From: Candidatus Woesearchaeota archaeon
Lineage (GTDB): Archaea > Nanobdellota > Nanobdellia > Woesearchaeales > JAZDKJ01
Direction: 5' to 3'
Length of the DNA stretch: 64,000 nt
Assembly (NCBI GenBank): GCA_043803105.1
Contig: JAZDKJ010000006.1
Location: 128,001-192,000, forward strand
Below, piece after piece: positions 1 through 64,000 of this stretch. Under the pieces are notes generated by a model. It ran no database searches and was not told the origin of the DNA. It worked only from the letters and a program-made list of their open reading frames with translations. The translations under genes and the position numbers were made by a program. Within the stretch, counting starts at the first letter, position 1. Each line of letters opens with the position of its first letter.

Positions 1-134
1 ATTGAACATCTAGGGAGAGTATTCAACAAAACAGGTGTAGCTCCATCAGTAGTCCGAACCATCATCACATTACCCGGAAGCGCCAGCCAGGCAACGAATC
101 TTCCATCGACCTCCTGGCGCTTCTGAAGTCTCAC

Positions 135-662
135 ATGGGCTCTAGGCCAACCTCAAATCGACTGCTGCTCTTTCTCTTGAGTGAGGGCCAGTATGTAAGT
201 CGGTTGTTATACCTTCTGCATTTGGTGGGGATGACGAAGAATAAGATATGTTATGTTTGCCTGACCAAGCCTTTCAAGGACTTGCTGCAGGACTTTGCTG
301 ACAACCGGATTGATAGTAGTTTTTTCTTTTTTGTGGATGTGCTGAGCAGTCATTATGGCCTCCCTGATCCTTGCAGCAATTGTATTTTTGTCGATTCACC
401 ACAAAACCTTGAAGGAATTGCTGATGCTATCGCACAGGCTGTTGAGCGCGAGAACTGCAACCTAATAGTTATAGACACAATCTCAAATCTTCTTTTGTAC
501 CAGGAAGGGTTTCCCTTGCTGCGCTTTGCCCATCAGCTTGGAGAAAAAGATATAGTTAAGCTCTTCCTTGCCCTCAAGCATGACAGTGTCCCTGCAAAAG
601 AGAATCTCGAGTTGATAAATGACCTCAGGATGCTCGCTGACCAGACTATTGATTTAGGATGA
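135..662 (+). CDS. RecA/KaiC-like ATPase-fold protein, probably inactive
   Basis: ICYVCLTKP, FFFVDVLS and a Walker-B-like LIVIDTISNLLLY; C-terminal LRMLADQTIDL; no Walker A visible. Confidence 0.6.
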   Translation: MGSRPTSNRLLLFLLSEGQYVSRLLYLLHLVGMTKNKICYVCLTKPFKDLLQDFADNRIDSSFFFFVDVLSSHYGLPDPCSNCIFVDSPQNLEGIADAIAQAVERENCNLIVIDTISNLLLYQEGFPLLRFAHQLGEKDIVKLFLALKHDSVPAKENLELINDLRMLADQTIDLG

Positions 663-1025
663 TAGCTTTTTTACTCTGGCTACAAGGTCGTCATTGTCGA
701 ACGGTTTGGTGATGTAATCAAGAACGTGCATCTTGTTCAGCACCTCCTTTCCCACTTCAGAGAATCTTGCGACCGTGACGAACGCGACCTTCAATTTCTT
801 TGTCTTTGGGTTTGCCCTGATCTTTTCGCAGGTCTCTCTTCCTGACATTCCAGGCATCATCATGTCAAGTAGTATTGCGTCAGGTTTTGTTTTCTTTAGT
901 TTTTCCAAAGCCTCAGGCCCTGATCCTGCAGTTATCACATCAAAACCGTTGCCCTCGAGCACTGCCTTCACGAGCTCAACTATGTGTTCCTCGTCATCGA
1001 CAATCATGATTTTCTTTTTTGCCAT
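654..1025 (-). CDS. Stand-alone response regulator receiver (CheY-like)
   Basis: IMIVDDE, phosphoacceptor ILLDMMMPGMSG, VTV and YITKPF; start taken at MAKKKIM. Confidence 0.95.
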   Translation of the reverse strand: MAKKKIMIVDDEEHIVELVKAVLEGNGFDVITAGSGPEALEKLKKTKPDAILLDMMMPGMSGRETCEKIRANPKTKKLKVAFVTVARFSEVGKEVLNKMHVLDYITKPFDNDDLVARVKKLSS

Positions 1026-1123
1026 CTGGTTGTTGCGCTGCACAGCGCTGTTTATTAATTTTTCTGTTGCGCCTTCATCCTGTTGGCAACCTACCTTTTG
1101 TTACTATGTAGTTTGTGCGCACG

Positions 1124-1131
1124 TTTATATA
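1124..1131 (+). promoter_or_regulatory. TATA box (TTTATATA) for a probable leaderless transcript starting near 1155
   Basis: Archaeal TATA consensus about 30 nt upstream of an in-frame GTG at 1155. Confidence 0.5.
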
Positions 1132-1154
1132 TCAATATCTTAGAATGCTTGCCT

Positions 1155-1373
1155 GTGACTGGTTTGAAGCGTGACATCGTGGGTATTATTTCAGGTTTCT
1201 TTGGCAAGGAGACTGCCGATATGGTTGACAACTACTATTCAGAAGATAAGCCGGACGAATTGATTGCGGTGGCAATAAAGATGCTTTCTGGATTCCTGGG
1301 ACCTGCAAGCGCGAACAAACAACTGCAGCCGCTGCTGACAAAATATCGGAAGGTGATCCACAATGCATCATAA
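1155..1373 (+). CDS. Small helical protein, paralogue of 2155..2382
   Basis: LKRDIVGIISGFFGKETADMVD...LSGFLGPASANKQLQPL aligns by eye with the 75-aa protein on the - strand; GTG start chosen from the TATA position. Confidence 0.7.
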   Translation: MTGLKRDIVGIISGFFGKETADMVDNYYSEDKPDELIAVAIKMLSGFLGPASANKQLQPLLTKYRKVIHNAS

Positions 1374-2178
1374 AGACCTTTTCAAGATTCTCTTGGTTGT
1401 CTACACCCTAATGTTGGTTTTTGCCTACTCGACCACTTCTGTCCCTGTTGAACTGAGAAACCTTTGGCAGAATTCATTGTTTGTTATTGCTCCTCTTGTT
1501 GCCACAGGAATTGGTATCTATGCCTTGCGCAGGTTTGATTTTAGGAGCATCCACGGCAAGACCTTGTTGTTGGTTGCAGTCGGCCTTGCTTTTTGGTCCA
1601 TCGCTGAATTGCTGTGGCTGATTTTCGAATCAATCCTGGGAAGCAGTGCCTTTCCGTCGGTTGCTGACTTCTTCTACCTTGCAGCATATCCAATGTTTAT
1701 TCTTGCTGCAGTTAATGAGCTTAGGCTTGGTAGCATAGAATGGACAAAAATCAGGTTGCTTGTCAGTCTTGCTGTTCTTGCTCTCTTGTCTTTTGTTACC
1801 CTGCATTTTAATAGCTATTTGTACAATGCAAACCAGAGCTTTTGGGTAAACATGATTCTGCTTGCTTACGTTGTGGCTGACCTATTGGTGATAGCTGCCT
1901 TGGTTCTGTTGGTAAACCTCTCTCTTTCCTTTAAGGGCGGTGCCTTCTTCAGCTCCTGGTTCATTTTTGCGTTTGCCATGTTGTTCTACTGGCTTGCAGA
2001 TCTCTTGTTTGCAGTCTATCAGAAGCAGTATGGCGCATTGCAGCCCCTCTACAGGCAGATAGATTATTTGTGGATTATAGCTTATCTCCTAATCTCTTAT
2101 GCCTTGTTCAGGCAAATAGATGCAGTCAACAAGATGAAAGATATGGTCCTTGCCTCAGTGCGGAAGGCTTCTCGCTGA
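1363..2178 (+). CDS. Polytopic membrane protein resembling a membrane sensor input domain, with no output domain
   Basis: About 8 hydrophobic helices; WSIAELLW, FPSVADFFYLAAYP and DYLWIIAY motifs. Confidence 0.7.
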   Translation: MHHKDLFKILLVVYTLMLVFAYSTTSVPVELRNLWQNSLFVIAPLVATGIGIYALRRFDFRSIHGKTLLLVAVGLAFWSIAELLWLIFESILGSSAFPSVADFFYLAAYPMFILAAVNELRLGSIEWTKIRLLVSLAVLALLSFVTLHFNSYLYNANQSFWVNMILLAYVVADLLVIAALVLLVNLSLSFKGGAFFSSWFIFAFAMLFYWLADLLFAVYQKQYGALQPLYRQIDYLWIIAYLLISYALFRQIDAVNKMKDMVLASVRKASR

Positions 2179-2382
2179 GGATTGTGCAGCGAATTTTTTA
2201 TAGAGCGGCAGGAATTTCTTTTTTGATGTCTCCTCACCCACTAGTTTGCCAAGAAAGTAGACACATTGGTCAAGGAAATCAACAGGATACTTGTTCGGAT
2301 CCTCAAAAGTATCTAGCTGGTGTGCCACTTCGCTGCCAAAGGTCTTTAGCACTATTTGCGCTGCTTCTTCCTTGAGTTTCAT
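2155..2382 (-). CDS. Small helical protein, paralogue of 1155..1373
   Basis: GGAGGT Shine-Dalgarno upstream; MKLKEEAAQIVLKTFGSEVAHQLD...FLGKLVGEETSKKKFLPL. Confidence 0.75.
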   Translation of the reverse strand: MKLKEEAAQIVLKTFGSEVAHQLDTFEDPNKYPVDFLDQCVYFLGKLVGEETSKKKFLPLYKKFAAQSSARSLPH

Positions 2383-2487
2383 TGTGTCTACCTCCTTTGT
2401 TTTCCGTTATGAGATAACCAGTCTGCAGTGAGCAAACTGCATGATGCCCCCATGCAAGGAGGTTTGAATAGATGGTTGTTTGCTCTT

Positions 2488-4494
2488 TCATATTTCTTTC
2501 GCTTCCTGGTGTGTTATTGTGCTTGGCTTGAAGGGTATGGTAAAAAAGAAAGTAGAGCCCTTCCCCAATTTGCTCTCAAACCATATCCTCCCTCCCAAAC
2601 CCTCTATCAATTCTTTGCATATTGAGAGTCCTAGGCCGCTGCCTCCAACCTCTCTTGTTAAGGGGTTCTCAATCTGGTAGAACCTGGTGAATAATTTTGA
2701 GAAATACTCTTTAGGTATTCCAATGCCATTGTCTGCCACACTGATCCTGACAAATTTGTTGTCCCGTTTTGCTGCAACCTCGACAGTGCCTTTTTTGCTG
2801 TATTTTATCGCATTATCCACCAGGTTGATGAGCACCTGACGTGTTCTTTCCTTGTCTGTTTCTGCCTGCGGTATGCCTCGATCCACCTTAATCTTTAGCT
2901 TCAGTCCCCTTGCTGTTGCTTTCGGTTGCAGTTCCTCCACGACCTCTCCTACCATCTTCGGAACATCCAGTGTTTCTATGGTGAATTTCAATGTGCCAAG
3001 GTCGAGCCTTGACAAATCAAGTACCTCTGTCACTAGTTTGGCAAGGCGCTTCACTTCATCCCTGATTATGCCCAGATACCTACTCCTTGTCTTGACGTCG
3101 CTGATTGTCTTTTCACTTTCAAGCAGCTGTGCAAACCCTGTTATTGCAGTCATTGGTGTCTTTAGCTCGTGCGCTGCAATCGATATGAAGGTGTCCTTTT
3201 CTTGGTCGAGTTTTTTTAGCTCTAACACATTAGCTTTAAGGCCTTTCTGGGCTTCCAAAAGTTCTTTGTTGCTCTTGTCTAGGTCTTCCATCATGTTGAG
3301 CATCGCATTTTTTGTGCCTGTGAGCTCGGCAACTTTCTTCTTCAACTCCCTAGTTCGTGCGTCAACTGTTGTTTCCATTTCTCCGCTGTGCCTTTCTATT
3401 TGAGCCTTTGATTTTTTCAGCTCTTCAGTCATTTTGTTGAATATCTCTACAAGCTGCCGGAATTCATATATTGCACTTGGTTTCACTTTCGTGCTTAAAT
3501 CCCCGCTGGCGAGTCTTGTTACTGCGTCCTTCAGGTCTATTATTGGCTTCTCAATCATCTTGGAAACATAAAGGCCTATGCCCAGGGAAACAAAAATCAT
3601 GCATATGACAATGAGTATTATGATTGCCTGCAGCCGGGTTACCGGTGCCATGGCTTCCTGCTCGTTCATTTTTGCGATCAGGCACAGTTCTGTTTCCGGC
3701 AGCCAAACATACATTGTCAGGCTTCTTACACCTCTATAATCCGCGAAAACCCCTTGTCCTGACTCTCGCTTCAGGCACCTTTTCACAGCCTCCGTGAATA
3801 TTGCTTTGTTGAATTCTGCTCCTGGTATGAATCTGGATGATGTAACCAAGAGGTTTAGCCTGTTCACGAGTATTGTCTCGCCGCTCTGTCCTAGCCCAGC
3901 CCTTTCTGCCATTATTTCAGATACCTCATCAGGATCGATTTTGCCTGCCAGGACTGCTATTGTGTTACCAGCGCTGTTGCGCAACGGTGTGGAAATGATT
4001 ATGATTGATTTCTGCGTTGATGCATCATAACGGAAGCTCTGGACAAATGTCCTGGTCTTTGCTTGTGTGAAAAAATCTTCTTCAGATCTCATTTTTCCTT
4101 CTTCCTGTTCATCCGTAGACAGGTGCACCCTGCCTTCTTTGTCCATCACGAATAACTCTAAGAAATCCGGCGATATTGAGAGCGATTGTATCAGGAGCTG
4201 CCTCATCTCATTGTGCGTGCTCAGATTGTGATATTTTGTCCCGTTTGGCAGAAAGAGTGGGCTAAAGGCATGCACCAGGGCATGCTCTGAGGCAACCCCT
4301 TCCAGCTCACGCTTCTCCTGTTTGATAAACATGTTGATTTCTGTTTCCTTGAGAACTGCCACGCTGTTCAGTTGGTCAAATATCCTGGCCCCTACAGCAT
4401 CTCTACTGTACAGGTAGATTCCGTAGCTCCCCAGGGACATAACTATCAGTGAGGATATTGTGAACATTACTGTCAGCTTAAGTCCTATTCTCAT
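2488..4494 (-). CDS. Sensor histidine kinase (TM-dCache-TM-HAMP-coiled coil-HisKA-HATPase)
   Basis: H-box AAHELKTPMT, N-box NLVDNAIKYS, G1 DNGIGIP, F-box LFTRFYQ, G2 GGSGLGLSI. Confidence 0.97.
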   Translation of the reverse strand: MRIGLKLTVMFTISSLIVMSLGSYGIYLYSRDAVGARIFDQLNSVAVLKETEINMFIKQEKRELEGVASEHALVHAFSPLFLPNGTKYHNLSTHNEMRQLLIQSLSISPDFLELFVMDKEGRVHLSTDEQEEGKMRSEEDFFTQAKTRTFVQSFRYDASTQKSIIIISTPLRNSAGNTIAVLAGKIDPDEVSEIMAERAGLGQSGETILVNRLNLLVTSSRFIPGAEFNKAIFTEAVKRCLKRESGQGVFADYRGVRSLTMYVWLPETELCLIAKMNEQEAMAPVTRLQAIIILIVICMIFVSLGIGLYVSKMIEKPIIDLKDAVTRLASGDLSTKVKPSAIYEFRQLVEIFNKMTEELKKSKAQIERHSGEMETTVDARTRELKKKVAELTGTKNAMLNMMEDLDKSNKELLEAQKGLKANVLELKKLDQEKDTFISIAAHELKTPMTAITGFAQLLESEKTISDVKTRSRYLGIIRDEVKRLAKLVTEVLDLSRLDLGTLKFTIETLDVPKMVGEVVEELQPKATARGLKLKIKVDRGIPQAETDKERTRQVLINLVDNAIKYSKKGTVEVAAKRDNKFVRISVADNGIGIPKEYFSKLFTRFYQIENPLTREVGGSGLGLSICKELIEGLGGRIWFESKLGKGSTFFFTIPFKPSTITHQEAKEI

Positions 4495-5461
4495 TGTATT
4501 CGTAGTTCAGGAATTCCATTGCATACACTGAACTTACATTAATTTCTCCTGTTAGGTTCTCTTCACGCAGGATTCTGTATATATAATCCCAGTTGCTCTT
4601 TTTCATCGTGCCAAGGTACGAATCTCCTGTGTTTATCAACGGTATGGAAATTCTCAAAGTCTCGAGTTCATATTCAAGATTTCTTCCAGGTGCGTACTTC
4701 AATGTTATTGCTGCAGCTTCCTTGTTATTCTCAATTGCATATTGCCAGCCTTTGAGTGTGGCTCTCAGGAACCCTTGCACTATCTTCGGGTTGTTCTCGA
4801 TCATGTCATCCCTAGTGAAGAGCACATCCGCATAAATGTTTGCTCCGTAGTCTGCCATCATGATGATGCTTACATTCTTTCCCTCTGCTTCTGCCAGCCT
4901 TGGCTCATTTATGATGTACCCTGTGGAGATATCAGTAGTCCCATTCAAAAGCTCCTTGGCATCGTACCCGATGGTTATCTCTCTAATCTTGCTTCTGTTG
5001 ATGCCAAGCTTTTTCAACATGACTCTGTACAGCAGTTCCACATTGGTTCCCCTCTCCAGCCCAACAGTCCTGCCCATAAAATCCTCAGGCTTTGTTATTC
5101 CTGATTCCTTGAGAGAATAGGCGCAGACTGGATTTATTTTGTAGATTACTGCGAAGGCCTTAAGCCTCAACCCTTTTGATCGTGCCACCACAAGTTCGTC
5201 TGCACCTGTGATTCCGAAATCTGCCTTTTTGTTGGCAACAGCCTCTATTGTTGGTTCTTCAAACGTAAATGGCTCAAACTTCACTTTCAGGCCTTCTTCA
5301 GCATAGAATCCTTTTTCCTCTGCCACATAATTGCCTGCAAACTGTGCATGATTTATCCACTTGAGTTTTAGCGTCACTTGCTGAAGCTGTTTTTGATCAT
5401 GCTCGCAACCGATAAGGAGGATAATCAAGATTGCCAGCCAGATTAGGGCATGCTTTCTCAT
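4478..5461 (-). CDS. NMT1/THI5-family substrate-binding lipoprotein
   Basis: Lipobox LLIGC; LKLKWINHAQFAGNYVAEEKGFYAEEGL; FLRATLKGWQYA. Confidence 0.9.
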   Translation of the reverse strand: MRKHALIWLAILIILLIGCEHDQKQLQQVTLKLKWINHAQFAGNYVAEEKGFYAEEGLKVKFEPFTFEEPTIEAVANKKADFGITGADELVVARSKGLRLKAFAVIYKINPVCAYSLKESGITKPEDFMGRTVGLERGTNVELLYRVMLKKLGINRSKIREITIGYDAKELLNGTTDISTGYIINEPRLAEAEGKNVSIIMMADYGANIYADVLFTRDDMIENNPKIVQGFLRATLKGWQYAIENNKEAAAITLKYAPGRNLEYELETLRISIPLINTGDSYLGTMKKSNWDYIYRILREENLTGEINVSSVYAMEFLNYEYNENRT

Positions 5462-6762
5462 TTTGCACCCTTTAGCTTTTCTTCAAGCTCTCTGATCCTT
5501 TTTTTCAGTTCTATCATCTTCAGCTCCCTACCCACTGTAATTTTGCTGAGTTTTTCAAGCTCGTCAATTTTTTCTTTCAGTTTTTTCGTTCTTTCAGCAA
5601 CCTGTGTTTCCAGAGTTTTGCTGTAGTTTTCCAGCTGGACTTTTGACTTTTTCAGGTCCTCTGCCATCCTGTCGAATGCCCGCGAGAGTTCCCCTATTTC
5701 ATCTGCTGACCTTATTCCAGTTCTTGCGTTCAAGTCACCGCCTGATATTTTCTCTGCAGCAGATATCAGATCTTTTATCGGCTTCGTAACCCTTCTTGAG
5801 AGATAAAACCCGGCAACGACTACAAATCCAATATTTAATATTACTATTATTGCAGTGAATATAAGCTGCTTAAGTACTGAGGCATATGCCTCCTGGACCG
5901 GCATTTCCGTAACAACCGCCCAGTCGGGCGTGCCAAGTGGCACATAGTTTATGATCACAGCGTTGCCCCCTATGCCTTTTGTCACCTCGGTTCCGTGTGC
6001 CTCAGTCGTCTGATTGCTGCTGACAAAATCGCTTACCTCACTCAACCGGATTAGGTTCTCCCCGCCTAAAACGCGGCTGATGTCTCTGGAAGCTATGAGG
6101 TTGCCCTGCCTGTCTACCACATAAGCCTGGCCTGTATTGCCAATCTTTATCCTTCCCACCATATCCCACAGGAATTTTAAATTAACCTCAGCCATGAGTA
6201 TCCCTTCAAAATCACCGAAGACGTTTTTCACAGGAACTGTCATTACCACCATTGGCTCGCTGGTTACTTCATTTATATATACTGGGCTGATGTATGTTCT
6301 TCCTTGCTTTACCTGGGAGAACATATGGCTCCCGGCCCGCTCTGTTAAGTTGCCTGACATAAAACTTGACAGCCGGGAGACCTTTAGCGATTCATGTCCC
6401 TGCGCATCTAACAGGGTCAATTGGCGAAAGGCTGATTCAATGCCAAGCAACTTATTCAAAACTTGTTTCTGATCTTCTTTTTTTGCGTTTGCCAAATTGC
6501 CAAGACTGGCTGCCATATCTAGAATAGTAAACTTCTCTTGCACAAAGCTCTTGACAGAGTTGGCAGCCTCTTTGGCAACGAGCTGCTGCTGGTTGGCAAC
6601 GATTTCTTGCTGTGCTTGGAAGTTGAAATATGTATTCAGGCCGCTGGAAATTAGCAGTATTACTGCGCTCAAGGCCAAAAAAGCTATCATTAAAGTAACA
6701 GTGAGGCTCCTAAACTTTGCTTTTTTTGCTTTGGTTTTTTCAGACATTTCTACGTTATTCAT
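5458..6762 (-). CDS. dCache-HAMP membrane sensor with no catalytic output; C-terminal GRELKMIELK coiled coil
   Basis: Two TM helices; YISPVY and GQAYVVDRQGNLIAS Cache motifs; HAMP DEIGELSRAFDRM; no H-box. Confidence 0.88.
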   Translation of the reverse strand: MNNVEMSEKTKAKKAKFRSLTVTLMIAFLALSAVILLISSGLNTYFNFQAQQEIVANQQQLVAKEAANSVKSFVQEKFTILDMAASLGNLANAKKEDQKQVLNKLLGIESAFRQLTLLDAQGHESLKVSRLSSFMSGNLTERAGSHMFSQVKQGRTYISPVYINEVTSEPMVVMTVPVKNVFGDFEGILMAEVNLKFLWDMVGRIKIGNTGQAYVVDRQGNLIASRDISRVLGGENLIRLSEVSDFVSSNQTTEAHGTEVTKGIGGNAVIINYVPLGTPDWAVVTEMPVQEAYASVLKQLIFTAIIVILNIGFVVVAGFYLSRRVTKPIKDLISAAEKISGGDLNARTGIRSADEIGELSRAFDRMAEDLKKSKVQLENYSKTLETQVAERTKKLKEKIDELEKLSKITVGRELKMIELKKRIRELEEKLKGAK

Positions 6763-7779
6763 TCAGCGGATGATCTCCTTTGCCCTGCTCAGTAATCCTT
6801 CACTAACATTCAGCCCCAGTTCTTGAGCAACTTTGTAGTTGATCCGCAGATAGTTCTCGGGTGTGACAACCGGAATTGTGCCGGCTGGGGTGCCTTTAAA
6901 TATTTTATCAGCTATGACTGCGGCCATCCGGCCTTGCTCAGCCATGTCAGGAGCATAATTGCATATAGCTCCAAGGTCTGTCATAAAATTCAGAGTGCCG
7001 CCAACAGGGATTTTATGTTCTTTTGCGAACTTCATGATTGCCGCAAAACCATCGGGCGAAGGGGTAAGGGTATCAGGCATCATCAGAATGGCATCAATGC
7101 CAATATCTTTCGCTTCAGCTCGTACCTTAAGATCAGCCTGAAGTTCTTCTAGATTACTGACAGAATCTTGCACTAATGTTATGCCTAAAGAGGAGGCCGC
7201 CAAGCGCGCCCCCTCAAGAGCGGGAGGGGTATTGGGGTAATTGAGGTCATAGATTAAATAAAATCTTTTGGCCTGAGGTACCAACTCGTGCAAAATCTCA
7301 AGACGATTGGCTGTATCATCCACCAAGGCCGGGCCACGAACACCGGTGATATTTCCGCCCGGCCGCTGCACACTTTCTATCAAATTATTCATATCTACAC
7401 CGGTTTGGGCAAAAACCACCGGGATGCCTGTTCCTTGGGCGACTGCTTTGGCCTCTACGGCTGGCTCACTGGGAAATGCAAAAATCAGGTCAACCTTGTC
7501 ATCCACGAATTTCTTGAGAGCTCGCTTCTCTCCTTCAGGGTCAGCGTTAAATTTCTGAAAGTCATAAACGATGTCCTTGCCTTCTATGTAGCCTAATTCA
7601 GTCATTTTTGCCTTGAAGCCGTCTGCTATAGGGGTAAAAGGTTCTGCGCCAGACAGAATCCCCACGTGATAGACCTTTGGCGTTTCTGGTGAAGTGCAGC
7701 CGCTCAAAAAAATGACAACCGCTAACAAAACTACAAGCGTTATTTGCCGCCTCAACGCGATTTCCTTGTCCCCAGCCAT
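6763..7779 (-). CDS. ABC-type substrate-binding lipoprotein (ABC_sub_bind/TrpX-like)
   Basis: Lipobox FLSGC; GFKAKMTELGYIEG, PGGNITGV, KIFKGTPAGTIPV, INYKVAQELGL. Confidence 0.88.
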   Translation of the reverse strand: MAGDKEIALRRQITLVVLLAVVIFLSGCTSPETPKVYHVGILSGAEPFTPIADGFKAKMTELGYIEGKDIVYDFQKFNADPEGEKRALKKFVDDKVDLIFAFPSEPAVEAKAVAQGTGIPVVFAQTGVDMNNLIESVQRPGGNITGVRGPALVDDTANRLEILHELVPQAKRFYLIYDLNYPNTPPALEGARLAASSLGITLVQDSVSNLEELQADLKVRAEAKDIGIDAILMMPDTLTPSPDGFAAIMKFAKEHKIPVGGTLNFMTDLGAICNYAPDMAEQGRMAAVIADKIFKGTPAGTIPVVTPENYLRINYKVAQELGLNVSEGLLSRAKEIIR

Positions 7780-7792
7780 CCCTATCCCTCCT

Positions 7793-9202
7793 TCACTTCT
7801 TTCTAGGCCCTTCCTCCTGCTCCGCTATCCTCTTCTTGAGCTCTATCATCTTGAGTTCTCTTCCCACAGTGAGTTTGCTGAATTTTTCCAATTCCTCAAC
7901 TTTTGACCCTAGCTCTTTGTTCAGTTTAATCAGTTGTTCCTCTGCTTTCTTGCGTTCGCTGATGTCTCGAAAAAAACCCAATAATAATTCTCGATTTTTG
8001 ATTTTTATTGGTTTGGAGCTAACATCGCAATAAATTATTGTTCCATCTTTTTTTAAAACCTGAACGTCTTTTGCAATAATTATTTTTCCTTGAAGTTGTT
8101 TTTGGAATTGTTCTAAGATATATGGCAGCTCTTTTTTTGGATGAATGTCGTTTGGGCTAAGCTTAAGTAATTCATGCTTGAGATAGCCGGTTATCTCACA
8201 AATTCTTGGATTGGCAAAAACAAAATTTCCTGTTTTTGCATCGGCAACTAAAATTCCATCTGCTGCCCCTTCAAAAATTACCCTGAATTTTTCTTCGCTG
8301 ATTTGTAGTGCCTCCTCTGCTTTTTTCCGCTCGGTTATGTCTTGAAGCGTCTCCAAAGCGCAGGTTGGTTTTCCTTTTTTGTCTTTGAGTGCTATGGCTG
8401 TAAAATGCAGCCATATTCCTCCCTCTTTCATTTTCGGGAAAAAGGCTGTTGCCTCGTATGCACCTCTCACAAATTTTGATTTACTGTGATTATCTCCGTA
8501 CCATTTTCTCAAATTCTGCACAGAGCCTTCTAAAAGCAGGTCTGCCATGCAGGGTCTTCTTTTGCTGTAGAAAGCCTTCCAATGATCTCTGGTATTAAGC
8601 ACTCTTTCAGCTTTTATCCCGCTGTATTCTTCCAGCGCTTTGTTCCAAGCGATGACTTTATGGTATCTGTCAATAATGAACTGTGGTATAGGGGAGCCTT
8701 GGATGATTTCCTTTAATGTATTTTCAGTATCATGCACCGCTTCCTCCATCTTCTTGGACTGTGTGTTGTCCGTAAAAAGCCCCACAAGCACTTTCTGTCC
8801 TCCTAACATGATGGAACTGGCATTAATATCGCAGTAGATTATCCCCTTATCTTTCCTCAAGATTGGAACGTCACGATCAATCGATATTTTATTGTTTGAC
8901 AGTTTCTTGAGTTGGTCAATTGCTTCAGGCAAGTATTTTTTGGGATGAATGTCGTTCACACTCAATTTAAGTAATTCTTGTGTTGCATAGCCCGTTAACT
9001 CAGACATCCTGGAATTTGCAAAAACAAATCTTCTTGTTAGAACCTCAGCACCCAAAATTCCTGCACCCGCTCCTTCGAAAATCGCCCTATATTTTTCTTC
9101 GCTTTCTCGAAGCGACTCCTGTATTTTCTTAAGGTCTAACATCTGTTTATTGTACCTTGCGTTCGTGTCTTTCTTTTTCTTGCGAGACCATTTTTTTGTC
9201 AT
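7793..9202 (-). CDS. Cytoplasmic triple-PAS sensor with no catalytic output; C-terminal GRELKMIELK coiled coil
   Basis: SEEKYRAIFEGA and SEEKFRVIFEGA PAS starts; DITERKKAEE and DISERKKAEE PAC ends; no kinase or cyclase domain. Confidence 0.9.
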   Translation of the reverse strand: MTKKWSRKKKKDTNARYNKQMLDLKKIQESLRESEEKYRAIFEGAGAGILGAEVLTRRFVFANSRMSELTGYATQELLKLSVNDIHPKKYLPEAIDQLKKLSNNKISIDRDVPILRKDKGIIYCDINASSIMLGGQKVLVGLFTDNTQSKKMEEAVHDTENTLKEIIQGSPIPQFIIDRYHKVIAWNKALEEYSGIKAERVLNTRDHWKAFYSKRRPCMADLLLEGSVQNLRKWYGDNHSKSKFVRGAYEATAFFPKMKEGGIWLHFTAIALKDKKGKPTCALETLQDITERKKAEEALQISEEKFRVIFEGAADGILVADAKTGNFVFANPRICEITGYLKHELLKLSPNDIHPKKELPYILEQFQKQLQGKIIIAKDVQVLKKDGTIIYCDVSSKPIKIKNRELLLGFFRDISERKKAEEQLIKLNKELGSKVEELEKFSKLTVGRELKMIELKKRIAEQEEGPRKK

Positions 9203-9337
9203 TTTTATCCTGTATTATGGTTGGTTATGCCTAAATTGCGCAATATAGAAGATAGCATTCATCTGGCCCTCTTTTTTACCTTAGCTTCATCCCTGACAGG
9301 CATATCTTATAAGCTTTTTGATTAAACACATTGCCGA

Positions 9338-9889
9338 TTAGGCCTTTCTCCTGTCATTTTTCAGCATGTCCAGTCTCCTTTTTATTTTCCTGTTTTCTTT
9401 TGTGATTTTAGATTTATTCAAACCCCTGCCCATGCTGACCCTTAGAGTATAGAAATCCTCAAGTGTTTGTTCCAGCTCCATATTCTTTGCTTCCAGGTGT
9501 CGTTTCGCCGTTTCGAGCTGGTTTTGCTGGCCTTTTAACTCGTGCGTTAGCCTTGTAAGTTCCCGGTTTGAGTTTTCGAGAGCCTTGCTCTTTTGAATAA
9601 GCTTGAATATCAATGTGAGATTAGTCTTCATCATGAACACTGCAAACAGCGCTGCTGTGGCAAGAATCGTTGCGACCAGGATGTTGCTGAAAAACAAGTT
9701 TGACAGTCCGTTCCTCACCACGTAAACATACGCCACATAGCTCAAAAGAAAAAAGCATACAAATGCGAACAGAAAGAGCCAAGGCCTTCTCAGCTCTTTG
9801 TTCTTTATGTTGAGTATCGTCGTCCTGCAGAGAAGCACTGCATAAACAAGCAATATAATGCCTATTAGCCCAAACAGAACTTCTATCAT
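9338..9889 (-). CDS. 3-TM membrane protein with a cytoplasmic coiled coil
   Basis: Three hydrophobic segments followed by a heptad-rich KALENSNRELTRLTHELK...ELEQTLEDF region. Confidence 0.7.
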   Translation of the reverse strand: MIEVLFGLIGIILLVYAVLLCRTTILNIKNKELRRPWLFLFAFVCFFLLSYVAYVYVVRNGLSNLFFSNILVATILATAALFAVFMMKTNLTLIFKLIQKSKALENSNRELTRLTHELKGQQNQLETAKRHLEAKNMELEQTLEDFYTLRVSMGRGLNKSKITKENRKIKRRLDMLKNDRRKA

Positions 9890-10011
9890 TCTTTCCTACA
9901 AACAGGAACCTCACTTATAAATAATTTGCGCAAGTCTGCACATCTTTAAGCAGCCATTATGTTGATAAGCGCAGTTTGTAAGTAAAATATAGAAAGCCTT
10001 AAATACCACTA

Positions 10012-10030
10012 CTTACAGATTCGCTGTAAG
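10012..10030 (+). promoter_or_regulatory. Inverted repeat CTTACAG-n5-CTGTAAG just downstream of a TATA-like box; candidate operator
   Basis: Perfect 7-bp arms following GAAAGCCTTAAATA, upstream of the HTH gene at 10063. Confidence 0.45.
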
Positions 10031-10062
10031 GGGTTGCTTTGTTTACCAGAGAGTTCGAGTGA

Positions 10063-10677
10063 ATGCAGAAAAAGGGGCATGTAGTAACTAAAACGAGGCT
10101 TGAGAATAATGCTTTCTTTAGGTTGAAGAATCAAAACCATCTGCAAGACATTCGTGAAAGCCTTTCTGACCTCTCTGTAAAGGATGTTGATAATCTTTTA
10201 CAGAGCATGATTGAGAAGTATAATCTCCCTTATGAGGAGGTTGTGAATCTGTTCAGGCAAAAATCCCATTCTGCTCCTGCAATATCTGTGCCCTTGCTCG
10301 TTTTCCGTGAGAAAAGGCTAACCCATCTACAGTCTCTCGTTAAGTACTTGAGAGAATCAGAGAATGTCTCATTGCCAGAAATAGCACTGCTTTTGGCTAG
10401 GGATGTTTCCGCTGTCTCTCAATTATACTCCCAGGCAAAGCACCTCACGCCTGAGCCATTTCAGATAGTCGATGACGAGATCTGCGTGCCAATAGCTGTG
10501 TTTAAGGACAGGAACCTAAGCATTCTCGAGCATCTCGCAGAGTTCCTAAAAGACACGATTAAACTTCGGTATAGTGAGATTGCGAGGCTTCTTGACCGTG
10601 ACCAACGTACTGTCTGGACAGCCTATGTGAGGGGCAAGGACAAAAGGTTAAGGCTTTTGGAAGGGGTGCCTGCATGA
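10063..10677 (+). CDS. Tandem-duplicated HTH DNA-binding protein
   Basis: Two copies of VP..VF..r.L..L..L...L......L..EIA.LL.RD; RDQRTVWTAY recognition helix; ATGA overlap with the giant gene. Confidence 0.8.
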   Translation: MQKKGHVVTKTRLENNAFFRLKNQNHLQDIRESLSDLSVKDVDNLLQSMIEKYNLPYEEVVNLFRQKSHSAPAISVPLLVFREKRLTHLQSLVKYLRESENVSLPEIALLLARDVSAVSQLYSQAKHLTPEPFQIVDDEICVPIAVFKDRNLSILEHLAEFLKDTIKLRYSEIARLLDRDQRTVWTAYVRGKDKRLRLLEGVPA

Positions 10678-13600
10678 GGTCTGTGCAAAAAATGATTTTG
10701 CCCCTGATTTTCCTTCTTGTTCTTGTACTCGTTTCAGCCTCTGATTACGAGAATGCCTCGTTTTCCAACATCACCATGTTGAACTGTACCGATTCCTCAG
10801 AGATGCAGGTCAATCAGACAATTAACATTTCCATTTCTGCTCAGGCTAACCTGTCTTCATTGGCTAATGTGTCCCTTTTCGGCAATTTGTCCCTGCCTGG
10901 CAATCTTTCGGATGCAGGCAACTGGTCCAACGCAAGCTCCTTTACAGCTAATGAGACTCAACCGATCAACTGGACCAATGCAAATGTCATCAATTCAACT
11001 AATCTGTCTGCTAACATCACCTTGAATCAATCAATGAATGGCTTGAACTCCCCTAATTCAAGTTCTGTGCAAGCCGCTTCTTCCCTTTGCGACCGTATCT
11101 CTGTGTTCAGGGAACAGGCTTCGATTGCTGGCCCTAAGAAAACGATTGCAGTTCATCTCGTTCTGTTATCTCAAGAGTTTGTGCCCCAGTTTGTTTTTGA
11201 TGAGTCAGTGCCTGCAAACTGGCAGGTTCTTGATTATTCTGGTTCACTGCCTTATAGCATAGTCAATTCAAGCCATCTTCTCTACCGCCTCTCTAACCTG
11301 ACCGGCCTTCAGATTTTTGGTTATCGGATTCTGGCACCTGAGGCTCAAGGCAATTACACCTTTGCCGCTTCCTTGAATTTTGTCAATCAAAGTTGTCCTC
11401 TTCCTTTGCATAAGGTCGAGGTTGTTCGCTCAAGAGCCTCTTTTGAGGTTGGAATATCCTCTAACAGGTCTTTGCCTCTCCTGGACTTCTCTTTGTTGAA
11501 TTTTTCTGTGAGAAATATTGGTGACAAGTCTGTTGAGGATTACCACACCTTTTTCTATTGGTACTATAACAAGACTGTTTTTGATATACTCTGGGTTGAG
11601 AAGAACTGTCGCCTGGCTCACGGTCTGCTCTCTTGTGAATGGAATACTTTTCTTGAGAATGAGACCAAGTTTTTCTCTATAGCAATTTTGCCAAAGCTAG
11701 CTTCACCGCAGTTTGTGAAATCAAACATCACCTATGATCCTCCCGAGCAGCCTGCAAAGGTTTCTGTACTCAAACGCATAACAGGGCTGTTTTCCAGTGT
11801 CTTCAGCCTGCTCAAGGAATTCTTTGTCCGGCTGTTTTCAGGCGGTATCACTGGCGAGGTTGTAAAGGAAGTCGGTCCAGATAAAGAAAATAAGAATGAA
11901 ACAAGACCAGCACCCAATGTTTCATTGCCAGAAACAGTGCCGACAATAGAACCTCCTGCCGCACCTAATCGGACAGAGCTGCCTGCAAGTGTGCCAGAAC
12001 CAGCACAGCCTGTAAAGAAAGTCACCCAGATTTCAGGCTCAGGCTCTTCCTCAAGTTCTTCCTCAGGCTCTAATCATCATCCTGAAGAGCCGAAAGCACC
12101 TCCCGAGGCGCCTAAGAAGATTTGGTATACCTCTGTCGCTTACAATTTCCTGAGGGCTTCAAACGTAAGCACAAATCAATCACGTCTGCCTGCTGTAGAG
12201 ATTTTTGACTCAAATCATCATCGCGTGGAAGCCACAGAACTTATTGAACAAAACAGCTACGGTTCATACGATATTTCTTTCTCATTCTCTTCAGGAGCAA
12301 CACTTGAGATACTTAATTTGTCAGCAGGCTTTGACCATTCTAAGGCTATCGGGTTTGAGGAGTTTGTTCCAGCGCAACACTCAAATCTTGAGTCTTTCAG
12401 TCGGGTGATTTCCATTGATCCTAGCTCGTTCAATTTCACTCATGCCGTCCTGCGCTACACTGCTTTAGGCACTAAGCTCTTTAAGTGTGCTGATTGGAAT
12501 TTTACCCTGCAAAAATGCCTGGGCAGTTGGGAAAACGTAATGAATCTCACCCCCGGACAAGAATATTCTGTCTTGTTCAACAATCTTGATCCTGCTTTTG
12601 CAGAGGCCTCTGTCTCTGGACCAAAAAAATTGCGAAGGCATGATTTCAAATCCTTTGAAAATCCAATTTTTGAGATAAACATGACCTCCAACATCACTTC
12701 CTATCTGTTGAATCCGGACGGGGATATGCAGAGGCTTCCTGACTCAAATGTTTTGAGGAAAGGGTTTAGCTCTTTTGAGATTACTGTGGACTCAAGGCGC
12801 TACTTCCGGCCAGGGCTTTACAAATTGCTTGTGTATTCTGGTAATGCAAGCTATGAGCAGAATTTTACCTGGGGTGTTCTTGCGGTCAACACTCAAAAAT
12901 CAATCTATAATCAGAACGAGCTTGCCAAGATTGGCATGGCTGTCCTTGATGACTTGGGAAAGATGGTCTGCAATGCAAACGTCACTTTGTTGATTACCTC
13001 CCCTGATAATCTTACCACAGTCCTTAGCACTGACAATGCCTTGATAAAAGTCAGCCCAGAATGTGCTGTTTACGGAATCACTGAGCTGCCTGATTACTAT
13101 GCTAACTATACGACCACCATTCCTGGCACCTACTCTCTTAATCTTACTGCGGTAACCTTTAATGGTGTAAGGTCAGTCTCAGACTCTTTCATCGTCGGCA
13201 AATCTGACTTTGATGTCTCGCGCAAAACTGCCACAAGAATATTCCCGTTTGTGCCATACATCGTGAATATTTCTATCACTGCAAACCATAATTACAAGGG
13301 AACAATCTCAGATTTTGTTCCCTCTGTCTTCGCGATTAACCCTCAGTCTGGCTTAACAATATCTGAATTAGGTGACACAAAATCACTTTCTTGGGATGTT
13401 GACTTAAAGAAAGGTGACACCTTGAGTCTTGCCTATGAGTATGATGCCCCTGATACTAGCCCTATGTTCTATCTGCTCGGCAAGCTGCAGATTGGCTCTT
13501 GGCAGGAATACCGTTACTGGCAGATTGCCTCTGACGCAGGCTGCAGTGCGAACAACATCAACGCTCCTGTGAGCCCCTTGAAATGTGCTGTTGATAGCTC

Positions 13601-16600
13601 TTTTTCCATGAACTGCACTGTTGTGGTAAATGGCAAGGATACCTTTACCCAACACGCACAGTATTCTTTGGGTTCTTCTTACCCAGTCATAACTGGTACT
13701 TCTGTCCATATGGATACCTTCAGCTCAAATCCTGTCTCTCATTCAAGCAGCGGTACAGTCACAGATGTTTGGACTGTTAACTGTAGGTTTCCTGGTGTTT
13801 ATGCTGTCAGGTGCAATGTGGTCTGCGGCACAAACACCACAAGCTCTACACGCCAGGTCAACATAACAGATGCATATCCTCATTGGTCTGCAAACAAGAC
13901 TGACTATCCTTCAACCTATTCAAAAACAACGCAGACAAAATTCAATGTCACCTGGGCTGACAACAAAGGAATCAGTCTCGCCAGGATTGAATTGAATTTT
14001 TCAGGCAGCAAGGTCAATTATACAATGAACAGGATTACCGGTAGTGTTACAGAGGGGGTCTATAACTTCAGCAGAGTTTTCAAGGTCGGCTCTTATCAGT
14101 GGAAAGGCTTTGCCAATGACACCTTCAACCAGAAGAACAGTACCCCTGTCTGGCGCTTTAATATTGTAAGGGCAACGCCTGTCCTTAACATCACTATCAA
14201 CAGGACAAGGAGGAACTGGACTGTTCAGGAACGCTCTTCCCTCTGGCTTAACGGCTCTATTGTTGTTGGCGAGTCACCCTATATTGAGCTTTACCTGAAC
14301 AGCACTAAGATTAACAATCGTTCAAGCCCTGCTGCAAACTATACTTATTTCCGCAAGCCTGGCAGATACAATGTTACTGCTAAAGTGCCTCAAACCCAGA
14401 ACTATACTGCAGCTCAGACTATTATCCTCTTCATCAATGTGACTGATGCAAGCCCGCCGAATATAACCCTTTTATTGCCTTTGAACAAGAGCTTCAGCAA
14501 TAACGGGAATGTGAATTTCACCTTCAATGTTGCTGATTACTCTAATATTGCGAACTGCAGTCTCTATTACGGAACATCACTCATTACTGTCAACAAGACT
14601 GTGAATAAGGCAATTACCCAAAGGTTCGTTAAGACTGGCCTTGCTGTTGATGTCTATGACTGGAAGATAAGGTGCTTTGATGTTTTGGGATATAGCTCTA
14701 ATTCTACTGTCTGGAGGGTTATTGTTGACAAGACTGCTCCTGCTGTGGTCTTGTCTTCTCCTGTCAATCGCAGCTTCAGCTCAACCGGAACAGTTCAGCA
14801 GTCTTATACGCTGACAGAAACAAATAAGGACAGGTGCATCCTTTATACTAACTATTCATCAGTCTGGAAGGTCAACCAGTCGCAGGTTCCTGTTTCTGGC
14901 TCAAACAGCTTTGTGGCAAAGACTGTGCCAGAAGGTACCTATATATGGAATGTCTGGTGCAATGATTCAGCAAAGTTTTCTTCCTGGCACTACATCAACT
15001 GGACCATTTTTGTTGATATGTATAAGCCGAAGATTAATTTCACCGGACCCACACCCGCCAACAGGACCAATCTCTCTACCCGTAATGTTGTCATTAATGT
15101 TACGCTCTTTGACAAAAATCCGAACACCTTTATCCTCAATTGGAATGGCACAAACCAAAGCATAAAGCCGTATGGCACTTACGTAAACATTTCCAAGACC
15201 TTAAACGATGGTGTTTATTCATATTATGCTGTGGCAAATGATTCATTTGGCCAGACCAACAACACTGGAAAAAGGATTCTTATTATTGACGCAACCGCTC
15301 CAAGGTTGTACCTGCGCCAGCCTTCCAATCGCACCTGGATTAATAATAACTCTGTGAAGTTTGAGTATAATATTACAGAAAATCTTGCAGGCCTCAAGAA
15401 TTGCAGCCTTATTATCAATAACAAGCTGAACCGCACCAATACAACTGTCCAGCTTGGAATAACCCAATACTTCAGGGTTAATCTCAGCAACAGCCTTGGC
15501 TACAATTGGATGATTAATTGTTCTGACAAGTTTAGGAACCGTAATTCCTCGCCTCTTAGGCTGATTAAGGTTGACTCTGCATTTCCAACCGTAAAAGATG
15601 AGAAGAGCAACACTTCAGGAACTGTTGGCATTGGCAGCACTGTCTGCTTGAATCTGACCACCTCAGATGCGTTTTCAGGTGTCAGGAACGTTACAGTAGA
15701 GCTTGATTTGCCTGCTACAGGAAAGAAAAATTATTCTTTTAGTAATGCCACTGGCGGCTGTGGTGGTGCCGGCGCATCTGTCTGGTCTCAGAAGATTGCC
15801 TGTACAGAAACCGGCTCCTATGCCTGGGTCAGGACCTTTGTTTATGATAATGCAGTAAACAAGAACACGACAGTGCCTTCGATTGCTGTCGCCTGGTCTG
15901 CTGTCACCCAGATTTTCCTCAACATCAACATGTCAAAGCCCAAGGTAAACTTTGAGCTTAATGAGTCAAAAACCAGCAGAAACTCGTCATTTCTCCAGAA
16001 CTGTAATGTCACATGCAACCAGTCATCTACCGGCTCATGCGAGGGTGTATTGATTTATGCACAATACAAGTACGGCACGTGGATAGAGTTGAACAAAACG
16101 ACAACCTTGTTGACGAACAGTCTTAACTTTAAGAACTGCAGCACACTTGCCAAGGGGCAGAATTGCAGCCAATCTTTTAACATTACTGTTGGGAAAAATT
16201 CTGGCGCAAATACCTTTGGCCTGCGATGCATGGTTTATTCGGCAAACGGCGGAACAATCTTTTCAAAGACTCAGATTAACCTCACAATAGATGATTTCCC
16301 TGTTGCCAGGTTCACATCTCCGCTTAACCGTTCTTATCTTAGGTCAAAGGTCAGGCTCAACGCCTCGAGTTCCAGTGATGATAAGTCAATTGTGTCATAC
16401 TCTTTTGAGATTGACAATAACGCAGCCTTCAGCCATCCATCCACTCTCTGCGTTACAACAAATAAGAACTGCACACTTAACACCACTTCGCAGACTCAAT
16501 GCTCTGAGAACAGTTGGGCCTGCTTTTTGAGGCTTAATGTGACTGATATCAGCAGCCTAAAAAACAGCACCATCATTAATGTCCAGATAGACAACGCAAA

Positions 16601-19600
16601 GCCTACTGTCAGGCTTAATTTACCGTCAACCTCTTCATGGTCTGCCTCACCTAGTGTAAGCCTCAAGTACACCCCCACTGACCAGAACCTTGCTTACTGT
16701 GTTCTTTATGATAACTCTTCTGGATTTGCTGCTGTGCAGACCCATGGTTCCATTACCAGTGGCTCAGAGGACACTTTTACTGATTCATTGGCTGACGGCT
16801 CTTACAAGTGGAATGTGCGCTGCAATGATTCTGCAGGAAATTTTGCTTTTAACAATACCAACCGAACTTTTTCTGTTGACACAACCTATCCAAAGCTGGT
16901 CTATGCTGGCGGCACCTTAGCCAATAACTCTTTTGCAGGGCAGGATTATGTTTATGTTAACGTCTCTGTTAATGAGAAGAATACTGCAAATCTTACTTTT
17001 TACCTGTATAATGTCTCACGAAAGCTCGTTAACTCCACTTTCAGGTCTGCCGGCTCAAGAAGCGTGAACTTCACAAAGCTTAATCCTAATTCTGTTTACT
17101 ATTTCAATGTCTCTGTGCTCGACAAGGCTGGCAATCGCAACCGCACTATCTTGAGGAAGATAACCCTGGATAACACCAGGCCAAAAATTGTGTATGGCCT
17201 CGGCACTTCTCAGAATGGGGTGTTTGTCAATCGCAACTGGATTTACGTCAATGTTTCTGTGACAGAGACTAATTTCAATAATATCACATTCTACCTGTAT
17301 AATATCTCTGGCCTTGTTAACAGGACAAATTACACCTCCTCCAGTTTCTTCATAAACTTCACGAATTTGAAGAACACAAACATGGTTTATTTCTATAATG
17401 TGACTGTGAGGGACAAGTCTGGTTTCTCAAATTCAACTGTGAAGCGCAACATCACCCTGGACACTACCCTGCCTTCAGTGAAGTTGTTGCAGCCTTCGAA
17501 TGCAAATATTACCCGCGGCAACACTAACCTGCGGTTTAACTTTAGTGTTATTGACACAAACATAAAGAATTGCTCATTGTACTCTAACTTCAGCGGGGCA
17601 TATAAGCTGAACCAGACCAATACCACTGTTAGGAACGGCACAAAGACTGTCTTTAAGCCGTTAACCCTGCAGTCAGGGACCTATCTTTGGAATGTACGTT
17701 GTTATGATATGGCCGGCAATAATGCCTTTAACAAGACCAACTGGACTTTGCAGGTTGACATCTCTGCTCCCTCTGCTTTCATCCTGAGGTATCCTGTGAA
17801 CGGCAAGGTCAGCAAGGTCCTGACTCCGCTTTTGAACTGGTCTCCGACTGTGGAGGCACACTTCAAGAATTACACTGTTCGGGTTAGTGAAAACAAGAAT
17901 TTTGCCAGCATCAATTATATTTACTCTAACCGCAGGAACATTTCAAACACCTCTTATCAGGTTTCTTCTGCCTGGACAGCCAACCGGGTTTTCTTTTGGA
18001 GGGTTACCGCTTATGATACCCTTGGGTTCTACACCAATGCCACACAAGACTTCAACTATACCACAGATACAATATCTCCAAGGACAAGGCTGCAGAGGCC
18101 TTTGAACAATTCAGTCTGGACCTCAAGCAATCTTGTGCAGTTTATTTTCAATGCAACAGACTCCAATCCGATAGCAAACTGCACTCTCCTGGTTAATGGG
18201 GTCACCTCATCCGTTAGCCCAGTGTCAAACAATACTGCCACAGTTATTCAGCGCTCGCTTGCCAATGGCAATTACAAGTGGTATGTTAACTGCACTGATA
18301 TTGGCGGAAACGTAAACAAGTCTCTCACGCGGAACGTAAGTGTAAAGGTGCAGATTCCTATTATAACATTTTTTGAATCCTATGGTTCTTCCGGCGCTCC
18401 AACCATTGACTTGAACTACACCCAGGACCAGACACCCAATTCCTATGCAAAGGTATGCGTCAAGAATTCAGAAAACACTTTGGTCACCGCAACAACTGTT
18501 CAGGGTGTCAAGGTAAATGGTTTTCTTATCAAGGCAAGTCAGCCTATCAATTTCAGCGGCTCATTCTCAGGAGCCCAAAACGCGTACATAAGCTGGAGGC
18601 TCTATTACAACAACGGCACTCAGGAGCCTTTGATAGCGCAGGACGGTGACCGCCAGTTGGGAGGGACTCTTTATACAGCCACAGCTCAAAGCACTGTCTC
18701 AAGCAAGAGGAATTCGACTCCCTCGCAGGACATCCACCTTGGTCCGAATGATAAGGTTAAGATAATTAATTACCTCTACTACAGCACAGGTGCCAATGTC
18801 GAGTACACCCATTATTGGGACAACAGCCAATCCTTTGTCAAGCTATATGGTTATATTCTTGGCTGGCTAAAGACAAATCTCTCAGCACCCCTTACAGACC
18901 CTGCGCCCGCAGAGTCCGCCCAGTTCAATGCAACATGCAACATTTCGTGCTCATCAGGCTACTGCATGGGAACTGAAGTGACAATCCAGACAAGGCCAAA
19001 CCCCTCAAGTCCTTGGTCAACTATTAGCTATTCCTCAGGCAACATAAGGCTTTATTCTATTGCTGCATCAAATCCGCAGTCTGCAGGTAATTTCAACGGC
19101 TCTGCCAAGAGAAACTTTACCCTTGTTGCTTATGCAATCTCAAGGAACAATCAGCTGAGATGCCTTGCCAACTCCACTTATTCAAGTGTTGCAGGTAGTC
19201 TATTGACCACAGTCACTGTACGCGATATAACAAAACCCTCTGCCTCTCTGGTTAGCCCTGCAAATGCCTCCTTTAGCAGCAGCGGTAACCTTACTCTTGG
19301 TTATATTCCGAAGGACAATTACAATGTCTCTAACTGCAGCCTTGTCATCAACCGCAAGCTGAACCAGACAAACAAGACTATAACTGAAGACCTGACAAAC
19401 TATTTTAGGGTCAAGAATCTTGGCTCAGGCAGGTATAATTGGAGTGTTAACTGTACTGATAGTTTTGCTAACAAGAACAACAGCATCTCTTGGCTGGTTA
19501 TAGTTGACAGGACCCGGCCTTTGATAAGATTCAATAACGGAACTGCCAAGAACAACACCTTTGCAAGCAGGAATTATATTTTTGTTAATGTGAGCGCTTT

Positions 19601-22600
19601 TGATGCCAATGAGGCGAACATCACTTTCTACCTGTATAACTCAAGCAAGAATCTTGTAAACCTAACCACAAAGCAAGCCGGCTCAAGGAGCATCAATTTT
19701 ACAAAGCTCAACAGCAACATGGTTTACTATTATAATGTCTCAATCCGGGACAAGGCAAACAACTACAACAATACAAGGACCAGGAAGATCACTCTTGACA
19801 CCACTCCCCCGACTTCAAGGCTTGATGCTCCGTCCACAGGTAGTTGGACAAGGACTAATCCGCAGTTCACATACACCCCTTACGATGCCAACCTCGACGC
19901 ATGTAAGGTCTACCATAATGCAAGCGGCATCTTCAAGGCAAATGCCTCAAACACCAATGTTGTTTCCACCCAGCAGTCCAGCTTTACAGTTGCCTTGTCT
20001 GATGGTAGCCATAAGTGGACTATCTGGTGTAATGACACTGCAGGAAATTATGCCTTTAACAGCACAAACCGAACAATCCTTGTAGACAAGACTGTTCCAA
20101 AGATATTCTTTGGGAGTAATACTGAGCCTGCTGACACATATTTTAACAGGGATTGGATTTACGTTAACACAACTGTTTTGGAGCTTCACGAGTCAAACAT
20201 AACCTTCAAGCTGTTCAATGAGACAAAACTCCTCAACTTGACAACCCTTGCTGCAGGTACTCGAAGCATAAACTTCACCAAGCTTGCCAGCAACAAGGAC
20301 TATTATTACAATGTGACAGCTGTGGACCTGGCAGGTAACTCTAACTCAACCCTGACAAGGAAGCTCACCCTCGATTCCACCTTCCCAACCATCCAGCTTG
20401 CCTCGCCCGGTGACAGGGAGGCTGACCCTGATGGCCTGTTGACAATGAGCTACATTCCGGATGATCCCCTCAGCCCGCACCTTGATAATTGTGAACTGTT
20501 TGGCAACTTCTCAGGTTCATGGAAGTTGAATCAGACAGACATTAGCCCAAGGGAGCAGGTGACAAATTCATTCCTGGAGATGAGCCTTCCTTACGGCACC
20601 TACATATGGAATGTTCGCTGCAATGATTCAGCTGGCAATTCCAACTGGTCTGCAAGCAACTTTACGGTTTTCGTTGACAATATTGCGCCGGTTGTTTTGC
20701 TTCTTTCTCCCAAGAACGCAAGCTACACATCCAACAGCGTACTGACTTTTGAATACTCCTTTAGTGAGGCGCATGAGGAGGTCTGTATCCTTTGGTCAAA
20801 TTTTTCAGGCACTTGGAAGAAGAACGAGACTGACCCTACTCCAAGGCCTGATTCTGTTAACTCTATTGAAGCCCATGCTCCTGACGGTTCTTACAAGTGG
20901 AATATCTGGTGTAATGATTCAGCTGGCAACCATGCTTTCAATAACACGAACCGCACTCTTTTTGTTGACAGGGTTCCGCCCAAGATTTTCTATGCCGGTG
21001 GCACTGAGTCAAATAATTCTTTCATGTCAAGGAATTGGCTTTTCGTCAATGTAAGCATAATCGATCCCAACAAAGCAAACGTCACTTTCTACCTCTACAA
21101 CAGCACCAAGAAACTTGTGAATCTTACCGTGCTCACAGGCAGCTCTCACTCGATTAACTTCACGAAGCTTAACGGCAATATGGTGTATTTCTACAATGTC
21201 ACTGCCGCTGATCGCGCCAACAACAAGAATTCAACAGTTTTAAGGAAGCTAACACTTGATTCAACAAAACCAAGGTCCTCCTACCTATACCCCACCCCTC
21301 CAGAAAACTGGAACCAGAGTTCAACGACTGTGGTCATCAATGTGAGCCATATCGACGTCAATCCCAACACTTTCATCTTCACCTGGAACACCAGCGTCGA
21401 AGCGTCCAAGCCGTATATTGGCAATTATACCAATATCACAAAGCAGAACCTTGTTGATGGTGTATACACATACTATATGTGGTCTGACGACAAGGCAGGC
21501 AATGTTAACCAGACGCGGACAAGAACATTAAGGGTTGACACAAAACCCCCATTGGTTCAGCTGCGCCTGCCGCTAAACAACAAGTGGATAAATACAGAGA
21601 ACCTGACCTTCTGGTTCAATGTCTCTGACCAGCTTTTGTCTGTTGCGAATTGCACCCTTTTGATTAATGGTTCTGTGAACCAGACCAATCGGACGATCAG
21701 GAAGGACATTTTACAGTCATTTAAGGTCAAAGGCTTGCGGGACTCCGGCTACAGTTGGCAGGTGAATTGCTCAGATTCAATAAACAACCGCAATGGCTCA
21801 CCGGTAAGGATTACCAAGATTGATCTAACCTATCCCACCATAGAGCTAATGTCTGCTAATGTGACAAAGATAAATATCACACAGACTCTTTGCCTGAACG
21901 CAACCGTCTTTGATGCACTTTCAGGTGTTAATCAGACTTGGGCTATTGTGCGGGCTCCAAATTCCATACAGTTCAAAGTACCCTTAACCCATGGGGCAAC
22001 TAGCTGCAACAAGGTGAATAACCCTGATGTTTATTCCTCCACCTATAAGGTGACTAATGTTGGTATTTACAACTGGACCTTCACCTGGGCAAACGATACT
22101 GCCTCGAACAAAAATTCGACCTATACAGGCATTATCTGGAATTCGACAAGCATTGGTACTATCACTGTCAACGCTACAAAGCCTTCAATCAATCTTAGGC
22201 TCAATGAGTCAGAACCGGGTCGGAATTATACATTTGAATTGAACTGCAAGGCCTATTGTGACGACAAGCCTCAGAACTGCACCAATGTTACACTGTATCC
22301 TATGTACAATTATAGTGACATATCTGATATCAATAGCACTTCTCCCTTCCTGCGCAGCCATAACAACAGCTACAATCTTGGGAATCTTACTGCAGGAGGT
22401 TCACCTAAGAACTATACTTTCGTGATTCGGACCACAACAGATTCTGGTCATACAAGCTGGAGTGTTTTCTGCAGGGCCACCTCTAACATAGTTGGAACAT
22501 ATTATTCAAAGAGGCAAATGAACATCTCAGTTAATGACCATCCCCATGCCTTCTTTACTTATCCTTCAAACGCCTCGTGGCTTGCGCGCACAGAAAGGCT

Positions 22601-25600
22601 TAATGCCTCAGCCTCAATAGATGAGGGGAGCATTATTAGTTATTCTTTTGAGCTTGACAACAATGTTGCTTTTAGCAGCCCAACCACACTATGTGCTTCT
22701 CAGTCCAAGAATTGCAGTTTCAATACCATAACTCAGGGCCAATGCGCTGAACAGAGCACTGCCTGCTTCCTCAGGCTAAATGTTACTGACAACGAAGGAC
22801 TGAGAAATGATTATCGTCTGTCAATAGGCATTGACAACATAGGCCCGACATCAGTCCTTGACATTCTGCGCAACTTCACAAACATCTCGCAGTCCTCTGT
22901 TAATGTGAACGCCTCTGTAACTGATCTTGGCTCAGGTGTTGACACTGTAGTCTTCAAGTACAGGCAGAATACCACTTCTGCATGGAATACTGCCTGCGTC
23001 AAGAGAGGCCTTCCATACCAGTGCGCCTGGAATCTTGCAGGGCTTGCAGACAGCAAGGCTTACCAGCTCAGGGTTTTCTCGAATGACAGCAAGTCTAACC
23101 TCGGATTGAACAGCACCCACTCAAACATCACAATTGACAAGACCCCTCCGAAGATAATGATTCAGTCTCCTGTCAATAATTCTTGGAACAATACTGTCAT
23201 CGTCTTCTTTTTTAATGCAACTGATCGGACTTCTAGGATGAAGAATTGTAGCTTAGTCATCAACAACAAGGTCAATCTTACTCAAAATGCCACTGCTGTA
23301 AGGATGAATTTCTCCCAGCAGTTCGCTGAGGGAGCCTACAATTGGCGCATCAACTGCACAGACTATTCAGGCAATACCAACACCACAAAGGCCAGGATAT
23401 TTCACGTTGATACCACAGGTCCTGTTCTTGTGCTTGACAGGCCCAGGTCATTCTATAATACCTCTCGCGCCCTGATACCTCTCAATGCCTCTGTCTCTGA
23501 CTCAGGTATAGGCGTAAAAGTGGCAGTCTATGAGTACAGGCAGAACTCTTCCTCGTCTTGGATTCCTGCCTGCAACTCCTCTGTTGCACCGTTCAACTGC
23601 ACATGGAACAGCGCCTCTTTGCCTGACAGCAACCAGTACGCAATACGTGCAAAGGCCTTTGACCTGCTTGACAACAATGGTTCCCTAAGCATTCATTATA
23701 ACATAACTATTGACAGGACTAACCCCATAATTCGCCTTATTGGTCCATTGAACAATTCGCGCGACATTGACGGCAAGGTTATCTTCCTGTACAATGTTAC
23801 TGATGCCTTGTCCAAGATCTCCAACTGTTCTTTGATCATTGACCAGAAGCTTAATAGGACTAACAAGACAGTTACCAAGGGAGTGCAGCAGTACTTCAGG
23901 GTTACAGGAATAGTTGACGGTTTCCACAAGTGGAGCATCAATTGCACTGACAAGGTTGGCAACAAGGCCTACTCCCTTACCTATAACCTTTCAGTTTTCC
24001 CTGACACAGAGGCACCTGTTGTAAGGCTGGTTTCTCCTTCCAACAGGTCCATCTACACCAGAAATACTGTTTTGTTCGTTTACAATGTCACAGACATGTG
24101 GTCTGGAATAAAGAACTGCAGTCTCTATATCGGCAGCAGGCTAAACAAGAGCTCAAACAATGTTCCAAGAGGCCTGCTCCAGACCTTTACAACAAATCTT
24201 GGCGACGGCAACTATTCGTGGAGTGTTAAGTGTTTTGACAACAGCACAGGCTACTTTAACATGGGCTCAAGCCTGAAATACAATCTTTCAGTGATAAAGG
24301 CTACCTCCATCATTGTTTCTGTTGTTCCTGAGCACACTCTCTTTGAGAAGGGCGAAATTGCCCGCTTTAACATTTCAACTCATGACAGGTTCAACAATCT
24401 CCTGGAGACAAATATCACCACTGATATTGTAACCTCCAACACCTCGCTTCCCTGGTGGAATACCTCCTTTAAGTATCGCAGCCAGATAAACATTACTCCA
24501 AGGCAGCTCCTCGAGGCAAACTATACGATGAACCACACCCTTAACACCATGGCCTTGATAAATGCGAGCAAGATGCGCCAGGATGCCTTGGACCTTAGGG
24601 TTGTCTGGTGGGATAATGAGACCAATTCCTGGAAGCACCTTGCGCGCATACTGAGGAACATTAACAAGACCACCACAGAGGTCATGTTCAGGATACAAAG
24701 GAATATTACATCAAAAAATTATTTTTACTATGTTTATTACGGGAATTCCACTGTTTCAAGCGCCCCCTCAAGCAGGAGCGAGATATTTTTCTTCTATGAT
24801 TCCTTTACTGCAAACACTCTCGGTAACTATTCTCTCGCAAGCTCATTCGACGATTCCAATGAGGACCAGAACTCAACACTTAGGTATGATTCCTCAAAGA
24901 GGCATCTGAACTACACCTCTTCTGCAGGAAACGGCAAGTCCATTAGGATGATGTCAAAACCGATCAAGGATGCAATTATTGAGGTCAGGCAGAATTACCA
25001 GCAGAAGAACGGCTTGTATGCCAAGCTTGAGCTAGGCACTTTGGTAAGCGGTTCCAGTTATTACTATTTCTGGGCCTCGACCAACAACTATCCAAGCGAG
25101 CTTGGCCGCTACAACGACGGTTCAAAAACATTTTCTACGACCAGCGACACCCAGTACACTGATTTCAACGTGAATCATCTGCTTACCTTCATTGTTTATT
25201 CCAATGACACCACTGTCTTCCTCAAGTCGTTTGTGGACGGCAGCGCACTAATAAGCTATAATGACAGTTCTGCACAGCGCCTCTTGGGCCCTGGCGGCTT
25301 TGGGCCTGGTGCTTTCCAGTTCAATGGCTCCTGGGACAACATAAGTGTTCGCAGGTTTGTGAAGAACCTGCCCTTGACTGGAAATCTAAAGGAGGAGCGC
25401 TTTGTCTTCAGGTCTTCAAATTCTTCTGGTAAGGACGCTTTGTGGACAATGTCCTGGAATACCGCTAGCGCCTCCCTTGGCAATTACTCTGCAGTCTCTT
25501 TGGCTGCAAACTCCAATTACTTAAACGGTGTTGGCTATGCTAGTTTCAGGCTTGGCCCTGATTTGAGCCCTCCGGTCATTACACCTTTGCTGCCAGTTCA

Positions 25601-26717
25601 TGGGCTCAACACCACCAACACAACAATCGTGTTCAACTGGCTTGCGACCGACAGGGTTGACACAAACATCTCATGCAATTTCAGCCTCAATGGAGTCTTC
25701 AAGTCAAAGGTCTACAGTGTTAACAGCAAGCAGTCGAATTACACACTTGCCAATCCTGCTGCTGGCTTCAACTACTGGAATGTCACCTGTATTGATGATG
25801 CCAACAATTCCAACAAGAGCCAGACAAGGTTTGTTGTAGTTGTAAAGGCTCCACAAACCTTTATGGTCATGCTTGCACCTGACAACCGTAGTGTGAGCCT
25901 TAATTGGTCAAATGCCAGTTATTCTGATTACTATGCAGTCTATATTGGCAAGAACCAGACATATTTCTACTCTACACCAAATATTACCCTCTCGAAGGTT
26001 TTGAACTGGACTGACCAAAGCTCTGCGTCCTCTCTAATTAGGTTCTATAGGATTGCTGTTGTAAGGGGAGATGCAAGAAAATTCCATAACAACACTGTCG
26101 GAAAGCACCTTGTTACTCTCTATCCTGATTGGAATATGGTGAGTCTGCCGCTCATATTGGCAAATTCTGAGCTGAAGAACCAGACCAATAATGGCTATGA
26201 CCCGCTCTTTAAGCCCTCCCATTGTGTTAAAGAGATTTGGCGTTATAACTCCACAATGTCTGCTTTGTGGGAGGAAACAGTTTACGAGGGCAGCTACTGG
26301 CTTCCTGGCTCAGGGAGCACTAACTTTACCAGCCTTGACCGCGTGGCTGGTTACTGGTTCTACAACAATCTTACGCAGAACTGCAATTACACTGTTGTGG
26401 GCAGTCTGCCAACCTCCAATACTACAGTGCATCTCAATTCTGACTATAATCTTGTTGGTTGGAATTCTGAGGACTCATCGCTCTTGCCAACGAACGCACA
26501 GCCAGATTATCCGCTTCAAATTGCCCCTGTGAACTCGATCAAGTATGCCTATTATTATGATTCTGTCATTGACCAGTTTAAGGGTTCAATTCACTATGAC
26601 AACTGGGGTTGGTGGCCCTCTTCTGCACCTAGAAACCTGCTCGGTCTTGAGCCAGGAAAATCCTATTATCTCAAGACCTTGCGCAAATCCAATTGGACTT
26701 TGAGGTCGATAAAATGA
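10674..26717 (+). CDS. Giant (5347 aa) secreted Ig-repeat surface glycoprotein or adhesin with DUF2341-like and lectin-like C-terminal region
   Basis: Signal peptide; dozens of ~95-aa D.T.P...NCSL...G.Y.W.V.C.D..GN repeats; WWNTSFKYR...DLRVVWWD...YYVYYGN DUF2341-like segment; very dense N-x-S/T; no C-terminal TM. Confidence 0.9.
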   Translation: MRSVQKMILPLIFLLVLVLVSASDYENASFSNITMLNCTDSSEMQVNQTINISISAQANLSSLANVSLFGNLSLPGNLSDAGNWSNASSFTANETQPINWTNANVINSTNLSANITLNQSMNGLNSPNSSSVQAASSLCDRISVFREQASIAGPKKTIAVHLVLLSQEFVPQFVFDESVPANWQVLDYSGSLPYSIVNSSHLLYRLSNLTGLQIFGYRILAPEAQGNYTFAASLNFVNQSCPLPLHKVEVVRSRASFEVGISSNRSLPLLDFSLLNFSVRNIGDKSVEDYHTFFYWYYNKTVFDILWVEKNCRLAHGLLSCEWNTFLENETKFFSIAILPKLASPQFVKSNITYDPPEQPAKVSVLKRITGLFSSVFSLLKEFFVRLFSGGITGEVVKEVGPDKENKNETRPAPNVSLPETVPTIEPPAAPNRTELPASVPEPAQPVKKVTQISGSGSSSSSSSGSNHHPEEPKAPPEAPKKIWYTSVAYNFLRASNVSTNQSRLPAVEIFDSNHHRVEATELIEQNSYGSYDISFSFSSGATLEILNLSAGFDHSKAIGFEEFVPAQHSNLESFSRVISIDPSSFNFTHAVLRYTALGTKLFKCADWNFTLQKCLGSWENVMNLTPGQEYSVLFNNLDPAFAEASVSGPKKLRRHDFKSFENPIFEINMTSNITSYLLNPDGDMQRLPDSNVLRKGFSSFEITVDSRRYFRPGLYKLLVYSGNASYEQNFTWGVLAVNTQKSIYNQNELAKIGMAVLDDLGKMVCNANVTLLITSPDNLTTVLSTDNALIKVSPECAVYGITELPDYYANYTTTIPGTYSLNLTAVTFNGVRSVSDSFIVGKSDFDVSRKTATRIFPFVPYIVNISITANHNYKGTISDFVPSVFAINPQSGLTISELGDTKSLSWDVDLKKGDTLSLAYEYDAPDTSPMFYLLGKLQIGSWQEYRYWQIASDAGCSANNINAPVSPLKCAVDSSFSMNCTVVVNGKDTFTQHAQYSLGSSYPVITGTSVHMDTFSSNPVSHSSSGTVTDVWTVNCRFPGVYAVRCNVVCGTNTTSSTRQVNITDAYPHWSANKTDYPSTYSKTTQTKFNVTWADNKGISLARIELNFSGSKVNYTMNRITGSVTEGVYNFSRVFKVGSYQWKGFANDTFNQKNSTPVWRFNIVRATPVLNITINRTRRNWTVQERSSLWLNGSIVVGESPYIELYLNSTKINNRSSPAANYTYFRKPGRYNVTAKVPQTQNYTAAQTIILFINVTDASPPNITLLLPLNKSFSNNGNVNFTFNVADYSNIANCSLYYGTSLITVNKTVNKAITQRFVKTGLAVDVYDWKIRCFDVLGYSSNSTVWRVIVDKTAPAVVLSSPVNRSFSSTGTVQQSYTLTETNKDRCILYTNYSSVWKVNQSQVPVSGSNSFVAKTVPEGTYIWNVWCNDSAKFSSWHYINWTIFVDMYKPKINFTGPTPANRTNLSTRNVVINVTLFDKNPNTFILNWNGTNQSIKPYGTYVNISKTLNDGVYSYYAVANDSFGQTNNTGKRILIIDATAPRLYLRQPSNRTWINNNSVKFEYNITENLAGLKNCSLIINNKLNRTNTTVQLGITQYFRVNLSNSLGYNWMINCSDKFRNRNSSPLRLIKVDSAFPTVKDEKSNTSGTVGIGSTVCLNLTTSDAFSGVRNVTVELDLPATGKKNYSFSNATGGCGGAGASVWSQKIACTETGSYAWVRTFVYDNAVNKNTTVPSIAVAWSAVTQIFLNINMSKPKVNFELNESKTSRNSSFLQNCNVTCNQSSTGSCEGVLIYAQYKYGTWIELNKTTTLLTNSLNFKNCSTLAKGQNCSQSFNITVGKNSGANTFGLRCMVYSANGGTIFSKTQINLTIDDFPVARFTSPLNRSYLRSKVRLNASSSSDDKSIVSYSFEIDNNAAFSHPSTLCVTTNKNCTLNTTSQTQCSENSWACFLRLNVTDISSLKNSTIINVQIDNAKPTVRLNLPSTSSWSASPSVSLKYTPTDQNLAYCVLYDNSSGFAAVQTHGSITSGSEDTFTDSLADGSYKWNVRCNDSAGNFAFNNTNRTFSVDTTYPKLVYAGGTLANNSFAGQDYVYVNVSVNEKNTANLTFYLYNVSRKLVNSTFRSAGSRSVNFTKLNPNSVYYFNVSVLDKAGNRNRTILRKITLDNTRPKIVYGLGTSQNGVFVNRNWIYVNVSVTETNFNNITFYLYNISGLVNRTNYTSSSFFINFTNLKNTNMVYFYNVTVRDKSGFSNSTVKRNITLDTTLPSVKLLQPSNANITRGNTNLRFNFSVIDTNIKNCSLYSNFSGAYKLNQTNTTVRNGTKTVFKPLTLQSGTYLWNVRCYDMAGNNAFNKTNWTLQVDISAPSAFILRYPVNGKVSKVLTPLLNWSPTVEAHFKNYTVRVSENKNFASINYIYSNRRNISNTSYQVSSAWTANRVFFWRVTAYDTLGFYTNATQDFNYTTDTISPRTRLQRPLNNSVWTSSNLVQFIFNATDSNPIANCTLLVNGVTSSVSPVSNNTATVIQRSLANGNYKWYVNCTDIGGNVNKSLTRNVSVKVQIPIITFFESYGSSGAPTIDLNYTQDQTPNSYAKVCVKNSENTLVTATTVQGVKVNGFLIKASQPINFSGSFSGAQNAYISWRLYYNNGTQEPLIAQDGDRQLGGTLYTATAQSTVSSKRNSTPSQDIHLGPNDKVKIINYLYYSTGANVEYTHYWDNSQSFVKLYGYILGWLKTNLSAPLTDPAPAESAQFNATCNISCSSGYCMGTEVTIQTRPNPSSPWSTISYSSGNIRLYSIAASNPQSAGNFNGSAKRNFTLVAYAISRNNQLRCLANSTYSSVAGSLLTTVTVRDITKPSASLVSPANASFSSSGNLTLGYIPKDNYNVSNCSLVINRKLNQTNKTITEDLTNYFRVKNLGSGRYNWSVNCTDSFANKNNSISWLVIVDRTRPLIRFNNGTAKNNTFASRNYIFVNVSAFDANEANITFYLYNSSKNLVNLTTKQAGSRSINFTKLNSNMVYYYNVSIRDKANNYNNTRTRKITLDTTPPTSRLDAPSTGSWTRTNPQFTYTPYDANLDACKVYHNASGIFKANASNTNVVSTQQSSFTVALSDGSHKWTIWCNDTAGNYAFNSTNRTILVDKTVPKIFFGSNTEPADTYFNRDWIYVNTTVLELHESNITFKLFNETKLLNLTTLAAGTRSINFTKLASNKDYYYNVTAVDLAGNSNSTLTRKLTLDSTFPTIQLASPGDREADPDGLLTMSYIPDDPLSPHLDNCELFGNFSGSWKLNQTDISPREQVTNSFLEMSLPYGTYIWNVRCNDSAGNSNWSASNFTVFVDNIAPVVLLLSPKNASYTSNSVLTFEYSFSEAHEEVCILWSNFSGTWKKNETDPTPRPDSVNSIEAHAPDGSYKWNIWCNDSAGNHAFNNTNRTLFVDRVPPKIFYAGGTESNNSFMSRNWLFVNVSIIDPNKANVTFYLYNSTKKLVNLTVLTGSSHSINFTKLNGNMVYFYNVTAADRANNKNSTVLRKLTLDSTKPRSSYLYPTPPENWNQSSTTVVINVSHIDVNPNTFIFTWNTSVEASKPYIGNYTNITKQNLVDGVYTYYMWSDDKAGNVNQTRTRTLRVDTKPPLVQLRLPLNNKWINTENLTFWFNVSDQLLSVANCTLLINGSVNQTNRTIRKDILQSFKVKGLRDSGYSWQVNCSDSINNRNGSPVRITKIDLTYPTIELMSANVTKINITQTLCLNATVFDALSGVNQTWAIVRAPNSIQFKVPLTHGATSCNKVNNPDVYSSTYKVTNVGIYNWTFTWANDTASNKNSTYTGIIWNSTSIGTITVNATKPSINLRLNESEPGRNYTFELNCKAYCDDKPQNCTNVTLYPMYNYSDISDINSTSPFLRSHNNSYNLGNLTAGGSPKNYTFVIRTTTDSGHTSWSVFCRATSNIVGTYYSKRQMNISVNDHPHAFFTYPSNASWLARTERLNASASIDEGSIISYSFELDNNVAFSSPTTLCASQSKNCSFNTITQGQCAEQSTACFLRLNVTDNEGLRNDYRLSIGIDNIGPTSVLDILRNFTNISQSSVNVNASVTDLGSGVDTVVFKYRQNTTSAWNTACVKRGLPYQCAWNLAGLADSKAYQLRVFSNDSKSNLGLNSTHSNITIDKTPPKIMIQSPVNNSWNNTVIVFFFNATDRTSRMKNCSLVINNKVNLTQNATAVRMNFSQQFAEGAYNWRINCTDYSGNTNTTKARIFHVDTTGPVLVLDRPRSFYNTSRALIPLNASVSDSGIGVKVAVYEYRQNSSSSWIPACNSSVAPFNCTWNSASLPDSNQYAIRAKAFDLLDNNGSLSIHYNITIDRTNPIIRLIGPLNNSRDIDGKVIFLYNVTDALSKISNCSLIIDQKLNRTNKTVTKGVQQYFRVTGIVDGFHKWSINCTDKVGNKAYSLTYNLSVFPDTEAPVVRLVSPSNRSIYTRNTVLFVYNVTDMWSGIKNCSLYIGSRLNKSSNNVPRGLLQTFTTNLGDGNYSWSVKCFDNSTGYFNMGSSLKYNLSVIKATSIIVSVVPEHTLFEKGEIARFNISTHDRFNNLLETNITTDIVTSNTSLPWWNTSFKYRSQINITPRQLLEANYTMNHTLNTMALINASKMRQDALDLRVVWWDNETNSWKHLARILRNINKTTTEVMFRIQRNITSKNYFYYVYYGNSTVSSAPSSRSEIFFFYDSFTANTLGNYSLASSFDDSNEDQNSTLRYDSSKRHLNYTSSAGNGKSIRMMSKPIKDAIIEVRQNYQQKNGLYAKLELGTLVSGSSYYYFWASTNNYPSELGRYNDGSKTFSTTSDTQYTDFNVNHLLTFIVYSNDTTVFLKSFVDGSALISYNDSSAQRLLGPGGFGPGAFQFNGSWDNISVRRFVKNLPLTGNLKEERFVFRSSNSSGKDALWTMSWNTASASLGNYSAVSLAANSNYLNGVGYASFRLGPDLSPPVITPLLPVHGLNTTNTTIVFNWLATDRVDTNISCNFSLNGVFKSKVYSVNSKQSNYTLANPAAGFNYWNVTCIDDANNSNKSQTRFVVVVKAPQTFMVMLAPDNRSVSLNWSNASYSDYYAVYIGKNQTYFYSTPNITLSKVLNWTDQSSASSLIRFYRIAVVRGDARKFHNNTVGKHLVTLYPDWNMVSLPLILANSELKNQTNNGYDPLFKPSHCVKEIWRYNSTMSALWEETVYEGSYWLPGSGSTNFTSLDRVAGYWFYNNLTQNCNYTVVGSLPTSNTTVHLNSDYNLVGWNSEDSSLLPTNAQPDYPLQIAPVNSIKYAYYYDSVIDQFKGSIHYDNWGWWPSSAPRNLLGLEPGKSYYLKTLRKSNWTLRSIK
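15020..16595 (+). repeat. Copy 1 of a ~525-aa five-domain block duplicated inside the giant protein
   Basis: PTP.N...VVINV...NPNTFI..WN / N...E...N....NC / LNAS.S.D..SI.SYSFE.DNN.AFS.P.TLC...KNC..NT..Q.QC.E.S.ACFLRLNVTD recurs at about 21260-22838; boundaries approximate. Confidence 0.75.
21260..22838 (+). repeat. Copy 2 of the duplicated multi-domain block
   Basis: Same domain order and motifs as 15020-16595; boundaries approximate. Confidence 0.75.
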
Positions 26718-29700
26718 GGCTTTGTGCTTTCGGATTGATTTGCCTTTTGATGATTCCTGGAGCCTTTGCCCTTGTATCACCTCATGGAATCACTGGCAAA
26801 GTGCTTGAGCTTGACGGCCTGACTCAGGTGCGGGGCACCACATACTTTACAGTCAACAACACTAATAATGGTTTCTTCCTTTCAGGCATGGTCGGTCGCG
26901 GCCAGTCTACAGGAAAGTATCTCGCTGCCTTGAATGGAAAAGACGGAGACCTAATAACAATAAAGGTCTCAAATGATTATCATTTGGCATCACGCTCTAT
27001 TATCCTCCAAGGTGTAATGCACAATGTTGATCTTTTACTGAACACCACAATGCCGATTAACCCTCCGCAGTTTACTTCTGTGCCAATAACAGGTGCCCTT
27101 GAAGATTCACTTTATCTGTACAAGGCTTTTGTTTATGACCCTGATCTGGACACCATTGAATACTCTCTTTCAACGGCCCCTGCTTCAATGCAGGTAAACT
27201 CTACCTCAGGCCTGATAAGCTGGCTGCCAACTGGCAATGATGTGGGTTCGCATACAATTGTTGTCAAGGCCGATGACGGAATCTTTTCAGTTAACCAGTC
27301 ATTTGTCTTGATTGTGCAAAACGTTAACGACCCCCCAATAATCAGCTCGTCCCCAATCATAACTGCAACAGAGGACTATCCATACTTCTATCAGCTGAAC
27401 GCCAGTGACGAAGACAGCGCAAGCTTGTCATATCTCTTGGTTGTCGGCCCAAAAGGTATGTTTATTGACCAAGCATCAGGTCTGCTCCGATGGATTCCAA
27501 CAAATTCAGATATAGGAATAAATCCTGTTAGGCTTTTGGTTGATGACTCTGATGGTGGCCAAGCCTTCCAGGATTTCAACATTACAGTAGCCCCTGTGGA
27601 TGACCCTCCAGTCTTTATTTCAATTCCTGATATTTCTTCCACTCAAGGCTATCCTTATTCGTACCAGGTCCAGGTCATTGACGAGGAAAATGATGAATTG
27701 TTTTTTTCCTTGGCATCGAGCCCAGAGGGAATGTCTATCAGCCAGTCAGGTCTTGTCATTTTCACTCCCTCAAGTTCCCAGGTTGGAAGTTTTTTTGTCT
27801 CCATTATCGTAAGCGAATCCGCACACACAATTTCCCAAAACTACACCCTCTTTGTAGAGGACGTGAATGATGCTCCAATCATAACCTCAATCCCGATGCT
27901 GGTTGCGGTGCAAGGCAGCAATTACAAATACATGGTGCTGGCATTTGACCCGGATCAGGACAATCTTTCATATTCTTTGGGAACTGCTCCTGCAACAATG
28001 CAGATAGATTCCAAAACCGGTTTGATAAACTGGACTCCTGCAAATGATGATGTCGGCTTGCACAATATCACTGTTTTTGTTAGCGACTATAATTCATCTG
28101 CCATGCAATCATTTGTTCTCACTGTCTTGAATGTCAACGATGCTCCGCGAATCGTCTCCGCACCTGTCTTGTCTGCAACACAGGGTGTTTCGTATTCGTA
28201 TCAGGTCATTGCGTCTGATATTGATAATGATCCTCTTTCATTCAGTCTTCTTTCAAGTCCAAAAGGCATGACAATAGATTCAAGCACAGGCCTGATTATC
28301 TGGACTCCAACTGCTTGGCAGGTTTCTTCGTACAACATTACTGTCGTGGTTTCTGATGGTCTGCTCACAGACCAGCAATCTTTTGTTCTGTATGTCCAGA
28401 ATGTTAACGATGCGCCAACAATAACCTCTGAGCCCATAACAATCGCAAATGTTGGTGTGCAATACACCTATCAGGTAAATTCGACGGATTTTGACCATGA
28501 TATATTGACCTATTCTTTGCTTGCCAAGCCTTCAACCATGAGTATAGAGCCATTGACTGGTTTGATTACCTGGCTTCCAAAGCACAAGGACCGTGGCCTG
28601 CATTACATTACTGTGATGGTTAATGATAGTTCACTCGTTTCTGTTCAGACCTATCCCTTGGTTGTGCTTGACGATAATTCATGCCGCAAATCGTGTTACG
28701 AAGTCTCAGATGCAATTTTGCAGGTCTCTGCCACAGCATATTCTAGCTGCAAAACAATTGCCTCAGATGATTTAGATTCCTGCTCTAAATCCTGTGCTGG
28801 CTGTAGTTCATGCAAGCAGTCATATTTCTCTTCCCTGCACTCCTGCTCCTCATCCTACAAAACCTCCCTTTCAGGAGCTGATGAGGTTGAGCAATCTTGC
28901 CTTGATGCCTGCATCGGCGAGTCGCTCAATCTTCAGTCTTACAGTTACAGCGTTGACAATACCTCCATAATTTCTCTTGATGTGCTATCAAGTCAAAAAC
29001 CACTCACTGAAGTCCGTGAGCTTGATTCCAGGCCGCTTGACAGCTCTCCTCCAGGTGCCACTGTCTTCAAGTATTTGGCAATTGACCAGATTGACGATGC
29101 TTCGATTAGTTCTGCGAATATTACTTTCTATGTCGAAAGGCTTTGGCTTGTTGAGCACGGTCTTATAGCATCTGATATAGTTCTCACCCACTTCCACAAC
29201 AATACCTGGATTGTCCTGCCCACAATCTTGCTCTACTCTGATGAATCAAGGTTCTATTATCGCGCAACAACACCCTCATTTTCTTATTTTGCAATTGCCT
29301 CAAGCCACCTGTCACCGAAGATTAGCGATGTCTCGACAAGTAGGCTCATACGCGTGCCGATTGTCATGTCAGGCATCCTTTTCGCCCCTGATTCGACAGA
29401 ACTCCCTAGAGGCACACACTTTGTGATTTTTAACAGGAACAGTAACAAGACTGTTGAGGCCTTTACCGGAGGCCCGTCACCTGGTGCTTTCTTTATTCTT
29501 GTTGAAGGCAATCCTGGGGATGAGCTTGTATTCAGCGTAGAAGGGTTTCCAGATGCAATTCTGGCCAGCCCTGGCGATGTTGACCTTGGAAAATTCAGGC
29601 TTGACCCTGTTAATAATAAGGTTGTTTTGGAGATGCAAAAGGTCTCAAGCGAAGTGCCTCAGCCTGCAGCAGATGTTGTTTCCGAAGTTGTTTCTTCTGT

Positions 29701-29794
29701 CAAATCCATGAATCCGGTTTTCTCCCTTGTTGTGCTCTGCGCATCTTTCCTTGCAGTCTACGCCTTTGTTCGTTTTAGGAGGAAAAATGATTAA
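26714..29794 (+). CDS. Membrane-anchored surface protein: N-terminal beta domain, six cadherin-like/putative Ig repeats, Cys/Ser-rich linker, PGF-pre-PGF domain, C-terminal TM
   Basis: Six PP/AP.[IF].S.P...Y.Y....D.D.D.L.YSL...P..M.I....GL..W.P repeats with NVND linkers; TTPSFSYFAI; TM followed by RFRRK; ATGA overlap with the giant gene. Confidence 0.88.
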   Translation: MRLCAFGLICLLMIPGAFALVSPHGITGKVLELDGLTQVRGTTYFTVNNTNNGFFLSGMVGRGQSTGKYLAALNGKDGDLITIKVSNDYHLASRSIILQGVMHNVDLLLNTTMPINPPQFTSVPITGALEDSLYLYKAFVYDPDLDTIEYSLSTAPASMQVNSTSGLISWLPTGNDVGSHTIVVKADDGIFSVNQSFVLIVQNVNDPPIISSSPIITATEDYPYFYQLNASDEDSASLSYLLVVGPKGMFIDQASGLLRWIPTNSDIGINPVRLLVDDSDGGQAFQDFNITVAPVDDPPVFISIPDISSTQGYPYSYQVQVIDEENDELFFSLASSPEGMSISQSGLVIFTPSSSQVGSFFVSIIVSESAHTISQNYTLFVEDVNDAPIITSIPMLVAVQGSNYKYMVLAFDPDQDNLSYSLGTAPATMQIDSKTGLINWTPANDDVGLHNITVFVSDYNSSAMQSFVLTVLNVNDAPRIVSAPVLSATQGVSYSYQVIASDIDNDPLSFSLLSSPKGMTIDSSTGLIIWTPTAWQVSSYNITVVVSDGLLTDQQSFVLYVQNVNDAPTITSEPITIANVGVQYTYQVNSTDFDHDILTYSLLAKPSTMSIEPLTGLITWLPKHKDRGLHYITVMVNDSSLVSVQTYPLVVLDDNSCRKSCYEVSDAILQVSATAYSSCKTIASDDLDSCSKSCAGCSSCKQSYFSSLHSCSSSYKTSLSGADEVEQSCLDACIGESLNLQSYSYSVDNTSIISLDVLSSQKPLTEVRELDSRPLDSSPPGATVFKYLAIDQIDDASISSANITFYVERLWLVEHGLIASDIVLTHFHNNTWIVLPTILLYSDESRFYYRATTPSFSYFAIASSHLSPKISDVSTSRLIRVPIVMSGILFAPDSTELPRGTHFVIFNRNSNKTVEAFTGGPSPGAFFILVEGNPGDELVFSVEGFPDAILASPGDVDLGKFRLDPVNNKVVLEMQKVSSEVPQPAADVVSEVVSSVKSMNPVFSLVVLCASFLAVYAFVRFRRKND

Positions 29795-31541
29795 GGCCTT
29801 GTTTCTCTGCTGTCTTCTTGTGTCCATCGCTGTGCTATGCACTCTCGTTTACGCACCTCCCACACCTCACAGCATGGCTGGCTTTATTTTTACAAGCGGC
29901 AAAAGGCAGGTCCCCTTCAACACACCATTTTCAGTCAACGATACAAATAGCTCTGATTTTATCCGTTCCAGGACAAGCGTTCCGGCTGCAGCCCTCTCTG
30001 GCCGCTATTTTGTTGTGATAAATGGTACAGACAATGATACAATTCTTATGTATGCGTGGAATATAACATACTATGGTAAGACCACCTCAAAGCTCAAGCC
30101 TGATGAGGATAATGTCAATGCCACAATAAACCTTTTGAGGTCCCCTGAGCTCAATATCACAGTCACATTTCCCGCGCAAAATGCGAGCCTGGAGACAGAC
30201 CTGTTTTATAATGTGTCTGCTAGCGCTAAGGTCCTGGGTGCAGATGGTGTATCCTGCAATCTTACCCTAGGTTTTTCTGACACTGGGCCTTTTAACATAA
30301 GTCCTTCTGACAGCGTGACCCATGGCCTTGGAAATCCCTCCAGGGGTTCGACCCTCTCCACTAAATGGAATATTACGGCAGACTCTGTTGGTAATTCTTC
30401 TCTTGTGATTACTGGGAGATGTGCAAACGAAAACCTGAAACTTGAGGCAAACCAATTTGTTTCCCTTTCTGGAATCCAGGCAAAAGACAAGACTCCTCCT
30501 AGGGTCAGGCTAAAGAGCCCTGCAAACAATACTGCCCTGTTCAGGTCAAAGACTGTAGTCTTTTACTACAATGTGACCGATGCCTCTGCCATCAAGAACT
30601 GTACACTGAACATCAACAAGAAGATTAACATGACCAATTCAACGCGGATTGTAAGGAATACAAGATTGAATTTCACCCTGTCTCTCAACAACGGAAGATA
30701 CAATTGGTCTGTTAACTGCACTGATATTTATGGTAATGTTGGCTTTTCAGGTAATTTCAATCTTACCATGAAGGTCCATCCGCCGCTCTTCACTCGCCTT
30801 GCAATAGATGATCCCATAGACCTGGTGTCTGGTGGTCTCATAAACGTGACTTGCAATGCCACAATTTTTGACGAGATTAGTGCTGGAAATATCCTTCTTG
30901 TCAATGCCACTTTTTTTGACTTCTCTCAGGCTAAATCAACCTCTTCTGATGACCGCAATAATCATTACCATAACCATAATTGCTCGAAGATCGCAAACTC
31001 GAGCAATTACCTGAACGTGAGCTGCAAATTCGAGCTTTTCTATTATGCAAACAGCGGCACCTGGATTTGCAACCTGACCGCCTTTAGCACTGACAACCTG
31101 ACCAACCGTTCTTCGGTTAGCACCACTGTTGACGAGTTGTTTGCAGTTGGCGCAGACCCATTTCTGGATTTTGGCAACTTAGGTCCATCGTCTGTTTCCA
31201 CTGACTCAAACCTTAGCCTGGTCAATCTTGGTAACAAGGACATTTTGGTGAGCCTTGAAGGCTATGGCAAGGTTCTTGCAGACAACCTTTCGATGCGCTG
31301 TCCAAAGGGAAACATTTCTGTCGGCTATGAGCATTACTCAGTGTCTTATCAGACTCCCTTCTCTTCAATGACCAACCTGACCTCCGCGCCTGTTCTTGTT
31401 GAAGGCTTTGTCCTGTCCCGCCGGACTAATGACTATATATATACTAATGATACGAATAAGACTTTTTGGAAGCTTGCAATTCCATACGGTCTAAAGGGGG
31501 CCTGTAACGGTACTGTTGTGGTAGGCGCAACACCTACATAA
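29787..31541 (+). CDS. Secreted multidomain protein whose C-terminal half belongs to 'family B' (34449, 40169)
   Basis: AGGAGG SD; IDLVSG...C.AT..D, NNHYHNHNC, YYANSGTWICN, LDFGNL, N.GN, TFWKLAIPYGLKGACNGTVVV. Confidence 0.85.
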   Translation: MIKALFLCCLLVSIAVLCTLVYAPPTPHSMAGFIFTSGKRQVPFNTPFSVNDTNSSDFIRSRTSVPAAALSGRYFVVINGTDNDTILMYAWNITYYGKTTSKLKPDEDNVNATINLLRSPELNITVTFPAQNASLETDLFYNVSASAKVLGADGVSCNLTLGFSDTGPFNISPSDSVTHGLGNPSRGSTLSTKWNITADSVGNSSLVITGRCANENLKLEANQFVSLSGIQAKDKTPPRVRLKSPANNTALFRSKTVVFYYNVTDASAIKNCTLNINKKINMTNSTRIVRNTRLNFTLSLNNGRYNWSVNCTDIYGNVGFSGNFNLTMKVHPPLFTRLAIDDPIDLVSGGLINVTCNATIFDEISAGNILLVNATFFDFSQAKSTSSDDRNNHYHNHNCSKIANSSNYLNVSCKFELFYYANSGTWICNLTAFSTDNLTNRSSVSTTVDELFAVGADPFLDFGNLGPSSVSTDSNLSLVNLGNKDILVSLEGYGKVLADNLSMRCPKGNISVGYEHYSVSYQTPFSSMTNLTSAPVLVEGFVLSRRTNDYIYTNDTNKTFWKLAIPYGLKGACNGTVVVGATPT

Positions 31542-31603
31542 TTCACTAGTAAATCATGACAAAACTTTTTAAACAACAGCCTGCGAATTTCTGTTAGATA
31601 CCT

Positions 31604-32365
31604 ATGCCTATATTCAGCCTGAAAAAGGAAAAAAAGGACGATGCCAAAGGTTCTGAGGTGCCAGACGAGCTTCCTTCCCTTTCAGAACCTGAGATTTCTC
31701 CCCCTAAACCTCAGGTTAAGCAAGATTCTAAAGTTGGGGTTCAGCCCATTCAGGCCAATCCATTAGTCAAGCCAGTTGAGCCTTCCCCTGAACTTCCAAA
31801 GCTTGAGCCCGAGCCATTTATTCAACAACCCGTTGCTGCACCTGTGGCCACTTTTGTCATGCCTGAGGATCCGGAACCTTCTCAACCAAAAAAATTGATT
31901 GATCACATCAACCTTATCGACAAACTGCGTGGCCAGCTCACTCTAACTGAGTTCGAGATAAACCAATTGGGTAAAATGCTTTCTGACAAGCATCGTTTCC
32001 TGGGAGAGCTCAGAGCAGAGCTCGAAAGCGAAGTGCTAAATGTCAAGGTTGAATTGGGTCTTGAGCAGAGAAAGCCTATGCAGCAGATGGTTGCCTCGCA
32101 ACAGGAGCCCAGAAGGCCTGTTGTTGTCAGTCCAGACAAGGCTTTTTGTTTTGCCGATGGTTCTCGTGCAACCAGCCTGCTTGAACTTTATGAGAAGCTA
32201 AGGTTTATGCCAGATTCTGTCTTTTCTGCTTATTGTAACGAGCAGAAAAATGATTTCTACCTCTGGATAACAGAGTTTTTCAAGGATGATTTGCTTGCTT
32301 TCAAGCTCAAGCCATTAACCTCTAGACAGGCTGTCATTCAGGTGCTTGCTGACTTTCTAACTTAA
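31604..32365 (+). CDS. Cytoplasmic protein: Pro-rich N-terminus, coiled coil, C-terminal DUF5752-like domain
   Basis: AFCFADGSRATSLLELYEKL...FSAYCNEQKNDFYLWITEFFKDDLLA. Confidence 0.65.
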   Translation: MPIFSLKKEKKDDAKGSEVPDELPSLSEPEISPPKPQVKQDSKVGVQPIQANPLVKPVEPSPELPKLEPEPFIQQPVAAPVATFVMPEDPEPSQPKKLIDHINLIDKLRGQLTLTEFEINQLGKMLSDKHRFLGELRAELESEVLNVKVELGLEQRKPMQQMVASQQEPRRPVVVSPDKAFCFADGSRATSLLELYEKLRFMPDSVFSAYCNEQKNDFYLWITEFFKDDLLAFKLKPLTSRQAVIQVLADFLT

Positions 32366-32520
32366 CAGTAAATCATGCTTTTTCTGTTGATTAAAAGCTG
32401 TATTACAGCCTTAAAATTAAAAATAAGCCTAATTTGACTTTAAAATATTTTTTTGAGTTATATTTTTTGATTATGAGTCAAAGAATCAGTTTTATTAGCT
32501 ATTTATAACCTCTTTTTCAA

Positions 32521-32558
32521 GCAAAAGATTTATATATAAGTATACCAATTAGTATACT
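32521..32558 (+). promoter_or_regulatory. BRE/TATA promoter (GCAAAAGATTTATATA) followed by palindrome AGTATAC-n6-GTATACT
   Basis: TATA at 32529-32536; perfect 7-bp inverted repeat at 32539-32558 running up to the expected start site, within an AT-rich intergenic region. Confidence 0.6.
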
Positions 32559-32658
32559 AATATAATATATATCGTAAAAACTATATTAAGATAGTACAAA
32601 GGAAATTAAGATATGGATTATCATCGATTTATTCAATAAGCAACCTGGAGGATTACAA

Positions 32659-32862
32659 ATGCAAGATTTGTTTTCGGATTTTGTCGGGCACCAAGTGAAA
32701 GTCCCTTATAAGGATGGAAACCAGATTAAGGTTGCTCGAGGCCGCCTCGAAGTCATCAATGATGGCTTTGTCCGCATTGCAGGAGATCTTGGCACCATCA
32801 TCATCAACACGAAGAACATAGAGAAGATGTCTAGGATTAGCGACGGGAGTCGCTTCAGATGA
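32659..32862 (+). CDS. Small Sm/LSm-like beta-barrel protein
   Basis: GGAGG SD; FVGHQVKV...G....RGRL...DGFVRI.......INTKNI pattern. Confidence 0.55.
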   Translation: MQDLFSDFVGHQVKVPYKDGNQIKVARGRLEVINDGFVRIAGDLGTIIINTKNIEKMSRISDGSRFR

Positions 32863-32891
32863 TCAAAATAGAGCAAAAGGAGGTTAGGAAA

Positions 32892-33683
32892 ATGAGGTTA
32901 AGCAAGAGCATGGCAAGAGCGTATGGTTTGCTGATAACAATTACTGTTATCCTAGCATACATGGTGTTTGCAGGGAACAGGGATCCTGTCGGCCCTGAGA
33001 AGTTGAATGTTGTCGACAGCCAGCGCATGGATTCATGGGGCGGTGCTCCTATTGATGCAGAGGCTGGTAACGTGACAGAGCTCTTCTTAAACGCTACAAG
33101 CATCACCCAGCATTGGGCAGGCTTCTACGGTAATGTTTCTGGTATCATCACTTTGGATGATTTGTCCAACAGCACTATGTATGATTGGCTTGTTGCTGAG
33201 CCTGGTGGTGCGGTTTACGCTACCCCAAGAAACCCTCCTGTATGGACGGCAATTGACTGCCTGAACAAGACCTCCATTTTTAACGAGACTGAACTTGAGC
33301 ACAACCTTTCAATGGAAAAGAACGACGAGGACGGTGTTAACGAGACCTTTTGCCCCGGCTGTAATGCTGGCTCAAAAGACGATGCCACAACCCACCCTGG
33401 TTTTTTCGTAGGCACAAAGCAGTTCCTTCCAGGTGACTGCTGGGCCTTGAATACATACGTTAACAACAGTCGCCAGACTGGAGACTTTATTGAGGTCTTG
33501 CTGCAAGACCAGCGCGACGCAGTCTACATGACTATTATTGAGGATGATAGCCCTAACTCAAAGGGCAAGAAATTTGGTTTTGATGGTAGACTCCATGACT
33601 TCCAGATGTTGGTCGGCGAGAACGGTAATGGTACCCGTGTTTGGACAACCACTACTTATTACTTTTATGTAGAGCTTGAATGA
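32892..33683 (+). CDS. Secreted 'family A' protein, subtype I (paralogue 1)
   Basis: GGAGGT SD; signal peptide; PVGP, AEAGNVTEL, WAGFYGNVSG.ITLDD, HDFQMLVGE, YYFYVELE. Confidence 0.9.
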   Translation: MRLSKSMARAYGLLITITVILAYMVFAGNRDPVGPEKLNVVDSQRMDSWGGAPIDAEAGNVTELFLNATSITQHWAGFYGNVSGIITLDDLSNSTMYDWLVAEPGGAVYATPRNPPVWTAIDCLNKTSIFNETELEHNLSMEKNDEDGVNETFCPGCNAGSKDDATTHPGFFVGTKQFLPGDCWALNTYVNNSRQTGDFIEVLLQDQRDAVYMTIIEDDSPNSKGKKFGFDGRLHDFQMLVGENGNGTRVWTTTTYYFYVELE

Positions 33684-33686
33684 GAG

Positions 33687-33705
33687 TTTTTTTTATTTTT
33701 TTTTT
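33687..33705 (+). terminator. Oligo-T archaeal terminator-like tract after family A paralogue 1
   Basis: Two long T runs separated by one A immediately after the stop codon. Confidence 0.55.
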
Positions 33706-33733
33706 AGAGAAAGAGAATTTGTAGAGGCAGAGT

Positions 33734-34465
33734 ATGATAACAAGAGGTAAAGAATACAGGACAATTGCCTGTTTGGCACTGATTGCGCTATACCTTGCGG
33801 TAACTGTGCTGGCAGCGCCTGTTGGGCCTGATTCTATTACTTATGTCCAGAATGCATCTAGGGGCGTGAAGGGCCCTATTGCTAGGACTCAGGACGAGCG
33901 CGGCACAATAACCACTATTCGCATCAATGTTACCCAGCAGAGCCTCTATTGGAAAGCCTATCTAGGCAATGTTTCTGGCAAGATTACTTTGGATGATAAT
34001 CTCAATTACACAATGTTTGATTGGACCCTCACCTCGTCAGGAGGCGAGGTCTTTGCCTCAAGAAAAGCGTCCACTGTATTATGGACCTCTATAAGGTGCG
34101 CAAACAAGACTGTTGTAGAGGCAGAAAGCCTGGCTCTCAACCACACCTTTGAGAAGACCGATGGTCTCAACAAGACCTTTAGGCGCAACAACCACACAAG
34201 CTTCTTCGTGGGCAACCAGCCTATCGGAGCTAACTCCTGTAATCATACAGCGCATCCTTATGTCAATGATGGTCCCCAAAAGTCCTCTTTTTCTGAGGTG
34301 CTTCTATACGATACCGAAGGTTGGATAGTCTACGCCTCTGTGATGAACCAGTCAGTGCATGGTTACAATAATCAGCACGTTGATTTCCAGATGCTTGTTG
34401 GGGAGAAAGGCCAGGAGGGTTTTCAGACTCCTGTAGCCTATTACTTTTATGTCGAGCTCACATAG
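33734..34465 (+). CDS. Secreted 'family A' protein, subtype II (paralogue 2)
   Basis: APVGP, GTITTIRINVTQQS, WKAYLGNVSGKITLDD, DFQMLVGE, YYFYVELT. Confidence 0.9.
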   Translation: MITRGKEYRTIACLALIALYLAVTVLAAPVGPDSITYVQNASRGVKGPIARTQDERGTITTIRINVTQQSLYWKAYLGNVSGKITLDDNLNYTMFDWTLTSSGGEVFASRKASTVLWTSIRCANKTVVEAESLALNHTFEKTDGLNKTFRRNNHTSFFVGNQPIGANSCNHTAHPYVNDGPQKSSFSEVLLYDTEGWIVYASVMNQSVHGYNNQHVDFQMLVGEKGQEGFQTPVAYYFYVELT

Positions 34466-35444
34466 TTTTTCCAGGCTTGAAATTACAGCCATCAGCCTTT
34501 TAGTCTCACTTATTTTTTATGCTATTCTTATTTCTTTCATTTTGCCTTTTGATGCATCCCGGGCATTTGCTGCTCCGGGGTATGTTAATGATACTGCAAC
34601 AACCTTGCTGAATATCACCAACTTCGCACCGCGGGTTATCAACGTGCTCGTTGATGATATTAACTCTTCTCCTGTTCATGAGATTGATCTTGTTTCAGGC
34701 ACCACCCGCAAGGTTTGGTGTAATGGTACTGTTGTTGATTGGAATGGCAAGGATGATATTATTGCGGTGAACGCCACTCTTTATTTTATTGCGAACAAGT
34801 CTTCAACCCCTAATGATAAAAATGAGCATTACTCCAACAGGAGCTGCAATGCATACAGGTCAGGCACGTACAACAAGACTTATTCGTGCACTTTCGCTGT
34901 CTGGTTTTTTGCTAACAACGGCACCTGGTACTGCAACATGAGCGCCTGGGATAACGGGACTGCAAATTTTGATGGTCGTGGTGCTTACAACTCCTCAACC
35001 AACAGGACAAAGGTAAATCCTCTCTATGGCTTGAGTGTGCCCCCAATCATTAATTATGGGGAATTGGCCCTCAATAAGACCTCTCTAACTGATAAGATAG
35101 AGAACGTCACAAACACAGGCAATATGAATATTGACCTACAGCTTTATGGCTATGGCGGCTCAGTAAGAATTGAGAACAACCAGTCCCTTAAGTGCCGTAT
35201 GGGCACGATTCCGATAAGGAATGAACACTTTTCTTTAACTGTAGACACTGCGTTTGAGTCAATGACAAATCTCTCCGGCCAGTTTGCCAACCCTAATGAC
35301 ATTAACAATTTCAATCTGGCTCAGCGCAAGAGTGAGACAATCAACAGCACTAGAAACACTTACTGGAAGATAAGGGTTCCTCCAGTTGGAGTCAAAGGCC
35401 AGTGCAACGGTACCATCGTTTTCTCTTCGGTTATAGATGATTAA
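34449..35444 (+). CDS. Secreted two-domain 'family B' protein (B1)
   Basis: N-terminal hydrophobic segment; INYGEL, VTNTGN, TYWKIRVP, KGQCNGTIVF. Confidence 0.88.
   Translation: MSSSHSFSRLEITAISLLVSLIFYAILISFILPFDASRAFAAPGYVNDTATTLLNITNFAPRVINVLVDDINSSPVHEIDLVSGTTRKVWCNGTVVDWNGKDDIIAVNATLYFIANKSSTPNDKNEHYSNRSCNAYRSGTYNKTYSCTFAVWFFANNGTWYCNMSAWDNGTANFDGRGAYNSSTNRTKVNPLYGLSVPPIINYGELALNKTSLTDKIENVTNTGNMNIDLQLYGYGGSVRIENNQSLKCRMGTIPIRNEHFSLTVDTAFESMTNLSGQFANPNDINNFNLAQRKSETINSTRNTYWKIRVPPVGVKGQCNGTIVFSSVIDD
34650..34699 (+). repeat. 50-bp perfect direct repeat shared with 40364..40413
   Basis: GTTGATGATATTAACTCTTCTCCTGTTCATGAGATTGATCTTGTTTCAGG read at both positions. Confidence 0.9.
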
Positions 35445-35532
35445 TATTAATAATTATTAATCTATGTAATTAATAAATTATTGAATTACTAAAATATATT
35501 TATTACATGAATTAATTAATAAAAACATATTT

Positions 35533-35652
35533 CTTACATAGTAAGTTTCAACTGCCCAATAAACCGCAATATTTTAATATAACCTTCTTACATAATAGGA
35601 AAATAATGGCAAAGATAGCTGTATTTGCACTAATTTTATCCTACATGATAAG
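35533..35652 (+). promoter_or_regulatory. Three phased pseudo-palindromic 13-mers (CYTACATNRTARG), candidate operators
   Basis: CTTACATAGTAAG at 35533, CTTACATAATAGG at 35587, CCTACATGATAAG at 35640; spacing 54 and 53 bp. Confidence 0.55.
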
Positions 35653-35658
35653 TATAAT

Positions 35659-36159
35659 ATGAACAAAACCACTGTCACTTCAGATAAGCTGCTTGACATT
35701 TTCGTGCAGCATCTCTCTTCTGAGCATCATTGGTCAAAGCATCAGATTGAAAGGTTAATCATTCACGAGGACAAGTCCTCTATCTCTATTCCTGTCACTG
35801 TATTCTCTACCCGCCTTCTTGGCTCCTTCGAGGCCTTGGTCAAGTTTATGCACGAGAACCTTGGGCTTAGATTGAGTCAGATTTCAAAGCTTATCAATCG
35901 TGATCCACGCACTATCTGGAACGCCTATCATGCTTCGCAGAGGAAGATGCCCGGGCCATTGCAGCCTGCAGATTCAACATTCCACCTGCCATTTGACGTT
36001 TTTTCCTCACGCAAACTGAGTGTTCTGGAGTCAATCGTCCACTTCCTAGAGCCATCTGGTCTTGGCAATAGCGAGCTTGCCAGGCTCATTAATCGCGACC
36101 CAAGGACAATCTCCACTGTCAGGTCAAGGATTGCAGTCAAACTGAAAAATGAACGATAA
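35659..36159 (+). CDS. Tandem-duplicated HTH DNA-binding protein, paralogue of 10063
   Basis: IPVTVFSTRLLGSFEALVKF...ISKLINRDPRTIWNAY and LPFDVFSSRKLSVLESIVHFL...LARLINRDPRTIST. Confidence 0.85.
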   Translation: MNKTTVTSDKLLDIFVQHLSSEHHWSKHQIERLIIHEDKSSISIPVTVFSTRLLGSFEALVKFMHENLGLRLSQISKLINRDPRTIWNAYHASQRKMPGPLQPADSTFHLPFDVFSSRKLSVLESIVHFLEPSGLGNSELARLINRDPRTISTVRSRIAVKLKNER

Positions 36160-36874
36160 GAATATCCGCAAACAGTATTTCGTCTTGATTTTGTCTCTCT
36201 TAATTATATTGCAGTATGTAGCAGCTGTGCCTATGGGCCCTGAACAGATAAAGAACCTCTCGACAGTTACCGCTCCTGTAAAGTCAGCCTACAAGCTTAA
36301 CACTACTGGAGGAACCTTCACCACTCTGCTGATCAATATCACCTCCCAGACCTATAGGTGGAAGGCTTATGCAGGTAACATAACCGGAAAACTTTCCCTG
36401 GACGACAACTTGAACTCTACTATTTACGATTGGTCAATTGCTACTGTTGCAGGTGAGGTTTACGCAACACGCTCCTCAACCACAATCACTTGGCAGAATA
36501 TTATCTGCGCGAACATCTCCACTGCAAGGGCTGAAGAACAGGCTTTGAACATCAGCTCATCCAATGATGACAGCATAAACAGGACTTTCATAAAGAGCGC
36601 TCTTGCCCATAAGGAGTTTTATACAGCCACCAAAAAGTTTGCCTCGGGCAGCTGTCCTGCGATTGCAACCTATGTCAACAACACTGCTCAATCAGGAAAT
36701 TTCCAGGAGGTGCTTTTGTATGACTCTGCCCGCATTGTATATGCTGGCCTTCTGGAAAACAAGGCAAAGGGCTTCAACAACCAGTACTATGACTTCCAGC
36801 TCATCGTGCCTGAATCAGGCCTCGAGGGCTCTCAGCCAGTAACTGCTTACTACTTCTATGTTGAGCTCACTTAG
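36149..36874 (+). CDS. Secreted 'family A' protein, subtype II (paralogue 3)
   Basis: VPMGP, GGTFTTLLINITSQT, WKAYAGNITGKLSLDD, DFQLIVPE, YYFYVELT. Confidence 0.9.
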   Translation: MNDKNIRKQYFVLILSLLIILQYVAAVPMGPEQIKNLSTVTAPVKSAYKLNTTGGTFTTLLINITSQTYRWKAYAGNITGKLSLDDNLNSTIYDWSIATVAGEVYATRSSTTITWQNIICANISTARAEEQALNISSSNDDSINRTFIKSALAHKEFYTATKKFASGSCPAIATYVNNTAQSGNFQEVLLYDSARIVYAGLLENKAKGFNNQYYDFQLIVPESGLEGSQPVTAYYFYVELT

Positions 36875-37234
36875 AAAGTAATTAATTTATTAGTTAATCA
36901 TAATTGATATATTAATCACATTAATTTATTGTTTTATTCAAATTTTATCTGTTATCGAAAGTTGCCTATACTTGCCAAATTCAACCATTTTGCTGTCATT
37001 TTTTTTGTCGTCAGAAAAAATCAATAATAAACTATTTAATTAATTATTAAAATTGATAAACATTTAAAATATATTTATTTTTGTCTCAATTTATTGACTA
37101 TAATTAATTAAAAATCGAAATGTTTATATATGAAATACCTTATGGAATACCTCAGGATATGAAAAACTATAGTGATGTATAGAAATTTAACAAAAGACAA
37201 CTGATGTACTAAGCAGTGGATTAGGAGACGACTA

Positions 37235-37855
37235 ATGGACATAGAGAGTTTGTTTACAGTATCCAAGTGGGAGATTCTCTCCCATCTTTCTCTAGGCAAG
37301 TTGTCTCCCCTCGAGTTGTCCCGCAAGCTCAACACCTCCATGGCAAACGTTAGCCAGCAGCTTCGCCTGCTTGAGTTTGCCGGCATAGTCAAGAAGGAAA
37401 AGGTCTCAGCGCGCGAGGCAGGAAAGCCACGGACCCTCTATTTTCTTGCTGATGATTTCTGCGACCTGGTTTTGCTTAGCAAGAATTTTGCTAGAAAACG
37501 CCTTTTGCGCCTGACCGAATATCACAAGATTGTCTTGAAGATTTGGATGATTGAGGATGTTTCCAGCCATTATTTCCTTGAAAAATTCTTCTGGAAGATA
37601 GAGCATCTGGTTGAGCAGACCAAGGCTATAGCGGTAGAAACCAAGGGTTCTGATATCACTGTTTACCTGGTTACTGACTCAAAAGACCTTGAGAAAAAGG
37701 TGCAGGACATCCAGTTGAAGAATGTCCAAGGCCAGACCAAGAGCATTTCTGTCAAAGTTATCCTTGAAAAAGAGCTTTTCAAGCTCTCGAAGCAGGAATT
37801 GAATGTAATTCATGATCCTGAAGGGATAATGTTAACAAAAAAAGGAGAGGTGTAA
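37235..37855 (+). CDS. ArsR-like winged-HTH regulator with a C-terminal domain (possibly degenerate nucleotidyltransferase fold)
   Basis: KWEILSHL...SPLELSRKLNTSMANVSQQLRLLEFAGIV...GKPRTLY; BRE/TATA at 37116-37130. Confidence 0.8.
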   Translation: MDIESLFTVSKWEILSHLSLGKLSPLELSRKLNTSMANVSQQLRLLEFAGIVKKEKVSAREAGKPRTLYFLADDFCDLVLLSKNFARKRLLRLTEYHKIVLKIWMIEDVSSHYFLEKFFWKIEHLVEQTKAIAVETKGSDITVYLVTDSKDLEKKVQDIQLKNVQGQTKSISVKVILEKELFKLSKQELNVIHDPEGIMLTKKGEV

Positions 37856-37857
37856 AA

Positions 37858-38613
37858 ATGGAAGAAAGGGCAATAATCAGGTTGTTGGTTTTTGCGGTTA
37901 TGATTGGCTTAAGCTTGTCAGCAGTAGTTAGCGCTGATCCAACAGGACCTGGTGTCTTGAATGCTGGGCCCTCGCAAAGGTCTGATGCTATAGGCAAGGA
38001 TGCAAAGCAGGTTGCAGCAGAGGCAGGCAATGTAACAGAGCTTGACATCGACGCCAATATCATCACCAAGACTTGGCAGGGCTATTATGGTAACATTAGC
38101 GGAGTGATAACCCTCGACGATGCACAGAACAAGACGATGTACAACTGGATTGATGCGAACCCTCAGGGTGAGATATTCTCAACGAACAGTACTTCAGTAT
38201 CCTGGGCTGATGTGTTTTGCTTCAACATGGATCCAGATCTGCCAAACGAAGGTAACCTTACCACCTTTGAGTCTTACATAGGTGTTCCTGGCTCAGCAAT
38301 GGACGGAATTAATGAGACCTTCAAGACCAAGGACCACTCTGCATTCCAGATTGGCTCAAGGACAATCAACGCTGATTCATGCTGGTCTGTGAAGACCTAT
38401 GTTAATGACGCAGTGCAGGCCTCGAGCAACTTCATTGAGGTGATGCTGGTTGATAATGACTCCAGGGAGGCGGTGTTTGCCACAATCCTGAACAACAGCG
38501 TTACAGGTTTTGACGCTAAGCCGCATGATTTCCAGATGCTGGTGCCGGTTGCAGGAGGCCATGCGATTCCAGCAACGCTTGATACATTTTACTTTTATGT
38601 AGAGCTTGAGTAA
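37858..38613 (+). CDS. Secreted 'family A' protein, subtype I (paralogue 4)
   Basis: DPTGP, AEAGNVTEL, WQGYYGNISGVITLDD, HDFQMLVP, FYFYVELE. Confidence 0.9.
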   Translation: MEERAIIRLLVFAVMIGLSLSAVVSADPTGPGVLNAGPSQRSDAIGKDAKQVAAEAGNVTELDIDANIITKTWQGYYGNISGVITLDDAQNKTMYNWIDANPQGEIFSTNSTSVSWADVFCFNMDPDLPNEGNLTTFESYIGVPGSAMDGINETFKTKDHSAFQIGSRTINADSCWSVKTYVNDAVQASSNFIEVMLVDNDSREAVFATILNNSVTGFDAKPHDFQMLVPVAGGHAIPATLDTFYFYVELE

Positions 38614-38650
38614 AGCTGAGTAATAGAGAAGAAAGAAAAAACACACCATA

Positions 38651-39388
38651 TTGAAAGCGAATAGAGGTTTGGAAGAGTTAGTAATAGCCTTTTTGATAGC
38701 ATTTGCTATCATGGCTGTTGCTGTTGCAGCCCCTAACGGGCCAAATAATTTGGAGGTTTTGAAAAGCGAAAGAATGAAGCCGATTGCCGGTGCAAGTGTG
38801 CCTGCCCAGGCAGGGAATGTAACTGAGTTGAACATAAACGCAACCTCAGTCACAAAATCCTGGCAGGGTTACTTCGGTAACATTAGCGGAGTGATAACCC
38901 TGGACAATGCAAACAACATGACGATGTATAACTGGGTTGATGCTAGTCCCCAAGGCGAGGTTTATGCATCGCCTGCACAGATTAGCAGTTGGGCTTCGGT
39001 CAAGTGCATAAATTTTAGTGCGCACAGCCCAGAGCTTAACCTCTCTAACCTTGAGTCTTCGCTTGGCATGAGGACTGCTGATGTGGATGGCGTGAACGAG
39101 ACCTTCAGATATAGTTTCAGTGGCGATTTTTGGGTTGGCTCTGTTCATATTACCTCAGGGAATGAATGCCCTGCCACCTACACCTTCAAGAACGATGCCC
39201 CCCAGTCTGTGGATTTTGTTGAGGTATTGCTAACAGACTCTACGGATGTGATTTACGCATCCATCCTGGAGGACAGCGTTGCTGGTTTCGATGAAAAACC
39301 GCATGACTTTCAGATGCTTGTTGGGGAGAATGGCCATAACGGTGACGTTGCCGTTACCCAATATTACTTTTATGTCGAATTGGAGTGA
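38651..39388 (+). CDS. Secreted 'family A' protein, subtype I (paralogue 5)
   Basis: APNGP, AQAGNVTEL, WQGYFGNISGVITLD, HDFQMLVGE, YYFYVELE; TTG start uncertain. Confidence 0.88.
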   Translation: MKANRGLEELVIAFLIAFAIMAVAVAAPNGPNNLEVLKSERMKPIAGASVPAQAGNVTELNINATSVTKSWQGYFGNISGVITLDNANNMTMYNWVDASPQGEVYASPAQISSWASVKCINFSAHSPELNLSNLESSLGMRTADVDGVNETFRYSFSGDFWVGSVHITSGNECPATYTFKNDAPQSVDFVEVLLTDSTDVIYASILEDSVAGFDEKPHDFQMLVGENGHNGDVAVTQYYFYVELE

Positions 39389-39420
39389 TAGAGTGATAAT
39401 TACAAAGGAGGTCAATCAAT

Positions 39421-40161
39421 ATGAGAATTTCGGGTTTACATGATGCAGTTGTTATTGCCATAATCCTGGCTCTCTGCATCAGCATAGTCTCTAGTGTGAC
39501 CTCTGCAGTCCCGACAGGCCCAAACCAGGTAAAGAATCTTTCCACTTCCACAAGGACCAGCGGCCTCTCGCCTAAGGCCAGGGGTTTTGACCAGCGCGGT
39601 ACCATAAACACAGTGCTCCTCAACCTCACGCAGCAGTCCAGCAAGTGGAAGGCTTACATCGGGAACATTACAGGGAGGATCAGCTTGGATGATGCTGACA
39701 ACTACACGATCTATGATTGGACCATGGGCGTTGTCTCAGGCGAGGTCTATGCAACAAGGAGTTCCACCACAGTCAACTGGAACAACATTCGATGCGCAAA
39801 AATACCTGATGTTGAGACTGAGCAGGCTGCCTTGAAGCAGAGTGCGCTTTCATCCGACTGCATAAACAGGACTTTCCTGGACATAACCCATCCTGCCTTT
39901 TATGCTGGCCCAACATACATCTCTAATTCAATCTGCAACAAGTCTGCGAACCTCTACAGGAATGATGTTGCGAATGCATTCACCTGGCATGAGGTCTTGC
40001 TGCACGACGGCACCAACATTGTTTACACAGCCATAATCAACGCTACAAGGCAAGGCTATAACCCGAATAAATACCATGACTTCCAGATGCTCGTTGCCGA
40101 GAACGGCTCAGAAGGTGTCCCTACTGTCAACACCTATTATTTTTATGTTGAATTGACTTGA
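39421..40161 (+). CDS. Secreted 'family A' protein, subtype II (paralogue 6)
   Basis: GGAGGT SD; VPTGP, GTINTVLLNLTQQS, WKAYIGNITGRISLDD, YYFYVELT. Confidence 0.9.
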   Translation: MRISGLHDAVVIAIILALCISIVSSVTSAVPTGPNQVKNLSTSTRTSGLSPKARGFDQRGTINTVLLNLTQQSSKWKAYIGNITGRISLDDADNYTIYDWTMGVVSGEVYATRSSTTVNWNNIRCAKIPDVETEQAALKQSALSSDCINRTFLDITHPAFYAGPTYISNSICNKSANLYRNDVANAFTWHEVLLHDGTNIVYTAIINATRQGYNPNKYHDFQMLVAENGSEGVPTVNTYYFYVELT

Positions 40162-40168
40162 TGAGAAT

Positions 40169-41152
40169 ATGAAATCACAAAACAATTGGTTTAAGGAGCT
40201 TGCCTTGCTTGGCTGCCTGGCCGCATTACTGTACTTGGCGTTTTATTTTGCTGTCTCGCTTTTGTCAGTTGAGGTTAGCACTGCCGGCACTCAATGGGTA
40301 AATGACTCGATTATTACAAGAGTCAACGTAACAAACTATGCTCCCAGAGTGATTGATGTCCTTGTTGATGATATTAACTCTTCTCCTGTTCATGAGATTG
40401 ATCTTGTTTCAGGTACTACTCGCAAGGTTTGGTGTAATGGTACTGTGGTTGATTGGAATGGTAAGGATGACATTGTTGCTGTTAACGCTACCCTGTATTT
40501 TATTGCTAACAAGTCCTCTACCCCAGATGATAAGAATGAGCATTACTCGAATAGGAGCTGCACTGCGTATAAGACAGGGCTGTATAACAAGACTTATTCG
40601 TGCACTTTTGCTGTTTGGTTTTTTGCGAACAACGGCACCTGGTTTTGCAACATGAGCGCCTGGGACAACGGCACTGCTGATTTGAGGAATGGCATCTCTT
40701 ACAACTCATCTGTAAACCGGACAAGGATCAATCCACTTTATGGCCTGGATGTTCCGCCAATTGTTGACTTTGGTGAGGTCCCGTTGAATGCCGAGTCACC
40801 GACGAGAGCAGTCAATGTCACAAACACAGGCAACATGCCGCTCGACCTGAGGCTTTACGGATATGGTGGCAATGTCCGGACTGAGAATAATCTTTCGATG
40901 AAGTGTAAGATTGGCAATATCTCAGTACGGAATATGCGCTTTGACAATACTTCAGCCCATACATTTAGTAACATGTGGAATCTCTCTGGACAGTTTGCCA
41001 ATCCTATATACATGAATTTTGGCGTGAAGCAGCGCAAAAGCGAGACTCTTGACTCCATAAACAACACTTATTGGAGAATCAAGATACCTCAGTATGCTGT
41101 GAAGGGTAAGTGCAATGGTACCATTGTCTTCAATGCAGTCAAGGACACCTAG
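40169..41152 (+). CDS. Secreted two-domain 'family B' protein (B2)
   Basis: N-terminal domain nearly identical to B1; VDFGEV, VTNTGN, TYWRIKIP, KGKCNGTIVF. Confidence 0.88.
   Translation: MKSQNNWFKELALLGCLAALLYLAFYFAVSLLSVEVSTAGTQWVNDSIITRVNVTNYAPRVIDVLVDDINSSPVHEIDLVSGTTRKVWCNGTVVDWNGKDDIVAVNATLYFIANKSSTPDDKNEHYSNRSCTAYKTGLYNKTYSCTFAVWFFANNGTWFCNMSAWDNGTADLRNGISYNSSVNRTRINPLYGLDVPPIVDFGEVPLNAESPTRAVNVTNTGNMPLDLRLYGYGGNVRTENNLSMKCKIGNISVRNMRFDNTSAHTFSNMWNLSGQFANPIYMNFGVKQRKSETLDSINNTYWRIKIPQYAVKGKCNGTIVFNAVKDT
40364..40413 (+). repeat. 50-bp perfect direct repeat shared with 34650..34699
   Basis: Identical sequence, including synonymous positions. Confidence 0.9.
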
Positions 41153-41474
41153 GTCTGCTGTTGCACTCCTTTTTGTTGTCCTCTCCTTGTTTTCTGTTGC
41201 TTGTTCATCAGTTGATGAGGCGCACGCAAGAAGTATAGCTGAGGATTTTGTGCGTTCTCGGGTTGTCTTCTATGCCAAGAACAGCACTGTTTCTTCCACA
41301 GTGCAGGAGCTTGCCATTTCTGTCGAGAGTGTGAGCCTGCTTGGTGATTCATGGTATCTGTCTGTCCGGGCCTCCTCAGAGGTTAATGGGACTGTCAAGC
41401 AGAAGCTAATTCCAATAGTTATTGATGCCAGAAGCGGCACTGTTACAGAATTCAATGGCCTTCCCGTACAATGA
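41115..41474 (+). CDS. Small lipoprotein, PepSY-like (start may be 41133)
   Basis: Lipobox-like FSVAC; EAHARSIAEDFV...WYLSV...IVIDARSGTV. Confidence 0.55.
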   Translation: MVPLSSMQSRTPRSAVALLFVVLSLFSVACSSVDEAHARSIAEDFVRSRVVFYAKNSTVSSTVQELAISVESVSLLGDSWYLSVRASSEVNGTVKQKLIPIVIDARSGTVTEFNGLPVQ

Positions 41475-42484
41475 ATCGCCTGTTTGTTTACAACCTCATT
41501 GTCTTATGGTGTTGCAGCACAGTTCTTGCAGGTGTTACTACAACTGTGGGTGAGAGATACAGCTTTGTTGGGGAAAAGTTCTGTAACAACCATGGCCAGG
41601 TTCAGTTTGCCCTCATACAGCACAGTGGCAACTTTCTGGTAAATGACATAAAGGGTGTTGGCTACAAGTTCAACAAGTCAAATACATACGCTAAGGTTGA
41701 TGGTGCCTGGTATGATTCAGATTACCTTCAAGCCAAGGTCTTTCGTGAGGACGAGCCCTTGTTCTTTATCTCCAATGAGTCTTTCTTCCGCACGCCTGGT
41801 AATTACACCATCATAATAGCCAACAAAAACATCTCCAAGGATGCTCAGCTTCAACTCAATTATTATAGTGGACAAAACACTCTTGAGGATGGCTCTGGCC
41901 TAAGCTTCAAGGTTTATTGCGATCGCATAGAGAACACCTGCAGTCCGATTCACCTGAGGATTCGCTCGTGCAACATGACAGACTCAGGTTTTGTTCTTGA
42001 ATTTCACGGCCTAGCTGACAGCAGTATAAATCCTGCCAAGGGTATTGAATTCCTGCTCAACTATGAGGTGCACGCAGACAGCGTGGAATATCAGCTGCTT
42101 CCAACTGACACAACCTTCTTGTCACTAGGAAATTCCACATTTGTTATGAATGTTCCTCTTGCCAGCTTGATTGAGCCAGTATCAAAGGTCAGGTTGTCTT
42201 TCCCTGTGTGCAATCCCAAGCTGTACGACACTGTAGTCTATCGCTCATGCAATGTTCCCAAACGCATTCAACTCAATAATAGTTCCCCATCTTTGAACCC
42301 GGTTCTGAATGCGAACCAAACCCCTAATGTACATTTGAATACTGTGATGCAGCCTGCCAATCTTACCAACCTGAATTCAACAAAGCGACTTATCCTTGAC
42401 ATCCCGATTGATATTTCAAGGCTGATTTCTCAGAAGCGCGCAATCTTTTCTTGGTTTGGCTTTCTTCTCCAGAAGTTATTTTGA
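41471..42484 (+). CDS. Secreted hypothetical protein with Cys pairs and an amphipathic C-terminus
   Basis: Signal peptide; ATGA overlap with the upstream gene; ends IFSWFGFLLQKLF. Confidence 0.65.
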   Translation: MNRLFVYNLIVLWCCSTVLAGVTTTVGERYSFVGEKFCNNHGQVQFALIQHSGNFLVNDIKGVGYKFNKSNTYAKVDGAWYDSDYLQAKVFREDEPLFFISNESFFRTPGNYTIIIANKNISKDAQLQLNYYSGQNTLEDGSGLSFKVYCDRIENTCSPIHLRIRSCNMTDSGFVLEFHGLADSSINPAKGIEFLLNYEVHADSVEYQLLPTDTTFLSLGNSTFVMNVPLASLIEPVSKVRLSFPVCNPKLYDTVVYRSCNVPKRIQLNNSSPSLNPVLNANQTPNVHLNTVMQPANLTNLNSTKRLILDIPIDISRLISQKRAIFSWFGFLLQKLF

Positions 42485-42587
42485 TAGCCTAAATAGATAA
42501 TTTCTCCAAAAACAACACCTGCGCGACAGGACTAAGCACGAAAAGTTTAAATATAACCCTCCTAGGGTTTTTTCTTGCGGAGTGGTC

Positions 42588-44330
42588 ATGAAAAAAAGGG
42601 TACTTTTTGCAGTGCTTCTGTTCCTCGTTGCAGTCTCTACAGTCAGCGCAGTGGATCATCTGATTGTCAATTCAGAGGATTGGCGTGATGTCTATTCAGC
42701 CATGGTCTATTCAAACTTGATGAAGGTCCCAAAGAATTTTCTCGTAAGCGATCGCCATTCAAGAGTCCTTGCCCAGACACTTGACAAAGGCAAGAAGGAC
42801 CTGCTCCTTGTTTCTTCCAGGACAGTGCCATTTGTTGTTGGCTATTCGTCTGTTTTGCAGGGTGAGGGCTTCACTGTTGAAGAGATAAGCCCTTCAAATA
42901 TTAATCTTGAACTTGCCAGGCGGACCACCACCCCAAACTTCATTGTTGTTGATGACTCTTACGGCTACAATGCTGTTGCTGTTGCCCCATATGCTGCAAT
43001 CAAGGGTTCCTATGTTATCTTTGCTGATAGGCGTAATATTGCTGACGTTGTCTCATTGCTGCAGGCCCGCACTCCAACTGAGCTCATCCTCTATGGTCAC
43101 GTTGACCGTGAGGTAAAGTCAGCCCTTGACCAGTTTAATCCGATTATTATTAACAAGGAGGATCGCTTTGATAACAATATCGAGATTGTTAAGCTCTACC
43201 AACAAAAATACAAGTCTGACAATGGTGACATCAATAAGCAGGTGGTCCTTACAAATGGTGAGTTCCTCGAGGAGGAGGTCATGTCAGGCTCAGAGCCTGT
43301 GCTTTTTTTGGGTAAGCAGAATGTTCCTGACCAGATAAGGCAGTACATCTCTGCAAGCGGTTTGGAGGTTGCTGTCCTTATAGGTAACCAATATGTTGGT
43401 GCAGCCACAAATATCCGGCGCCAGATTGGCATAAGTGTTTTTGTCAAGTTTGCCCGAGGTGCCAGGATGCCAAGCGGTCCTATCTCTCCTGTTGAAGGTC
43501 TCGACATTTTTTACGTTCCCACCTATAGTATTACTCTGCAGATTGCAAGCATCAGATACAATTATGCCACAGCAAACCTAGAAGTGACTATCCAGAATAG
43601 TGGTGAGGTGGCTGCTTACTTCAAGGGCTCTTATTCACTGTCTTCTGAGCTCGGCGGCCAAGGCACTGTCGGTGACCTCGATCCTGTTTTCATTGATGCC
43701 CATAGTGTGAAAACCCTCACATACTCTGCCTCCATGCAGGGCCAGAACCTTTCTGGGGATGCCTATGTTCTTTATGGTGAATCACCTCGTTCGCTTGAGA
43801 GTGAGTTAAGGCAGAGATTCTCCATTGAAGGCATACGAGTTATTGACAATTCCCAGATAGACATAGTCTCTGTGGTATATGACCTTCAGAAAGGCATCTT
43901 TTATGTTGAGGTCCGGAATACTGGCGAGACAGATGTTTTTGTTGACATCGAGCTGATAGATGTGATTATTGACGGTGAAAGGTATTCTTTTGGCTCAACT
44001 GGAACGACAGAGATCAAGGCTGGAAAGTCAGCGCTTGTTGCCATCCGCCCAAATCCTGTGCTTGCAGAGGTTGACCTTGCAGACAATCCAAAAGTTATTG
44101 TGCAGGCAAATTACGGTGAGCGCAAGGAAATCCTTGTTAAATCCTTAAGAAAAGAACTTCCCTTCACTCTGAAGAAGGCCAATTATATCTTCTATGGTGC
44201 AATTATTGTCATCCTTGCAGTCCTGCTGTTGCTGCTCTTCCTGTTTAAGCGCAAGCGATGCCCTGAGTGTGGCCACATCAACAAGCGCTCGCGCCACACC
44301 TGTGAGAAGTGCCAGGCGCGACTCAGATAA
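42588..44330 (+). CDS. Membrane-anchored surface protein: cell-wall-binding-2-like alpha/beta repeats, two Ig-like domains, TM, cytoplasmic zinc ribbon
   Basis: Signal peptide; EDRFDNNIEI and VAVLIGN-type motifs; IQNSGE and VRNTGE Ig motifs; TM then CPECGH...CEKC. Confidence 0.7.
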   Translation: MKKRVLFAVLLFLVAVSTVSAVDHLIVNSEDWRDVYSAMVYSNLMKVPKNFLVSDRHSRVLAQTLDKGKKDLLLVSSRTVPFVVGYSSVLQGEGFTVEEISPSNINLELARRTTTPNFIVVDDSYGYNAVAVAPYAAIKGSYVIFADRRNIADVVSLLQARTPTELILYGHVDREVKSALDQFNPIIINKEDRFDNNIEIVKLYQQKYKSDNGDINKQVVLTNGEFLEEEVMSGSEPVLFLGKQNVPDQIRQYISASGLEVAVLIGNQYVGAATNIRRQIGISVFVKFARGARMPSGPISPVEGLDIFYVPTYSITLQIASIRYNYATANLEVTIQNSGEVAAYFKGSYSLSSELGGQGTVGDLDPVFIDAHSVKTLTYSASMQGQNLSGDAYVLYGESPRSLESELRQRFSIEGIRVIDNSQIDIVSVVYDLQKGIFYVEVRNTGETDVFVDIELIDVIIDGERYSFGSTGTTEIKAGKSALVAIRPNPVLAEVDLADNPKVIVQANYGERKEILVKSLRKELPFTLKKANYIFYGAIIVILAVLLLLLFLFKRKRCPECGHINKRSRHTCEKCQARLR

Positions 44331-44490
44331 TTTCTTTTGTAAAATCTATTAATAGGAAAGTTATTAATTAACAAAACTAATTAATTAAATAATAAAATAG
44401 TATAATTAATAAATTTGATAATTAGTCCAAATGTGCATTGACGATAAAGTTGAAGAAAAATTTATATAAGAGCAAAATGGGCTAAATCCT

Positions 44491-45201
44491 ATGACCATTC
44501 TTTCCAGGAATATTGTGATGATTTCTGCTTTCGCGTTTGTCCTGGTCTTAGGTCTTCTCTATTCATCCTCAACCCCGGGCTTTCCGGTCATAACAGGCTG
44601 GCCTATTGCGAGGCTCACAATCGTAGAGGTTTATCATAAGATGTGCAACATAAGCTTAAATCCTGGCTTCAACTATTTCTCTGCTCCCTGTTTTGGCGAC
44701 GAGGTGGCTATTTCCACAGCCCTTGAGGAATTCTACCAGAACCTCACCAATAGCTCCAATATGACAGTGTGTAGTTATAAATTTCGTTCAATCCACGCAT
44801 ATGATTCTACAGACTCTCTTGATCACTGGAAAAGTTACAATCCCTGCCTTCCTTCCTATGTTGTACAGGACATGGCAATTTTGGATGACAAGAAAGGTTA
44901 TGCAATTTACATGAATCTGTCAGCACGCCTTGAGTATGGTTCTGATGTTAGCATCCCGAATTATGTGCCTCTGTTTGCTGATTGGAATTTTGTAGGTTAT
45001 CCGAGTAATGATACTACAGGAAATCGCTCTGTTGGTGTTTCTATTGGTAGTATTAATCAGTCTTATCTTGCTATTTATAGCTATTCTGCTGGAAAATGGC
45101 TTTTTTATAATGATTCAATCCACAACTTTTCGTTTTTTGAGCCATTTCATCCTTACTGGATGAGAATGCTTGAGAACGCTACCTGGGTGATTGACTGGTG
45201 A
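44491..45201 (+). CDS. Secreted or N-anchored protein homologous to the C-terminal domain of the giant protein
   Basis: LNPGFNYFSAP...KGYAIYM...LFADWNFVGYP...FEPFHPYWMRM compared with LYPDWNMVSLP...AGYWFYN...LNSDYNLVGW...LEPGKSYYLK. Confidence 0.7.
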   Translation: MTILSRNIVMISAFAFVLVLGLLYSSSTPGFPVITGWPIARLTIVEVYHKMCNISLNPGFNYFSAPCFGDEVAISTALEEFYQNLTNSSNMTVCSYKFRSIHAYDSTDSLDHWKSYNPCLPSYVVQDMAILDDKKGYAIYMNLSARLEYGSDVSIPNYVPLFADWNFVGYPSNDTTGNRSVGVSIGSINQSYLAIYSYSAGKWLFYNDSIHNFSFFEPFHPYWMRMLENATWVIDW

Positions 45202-47096
45202 GACTCTTAATTTTTCTTGTCCTGTTAATTCTGTCCGTTATTCCTATCTATGCAGTGCCAAGGGTTGCCTCAGAGTTTTATGGCAATCTCTTCGAGGATT
45301 CAATTGCAGTTCCTGCAGGCAAGAACATTACAGTTTATGACCAGAATGACACCTTCTGCGGTCTTTTTCGCCTTCAGACTTCAGGCAGGTTTGGTCTCCT
45401 TTCCTGCATGGGCGATGACCTCTCTACTTCTGTTGATGAAGGCCCTCGCGACCTAGAGACAGTGCGATTCTACGTCAATCGCACTCTGGCCGTCCCGTTT
45501 CAGGAAAATCTTGGCAATTCCACTTGGCAGGAAGGTGCCTACAAATTCTTGAAGCTTAGGGTGCTCTTCTGCGGAGATTCTTATTGTGATCCTCCTGAGA
45601 ATTGTTCAGGCTGCTCTGTTGATTGTGGCATATGCAAGTTTTGCGGTAACGGGATTTGCGAGCAGGATACCCATGAGACCTGTCAGAACTGTCCCATCGA
45701 TTGCGGCGCATGCCCGCCTCCAGGCACTGGCGGTGGTGGCGGTGGAGGCGGTGGTGGCGGTGGGGGTGGCGCTGCTGGAGGCGGTGGTGGCGGTGGCGCA
45801 GGTGCTGGTTTTGAGGAGGCTGCAGCTGCGCTTTCTCAGGCAGGCTGCCAGGAAAAGTGGCAATGCTCTTCCTGGGGAAATTGCACAGTTGTTGGCCTCC
45901 AATATCGCAATTGTGTGGACACAAACAACTGCAACACTCAGAAGAACAAGCCACCAGAGGCACAAGACTGTCTCTATCTTGCCACTTGTCAAGATAAGGT
46001 CCAGAATTGCCATCCCGATGACAAAGGCACCGCACTTTGCGAGTCTGGTGTTGATTGCGGTGGTCCTTGCCCGCCATGCCCTGGCTGCTTTGATAATGTC
46101 AGAAATAACGGCGAGACAGGGATTGATTGCGGCGGGCCTTGCCAGCCATGTGCCACTTGCACTGACCGTATAAAGAACTGCCAGCTTCTTGATGCTGGTC
46201 TTGTGTGTGAGATTGGAATTGATTGTGGTGGTCCGTGCCCGTCCTGCGAAGGGGCAAGAGGAGCGCCTTCAGTTGAGATGCCTGCTGCTCCTCGTTGTGG
46301 TGACGGCGTTTGCTCTGCAGAAGAAAGCTGCACATGTCCTGCTGATTGCAGTAGGTTTCCATCGTTTTTCTTTGTTCTGGCTTTGCTGATAATCATAATC
46401 CTTTCATCTGTTTTGCATCTTGTCTTCTATTGGTTGCATTCACAAAATAAGATGAAGCAGCCTGTCTATGACACAAGGCTTAAGCAGGTTTATTTTTCTG
46501 CGCTCTTCGTTGCCTTCTGCGTTTCTGTCGCCTCAGCCTACTCTTTCTTTTTTTGCAGCTGTCCTTCAACCTGTCAAAAGTTCTTTTACCTTCCTTTTTT
46601 TTTGGTTGTGATGGTTGCCCTCGCTGTAGTCTATGCTTACCATGCCTTGACTTTTGATGAACAGCGCAACCTAAGAAGGCTCGCTGAAATGGCCCGTGCC
46701 CACGACAGGATTATGGAGAAGCTTCTTGCCTCAGAGGGCATGCTTATCGAGGAGCTTGAGGCAGAGTCTGCCCGCCTGATATCCTCCTCAAATGACCCTG
46801 TGCTTGAAAGTTTACCAGGCATCTTCGCGCTTGCACAGAAGTTTAACCAGCTTGCGCTCTTGCGTGAAGCATACGGCAAGGAAAAAGTCCAGGACCTGGT
46901 GGTGCTTAAAGAGATGCGTAAGCACGAAAACGTTGTGCTTGACATAATCACTGATGCATTGAACAACAAGGACTTTGTTGCCTCTTTAACCTTGGCTCCA
47001 TTGAGGCAGGAGCTGCAGCTTCTGAGCAACTATTATTCTGAGAAAAAGAAAAGCCTTTCCGACCTTGATGCCATGCTCAGCCAGTACTTGTCGTAG
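45198..47096 (+). CDS. Cys-rich membrane protein with poly-Gly linker, CGDGxC and ExGxDCGGPC repeats, three TM helices and a cytoplasmic helical tail
   Basis: GTGA overlap; CGDSYC/CGNGIC/CGDGVC; three DCGGPC repeats; WQCSSWGNC (TSP1-like). Confidence 0.82.
   Translation: MRLLIFLVLLILSVIPIYAVPRVASEFYGNLFEDSIAVPAGKNITVYDQNDTFCGLFRLQTSGRFGLLSCMGDDLSTSVDEGPRDLETVRFYVNRTLAVPFQENLGNSTWQEGAYKFLKLRVLFCGDSYCDPPENCSGCSVDCGICKFCGNGICEQDTHETCQNCPIDCGACPPPGTGGGGGGGGGGGGGGAAGGGGGGGAGAGFEEAAAALSQAGCQEKWQCSSWGNCTVVGLQYRNCVDTNNCNTQKNKPPEAQDCLYLATCQDKVQNCHPDDKGTALCESGVDCGGPCPPCPGCFDNVRNNGETGIDCGGPCQPCATCTDRIKNCQLLDAGLVCEIGIDCGGPCPSCEGARGAPSVEMPAAPRCGDGVCSAEESCTCPADCSRFPSFFFVLALLIIIILSSVLHLVFYWLHSQNKMKQPVYDTRLKQVYFSALFVAFCVSVASAYSFFFCSCPSTCQKFFYLPFFLVVMVALAVVYAYHALTFDEQRNLRRLAEMARAHDRIMEKLLASEGMLIEELEAESARLISSSNDPVLESLPGIFALAQKFNQLALLREAYGKEKVQDLVVLKEMRKHENVVLDIITDALNNKDFVASLTLAPLRQELQLLSNYYSEKKKSLSDLDAMLSQYLS
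45729..45797 (+). repeat. GGT/GGC trinucleotide run encoding a poly-Gly linker
   Basis: GGCGGTGGTGGCGGTGGAGGC... in frame with the 45198 CDS. Confidence 0.8.
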
Positions 47097-47355
47097 AGCA
47101 GGTGCAATTGCACTCATTGCAGCGTATGCCATGGTCAATGAACCTGTCTTGTACATACTCCATTTCCAGTGCCTGGCAATTTCCCCTGCACCTGATCCTG
47201 CAGCTGTCCTCGTCTTGCACTGAATGGAAAATGTTCCCCTGTATTGGCCCGCACTCGTCCTTTATCACATAAGTCTTCTGTACAGCTGCGCATGATGTTA
47301 AAAGGAGAGCCATAAAAAGAATTCCACAAGATTTCTTCATCACGCACATTTTCAC
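47077..47355 (-). CDS. Small Cys-rich lipoprotein
   Basis: Lipobox LTSC; CGP...CRIRCRGNC...CNECNCTC; start uncertain. Confidence 0.6.
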   Translation of the reverse strand: MKMCVMKKSCGILFMALLLTSCAAVQKTYVIKDECGPIQGNIFHSVQDEDSCRIRCRGNCQALEMEYVQDRFIDHGIRCNECNCTCSTTSTG

Positions 47356-47448
47356 CGCCTTGTTTTTAAACCTGCGTTAATATGATAAAAGTCATTTTTA
47401 TCATAAAAAAGAGAAAAGTATTTAAATGATAAATATCAGTTTAGCACT

Positions 47449-47610
47449 ATGCAGACAAAAAAGGTCAACATTTTTCTGAAGGATAATGTCCACACAGAAG
47501 CCAAGATAGCAAGCGTTCTGAAAAAGACAACCTTGAATCATTTCCTTGAAAAGGCCATTTCTGAGGCTGTCGAGCAGGACCTCTCACTATTGAAGGGCTT
47601 GTTGAAATAA
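47449..47610 (+). CDS. Ribbon-helix-helix protein, 53 aa (not in ORF track)
   Basis: Hand translation: MQTKKVNIFLKDNVHTEAKIASVLKKTTLNHFLEKAISEAVEQDLSLLKGLLK; TATA-like TTTAAAT about 28 nt upstream. Confidence 0.8.
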   Translation: MQTKKVNIFLKDNVHTEAKIASVLKKTTLNHFLEKAISEAVEQDLSLLKGLLK

Positions 47611-47753
47611 TGAAGCGCGTTAACATTGCCATTGGAGAGGACATTCACAGGAAGGCAAAGGTAATCGCAGTTCTGAAGGGCGTGACACTTAACGATTATC
47701 TTGAGGCAGCAATAGAGAAAGTGTTGAAAAAGGATTCAGGTAAGATAAGATGA
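47610..47753 (+). CDS. Ribbon-helix-helix protein, 47 aa, paralogue of 47449 (not in ORF track)
   Basis: Hand translation: MKRVNIAIGEDIHRKAKVIAVLKGVTLNDYLEAAIEKVLKKDSGKIR; TAATG overlap upstream and ATGA overlap downstream. Confidence 0.85.
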   Translation: MKRVNIAIGEDIHRKAKVIAVLKGVTLNDYLEAAIEKVLKKDSGKIR

Positions 47754-50260
47754 GTACGAGAGGCTACTTTAGTGTTGGGATGTTTGTCCTGCTTATTTGC
47801 ATCTGCAGCCCTGCAGTGTTGGCGCTTGACTTCAGCATTAGCGCTCCCGAACTGGTTTCGCCATCAGTTGCCTCTGACCTTGCAATCACGATAAGGTCGA
47901 ACCAGAGCCTTGACGGATTGGTAAGGATTAGCGCGACCAACGCTAACACATCGCAGAACATCTTTGGCTTTAGCAGGTTTGAGTTTGTGCAAGAAGGCCC
48001 CTCTCTCGTTTATTCACGCCATTTAGGCCTTTGGCCCAGGCTTCTTGGCAACTATTCTGTTACTGCCAGCCTCTTCAACCTTTCCGGCTCTCTGCTCGCC
48101 ACAGCCTCTGCCACAGGGGTGGTTGCGCTTCTCGATGACCAACCTCCCCGCGTTGTCACTCTTCTCCCCCAGGGGGTTATTCGCTCAGCTCTTGTCAACG
48201 TTTCTGTAAGGACTGATGAGTTCGCTCTTTGCAGGCTTGACTTGAACAACCTTACATGGGCATCGATGTCCACGCAGATGTCAGACCAAGGTGCCTATCA
48301 TTTCAAGACTCTTGAATTGTCCTCAGGCAAGTTCAGGTATTTCCTTTCCTGCATGGATAGGTACGGCAATGTTATGGTCCCTATCGCTTTGGATTTCGAG
48401 ATTCGCCTGCCTCCTCTTGCGGAGATATCCTTGAGTGATCCCTCTCCTGTAAAGGATGGTGTTATTGAGGTCTCGCTAATCTCATCAGAGGACTTGAAGT
48501 CTACCCCTAGCTTGAGCTATGACCTTGATGGCAAGGACCAAAAGTCAATCTCCCTCGAGGGTTCTAAGCGGTCCTGGCATGGCTTCATTGTTATAGAGAA
48601 CACTGACAACCAACGGATTGGCACTTTTCATTGGTCCGGTACCGACATTGATGGCGAGACCGGTTCAACAATAAGCAAGGGTGTGATATTCATTGTTGAT
48701 ACCCTGGAGCCTGCGGCACCTCAGGGACTGCTTGCAAATTCAGGCCAGTCAATAAGCCTTGAATGGTACTATGACGGCGAGCCTGTTGATCATTTCAATA
48801 TCTATCGCTCTCTCTCCCCGTCGGTGGGCCTTGCGAATTACTATACCAAAACAATTGGAAAGAGCTATGTAGATAATGACCTTGCCCCGGAAACTCACTA
48901 TTATTATCGGATAAGTGCCGTTGACGAGGCCGGAAATGAGGGGTCTCTCTCTGCAGAGGCCTCTGCCCTCTGTTCCAGGCTGATGAAGCATTCCGACAAT
49001 TCAACTCAGTTTGTGTCTGACGAGAAAAAGGTTCTGCTTGACGATTTGCTTGTGCTCAGGGTCAATGACTCCCTGCAAAACCTTGCCAACCTCGAGGTTG
49101 ACATTGACTGGGCAAGGTCTGCTTTGTCCAAGCTAGCAGACCAAGACCAAATCCAGATTCTAGAAGACCTTTCAGTGTCTACGCTTCTGACCTATGCCAA
49201 GTCCAAGCTCAATGACTATCGCAGTCAATTGCGTGAACTCTGGTATATGGACATTTCTGAAAAGGATTTGGATAAAAGATTGAACAATATAGTCGAGAAG
49301 ATTGGTCTCTTGAAGAGTGCTACTCCAAAGTCAGCTTCCATTTTATCCAGGTCTGTTGTTGTCCAGGGATTTGATGAAAAGGCCTTTGCCACATCTCTGG
49401 ATCTTGTCTTGCCGATAGTGGGCTCCCAAGATATTAATGCCTATAGCCAATCGAGCAGGCAATTGCAGCAGGCTCTGCGTGTCTCACAGGACATCATAGT
49501 TGTTGATATCACCTACCTTGACAGCTCAACCCAGAACATCACTCTTGTGTCAAAACAGCTTTCATATGATGGTAGCCTCAAGGACTGTAAGCTTGTTGAG
49601 TATATCCCTAAGTCCCTTGCCGGAGATGTTAAGGATGTTGTCTTCCTCTTCCCTGGTTACAACGTTCTGGTGTCTGATCCAATTGTCTCTTGGGACATAG
49701 CCCTATTCACCGGCGCCAAGATTAAGTACTATGTCAAAGGCAGCCAATTGGAGCAGGCCAAGTCTGCATCCACCTTTGTTTTCGGTTCTGGCTCCTCTGC
49801 CAAGATTCCAGAACAGCCTCCTGCCACTGCCCAGGTAATCAAGAGCAGTTCAGGCCAAACGTTTACGCCTACAGAGATTGCCATGATAATTATTGGCCTT
49901 GTCTTTGTCATGGGCCTTGCTGTCTATTATTTTACTTTCTCAGGTGCATCACTAGACGACCTGCTAGCAGAGCGATATATGAAAAGTTATATGAAAAAGG
50001 CGCAAAGGCTTGAGGAGCGCGCATTGCGCATGAAGCAGGCTTCTGTGACTCCGCTCTCATCTGATGATTACCTGTATGCGAAGATGCTGCTCGCCAAGGC
50101 TCACGTGAGCATACAAGAGCAAAACCTTGACAGGGCAGAGCTTATCTACAACACAGTGCAGGAGATATACATTCGGCTTGAGCCAGCCAACCGTAAAGGC
50201 ATTTATGATGAATGCCTGAAGGTTTATGAAAAGATTGAACAGCTGCGTTGGATAAAATGA
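47750..50260 (+). CDS. Large membrane-anchored surface protein with Ig/FN3 domains, helical stalk, TM and cytoplasmic TPR-like helices
   Basis: DTLEPAAPQGL...LEW...FNIYRS...YYYRISAVDEAGNEG FN3 motif; TM near residue 710-730. Confidence 0.8.
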   Translation: MSTRGYFSVGMFVLLICICSPAVLALDFSISAPELVSPSVASDLAITIRSNQSLDGLVRISATNANTSQNIFGFSRFEFVQEGPSLVYSRHLGLWPRLLGNYSVTASLFNLSGSLLATASATGVVALLDDQPPRVVTLLPQGVIRSALVNVSVRTDEFALCRLDLNNLTWASMSTQMSDQGAYHFKTLELSSGKFRYFLSCMDRYGNVMVPIALDFEIRLPPLAEISLSDPSPVKDGVIEVSLISSEDLKSTPSLSYDLDGKDQKSISLEGSKRSWHGFIVIENTDNQRIGTFHWSGTDIDGETGSTISKGVIFIVDTLEPAAPQGLLANSGQSISLEWYYDGEPVDHFNIYRSLSPSVGLANYYTKTIGKSYVDNDLAPETHYYYRISAVDEAGNEGSLSAEASALCSRLMKHSDNSTQFVSDEKKVLLDDLLVLRVNDSLQNLANLEVDIDWARSALSKLADQDQIQILEDLSVSTLLTYAKSKLNDYRSQLRELWYMDISEKDLDKRLNNIVEKIGLLKSATPKSASILSRSVVVQGFDEKAFATSLDLVLPIVGSQDINAYSQSSRQLQQALRVSQDIIVVDITYLDSSTQNITLVSKQLSYDGSLKDCKLVEYIPKSLAGDVKDVVFLFPGYNVLVSDPIVSWDIALFTGAKIKYYVKGSQLEQAKSASTFVFGSGSSAKIPEQPPATAQVIKSSSGQTFTPTEIAMIIIGLVFVMGLAVYYFTFSGASLDDLLAERYMKSYMKKAQRLEERALRMKQASVTPLSSDDYLYAKMLLAKAHVSIQEQNLDRAELIYNTVQEIYIRLEPANRKGIYDECLKVYEKIEQLRWIK

Positions 50261-50553
50261 GGCCTAATTTTGTTTTCAGTAACAGGAAGCTTTATCGAAG
50301 CTATTTGCACATCAAGGCCAGGTCATTCTTCATTAAGCATCAAAGAACCACTTACCTTTTGTGTACATGCCTGCTCATTGCCCTGTCTCTCGTGCTCATG
50401 CTGCTTGTCAGCTCATCTGATTTGCCCGCAGGCTTGATCATTAGCGAGGGCAATACTGTACCCGAGCCTGCCTGTAAAACCCTTGCCTTTAGCCAAGACA
50501 ACCGCTCACTCAATTTCACGATCTGCAATGACATCATCACAAATCTTAAATAA
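50257..50553 (+). CDS. Small single-TM protein
   Basis: ATGA overlap; basic N-terminus, TM, short Cys-pair domain. Confidence 0.5.
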   Translation: MRPNFVFSNRKLYRSYLHIKARSFFIKHQRTTYLLCTCLLIALSLVLMLLVSSSDLPAGLIISEGNTVPEPACKTLAFSQDNRSLNFTICNDIITNLK

Positions 50554-50557
50554 CACA

Positions 50558-51763
50558 ATGCCCTGCCAAAAATCCGTGCACAAAAACAACTTTGCTCTCT
50601 GTTCTCTGATTTTTCTGCTTCTTTTGCTCGAGACAGCATCAGCTGTCAACATTGGGATAAGCCCTGGGGCAGTTGCTTTCAACAAGATGCTGCGTGCAGG
50701 CTATGCGCAAAGGACTGTGACAATCAGCACCTCTGTTACAGAGCCCTTGACCGCCCACTGTGAGCTTTACGGCGAAATTAAGGATTGGCTCGAGGTTGAT
50801 TCTAACATTACAGAATTCACATTTTCCGCAGGCTCTCCCCACCGCATGAAGGTTATTGTCCAGCCGCCTGACAATGCCCAGGCAGGCAATTACACTGGTA
50901 GCATCCGCATTGTCACAGATAAGCTTGGCTCTCTGGGTTCAGGCACAGGCAGTGTTGTCAAGGCTGCTGTGAGCCTTCAGATCAAGGTAGAGATTACCGG
51001 CCAGGAGATCCTTTCTTGCCGGGCTGGCGGCTTCTACATCCCCTCAGCAGAGGTGGGATTTCCCCTGATGTTCTCTTACACTGTTGCCAACGACGGCAAT
51101 GTCTGGCTTAGGCCTCACATAGAAATAGACATCTGGGATCAGGCCCAGGAAGAGCTTCTTCTCTCCCAGGAGTTCAACAATGACATGGTCCGCCAGACCG
51201 AGGAGCAACGATTTACAAATCAGATTTCTGCGAGTCTGCCTGTAGGCCAGTATTGGGCACAAGTGCGCGCCATAGAGTGCGGTGCCTCTGACCTCCTGAC
51301 CTTCAGCGTGCTTGAGAAGGGTGCGATCGCGGATGAGGCTGAGCTGCTTGACATCAAGGCCAAGCCGTGGGTCAGCCTTGGAGAGATAGTTCCAATTAAT
51401 GCGATCTTCCGCAACACTGGCTCAAGGACTGTCTTTGCCACCTTCAAGGGCAAGGTCTCACTTGATGACCAGGTCATCCAGCTTCTCCAATCAGCAGAAA
51501 TCCAGGTCATGCCCAATGAGAATGTCAATTTCACATTGTATTTTACTCCAAAACAGCAGGGCAAGTTCATAGTGACAGGCCGTGTCCAGTACAATCGAAA
51601 GCTCACCTTTGAGAAAGGTACTGTGATAAATGTGCTACCAGGAAAAGAGCTGCCCTCTGTTGTTGAGGGCTTGCGCATTGTTCCCTTGATTGTCTTTGTT
51701 ATACTCCTGCTCTTCATAATCATCTTGCTCTCAAAGATAAGGAAGGCACGGCACAGGCGTTAA
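50558..51763 (+). CDS. Three-Ig-domain protein with C-terminal TM (DUF916/PapD-like first domain)
   Basis: Signal peptide ending ASA, then IGISPG; PDNAQAGNYTGSI; NDGNVWLRP; NTGSRT; TM followed by KIRKARHRR. Confidence 0.7.
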   Translation: MPCQKSVHKNNFALCSLIFLLLLLETASAVNIGISPGAVAFNKMLRAGYAQRTVTISTSVTEPLTAHCELYGEIKDWLEVDSNITEFTFSAGSPHRMKVIVQPPDNAQAGNYTGSIRIVTDKLGSLGSGTGSVVKAAVSLQIKVEITGQEILSCRAGGFYIPSAEVGFPLMFSYTVANDGNVWLRPHIEIDIWDQAQEELLLSQEFNNDMVRQTEEQRFTNQISASLPVGQYWAQVRAIECGASDLLTFSVLEKGAIADEAELLDIKAKPWVSLGEIVPINAIFRNTGSRTVFATFKGKVSLDDQVIQLLQSAEIQVMPNENVNFTLYFTPKQQGKFIVTGRVQYNRKLTFEKGTVINVLPGKELPSVVEGLRIVPLIVFVILLLFIIILLSKIRKARHRR

Positions 51764-51858
51764 GCCAGATTACGGTGTCCAAAATATAAACCTTTAAATA
51801 TTGTTATTCATTCGTTATTTGTCAATCTATATGATAGAGACAGCAATGGGGGGGTAGT

Positions 51859-52128
51859 ATGACTAACTTAAAGATTTTTAACGTATTGTTCAGGGAAAAG
51901 CCAGCCATGATGCTCGTCGAGCTGAAGAACGCCAAAGGCGAGATCTATGCGTCTTCTCTTGCGAAAAAGATCGACTGCACCTATTCGCATGTCGTCAAGA
52001 TCCTGCAGGAGATGGAGAAATCCAAGCTGATTAATTTTGACAAGCAGGGACGATTGAAGCTTTTGACCCTGACCAAGAAGGGCCAGGATATTGCCGAGAA
52101 TATTGAGAAGATAAGGAATCTTTTCTAA
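51859..52128 (+). CDS. Small winged-HTH (MarR-like) regulator
   Basis: YASSLAKKIDCTYSHVVKILQEME...KQGRLKLLTLTKKG. Confidence 0.85.
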   Translation: MTNLKIFNVLFREKPAMMLVELKNAKGEIYASSLAKKIDCTYSHVVKILQEMEKSKLINFDKQGRLKLLTLTKKGQDIAENIEKIRNLF

Positions 52129-52211
52129 GATTTGTTCAAATCCAAAAAAAGGGGTGAGGTAAGCTTCTTGGGAGGCTAAACTTTTAAATACTTTTGTGCA
52201 ACAATTGCCTC

Positions 52212-52838
52212 ATGGTCGAAGGTTTGGAGCAGTGGGTTCATTCATCCCGGACTGTTAGGGCTGAAAAGCCCTGGGAGAGAGTGTTTGCTTACAACATCCG
52301 CGTTAACCCAAAGCTAAACTCAAGAGAATCTGTTCAGCAATATTTCCTTGATGTGGTTGATTACATTGCAACAGATGCAAAACTTCAGGACAGCATAGAC
52401 CAATTGGTCATTGATGTTGAGGTTGGATACAGACAGTTTCTGCGCGAGGCTGCTAAGGCCAGGGTGGACGAGAGTGTGTTACAAATGTCCAGGCGCAGCA
52501 CAGGTTCACACAACTCTTACTATAAATTTCCAGCTGTCAGTGGCCTTGTTCTAGGTGTTGCTGCTGGCGCTGCAGCATGGTATCCTACCTTCTGCGGTTG
52601 GGCGACTGATTTTGGTACCTACATCAATCAATACAGCAAACTTCTTGCTCCTCTGAGCGGATTAGTTCAGTTTACTGTTGTGGCAGTGCCAACTGCGGCA
52701 AAGGCTTTGCTCGGTGCAGCCATTGGCGATAAAGCAGCCCGCTTGATTGCCGCACCCTTCGTGAAGATGTGTACTCCAATGGCCACTAAAGCCGTTGCAT
52801 ATGAAAAGGTTCAAAGGGCTGTAGGAAAGCTGGCCTAG
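52212..52838 (+). CDS. Hypothetical protein with hydrophobic Gly/Ala-rich C-terminal helices
   Basis: Long ORF with a TATA-like TTTTAAATA about 30 nt upstream of ATG 52212. Confidence 0.55.
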   Translation: MVEGLEQWVHSSRTVRAEKPWERVFAYNIRVNPKLNSRESVQQYFLDVVDYIATDAKLQDSIDQLVIDVEVGYRQFLREAAKARVDESVLQMSRRSTGSHNSYYKFPAVSGLVLGVAAGAAAWYPTFCGWATDFGTYINQYSKLLAPLSGLVQFTVVAVPTAAKALLGAAIGDKAARLIAAPFVKMCTPMATKAVAYEKVQRAVGKLA

Positions 52839-52849
52839 ATATAATGCCT

Positions 52850-54268
52850 TTACAATACCTTCTCTTCCATGCTCTTCTGTCTAAGTGTCTCTATAGCCAC
52901 GCTCAAGAATTCCTCTTCCTTTTCGATTGGCACGATTGCTCCTGCTGCATCAGTGTGCCCGCCTGACTCGCCGCCAACCTTCTCTATTATCTCTTGCAGG
53001 ATTGACTTTAAGTCAGCCTCCTCTTTTTTTCTTCCGCTGATCCTAAGCGATGCCTTTATCGTGCCTTCTAAGGTGTAGGCCATCGAGAGTATGTAAGTCT
53101 TGTCCTCGAATTCGTTCGATTTCGAGAGTATTGAGGCAATTGTGCCTGCAAAGGTGAATGGTATATGGTCTTTTGCGTTTATCAGTATGAATCCCTTTTC
53201 TTGGTGCACAAGCTCGCTTTTCTTGTTGTCCTGGTACCACTTCAGTGCAGCTATGAGCTCTTTTCTGTACTGGAACAATTGGTTCACGGCCTTTTGTTTT
53301 GAATCCTTGTTACCGATGCATGTCCCTATGCCAAGCGATGCCTTGTTCATGCGTCCGCATGCGTTAAGGAGTGTCGAGAATTCCTTCGCGTCCTTCAACG
53401 GAGACTCGGGAGCCTCCTCGGTAAGCAGGTAGGTGTACCCGAATATGTCTTCAGGGTGTGACTCGAGCGATCTCTTCAGTATTATCGCGCACGCTAACTT
53501 TTGCTGCTCCTCTTCTGTTAGGTTGCATAGCTTCTTCCATTCCTTTCCCTTCTTTGGGTTGATGTCTATCTGCTGCAGGAATTGGATCGCAGCCGATTCA
53601 GATCCTGTTACCCCAGGTATGTATGGGTCTGTGGTGTATTCAATCACCTTGTGTATTGGCCTTGTCTGGCTCCCGAAAACCCTCAGCCCTTTTGTGACCT
53701 TGATTTTCCCGTTCTCTTTTGCCGTCGACAGTATCTCGTCGTTGAGCCTCTTAAACCCATTTTCTTCTTGCAAGTCCCCGATTGCTCCGACTATCGCAAT
53801 GTGTGCCATCTCCCTGTTCTTGGGATCAATAGCCATCACGAACTTGTATGTAATGCCTGCCCCAGAGATCTCCCTTGAACCATCTATTCCGAACAGGTGC
53901 GGGTTGATGTGTACTATGTCTTCAGGGTTTTTGTCTGTGCTTAGCTCGTGATGGTCAAGGATGAATATGCTCCTTCCAGGAAGGAATCTCTTGATGTTTG
54001 AGATCTGTCCTGAGCCGAGGTCTGTGAACACGTATGTTTTGTAGTCTTCGTGCGATAATTCCCTTAGAATGTTTTCCTCAAGCTGGTGAACTATACTTAT
54101 CGAGTATTTCCTGTTTTCGTTCGTCAGCGCCCTTATGAGGATTGAGCAGGCGCAGATGCCATCGCTGTCCAAGTGTGAGACTATTCTAATTGTCTCGCTG
54201 GTGTCAACCTTCTTGAAAGCCTCTGCTGCGCTATTTATGCAGGCATCCAGCTGCTCGTATCTGTCCAT
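52850..54268 (-). CDS. recJ: Archaeal RecJ/GAN-family DHH-DHHA1 nuclease
   Basis: SHLDSDG, FTDLGSG, ILDHH, GAIGD, LLNACGRM, GGHTDAAG; directly downstream of uS15 as is common in archaea. Confidence 0.92.
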   Translation of the reverse strand: MDRYEQLDACINSAAEAFKKVDTSETIRIVSHLDSDGICACSILIRALTNENRKYSISIVHQLEENILRELSHEDYKTYVFTDLGSGQISNIKRFLPGRSIFILDHHELSTDKNPEDIVHINPHLFGIDGSREISGAGITYKFVMAIDPKNREMAHIAIVGAIGDLQEENGFKRLNDEILSTAKENGKIKVTKGLRVFGSQTRPIHKVIEYTTDPYIPGVTGSESAAIQFLQQIDINPKKGKEWKKLCNLTEEEQQKLACAIILKRSLESHPEDIFGYTYLLTEEAPESPLKDAKEFSTLLNACGRMNKASLGIGTCIGNKDSKQKAVNQLFQYRKELIAALKWYQDNKKSELVHQEKGFILINAKDHIPFTFAGTIASILSKSNEFEDKTYILSMAYTLEGTIKASLRISGRKKEEADLKSILQEIIEKVGGESGGHTDAAGAIVPIEKEEEFLSVAIETLRQKSMEEKVL

Positions 54269-54269
54269 C

Positions 54270-54722
54270 TTAAGCGTAAAGCCTTATGCTCTGCTCGTCG
54301 TATTTCCAGTCCTGCGGCAGCTTCTTTGATCTCTTGTAGTACTTCACTAGCCTTTTGATCTTTGATTCTGTGAGTTGGAGTCCCCTGTTTGCAGTCTGGT
54401 CCTGTTTGTTCCTCTCTATGTGCTTCTTTACCTCTATGACCTTCTTGATAAGGCTCAACAGGTCTTCAGGGATCTTTGCAGAAAGCCCTTTCTCCTTGAG
54501 CATCTCTGTGATGCCCTTGCCAGCAATGTCTTTTACGCTTGGTATCCCGTAGCTGTCTCTGAGTATTATCCCGATCTCTGACGAGCTTTTCCCTTCCTTT
54601 GAGAGCTTTATTAGGAGCATCTCAATCTCCTTGGGCTTGTATCTTATCCAGCTTGGTATGCTTTTCTTGCTTGGTTTTGTTGATCCTGATTTTCCTTTCT
54701 TTCCTGAGTACATTCGTGCCAT
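54270..54722 (-). CDS. rps15: 30S ribosomal protein uS15 (archaeal S15/S13e type)
   Basis: MARMYSGKKGKSGS, IGIILRDSYGIP, IPEDL, GLQLTESKIKRLVKYYK. Confidence 0.98.
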   Translation of the reverse strand: MARMYSGKKGKSGSTKPSKKSIPSWIRYKPKEIEMLLIKLSKEGKSSSEIGIILRDSYGIPSVKDIAGKGITEMLKEKGLSAKIPEDLLSLIKKVIEVKKHIERNKQDQTANRGLQLTESKIKRLVKYYKRSKKLPQDWKYDEQSIRLYA

Positions 54723-54731
54723 TTTGTTTTG

Positions 54732-54792
54732 CGAGAAATAGAGTATGCCATCTTCTCCAGCATAGGCGAGCTTGTGACCAACCTATCTCTCG
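54732..54792 (-). promoter_or_regulatory. Structured 5' leader of rps15 (candidate ribosomal-protein leader)
   Basis: 10-bp closing stem CGAGAGATAG/CTATTTCTCG, inner TATGC/GCATA hairpin; TATA TTTATAAA at 54817-54824. Confidence 0.45.
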
Positions 54793-54886
54793 ATAACTGG
54801 CAAAAACTGGAATTTGTTTATAAAGATTGTGGTTGCATAAAAGGTCGGAAATATAACATCGATAATACGCAATAATTTTTGCAGGC

Positions 54887-55090
54887 ATGATGACAAGGTT
54901 TATACAGTCTTTCGTCAAGGAATTCTGTATGAAACACTTGAAGCCATCTAAAGAATCCTTAGAAACACAATATGCTACAAGAGCCACAAAGAGAGCAATA
55001 CGTTTGATTTTTTGGTTGTTCGTATTGTTCGTAATTGTGATGGGGATTTTTTGGGCAGTACCTCGGATCTGGAAATTTGTTTTTGGATGA
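54887..55090 (+). CDS. Possible small membrane protein (start may be 54929)
   Basis: One clear TM, LIFWLFVLFVIVMGIFWAV. Confidence 0.35.
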   Translation: MMTRFIQSFVKEFCMKHLKPSKESLETQYATRATKRAIRLIFWLFVLFVIVMGIFWAVPRIWKFVFG

Positions 55091-55395
55091 ACCCATTAAA
55101 AAGCCTCCAAAAATTACTTCTGCAGTTTATTGTTTCCCTGTCGGGAGCATAAACTTTGAACTTGCATCTCTGAATTTTGTCACCCCACTTGCTTCCACCC
55201 GTGTGGCAACAAAATTTGAGGCAAGGGAAACCAACACCAATTAAACTAAATCCGAAGGGGTGTCCGCTGGTTCTGTAATAAAGAACTCCTTTGCAGATGG
55301 TAGCTCTTTGATATTCCTCTTGTATCTGTGCTGCAGCCTGGAATTTCTCCCTTAAAAGCAAAGGTTATATACTTGCAGTGCACCCTGCTTGGCTG

Positions 55396-56220
55396 ATGAT
55401 TGAGACTGAAATCCAGGATAATGCCTCTAAGGCAATAATCACTGTAAAAGACTTGACAAAGGATTTCAAGGGGTTCTTGGCAGTTGACCATATATCTTTC
55501 TCTATCCTTAAAGGCGAGGTTTTTGGTTTCCTTGGCCCGAACGGCGCTGGTAAGTCCACCACCATAAAGATGCTAACAACGCTCTTGCAGCCCACAAGCG
55601 GTGCTATGGATATGTGTGGTTTTGATCCTGTCAGGGATCCTGATAAGGTCAGGTCTACCTTTGGCATCGTGTTTCAGGATCCCAGCCTTGACGAGGAGCT
55701 TACTGCTTTTGAGAATATGGAGTTCCACGGTGTCCTCTACGGCATTCCAAAAGCTCTTCTTAGGGAAAGGACTGAGCAGCTCTTGAAGATTGTTGAGCTG
55801 TGGGATAGGCGAGGTAGTCTTGTAAAGACCTTCTCCGGAGGTATGAAGCGCCGTTTGGAGATTGCCCGAGGCCTTTTGCATCATCCCAAGATTCTTTTTC
55901 TTGACGAGCCTACCCTTGGGCTTGATCCTCAGACCAGGAATCACATCTGGACTTATATTAAGGACCTAAACAAGACCGAGCATATAACTGTTTTCTTCAC
56001 CACCCACTACATGGAGGAGGCAGACCGTGTTGCCGGAAGGATAGCAATTATTGACCATGGTAAGATTGTCGCGCAAGGCACTCCGCTAGATTTGAAGGAA
56101 AAAACTGGTAAGTCCTCGCTTGAGGATGCATTTATCGAGCTTACAGGCCGGGATATTCGTGATGAAGAAGCCTCCAATCTCGACCATATGCGTTTGCGAA
56201 GGAGGATGTGGCGAAGATGA
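55396..56220 (+). CDS. ABC-2 type exporter ATP-binding subunit (DrrA-like)
   Basis: Walker A GPNGAGKS, signature FSGGMKRR, Walker B LFLDEPT, TTHYMEEA. Confidence 0.96.
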   Translation: MIETEIQDNASKAIITVKDLTKDFKGFLAVDHISFSILKGEVFGFLGPNGAGKSTTIKMLTTLLQPTSGAMDMCGFDPVRDPDKVRSTFGIVFQDPSLDEELTAFENMEFHGVLYGIPKALLRERTEQLLKIVELWDRRGSLVKTFSGGMKRRLEIARGLLHHPKILFLDEPTLGLDPQTRNHIWTYIKDLNKTEHITVFFTTHYMEEADRVAGRIAIIDHGKIVAQGTPLDLKEKTGKSSLEDAFIELTGRDIRDEEASNLDHMRLRRRMWRR

Positions 56221-56960
56221 GGACTATCTACATTCTTTGGCTGAGGCAGTTGAAGCGTTATTTTCGCTCTCGCGCAAGGATTATTGGTTCGCTTGCGCAG
56301 CCCCTGCTTTTTCTTCTTGCCTTAGGCTTCGGTTTTGGCCCGATTTTTGCCAAGGCTGGCCAAGGAAACTATCTCCAATTCCTTGCACCAGGCATCATTG
56401 CCATGAGCATACTGTTTTCATCAGTTTTTACTGGCATCGAGGTAATCTGGGACCGTCAGTTCGGCTTTCTGAAGGAAACCCTTGTTGCGCCCGTTTCAAG
56501 GGTGAAGATAATGCTTGGTCGAACTCTTGGAGGCGCCACAGTTTCTGTCATGCAGGGAATAGTTGTCCTTGTCATCGCAACCATTGCAGGCTTTCGTCCT
56601 AATCTCGCTATGTTGCCTCTCTCGTTTCTGTTCATGGCCTTGATTGCTGTTTTGTTCACCGCCCTCGGTACTGCCATCGCCTGCATGCTTGAAGACATGC
56701 AGGGCTTTCAGCTTATAGTCAACTTTATCATCATGCCTCTGTTTTTCCTTTCAGGAGCGCTTTTTCCATTTGAGGGTTTGCCCAAAGCGATTGATGTTGT
56801 GGCTAAGCTTAATCCCTTGAGTTATGGTGTTGATGGTTTGCGCGGTGCTCTGACTGGAACTTTTTCCTTGGGCTTGTTTAATGACCTTGTGGTCTTGTCT
56901 GCAGTTGCTGTAGTTCTGCTAGCTGTCGGCAGTTATCTGTTCTCTAAGATAGAGATCTAG
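56217..56960 (+). CDS. ABC-2 type exporter permease (DrrB-like)
   Basis: WDRQFGFLKETLVAPVSR, PLFFLSGALFP, NPLSYGVDGLR; ATGA overlap. Confidence 0.95.
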   Translation: MRTIYILWLRQLKRYFRSRARIIGSLAQPLLFLLALGFGFGPIFAKAGQGNYLQFLAPGIIAMSILFSSVFTGIEVIWDRQFGFLKETLVAPVSRVKIMLGRTLGGATVSVMQGIVVLVIATIAGFRPNLAMLPLSFLFMALIAVLFTALGTAIACMLEDMQGFQLIVNFIIMPLFFLSGALFPFEGLPKAIDVVAKLNPLSYGVDGLRGALTGTFSLGLFNDLVVLSAVAVVLLAVGSYLFSKIEI

Positions 56961-57430
56961 ATGTTATCGATTACGTCTTCCTTGATTATGTTCAGGACTA
57001 GCCTTGTTTCTGTCCTCTCAACAAAATCATAGGTCTGTATTTTCTTTACAAAATTGTCAAGCTCTCTCCTGTTCTTGAACTTGGCTATGACCAGGCAGTC
57101 AAACGAGCCGGTGAGATCATAGACAGCCTGGACGCTTGGGTGCTTTGCTATTAGCCTTTCAACTTCAAACAGCTTGCCCTTTGCTACCCTTATATCCACG
57201 CACACAACAAGGTCAAAACCAAGTTTCTGGTAATCAAGTTTTGCAGTGTATTTCTGTATGATTCCCTGTTCTTCTAACTTATCTATTCTGTGCATCACAG
57301 TTGCCACAGACACCAAGAGCTTCTTCGATATTTGCCTGTAGGAGAGCTTGGCGTTCTCGAGTAAAGTCCGTAGTATCTTCTTGTCTCTCTCGTCTATGTT
57401 GATTTTGGTCAATTGTTCAGATTTTCTCAT
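56957..57430 (-). CDS. Lrp/AsnC family transcriptional regulator
   Basis: IDERDKKILRTLLENAKLSYRQIS...RIDKLEEQGII; VYDLTGSFD. Confidence 0.95.
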   Translation of the reverse strand: MRKSEQLTKINIDERDKKILRTLLENAKLSYRQISKKLLVSVATVMHRIDKLEEQGIIQKYTAKLDYQKLGFDLVVCVDIRVAKGKLFEVERLIAKHPSVQAVYDLTGSFDCLVIAKFKNRRELDNFVKKIQTYDFVERTETRLVLNIIKEDVIDNI

Positions 57431-57549
57431 TAAACTGAGTCTCTATTGAACAAGTATTTAATTTTTTCCATTTTTTATAGGTATTAGTTCAATATATTAA
57501 CATAAATTATAAATAAAATGACATACTTTTGGTTATCGGAGGTAAGAAC

Positions 57550-57858
57550 ATGGCAGAAAATGGCGCTAAGAGTCTTGATGACCAACTTGCTGGCCCCATA
57601 GGCTGGCTAAAAGGCCCTGAAGGCAAAAGAATAGTATTTTTCGGAGGCTGTCCAGGGTACCTTGGAGAGCATTCTCAGATATTACTGGCTGTTCGCACGA
57701 ATAGCCATATTGAGCACAAGGAAATGGAGACCCCTGACGGACGAAGAGAGGATGTTCTTGAGAAAATCCGCGAACACCCGATATACTGTCCTCAATGTAG
57801 CATGGAAATCATGAATGATAGGTATAATAGAAGCGTTCGCCAGTTTGAAGAAGGATAA
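57550..57858 (+). CDS. Hypothetical protein with a CPQC motif
   Basis: GGAGGT SD upstream of ATG 57550. Confidence 0.5.
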   Translation: MAENGAKSLDDQLAGPIGWLKGPEGKRIVFFGGCPGYLGEHSQILLAVRTNSHIEHKEMETPDGRREDVLEKIREHPIYCPQCSMEIMNDRYNRSVRQFEEG

Positions 57859-57872
57859 AAAAAAGAAAAACC

Positions 57873-58511
57873 CTATTTCTTAGGGCATTCTCCAGTTGTC
57901 CAGTATTCCACGTTTGGGTTTATGCACGCAGTGCAGCCATTTGATTCAGTCACTGCACAAGGGTATTTTACGCATCTGACTTTGCTGTTAAACCAACCGC
58001 ATACTGGCACATAGTCCATTGTGCAAATCTTTGCTTTTCTCGACTCAGCTGAGCAATTGTGCCTTTCTAGTTCAGGGCATGGAGCAAATTCGCAGTTAGG
58101 CCCTACTCTGCCTACAGCACTGCCGTCAGGACAGACCTTTGCCTCTTGAGTGCATGCTGCTGCCTCGCAAGTTGGCGCTCCAACACATCCGCAAGCATCT
58201 GGTGTTGCAGGAATGATATTGCCATTTACGCAGAATTCAGGGCCCGGTGGTGCTAGCTGGGCGCACAGTGCACACGCAGTTGGGCACTCTCCTCTGTAAT
58301 ATGCCCATTCCTCGCATTTTGTTCCATCAGTCAGTGTGCACATTCCTTGCTGGCTTCCGTCTGTTGCAGTGATTATGTCCAGTTTCCCGCCCTTGTCCAC
58401 GCAGTTTACAGATGCAGGATTTGCTATCTGTGTGCTGCCGGTATTGCCTGATTTGCAGGCAAATAAGGTTAGCAAACCTAATATTGTCAGAACTAAAAAG
58501 ATTTTTTTCAT
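57873..58511 (-). CDS. Cys-rich lipoprotein: DUF333 domain, CxxEAKxCPDGS module and Kazal-like domain
   Basis: Lipobox LFAC; IANPASVNCVDKGG...CEEWAYYRGEC; CTQEAKVCPDGSAVGRVGPNCEFAPCP; CTMDYVPVCG...NGCTAC. Confidence 0.85.
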   Translation of the reverse strand: MKKIFLVLTILGLLTLFACKSGNTGSTQIANPASVNCVDKGGKLDIITATDGSQQGMCTLTDGTKCEEWAYYRGECPTACALCAQLAPPGPEFCVNGNIIPATPDACGCVGAPTCEAAACTQEAKVCPDGSAVGRVGPNCEFAPCPELERHNCSAESRKAKICTMDYVPVCGWFNSKVRCVKYPCAVTESNGCTACINPNVEYWTTGECPKK

Positions 58512-58602
58512 AAATAACACCTCTTGTGGTGTTGTGTGAGCAGGCAGTATTTAAAAATGTATATATAATTTCAAATAGGTTTGAAACTTTCTTCAAAGCA
58601 AC

Positions 58603-59169
58603 TTAAAATCCCACTTCTTTTGATATTGACTGCAATGCCTTTATTGAAATTTCCAAGAACTCGTCAAGGCTTAAACCCAGCCTTTCGCATTCCATGATTA
58701 TGTCCCTGTTGACTCCTGCTGCAAACCTTTTGTCTTTCATTCTCTTCCTTAGACTGCTGACTTCCATTCCTTCGAGCCCGTTTCTAAGGATTGCATACGC
58801 ATGTATCAACCCGGTTATGGTCTCTGCGCTTGCCAGTGCAAATTCCACTTTTTCTGTCCTTTTCTTTTCCTTTAGCCCTGCGCACTCCCAGCCATAGCCA
58901 TGCGAGACAATAATCTGGATGAATTCGTCAGCAAATCCTGCTTGCTTAAGAATTTCAGGCGCTTTGCTCAGGTGTTGCTTTGGATCATTTTTGGTTATTC
59001 CCCAATCAATGTCGTGCAACAAGCCGAGCATTCTCCAATTTTCTTCGTCCTCTCCAAGCCTCTTTGCGAGCGCTCCCATTATAGCCTCGCTTTCAAGGTA
59101 ATGTACGATGTCAGACCTGTCAGTATTGTATTGTGCAATAAGGCCAAGTGCTTCTTCTCTGGTTATCAT
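58603..59169 (-). CDS. HD-superfamily hydrolase
   Basis: H...E..M, GLLHDIDW, IVSHG, KDKRFAAGVNRD. Confidence 0.9.
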   Translation of the reverse strand: MITREEALGLIAQYNTDRSDIVHYLESEAIMGALAKRLGEDEENWRMLGLLHDIDWGITKNDPKQHLSKAPEILKQAGFADEFIQIIVSHGYGWECAGLKEKKRTEKVEFALASAETITGLIHAYAILRNGLEGMEVSSLRKRMKDKRFAAGVNRDIIMECERLGLSLDEFLEISIKALQSISKEVGF

Positions 59170-59241
59170 AGTTGATGAAAGATTGTCTTGATATTTAAAA
59201 ATTCTTTCATAATGCCAACTGACTAAATTTCAAGAAAATAA

Positions 59242-59379
59242 TAGCCCCTGACGGACTTTCGGAACTTTTTCCCAGGTTTTTTCCTATGGAAAAAAGCTGC
59301 TTCGAACCGTCGTCACCAGGTCCAGAGCCCAATACCAGAGTTTATCTGTTAGTATGCTTGACCGCTACACTAAGGGGCT
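59242..59379 (-). tRNA. trnQ: tRNA-Gln(CUG) with two non-canonical introns (29/30 at 59349-59330; 59/60 at 59300-59256)
   Basis: Spliced 73-mer AGCCCCTTAGTGTAGCGGTCAAGCATACTA|GGCTCTGGACCTGGTGACGACGGTTCGAA|TCCGTCAGGGGCTA folds into a cloverleaf; both junctions form BHB motifs. Confidence 0.93.
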
Positions 59380-59505
59380 AAATTGTTGAGTCAGCAAAAA
59401 AAGCCTTTTCCCAGGTTTTTGCATAACACAAAATCTTTGATTTTGTGGGATTAAAAAACTTTGTTTTTCAATATTGCAAAAAGCTGACTGCTACACTAAG
59501 GGGCT
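59380..59505 (-). repeat. Duplicated tRNA 5' end (59505-59485) plus a ~105-nt multi-hairpin element related to tRNA intron 2
   Basis: 16-bp perfect (20/21 bp) direct repeat; shared CAGCTTTTT...AAAAACCTGGGAAAA; inverted repeat AGTCAGC/GCTGACT. Confidence 0.8.
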
Positions 59506-59544
59506 GTAGGACAAAAGAACTTAATATTCAGTTAAAAAGTTTTC

Positions 59545-59904
59545 CTATTTGAACACTGTCTGGGCTTTGGTATTCCTTGAGATATCTGTTTTGTCAAGAA
59601 CCCTTGCTAGGTTAAGGTATGGTTCATATTCTTTCTTAACCTTGTCAAACAGCCTCTGCCCTTTTGGTGTCAGCTTCAAGCAATAGTTCTCGTATGTAAC
59701 GAATTTTTTCTTCTCCAGTACCTCAAGGTTCTTGTACAGCGCACGCTCTTTCTTTTCAGCAAGGTGTGCTCGCTTTACTATGTCTATGAACACCTTCTTG
59801 GATATGACAACCTCGAGCAAACTGCCTTTCAAGCGTTTGTTTGCCTCGATATAATATTGGCCCAAAGTGAAAAGTATGAACGTTTGTTTCTTTCCAACCC
59901 CCAT
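59545..59904 (-). CDS. Winged-helix-like DNA-binding protein
   Basis: ERALYKNLEVLEKKKFVTY...LKLTPKG. Confidence 0.65.
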   Translation of the reverse strand: MGVGKKQTFILFTLGQYYIEANKRLKGSLLEVVISKKVFIDIVKRAHLAEKKERALYKNLEVLEKKKFVTYENYCLKLTPKGQRLFDKVKKEYEPYLNLARVLDKTDISRNTKAQTVFK

Positions 59905-59945
59905 AGCTAACCTTAGAAATCCGTGCTATATATACTTTTTGGCTC

Positions 59946-60848
59946 TCAACCAAGGATTGAGCTAAGTGCTTTGCTTAGGTCGTCATGCATTGCTTCGCAG
60001 TATCCGTGCCCACAGCCCTGTGCAATGTTAAACACCTTTGGTTCCTTGGCCTTGGCAAATGTCTGTTCTGCCTCTTCCAAAGGCACCTTTGAGTCATTGC
60101 TTCCGTGTATCATCACCAATTTGTTTGGAGAAATCCTCGCTATGTAGTTGTCCGGGTCTATAGAAAGCATGAATTTATTTTCAGGGCTGTTGTCATTTGA
60201 AATATGAAATCCTGCGCTGCTTATTGCTATTACTCCTTTTATGTTCTTGTCGAGCGCTGCTGCAATGATTGCATATCTTCCTCCCATGCTAAGGCCTGCT
60301 ATTGCGATCCTTGTCTTGTCAACATTTTTTACCTCTTTCAATACGTCAGTGGCTCTAAGAGCATCGAAAACACACATGTGCTGTACTGGTTCCTTTCCTT
60401 GGCTAAATAATTTGTAGTCATCCTCAAGGCTTAGATAATAGCCTCCTGTCTGCCCTATTCCTCTTTGGTCTATGGTTAGCACTGCATATCCCATGTTAGC
60501 GATTATTTCTGCGTGTTTTAGTTCTGCCTCCTTTGTTATCCCGCCTCCAGGCAGGAGAACCACTCCGGGCACATTTGTTGCTTTTGGCATGAGAAGGATT
60601 CCATAAATTAGGGTAGGATTATCCAGGAATTTTCTGCTTGCAAAACTTATGTCATAGACATCGAAGTTATTGTTCTGTGACCTTAGGCTTATTTGGAATT
60701 CTGGCTTTCCCCTTTCTGTTGAATAGCTGAAGCTGTCTTTGCCCATCCTATATACTTTGCCTTGCAGACGCGGAACAATGATAAATACTGCTATTAGAAT
60801 AACAAACGCCAACGCAAGAATTTTGAGTGTTCTTTTCTTTACTCGCAC
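59946..60848 (-). CDS. N-anchored alpha/beta hydrolase
   Basis: Nucleophile elbow GLSMGG; HGSNDSKVP; GHGY; DQRGIG. Confidence 0.92.
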   Translation of the reverse strand: MRVKKRTLKILALAFVILIAVFIIVPRLQGKVYRMGKDSFSYSTERGKPEFQISLRSQNNNFDVYDISFASRKFLDNPTLIYGILLMPKATNVPGVVLLPGGGITKEAELKHAEIIANMGYAVLTIDQRGIGQTGGYYLSLEDDYKLFSQGKEPVQHMCVFDALRATDVLKEVKNVDKTRIAIAGLSMGGRYAIIAAALDKNIKGVIAISSAGFHISNDNSPENKFMLSIDPDNYIARISPNKLVMIHGSNDSKVPLEEAEQTFAKAKEPKVFNIAQGCGHGYCEAMHDDLSKALSSILG

Positions 60849-60905
60849 TTCCTTGCCACATTTCTTTCTTTATTTAAAGACTCTGGTTTTGTTGACCTTA
60901 CTGTC

Positions 60906-61670
60906 CTATTCTTTCTTGCTGATCTTCTGGAAGAACTCCATGACTTCCACAGGCAGAGCTATGACCACTGTGTTGGACGAGGTTGGCCCTAATCCATCTA
61001 GGGTCTGTAGTGTCCTGAGCTGCATTGCACCCCTTGATTTTCCCATGGTGTCTGCTGCACTCGCGAGGTTCTTTGCCGCATCCCTATCTCCCTCAGATTT
61101 TATTATTACAGCGCGCTTTTCTCTTTCAGCAGCAGCCTGTCTTGACATTATTCTTTTGAGGTCGTCCGGCACCTCAACATCCTGGAGCTTTATAACCTGG
61201 ACGTCCAGGCCCCACTGGTCTGTCTCCTTATCAACTATCTTTCTTATTTCGTCTCCAACATGTTGCCTTTCAGCCAACAATGTATCAAGCGACATTCCGC
61301 CTATGACATCCCTTAGCGCTGTCTGGGCGTACTGGGAGATTGCATATTCATAATTTTGTACCTTGATTATTGCATCCTGGACCTTGAGCACTTTGAAGAA
61401 AACCACTCCGTTCACGTCAATCGGCACATTGTCCTTTGTCATTACTTGCTGCTTGGTAATGTCCAGAGTGCGTATCCTCATGTCCACTCTGATCATTGTC
61501 TGGAATATTGTAAAAACAAAATTCAATCCAGGCTCTCTCACGCTTGTGAATTTCCCTAAAGTGAACACTATTCCTTTTTCGTACTGTTTCATTACCCTTA
61601 AACCGATAAGAACATAAAACACCACAATTCCAAGAACATACCACCATAATACCATAGTCTCAACCCCCAA
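60906..61670 (-). CDS. SPFH/band-7 stomatin-like protein
   Basis: YEKGIVFTLG, VDMRIRT, TKDNV, AQTALRDVIG, QAAAEREKRA, LRTLQTL. Confidence 0.96.
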   Translation of the reverse strand: MGVETMVLWWYVLGIVVFYVLIGLRVMKQYEKGIVFTLGKFTSVREPGLNFVFTIFQTMIRVDMRIRTLDITKQQVMTKDNVPIDVNGVVFFKVLKVQDAIIKVQNYEYAISQYAQTALRDVIGGMSLDTLLAERQHVGDEIRKIVDKETDQWGLDVQVIKLQDVEVPDDLKRIMSRQAAAEREKRAVIIKSEGDRDAAKNLASAADTMGKSRGAMQLRTLQTLDGLGPTSSNTVVIALPVEVMEFFQKISKKE

Positions 61671-61771
61671 GAACAGCTTTGTTATTTAGATATATAAAGT
61701 TAGCGAAAACATTGACTCAATAGCCTAGCCGGACCTTTGGAGCATAAATTCCTACATAAAAATCTTGTGGA

Positions 61772-61987
61772 TTACCGCTTTGAGTTCAAGCCCAGGAGAG
61801 TAATCACAAATATTGCCAGGTACATCACAAATCCATAAACGCATGTCGGTATTCCAAGCAGCCCTGCGCACCCTCCACCTATCGGGCAAACCCCTCTTAT
61901 CACTTCCCCAAATGATAGATAGCCTGAGAACAGCATGCCAGCAATCGATATCACTAATATAATAGTTAACGACGTCTTTTTTTGCAT
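61772..61987 (-). CDS. Small 2-TM protein with Cys loop (VKOR N-terminal-like)
   Basis: GGAGGTG SD; GMLFSGYLS...CPIGGGC...LGIPTCVYGFVMY. Confidence 0.55.
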   Translation of the reverse strand: MQKKTSLTIILVISIAGMLFSGYLSFGEVIRGVCPIGGGCAGLLGIPTCVYGFVMYLAIFVITLLGLNSKR

Positions 61988-62083
61988 CTTGCACCTCCCT
62001 TTTGTTCTTTTTAACCTATTCAACTATTTTAATCTTACCAAAACATCAGCCTTAAATATAGCTTTTTGATTCATCAGCCTACA

Positions 62084-63061
62084 ATGTCTGAGGTCTATTT
62101 TGCAAAGAATATGGAAACCATTATCCGCAAGATTGATTATTCCAGGCTTGGTGAGAAGGTTGCAATCAAAGTCCATTTTGGAGAGCATGGCTGCAATACC
62201 TACATCAATCCCGAGTTGGTTCGTCAGCTCTTTGAGAAGGTTAAATCTCTAGGGAAAGGTGTTTCTTTAGTCGAGTGCAATGTACTTTACAAAGGTAGCA
62301 GGGTTAACAGCACAAAACATGTGAAGACTGCAAGAGAGCATGGTTTTGGCATGCCTATTGACATTCTGGATGGTGAGCATGGTAATGAGTTTGTCGATTT
62401 GCATGGCTGCAAGGTTGGCAAGGGAATAGAAAGGTATGACTCAATAATTGTTCTCAGTCATTTTAAGGGCCACATGGCTGTTGGTTTCGGTGGCGCAATG
62501 AAAAACCTTGGTATGGGTCTTGGAAGCAGGGCTGGAAAGCTGGATATGCACTCAAGCATCAAGCCTTCTGTAAATGAAAACTGCATTGGCTGCGGGATTT
62601 GCGTTGAAAATTGCAATGATAAAGCCATCTCAATTGTGCATGGCAAGGCAAAAATTGACAACCAAAAGTGCGTTGGCTGTGCCATGTGCATTTCTGTATG
62701 CAACAGCGGTGCTGTAAATATACCTTGGAGAGGCAGGACTTCTCATGAACTGCAAAGGAAGATAACAGAGTACTGCAAAGCATTGCTTGATCGTTTCCCA
62801 AGTGCGATTTTCATCAATGTTCTTGAGAAAATCACAAAAGAATGTGATTGCATGGGTACCTCCCAGAAGCCTTTGATGCCTGACATTGGCATCCTTTATT
62901 CAAACGACATTGTTGCAATAGAAAAAGCAAGCCTGGACTTGGTGAACAAATCATCAAATGGTCAATTTGATGGAATAAATTCAGCTGACAACAATTCTCA
63001 GGTAGAGTTTGCAGAAAAGCTTGGCCTGGGCAGCTCTAAGTACAGGCTCGTGGAGCTTTAG
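62084..63061 (+). CDS. DUF362 family Fe-S protein with a 2x[4Fe-4S] ferredoxin domain
   Basis: VAIKVHFGE, SHFKGH, GGAMKNLGMG, CIGCGICVENC, CVGCAMCISVC, ECDC. Confidence 0.92.
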   Translation: MSEVYFAKNMETIIRKIDYSRLGEKVAIKVHFGEHGCNTYINPELVRQLFEKVKSLGKGVSLVECNVLYKGSRVNSTKHVKTAREHGFGMPIDILDGEHGNEFVDLHGCKVGKGIERYDSIIVLSHFKGHMAVGFGGAMKNLGMGLGSRAGKLDMHSSIKPSVNENCIGCGICVENCNDKAISIVHGKAKIDNQKCVGCAMCISVCNSGAVNIPWRGRTSHELQRKITEYCKALLDRFPSAIFINVLEKITKECDCMGTSQKPLMPDIGILYSNDIVAIEKASLDLVNKSSNGQFDGINSADNNSQVEFAEKLGLGSSKYRLVEL

Positions 63062-63198
63062 TTGAATTGGTTCTCGAATTCATCTTTGGAAACATAATTT
63101 GATGTTGCAATGAGTTTTCCGTTTTTGTAATATCTGTAACAGATTTTTGATCCATGAATTCCTAAGCCTTAATAAGCGGATTCTTAATTCCACTCGAT

Positions 63199-64000
63199 AT
63201 GAAAAGGATTTTGCTTGTCTACCCTCCCTTCTGCACTCCTGCCAGCCCTCCGTATTCGATTACTGCTTTGCACTCTTTTCTGAAAGCCAATTGCAGTGAA
63301 TCAATGCAGGTTCTCGACCTTAACCTGGAGTTTCACAAATTGAAGTTTCCAACTTATCAAGAATATTATCAGGATAGCTCCACTTGGAAAGATTATGACA
63401 AGATAACCAATGAATATCACGCCCTTACCTCCAAAGTTTATTCCGAAAACAACAAGTTGGTTGTTCGTGGCCTTGATCCTGAGCTTCTGGATGATTTGGT
63501 CAAAAAAATTAGGTCTTTTAAGCCGGATATTGTTGCTTTTAGCATCGTTTACTCCAGCCAGGCGTTTTACACCTATGCCCTGATTCGCAAGCTAAAAGAC
63601 TTGAAGTGTGTTGTTGGTGGCCCTGCAGTTAACAGCAAATTGGCTTCCATCGCGCACCAAGTGCTCGCAAACGAGCGTGAGCTTTTAGAATATATCACCG
63701 GAAAAAAAGACAATGCCTGTGAGTCTATCCCTGATTTCTCAATCTTTCCTTTACAAGAATATTTTACTCCAAAACCAGTTATCCCAATCAAGACCTCAAC
63801 AACTTGTTACTATCAGAAATGCGCTTTCTGTTCCCATTTTTCCAAGGTGCCTTACCGCGAGTACCCTCTGGAATTGATTAGGCAGACGATTGTGGCTTCA
63901 AAACAACAATACTTCTATTTGATTGATGACATGATCCCTCGTAAAAGATTATTAGCCATTGCAAAAACCATGAAGCCCCTAAATGTCAAATGGGCATGCC
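63199..64000 (+). CDS. B12-binding radical SAM protein (partial, runs off the window; not in ORF track)
   Basis: Hand translation: MKRILLVYPPF...DLNLEF...KPDIVAFSIVYSSQ...VVGGP...TCYYQKCAFC...FYLIDD. Confidence 0.88.
   Translation, partial: MKRILLVYPPFCTPASPPYSITALHSFLKANCSESMQVLDLNLEFHKLKFPTYQEYYQDSSTWKDYDKITNEYHALTSKVYSENNKLVVRGLDPELLDDLVKKIRSFKPDIVAFSIVYSSQAFYTYALIRKLKDLKCVVGGPAVNSKLASIAHQVLANERELLEYITGKKDNACESIPDFSIFPLQEYFTPKPVIPIKTSTTCYYQKCAFCSHFSKVPYREYPLELIRQTIVASKQQYFYLIDDMIPRKRLLAIAKTMKPLNVKWAC

Follow-up and report, generated by a model that had tools for sequence, protein, structure and literature searches.

Small palindromic repeats such as MITEs, REP/RAYT elements and IS200/IS605-derived elements are non-coding, occur in many copies, prefer non-disruptive sites and keep their hairpin through compensatory change. 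In Archaea, transposition of tRNA introns is described for the Thermoproteales (Fujishima et al. 2010, as presented in PMC4090602 and bioRxiv 10.64898/2026.10.13.758758). In Caldiarchaeum subterraneum, according to the relevant sections of Sugahara et al. 2012 (PMC3293823), a tRNA gene is disrupted by an integrating mobile element. By which route protein-spliced introns enter archaeal tRNA genes is a standing question. In the case presented here the presumed moving unit is itself visible: it is short, has defined ends and a conserved hairpin, and it occurs as a T-loop intron, as an rRNA intron and as a plain insertion that duplicates its target. Judging from the sequence, we consider it rather probable that a functional tRNA-Gln(CUG) gene of a DPANN archaeon has here been struck two or more times by members of a single family of mobile hairpin elements, which are small and non-coding and reside in and around genes for stable RNAs. 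The family may show how archaeal tRNA genes acquire introns.

The tRNA-Gln(CUG) gene lies on the minus strand at positions 59242-59379 of the window, i.e. of the whole 64,000-nt stretch of DNA that was analysed. It is 138 nt long with three exons and two introns, and its first pair is A1-U72. As neither ARAGORN nor Rfam (release 15, at gathering score) found anything in the raw 64-kb window, the gene model was assembled by hand. Cutting 59330-59349 and 59256-59300 in silico yields a 73-nt tRNA-Gln(ctg) in ARAGORN, which makes this canonical call solely once both introns are taken out. The gene was also recovered by a search anchored on T-loop and acceptor, and a script combining BHB detection with ARAGORN gave the identical splice. 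According to this in-silico splicing, exon 1 (59350-59379) covers tRNA positions 1-29, exon 2 (59301-59329) covers positions 30-59, with the anticodon loop CUCUGGA, the T-stem and the T-loop up to A59, and exon 3 (59242-59255) covers positions 60-73, all on the minus strand.

Both introns have the two 3-nt bulges with a 4-bp helix in between that characterise the archaeal BHB motif. Intron 1 (59330-59349, minus strand) is 20 nt long, lies at positions 29/30 and has an hBHBh' motif, found by hand reading and by a BHB scanner (candidate 30-50); its central helix is AUAC/GUAU, the bulges are UAA and UGG and the inner helix is CAGA/UCUG. It has no similarity to the hairpin repeat family, and in the orthologue of G001, a genome of the same genus, it is absent and the junction of exon 1 and exon 2 is contiguous. 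Intron 2 (59256-59300, minus strand) is 45 nt long and lies in the T-loop at 59/60. It consists of a G, the M1 hairpin module and the closing TTCCGAAAG, with the central helix UUCG (54-57)/CGAA and the bulges AAG and AGU.

The M1 module of intron 2 (59265-59299, minus strand) comprises CAGC, a U/A-rich stem of 8 bp, the loop AUA and the tail CCTGGGAAAA. More generally, the core module is CAGC followed by a stem with a conserved C.C mismatch and then CCTGGGAAAA, and full copies are about 76-105 nt long and end with ...AGCTG. In an alignment of 14 copies, the C.C mismatch and the single-stranded tail CCTGGG(A/G)AAA are invariant, and the 11 stem pairs form in every copy (153/153 cells). Five of these pairs are altered on both sides, with compensatory changes in 23 cells. 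This level of pairing and covariation was reached by none of 500 shuffles, and in slid controls the paired fraction of cells does not exceed 67%. For the tail CCTGGGAAAA, the genome has 25 occurrences where 2.7 would be expected. The module of intron 2 is the top match of the covariance model R1 (57.6 bits, E 3.4e-9) and is identical over 33/33 nt to another copy of this genome (G000:C7:30613). The module is a real repeat family, and one to which no Rfam 15 family matches at this locus at E<=0.1.

In its T-loop copies, the module is followed by a closure of the form (R)YGAAAG. Pairing of its YGAA with UUCR, a nearly universal sequence of T-loops, forms the splice motif, so that any tRNA T-loop can host the element as a harmless intron.

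The preliminary description had reported a copy of the gene's 5' end about 125 nt upstream, with a mismatch breaking the D-loop GG, and this is accurate: positions 59359-59379 and 59485-59505 are 95% identical over 21 nt (20/21) at a distance of 126 nt, and the single mismatch turns the GG into AG. This non-functional copy of tRNA-Gln positions 1-21 (59485-59505, minus strand), hereafter the stub, sits at the gene's original start. Between the stub and the real tRNA start lies a spacer of 105 nt (59380-59484, minus strand), which ends with CAACAATTT. The closing helix AGTCAGC (59483-59489)/GCTGACT (59389-59395) and two inner hairpins, as proposed earlier, are present both in the sequence and in the minimum-energy fold. 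A second M1 module (59404-59486, minus strand) has the stem halves TTTTTGCA and TGCAAAAA, parted by a 51-nt nested double hairpin (59424-59474), and gets a weak partial R1 score of 23.6 bits; the same stem halves are found as uninterrupted copies at C6:403763 and C12:123975. Sequences resembling the nested hairpin occur in other genomes, one of them directly 3' of a tRNA-Gln (G040).

That intron 2 and the upstream element belong to one family, as had been suggested, is borne out, and this small palindromic family is tied to tRNA genes. The shared 15-mer TTTTCCCAGGTTTTT has two occurrences in the window and no more, starting at 59267 and 59406 of the plus strand; 0.01 are expected, and none of 100 shuffles gave two. 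The second motif described as shared, AAAAAGCTG, is indeed present at 59291 and 59478, but on its own it does not stand out from chance (2.15 expected; 64 of 100 shuffles reach two), and the pair gains weight only through the longer repeats to which it belongs, D1 (24 nt, 79%) and D3 (20 nt, 90%).

The TATA-like box TTTTTAAC (59531-59538, minus strand) begins 33 nt upstream of the stub. As already described, the box lies upstream of the duplicate, and its spacing to the stub is that of a normal tRNA gene: in 14 ordinary tRNA genes, the TATA box starts at -31 to -34 from +1. The sole promoter precedes the stub, and the functional copy follows 126 nt downstream behind the 105-nt element. In stub-bearing genes the TATA box lies ahead of the stub, at -33 in Gln, -34 in C6:221050, -32 in Arg and -38 in Tyr; in these genes the spacing is roughly kept to the stub and not to the functional copy. 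Transcription would run from the old promoter through stub and element, RNase P would cleave at the real +1, and both introns would be removed by the endonuclease and a ligase. RNase P RNA is present in the genome (117.5 bits), as is one splicing endonuclease EndA (PF01974, 96.8 bits, in a 205-aa open frame, G000:C4:37141-37398). The element carries U5-U7 runs, and such runs would be expected to hinder tRNA transcription through archaeal termination, a point against this reading. A search by hand found neither a BHB joining the upstream copy to the gene body nor a leader-trailer pairing that removes the leader, and the upstream copy was rejected as a real exon, as the search gave no suitable BHB.

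About 22 copies of the module are found in the genome, 15 of them strong R1 matches and seven long or nested forms detected by pattern. The fuzzy pattern search returned 88 rows, mostly false, of which only the hairpin-bearing ones were kept by eye, and the contexts of the 22 copies were assigned by reading. Twenty copies lie in or beside tRNA or 16S rRNA genes: ten are T-arm introns of different tRNA genes, eight lie between a stub and its tRNA, one abuts a tRNA +1 and one heads an intron of about 150 nt in the 16S rRNA gene. The latter gene was confirmed as SSU rRNA, and the junction of its insertion is BHB-compatible by hand. Another copy is found at the non-RNA site C5:47106-47152 between perfect 18-nt direct repeats, and one copy has no assigned context. 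Copies in other tRNA introns and in flanking sites, for which the preliminary description had proposed a search, are present in this genome and in others. Similar introns in tRNAs of different identity within one genome are what defines a transposed intron family, and the ten T-arm introns agree with this.

The T-loop-anchored search gave 40 rows, eight of which were dropped as AT-rich and lacking a D-arm and five as alternative stub starts. Among the 27 tRNA genes left, 20 have an intron at position 59/60; the 27 include C10:3423, where the gene's 3' end appears once more within the called intron, so that the structure is uncertain. Six of the 20 introns begin with CAGC and another five with the opposite terminus (GAGCTGA...), both at 0-1 nt from the 5' splice site. 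On the 27 tRNA spans, the BHB and ARAGORN script was right for both Gln genes and gave ambiguous or spurious identities for many others, so isotype names besides Gln, Ala, Thr, Tyr, Arg and Val are tentative.

Stubs are common as well. Seven out of 35 examined tRNA genes have 5' stubs and five have 3' stubs, and an extra 5' stub was found on C13 at a tRNA that visual reading assigns to Gly(CCC). The number of different tRNAs with stubs is thus 13 or more. The layout of stub, element and tRNA is repeated at eight other tRNA genes of the genome. Within this genome, each stub has either its start at tRNA +1 (for Ser, a single base farther upstream) or its end at position 73 or a single base beyond it. 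The duplications at its tRNA genes span the D-loop or T-loop to the tRNA end, and one complete gene copy and a stub remain. ARAGORN finds nine tRNA genes in this 96%-complete genome and the Rfam tRNA model six over the cut-off; tRNA genes that bear modules and introns in this way explain why the majority of tRNA genes in such genomes escape standard finders.

Outside of this genome, 150 further genomes of the order were searched and 23 of them have R1 matches (E<=1e-3), with a patchy distribution of 0 to 15 copies per genome within the order. No module was detected by R1 in G001, which is 84% complete. The exact module pattern is present in at least 118 metagenome stretches and in at least 104 stretches of species-representative genomes; among the genome matches listed, the titles name Woesearchaeota, Nanoarchaeota, Micrarchaeota, Iainarchaeum and Undinarchaeota. 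Three bacterial pattern matches all fall in a single conserved coding context, and we attribute them to chance. No match to the pattern was found in viral contigs, and an exact search for strain-level relatives with 28 nt of the tRNA 5' part gave no match in metagenome or genome contigs.

We read a metagenome sample of 84 matches in 80 loci, of which 39 are T-loop-like. Thirty matches close as 59/60 introns in 24 distinct host T-arms, one of these thirty (L108) being a false call. Their lengths cluster at 76 and 101-105 nt, and near-identical introns of 76 nt and about 103 nt recur across the 24 host T-arms. Flanking direct repeats of at least 12 nt are found in 15 of the 84 matches. Besides introns, there are copies directly behind tRNA 3' ends and copies after the stop codons of protein genes, in front of ribosome-binding sites (L103, L137). 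The layout of stub, element and tRNA is also seen in independent assemblies (G001, G082, G073, L107, L110, L231).

We regard the family as a putative mobile element. Near-identical introns recur in distinct host T-arms, copies are found in either orientation with respect to host genes, and insertions with flanking direct repeats are found outside of tRNA genes, here at C5:47106-47152 and elsewhere at three further loci (L117, L143, L161). The flanking target duplications vary from 12 to 45 nt. The T-loop intron copies have no target duplication; the intron copies have a 4-nt exon complement instead (UUCA/UGAA and UCCA/UGGA, and TTAG/CTAA in the 16S rRNA gene), which does not fit a simple DNA insertion. 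Moreover, stubs bounded by tRNA termini, as in this genome, do not fit a mechanism of blind staggered cuts; in other genomes some duplications do continue beyond the tRNA end (G082, L100, L120).

Several candidate movers were considered. RVT_1 and Cas1 were not found in the genome. Its single IS200-type Y1 transposase is flanked by CCGCAC-TTTA-GTGCGG hairpins that are unrelated to the module, and neither a role of Y1_Tnp as mover nor membership in IS200/IS605 or REP/RAYT is indicated. Three tyrosine recombinases of 418-431 aa each lie beside a tRNA gene with a module copy; the att repeats assigned to these large integrases lack the module, and we rejected the integrases as movers. A related autonomous partner of the MITE type was not found in the genome among RVT_1, Cas1 and Y1_Tnp. 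The termini of the family have in common only CAGC...GCTG (4-5 nt), the direct repeats are 12-45 nt long and none are present at introns. The term "MITE-like" used in the preliminary description holds as an analogy only.

The preliminary description had further read the locus as a snapshot of intron gain from a mobile repeat. The family does look mobile, but a recent gain of intron 2 is not supported. Its 59/60 slot is old and nearly universal in the genome, being filled in 20 of 27 genes. Furthermore, the orthologue in G001 has a 72-nt intron at the same 59/60 site, which begins with CAGC and contains CCCTGGGAAG, so slot and decayed module predate the split of the two species.

One mechanism of spread, which we hold unlikely, would treat the elements as protein-spliced introns that propagate themselves as RNA, by guided reverse splicing, and are copied back to DNA. 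The YGAA of the excised intron (CTAA in the 16S copy) would be a 4-nt guide and pair with a target loop, chiefly the universal T-loop UUCR, by which the BHB would be rebuilt in trans. The host endonuclease and ligase, working in reverse, would insert the intron and the product would be returned to DNA; the stubs would be by-products of this copying back, with their boundaries set by RNA ends and loop sites. Should this hold, intron gain in archaeal tRNA and rRNA would for the first time have a concrete vehicle and mechanism, with no need for an enzyme encoded by the element.

The stub can also be explained by the loss of an intron, which we judge improbable. Stub and spacer would then be the old first exon and a former D-loop intron; a processed, intron-free 5' part of the tRNA would have been patched in just before exon 2, for example through repair templated by the mature tRNA or a cDNA, leaving the old exon stranded beside the promoter. 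Such an origin agrees with the boundaries: the stub has its start precisely at +1 and its end within the D-loop (positions 16-21), all eight 5' stubs end at 12-21 and the 3' stubs start at 49-62, which are intron zones, and the functional copies, read by eye, have no intron at the stub boundary (C8:7813 is an exception). D-loop introns do exist, in the G001 orthologue at 21/22 together with the lack of a stub, and at 15/16 in the sister tRNA-Gln(UUG) of this genome. However, the D-loop intron of G001 is unlike the spacer, no reverse transcriptase was found in the genome, and similar duplications are present at the non-tRNA sites named above. Some duplications in other genomes also extend past the mature tRNA ends (G082, L100, L120), and the 3' stubs are preceded by the bare terminus AGCTG and not by the YGAAAG closure of real T-loop introns. 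The stub sequence is compatible with an insertion footprint as well as with the remnant of a lost D-loop intron, and does not decide between the two.

The strict pairing of the stem could alternatively point to a cellular function. In that case the module would be a functional RNA or DNA signal, such as a hairpin for processing or stability, an intergenic terminator or insulator, or a protein-binding site, that was recruited repeatedly near stable-RNA genes and is no parasite. Perfect pairing with compensatory changes, the invariant C.C mismatch and tail, and a 35-nt core conserved over several DPANN lineages would all suit such a signal, and so would the copies between stop codons and ribosome-binding sites and those directly after tRNA 3' ends. 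We nevertheless find it quite unlikely in view of the two orientations, the positions inside discarded introns and 16S rRNA, the target duplications, the patchy occurrence in the order, with no copy found in G001, and the lack of a matching Rfam family. Cellular function and mobility of the module are not exclusive and are compatible with each other.

Partial direct repeats of tRNA genes are the classic footprint of archaeal integrases (PMC3293823), and the duplicate could be an att-site repeat of the pNOB8/SSV type, following the model of Sugahara et al. 2012, with most of the element deleted later. We consider this very unlikely, even though each of the three tyrosine recombinases adjoins a module-bearing tRNA gene. 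The candidate att repeats of two integrases, which are 12-mer matches with one mismatch allowed, are 36 kb (C10) and 11 kb (C6) away; those on C10 pass the tRNA 3' end, and no junction holds the module. The gap between Gln stub and gene is 105 nt and non-coding, which does not match an integrase repeat, and stubs are found at no fewer than 13 tRNAs. An integrase-like match within 3 kb was present in one of 28 context loci of other genomes, and viral contigs lack the module pattern. Lastly, a mis-join of duplicate and spacer in this metagenome-assembled genome of 13 contigs is hardly credible, with the locus inside a 542-kb contig, one base differing between stub and gene start, and the layout recurring at eight other tRNA genes and in independent assemblies, which makes an assembly artefact unlikely.

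A tRNA gene repeatedly struck by a small mobile hairpin element thus is the reading we prefer. In a limited literature search, we found no earlier account of an element of this kind for DPANN or Woesearchaeota. The system offers substrates for experiments on endonuclease cleavage and reverse splicing and for surveys of filled and empty sites.

Compared with MITE-like repeats, the family is alike in size, in being non-coding, in its hairpin with compensatory change, in copy number and in its preference for non-disruptive sites. It differs in that it has no target duplication of fixed length, inverted termini of only 4-5 nt and no matching transposase, and in its strong tie to tRNA and rRNA genes and its protein-splicing motif. 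The intron transposition of the Thermoproteales, as far as these two sources describe it, likewise has no known spreading mechanism. It concerns Crenarchaeota, whereas the host here belongs to a DPANN lineage. Measured against that description, the present family is in addition a unit with defined termini and a hairpin supported by covariation, which is found also in 16S rRNA, at intergenic sites and at gene flanks with duplicated tRNA ends; many genomes share it, and its copies may face either way. With the Caldiarchaeum case, as set out in PMC3293823, the locus shares a tRNA 5' fragment upstream of an intron-containing full copy, foreign DNA between direct repeats, and a tie of intron gain and fragment formation to one event. 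The Caldiarchaeum insert is 1.8 kb long and codes for a recombinase, whereas the one here has no coding capacity and measures 105 nt, and this genome's integrase att repeats look different from the Gln stub pair. Finally, the module-headed 16S insertion resembles the ORF-less BHB introns of archaeal 16S rRNA genes presented by Jay and Inskeep 2015 (PMC4496867). Going by that account, those introns belong to another lineage; in the present genome, one and the same module is found in the rRNA intron and in tRNA introns.

On the minus strand, nucleotides 59379 to 59242 of the window encode a tRNA with two insertions. No tRNA was detected in the raw window by ARAGORN or Rfam, and excision by script of 59330-59349 (20 nt) and 59256-59300 (45 nt) gives a 73-nt tRNA-Gln(CUG) whose first pair is A1-U72. 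Both insertions have textbook bulge-helix-bulge (BHB) splice geometry. Intron 1 (59330-59349, minus strand), between tRNA positions 29 and 30 (29/30), has the central helix AUAC/GUAU, bulges UAA and UGG and an inner helix CAGA/UCUG, and its splice site is confirmed by the uninterrupted 29/30 junction in the same-genus genome G001. Intron 2 (59256-59300, minus strand), at 59/60, has a CGAA close to its 3' end that pairs with UUCG of the T-loop, and its bulges are AAG and AGU.

The preliminary description had linked intron 2 to the 105-nt spacer upstream of the gene and to a duplicated tRNA 5' end beyond it. The duplicate (59485-59505), a leftover partial copy or stub of tRNA positions 1-21, is identical in 20 of 21 nt, with the copies 126 nt apart; the 15-mer shared by intron and spacer occurs twice, against 0.01 expected, and the closing helix and inner hairpins of the spacer were both found. 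The 9-mer AAAAAGCTG is present as described, but by itself is not above chance. The proposed repeat does recur in other tRNA introns, tRNA flanks and one non-RNA-gene site of the host genome (G000), and also in other genomes. The finding at tRNA-Gln is confirmed and represents one example of a widespread element family.

The shared module consists of CAGC, a U/A-rich hairpin stem and a conserved tail. CCTGGGAAAA occurs 25 times in the 1.56-Mb host genome versus 2.7 expected, and 14 short copies can be aligned over CAGC, the 8-bp stem, the short loop and the CCTGGGAAAA that comes after it. In this alignment, which retains one C.C mismatch position, 153 of 153 cells of the 11 proposed pairs are standard pairs, and five of the 11 pairs changed on both sides, with 23 compensatory cells, a result reached by 0 of 500 shuffles; slid controls have at most 67% of cells paired. 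The covariance model R1 finds 15 strong copies, and seven more have either additional hairpins separating the stem from the tail or a nested loop insert as in the Gln spacer. By our own reading of their contexts, ten of these 22 copies lie in T-arm introns in sense orientation, eight, of either orientation, separate a stub from its tRNA, and one each adjoins a tRNA +1, heads a ~150-nt insertion in the 16S rRNA gene, forms a 47-nt insertion flanked by perfect 18-nt direct repeats at a non-RNA-gene site, or is unexplained. The 47-nt copy (C5:47106-47152) is intergenic in a promoter-like setting with no tRNA gene; its 18-nt repeats ATGATTATAAAACCCAAC end at the foot of a possible 6-bp stem GTTGGG/CCCAAC. 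Look-alikes of the nested 51-nt double hairpin inside the Gln spacer were seen at L005 (G040:C9), directly 3' of an intron-free tRNA-Gln(UUG), and at L004 (G018:C1).

A tRNA search that used the T-loop, T-stem and acceptor stem as anchors returned 40 rows, of which 27 tRNA genes were kept after removal of eight non-tRNA rows and five alternative stub starts. An intron of 15-150 nt at 59/60 is present in 20 of the 27, one of them ambiguous. In six of these introns the module begins 0-1 nt from the splice site, and five open with the other element terminus (GAGCTGA...), that is, with the element in reverse. The coincidence of element ends with the intron start argues that the element is the intron itself and not a later guest within it. 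Full copies in other genomes read CAGC, hairpin 1, CCTGGGAAAA, hairpin 2, hairpin 3, ...AAAAGCTG, (R)YGAAAG, exon. The YGAA is a complement and not a copy of the T-loop, since it pairs as UUCA/UGAA and UCCA/UGGA; the 16S copy ends with CTAA facing exon TTAG. That insertion (L026, C8:150831-150983, outside the window) splits the 16S rRNA gene in a GGATTAGATACCC-type stretch, begins with the module and ends ...AAAAAGCTGCTAATG; read by hand, its junction is a BHB with central helix TTAG/CTAA, and the metagenome locus L135 has a module at the identical 16S site. Standard finders recover few tRNAs in the host genome, which is 96% complete (nine by ARAGORN with introns allowed, six above the Rfam cut-off), because most genes carry non-canonical introns.

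Stubs are found at both tRNA ends. Among 35 tRNA genes examined, the first 14-21 nt recur 71-126 nt upstream in seven, and the last 12-26 nt recur once or twice 59-214 nt downstream in five; an eighth 5' stub lies on contig C13. The 5' stubs run from +1 and stop in the D-loop, except that the Ser stub begins one base further upstream; the 3' stubs run from positions 49-62 to 73 or 74, and ...AGCTG usually stands before them. Perfect 14-nt 5'-end copies of three different tRNA genes (C6:449376-449472, C8:113780-113873 and C6:221181-221251) are each succeeded by a hairpin of a second type, CTCACAGAAC-loop-GTTCTGTGG. This type also occurs within long element forms and, at tRNA-Gln(UUG), inside the T-loop intron. 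In G001 (L079), two tandem stub-plus-hairpin units stand ahead of one orthologous tRNA. Element copies and 3' stubs also follow tRNA-Ala(CGC) (C6:303770-303841) and tRNA-Thr(CGU) (C12:123849-123921), which are intron-free, score highly with Rfam and have the T-loops TGCGACT and TGCAACT versus the usual TTCRAAT.

In 14 ordinary tRNA genes of the host genome, a TTTAWAWA-like box begins 31-34 nt ahead of +1. In genes with a 5' duplicate, it is the duplicate, rather than the functional copy, that lies at about this distance from the box (Gln -33, C6:221050 -34, Arg -32, Tyr -38), and therefore the stub marks the former gene start; the Gln box is the TATA-like site already described ahead of the duplicate. 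Judged from this arrangement, transcription of the functional tRNA-Gln would pass through both stub and 105-nt spacer, and the tRNA would afterwards be released by cleavage. The host genome encodes RNase P RNA and one splicing endonuclease, and hand inspection found no BHB using the Gln stub as exon. Runs of 5 to 7 U, general in the module, lie inside the leader and intron 2 (59380-59484 and 59256-59300, minus strand); termination by archaeal RNA polymerase is common at runs of this kind, which would be expected to hinder transcription of the tRNA downstream.

The tRNA-Gln(CUG) of G001 has neither the 29/30 intron nor the 5' stub. It carries a 29-nt D-loop intron at 21/22 and a 72-nt 59/60 intron that starts with CAGC and holds CCCTGGGAAG, its stem lost; its last 12 nt recur in degenerate form ~50 nt downstream, past a hairpin-like spacer (L003, G001:C26). 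In other genomes, tRNA-Gln genes are intron-free in G005, G026, G032 and G040, the tRNA-Gln(UUG) of G045 has a module at 59/60, and G016 has one directly past the tRNA-Gln 3' end. The 59/60 slot with its element is therefore older than the split between the host genome and G001, so that a "snapshot of intron gain" is too strong a term for intron 2; for the stub, it may hold. Among the genomes seen, the stub and intron 1 are specific to the host line. The intron 2 module is identical (33/33) to a C7 copy in a class II tRNA gene, read as tRNA-Ser, which points to recent within-genome copying or conversion.

R1 matches were found in 23 of 150 other genomes of the order (E<=1e-3), and none in G001 (84% complete) at this threshold. 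An exact gapped module pattern, scanned across collections, matched at least 118 metagenome stretches, at least 104 stretches in species-representative genomes and no viral contigs. By record title, the 80 genome loci listed include Woesearchaeota (18), Micrarchaeota (14), Nanoarchaeota-type (8), Iainarchaeum (6) and Undinarchaeota (3), and 28 more titled archaeon or Methanosarcinales; three bacterial loci, all in one coding context, were taken as chance. Among 84 metagenome matches, 39 follow a T-loop and 30 (one false) close as 59/60 introns, with 24 distinct host T-arms and lengths clustering at 76 and 101-105 nt.

Anatomy, covariation, distribution and processing genes are observed directly; from there we infer mobility. 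Insertion as DNA, with a long and variable target duplication, may explain the copies in tRNA flanks and at non-tRNA sites. Flanking repeats of 12-45 nt accompany 15 of the 84 metagenome matches, and some duplications in other genomes or metagenomes (G082, L100, L120) take in DNA beyond the tRNA. The DNA route leaves unaccounted for the splice motif that is built into the intron copies and the stub borders at tRNA ends. Insertion at the RNA level into loops, followed by copy-back, may also be considered and accords with the YGAA guide, with the preference for T-loops and with the borders, but it would have to proceed without a reverse transcriptase in the host genome, where neither RVT_1 nor Cas1 was found. 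That the Gln stub is what remains of a lost D-loop intron is improbable: the D-loop introns of tRNA-Gln(CUG) in G001 and tRNA-Gln(UUG) in the host genome favour this reading, and duplications at non-tRNA sites weaken it.

None of the enzymes looked for in the host genome qualified as a mover. The only IS200-type transposase of the host genome (Y1, 161-aa frame, C6:210290-210892) has a hairpin CCGCAC-TTTA-GTGCGG on both sides that is unrelated to the module, and was rejected as mover. Three integrases adjoin module-bearing tRNAs and were likewise rejected: the candidate att repeats of two of them, 11 and 36 kb away, lack the module. In other genomes, an integrase-like match is nearby in only one of 28 context loci. 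Two apparent classical integrated elements were seen. At C10:28583-65640, a 428-aa integrase comes after a tRNA-Ser whose 3' end recurs 35.9 and 36.9 kb downstream; at C6:509998-521612, a 431-aa integrase comes after a tRNA read as tRNA-Leu, and a 12-nt repeat is found 11.3 kb downstream. The third integrase (C7:31119-32375) is close to a contig end.

The element family is apparently undescribed, and literature searches found no description of it in the texts covered. Related observations appear in several sources. Direct repeats near introns in general, four archaeal introns among them, are treated in PMC11782384, and disrupted tRNA genes have been noted in DPANN, including one Woesearchaeota genome (PMC5829648). 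Similar introns in different tRNAs have been reported from Thermoproteales (Fujishima 2010, as cited in PMC4090602 and bioRxiv 10.64898/2026.10.13.758758). In Caldiarchaeum, a 1.8-kb recombinase element separates a 5' tRNA fragment from the gene downstream that gained an intron (PMC3293823).
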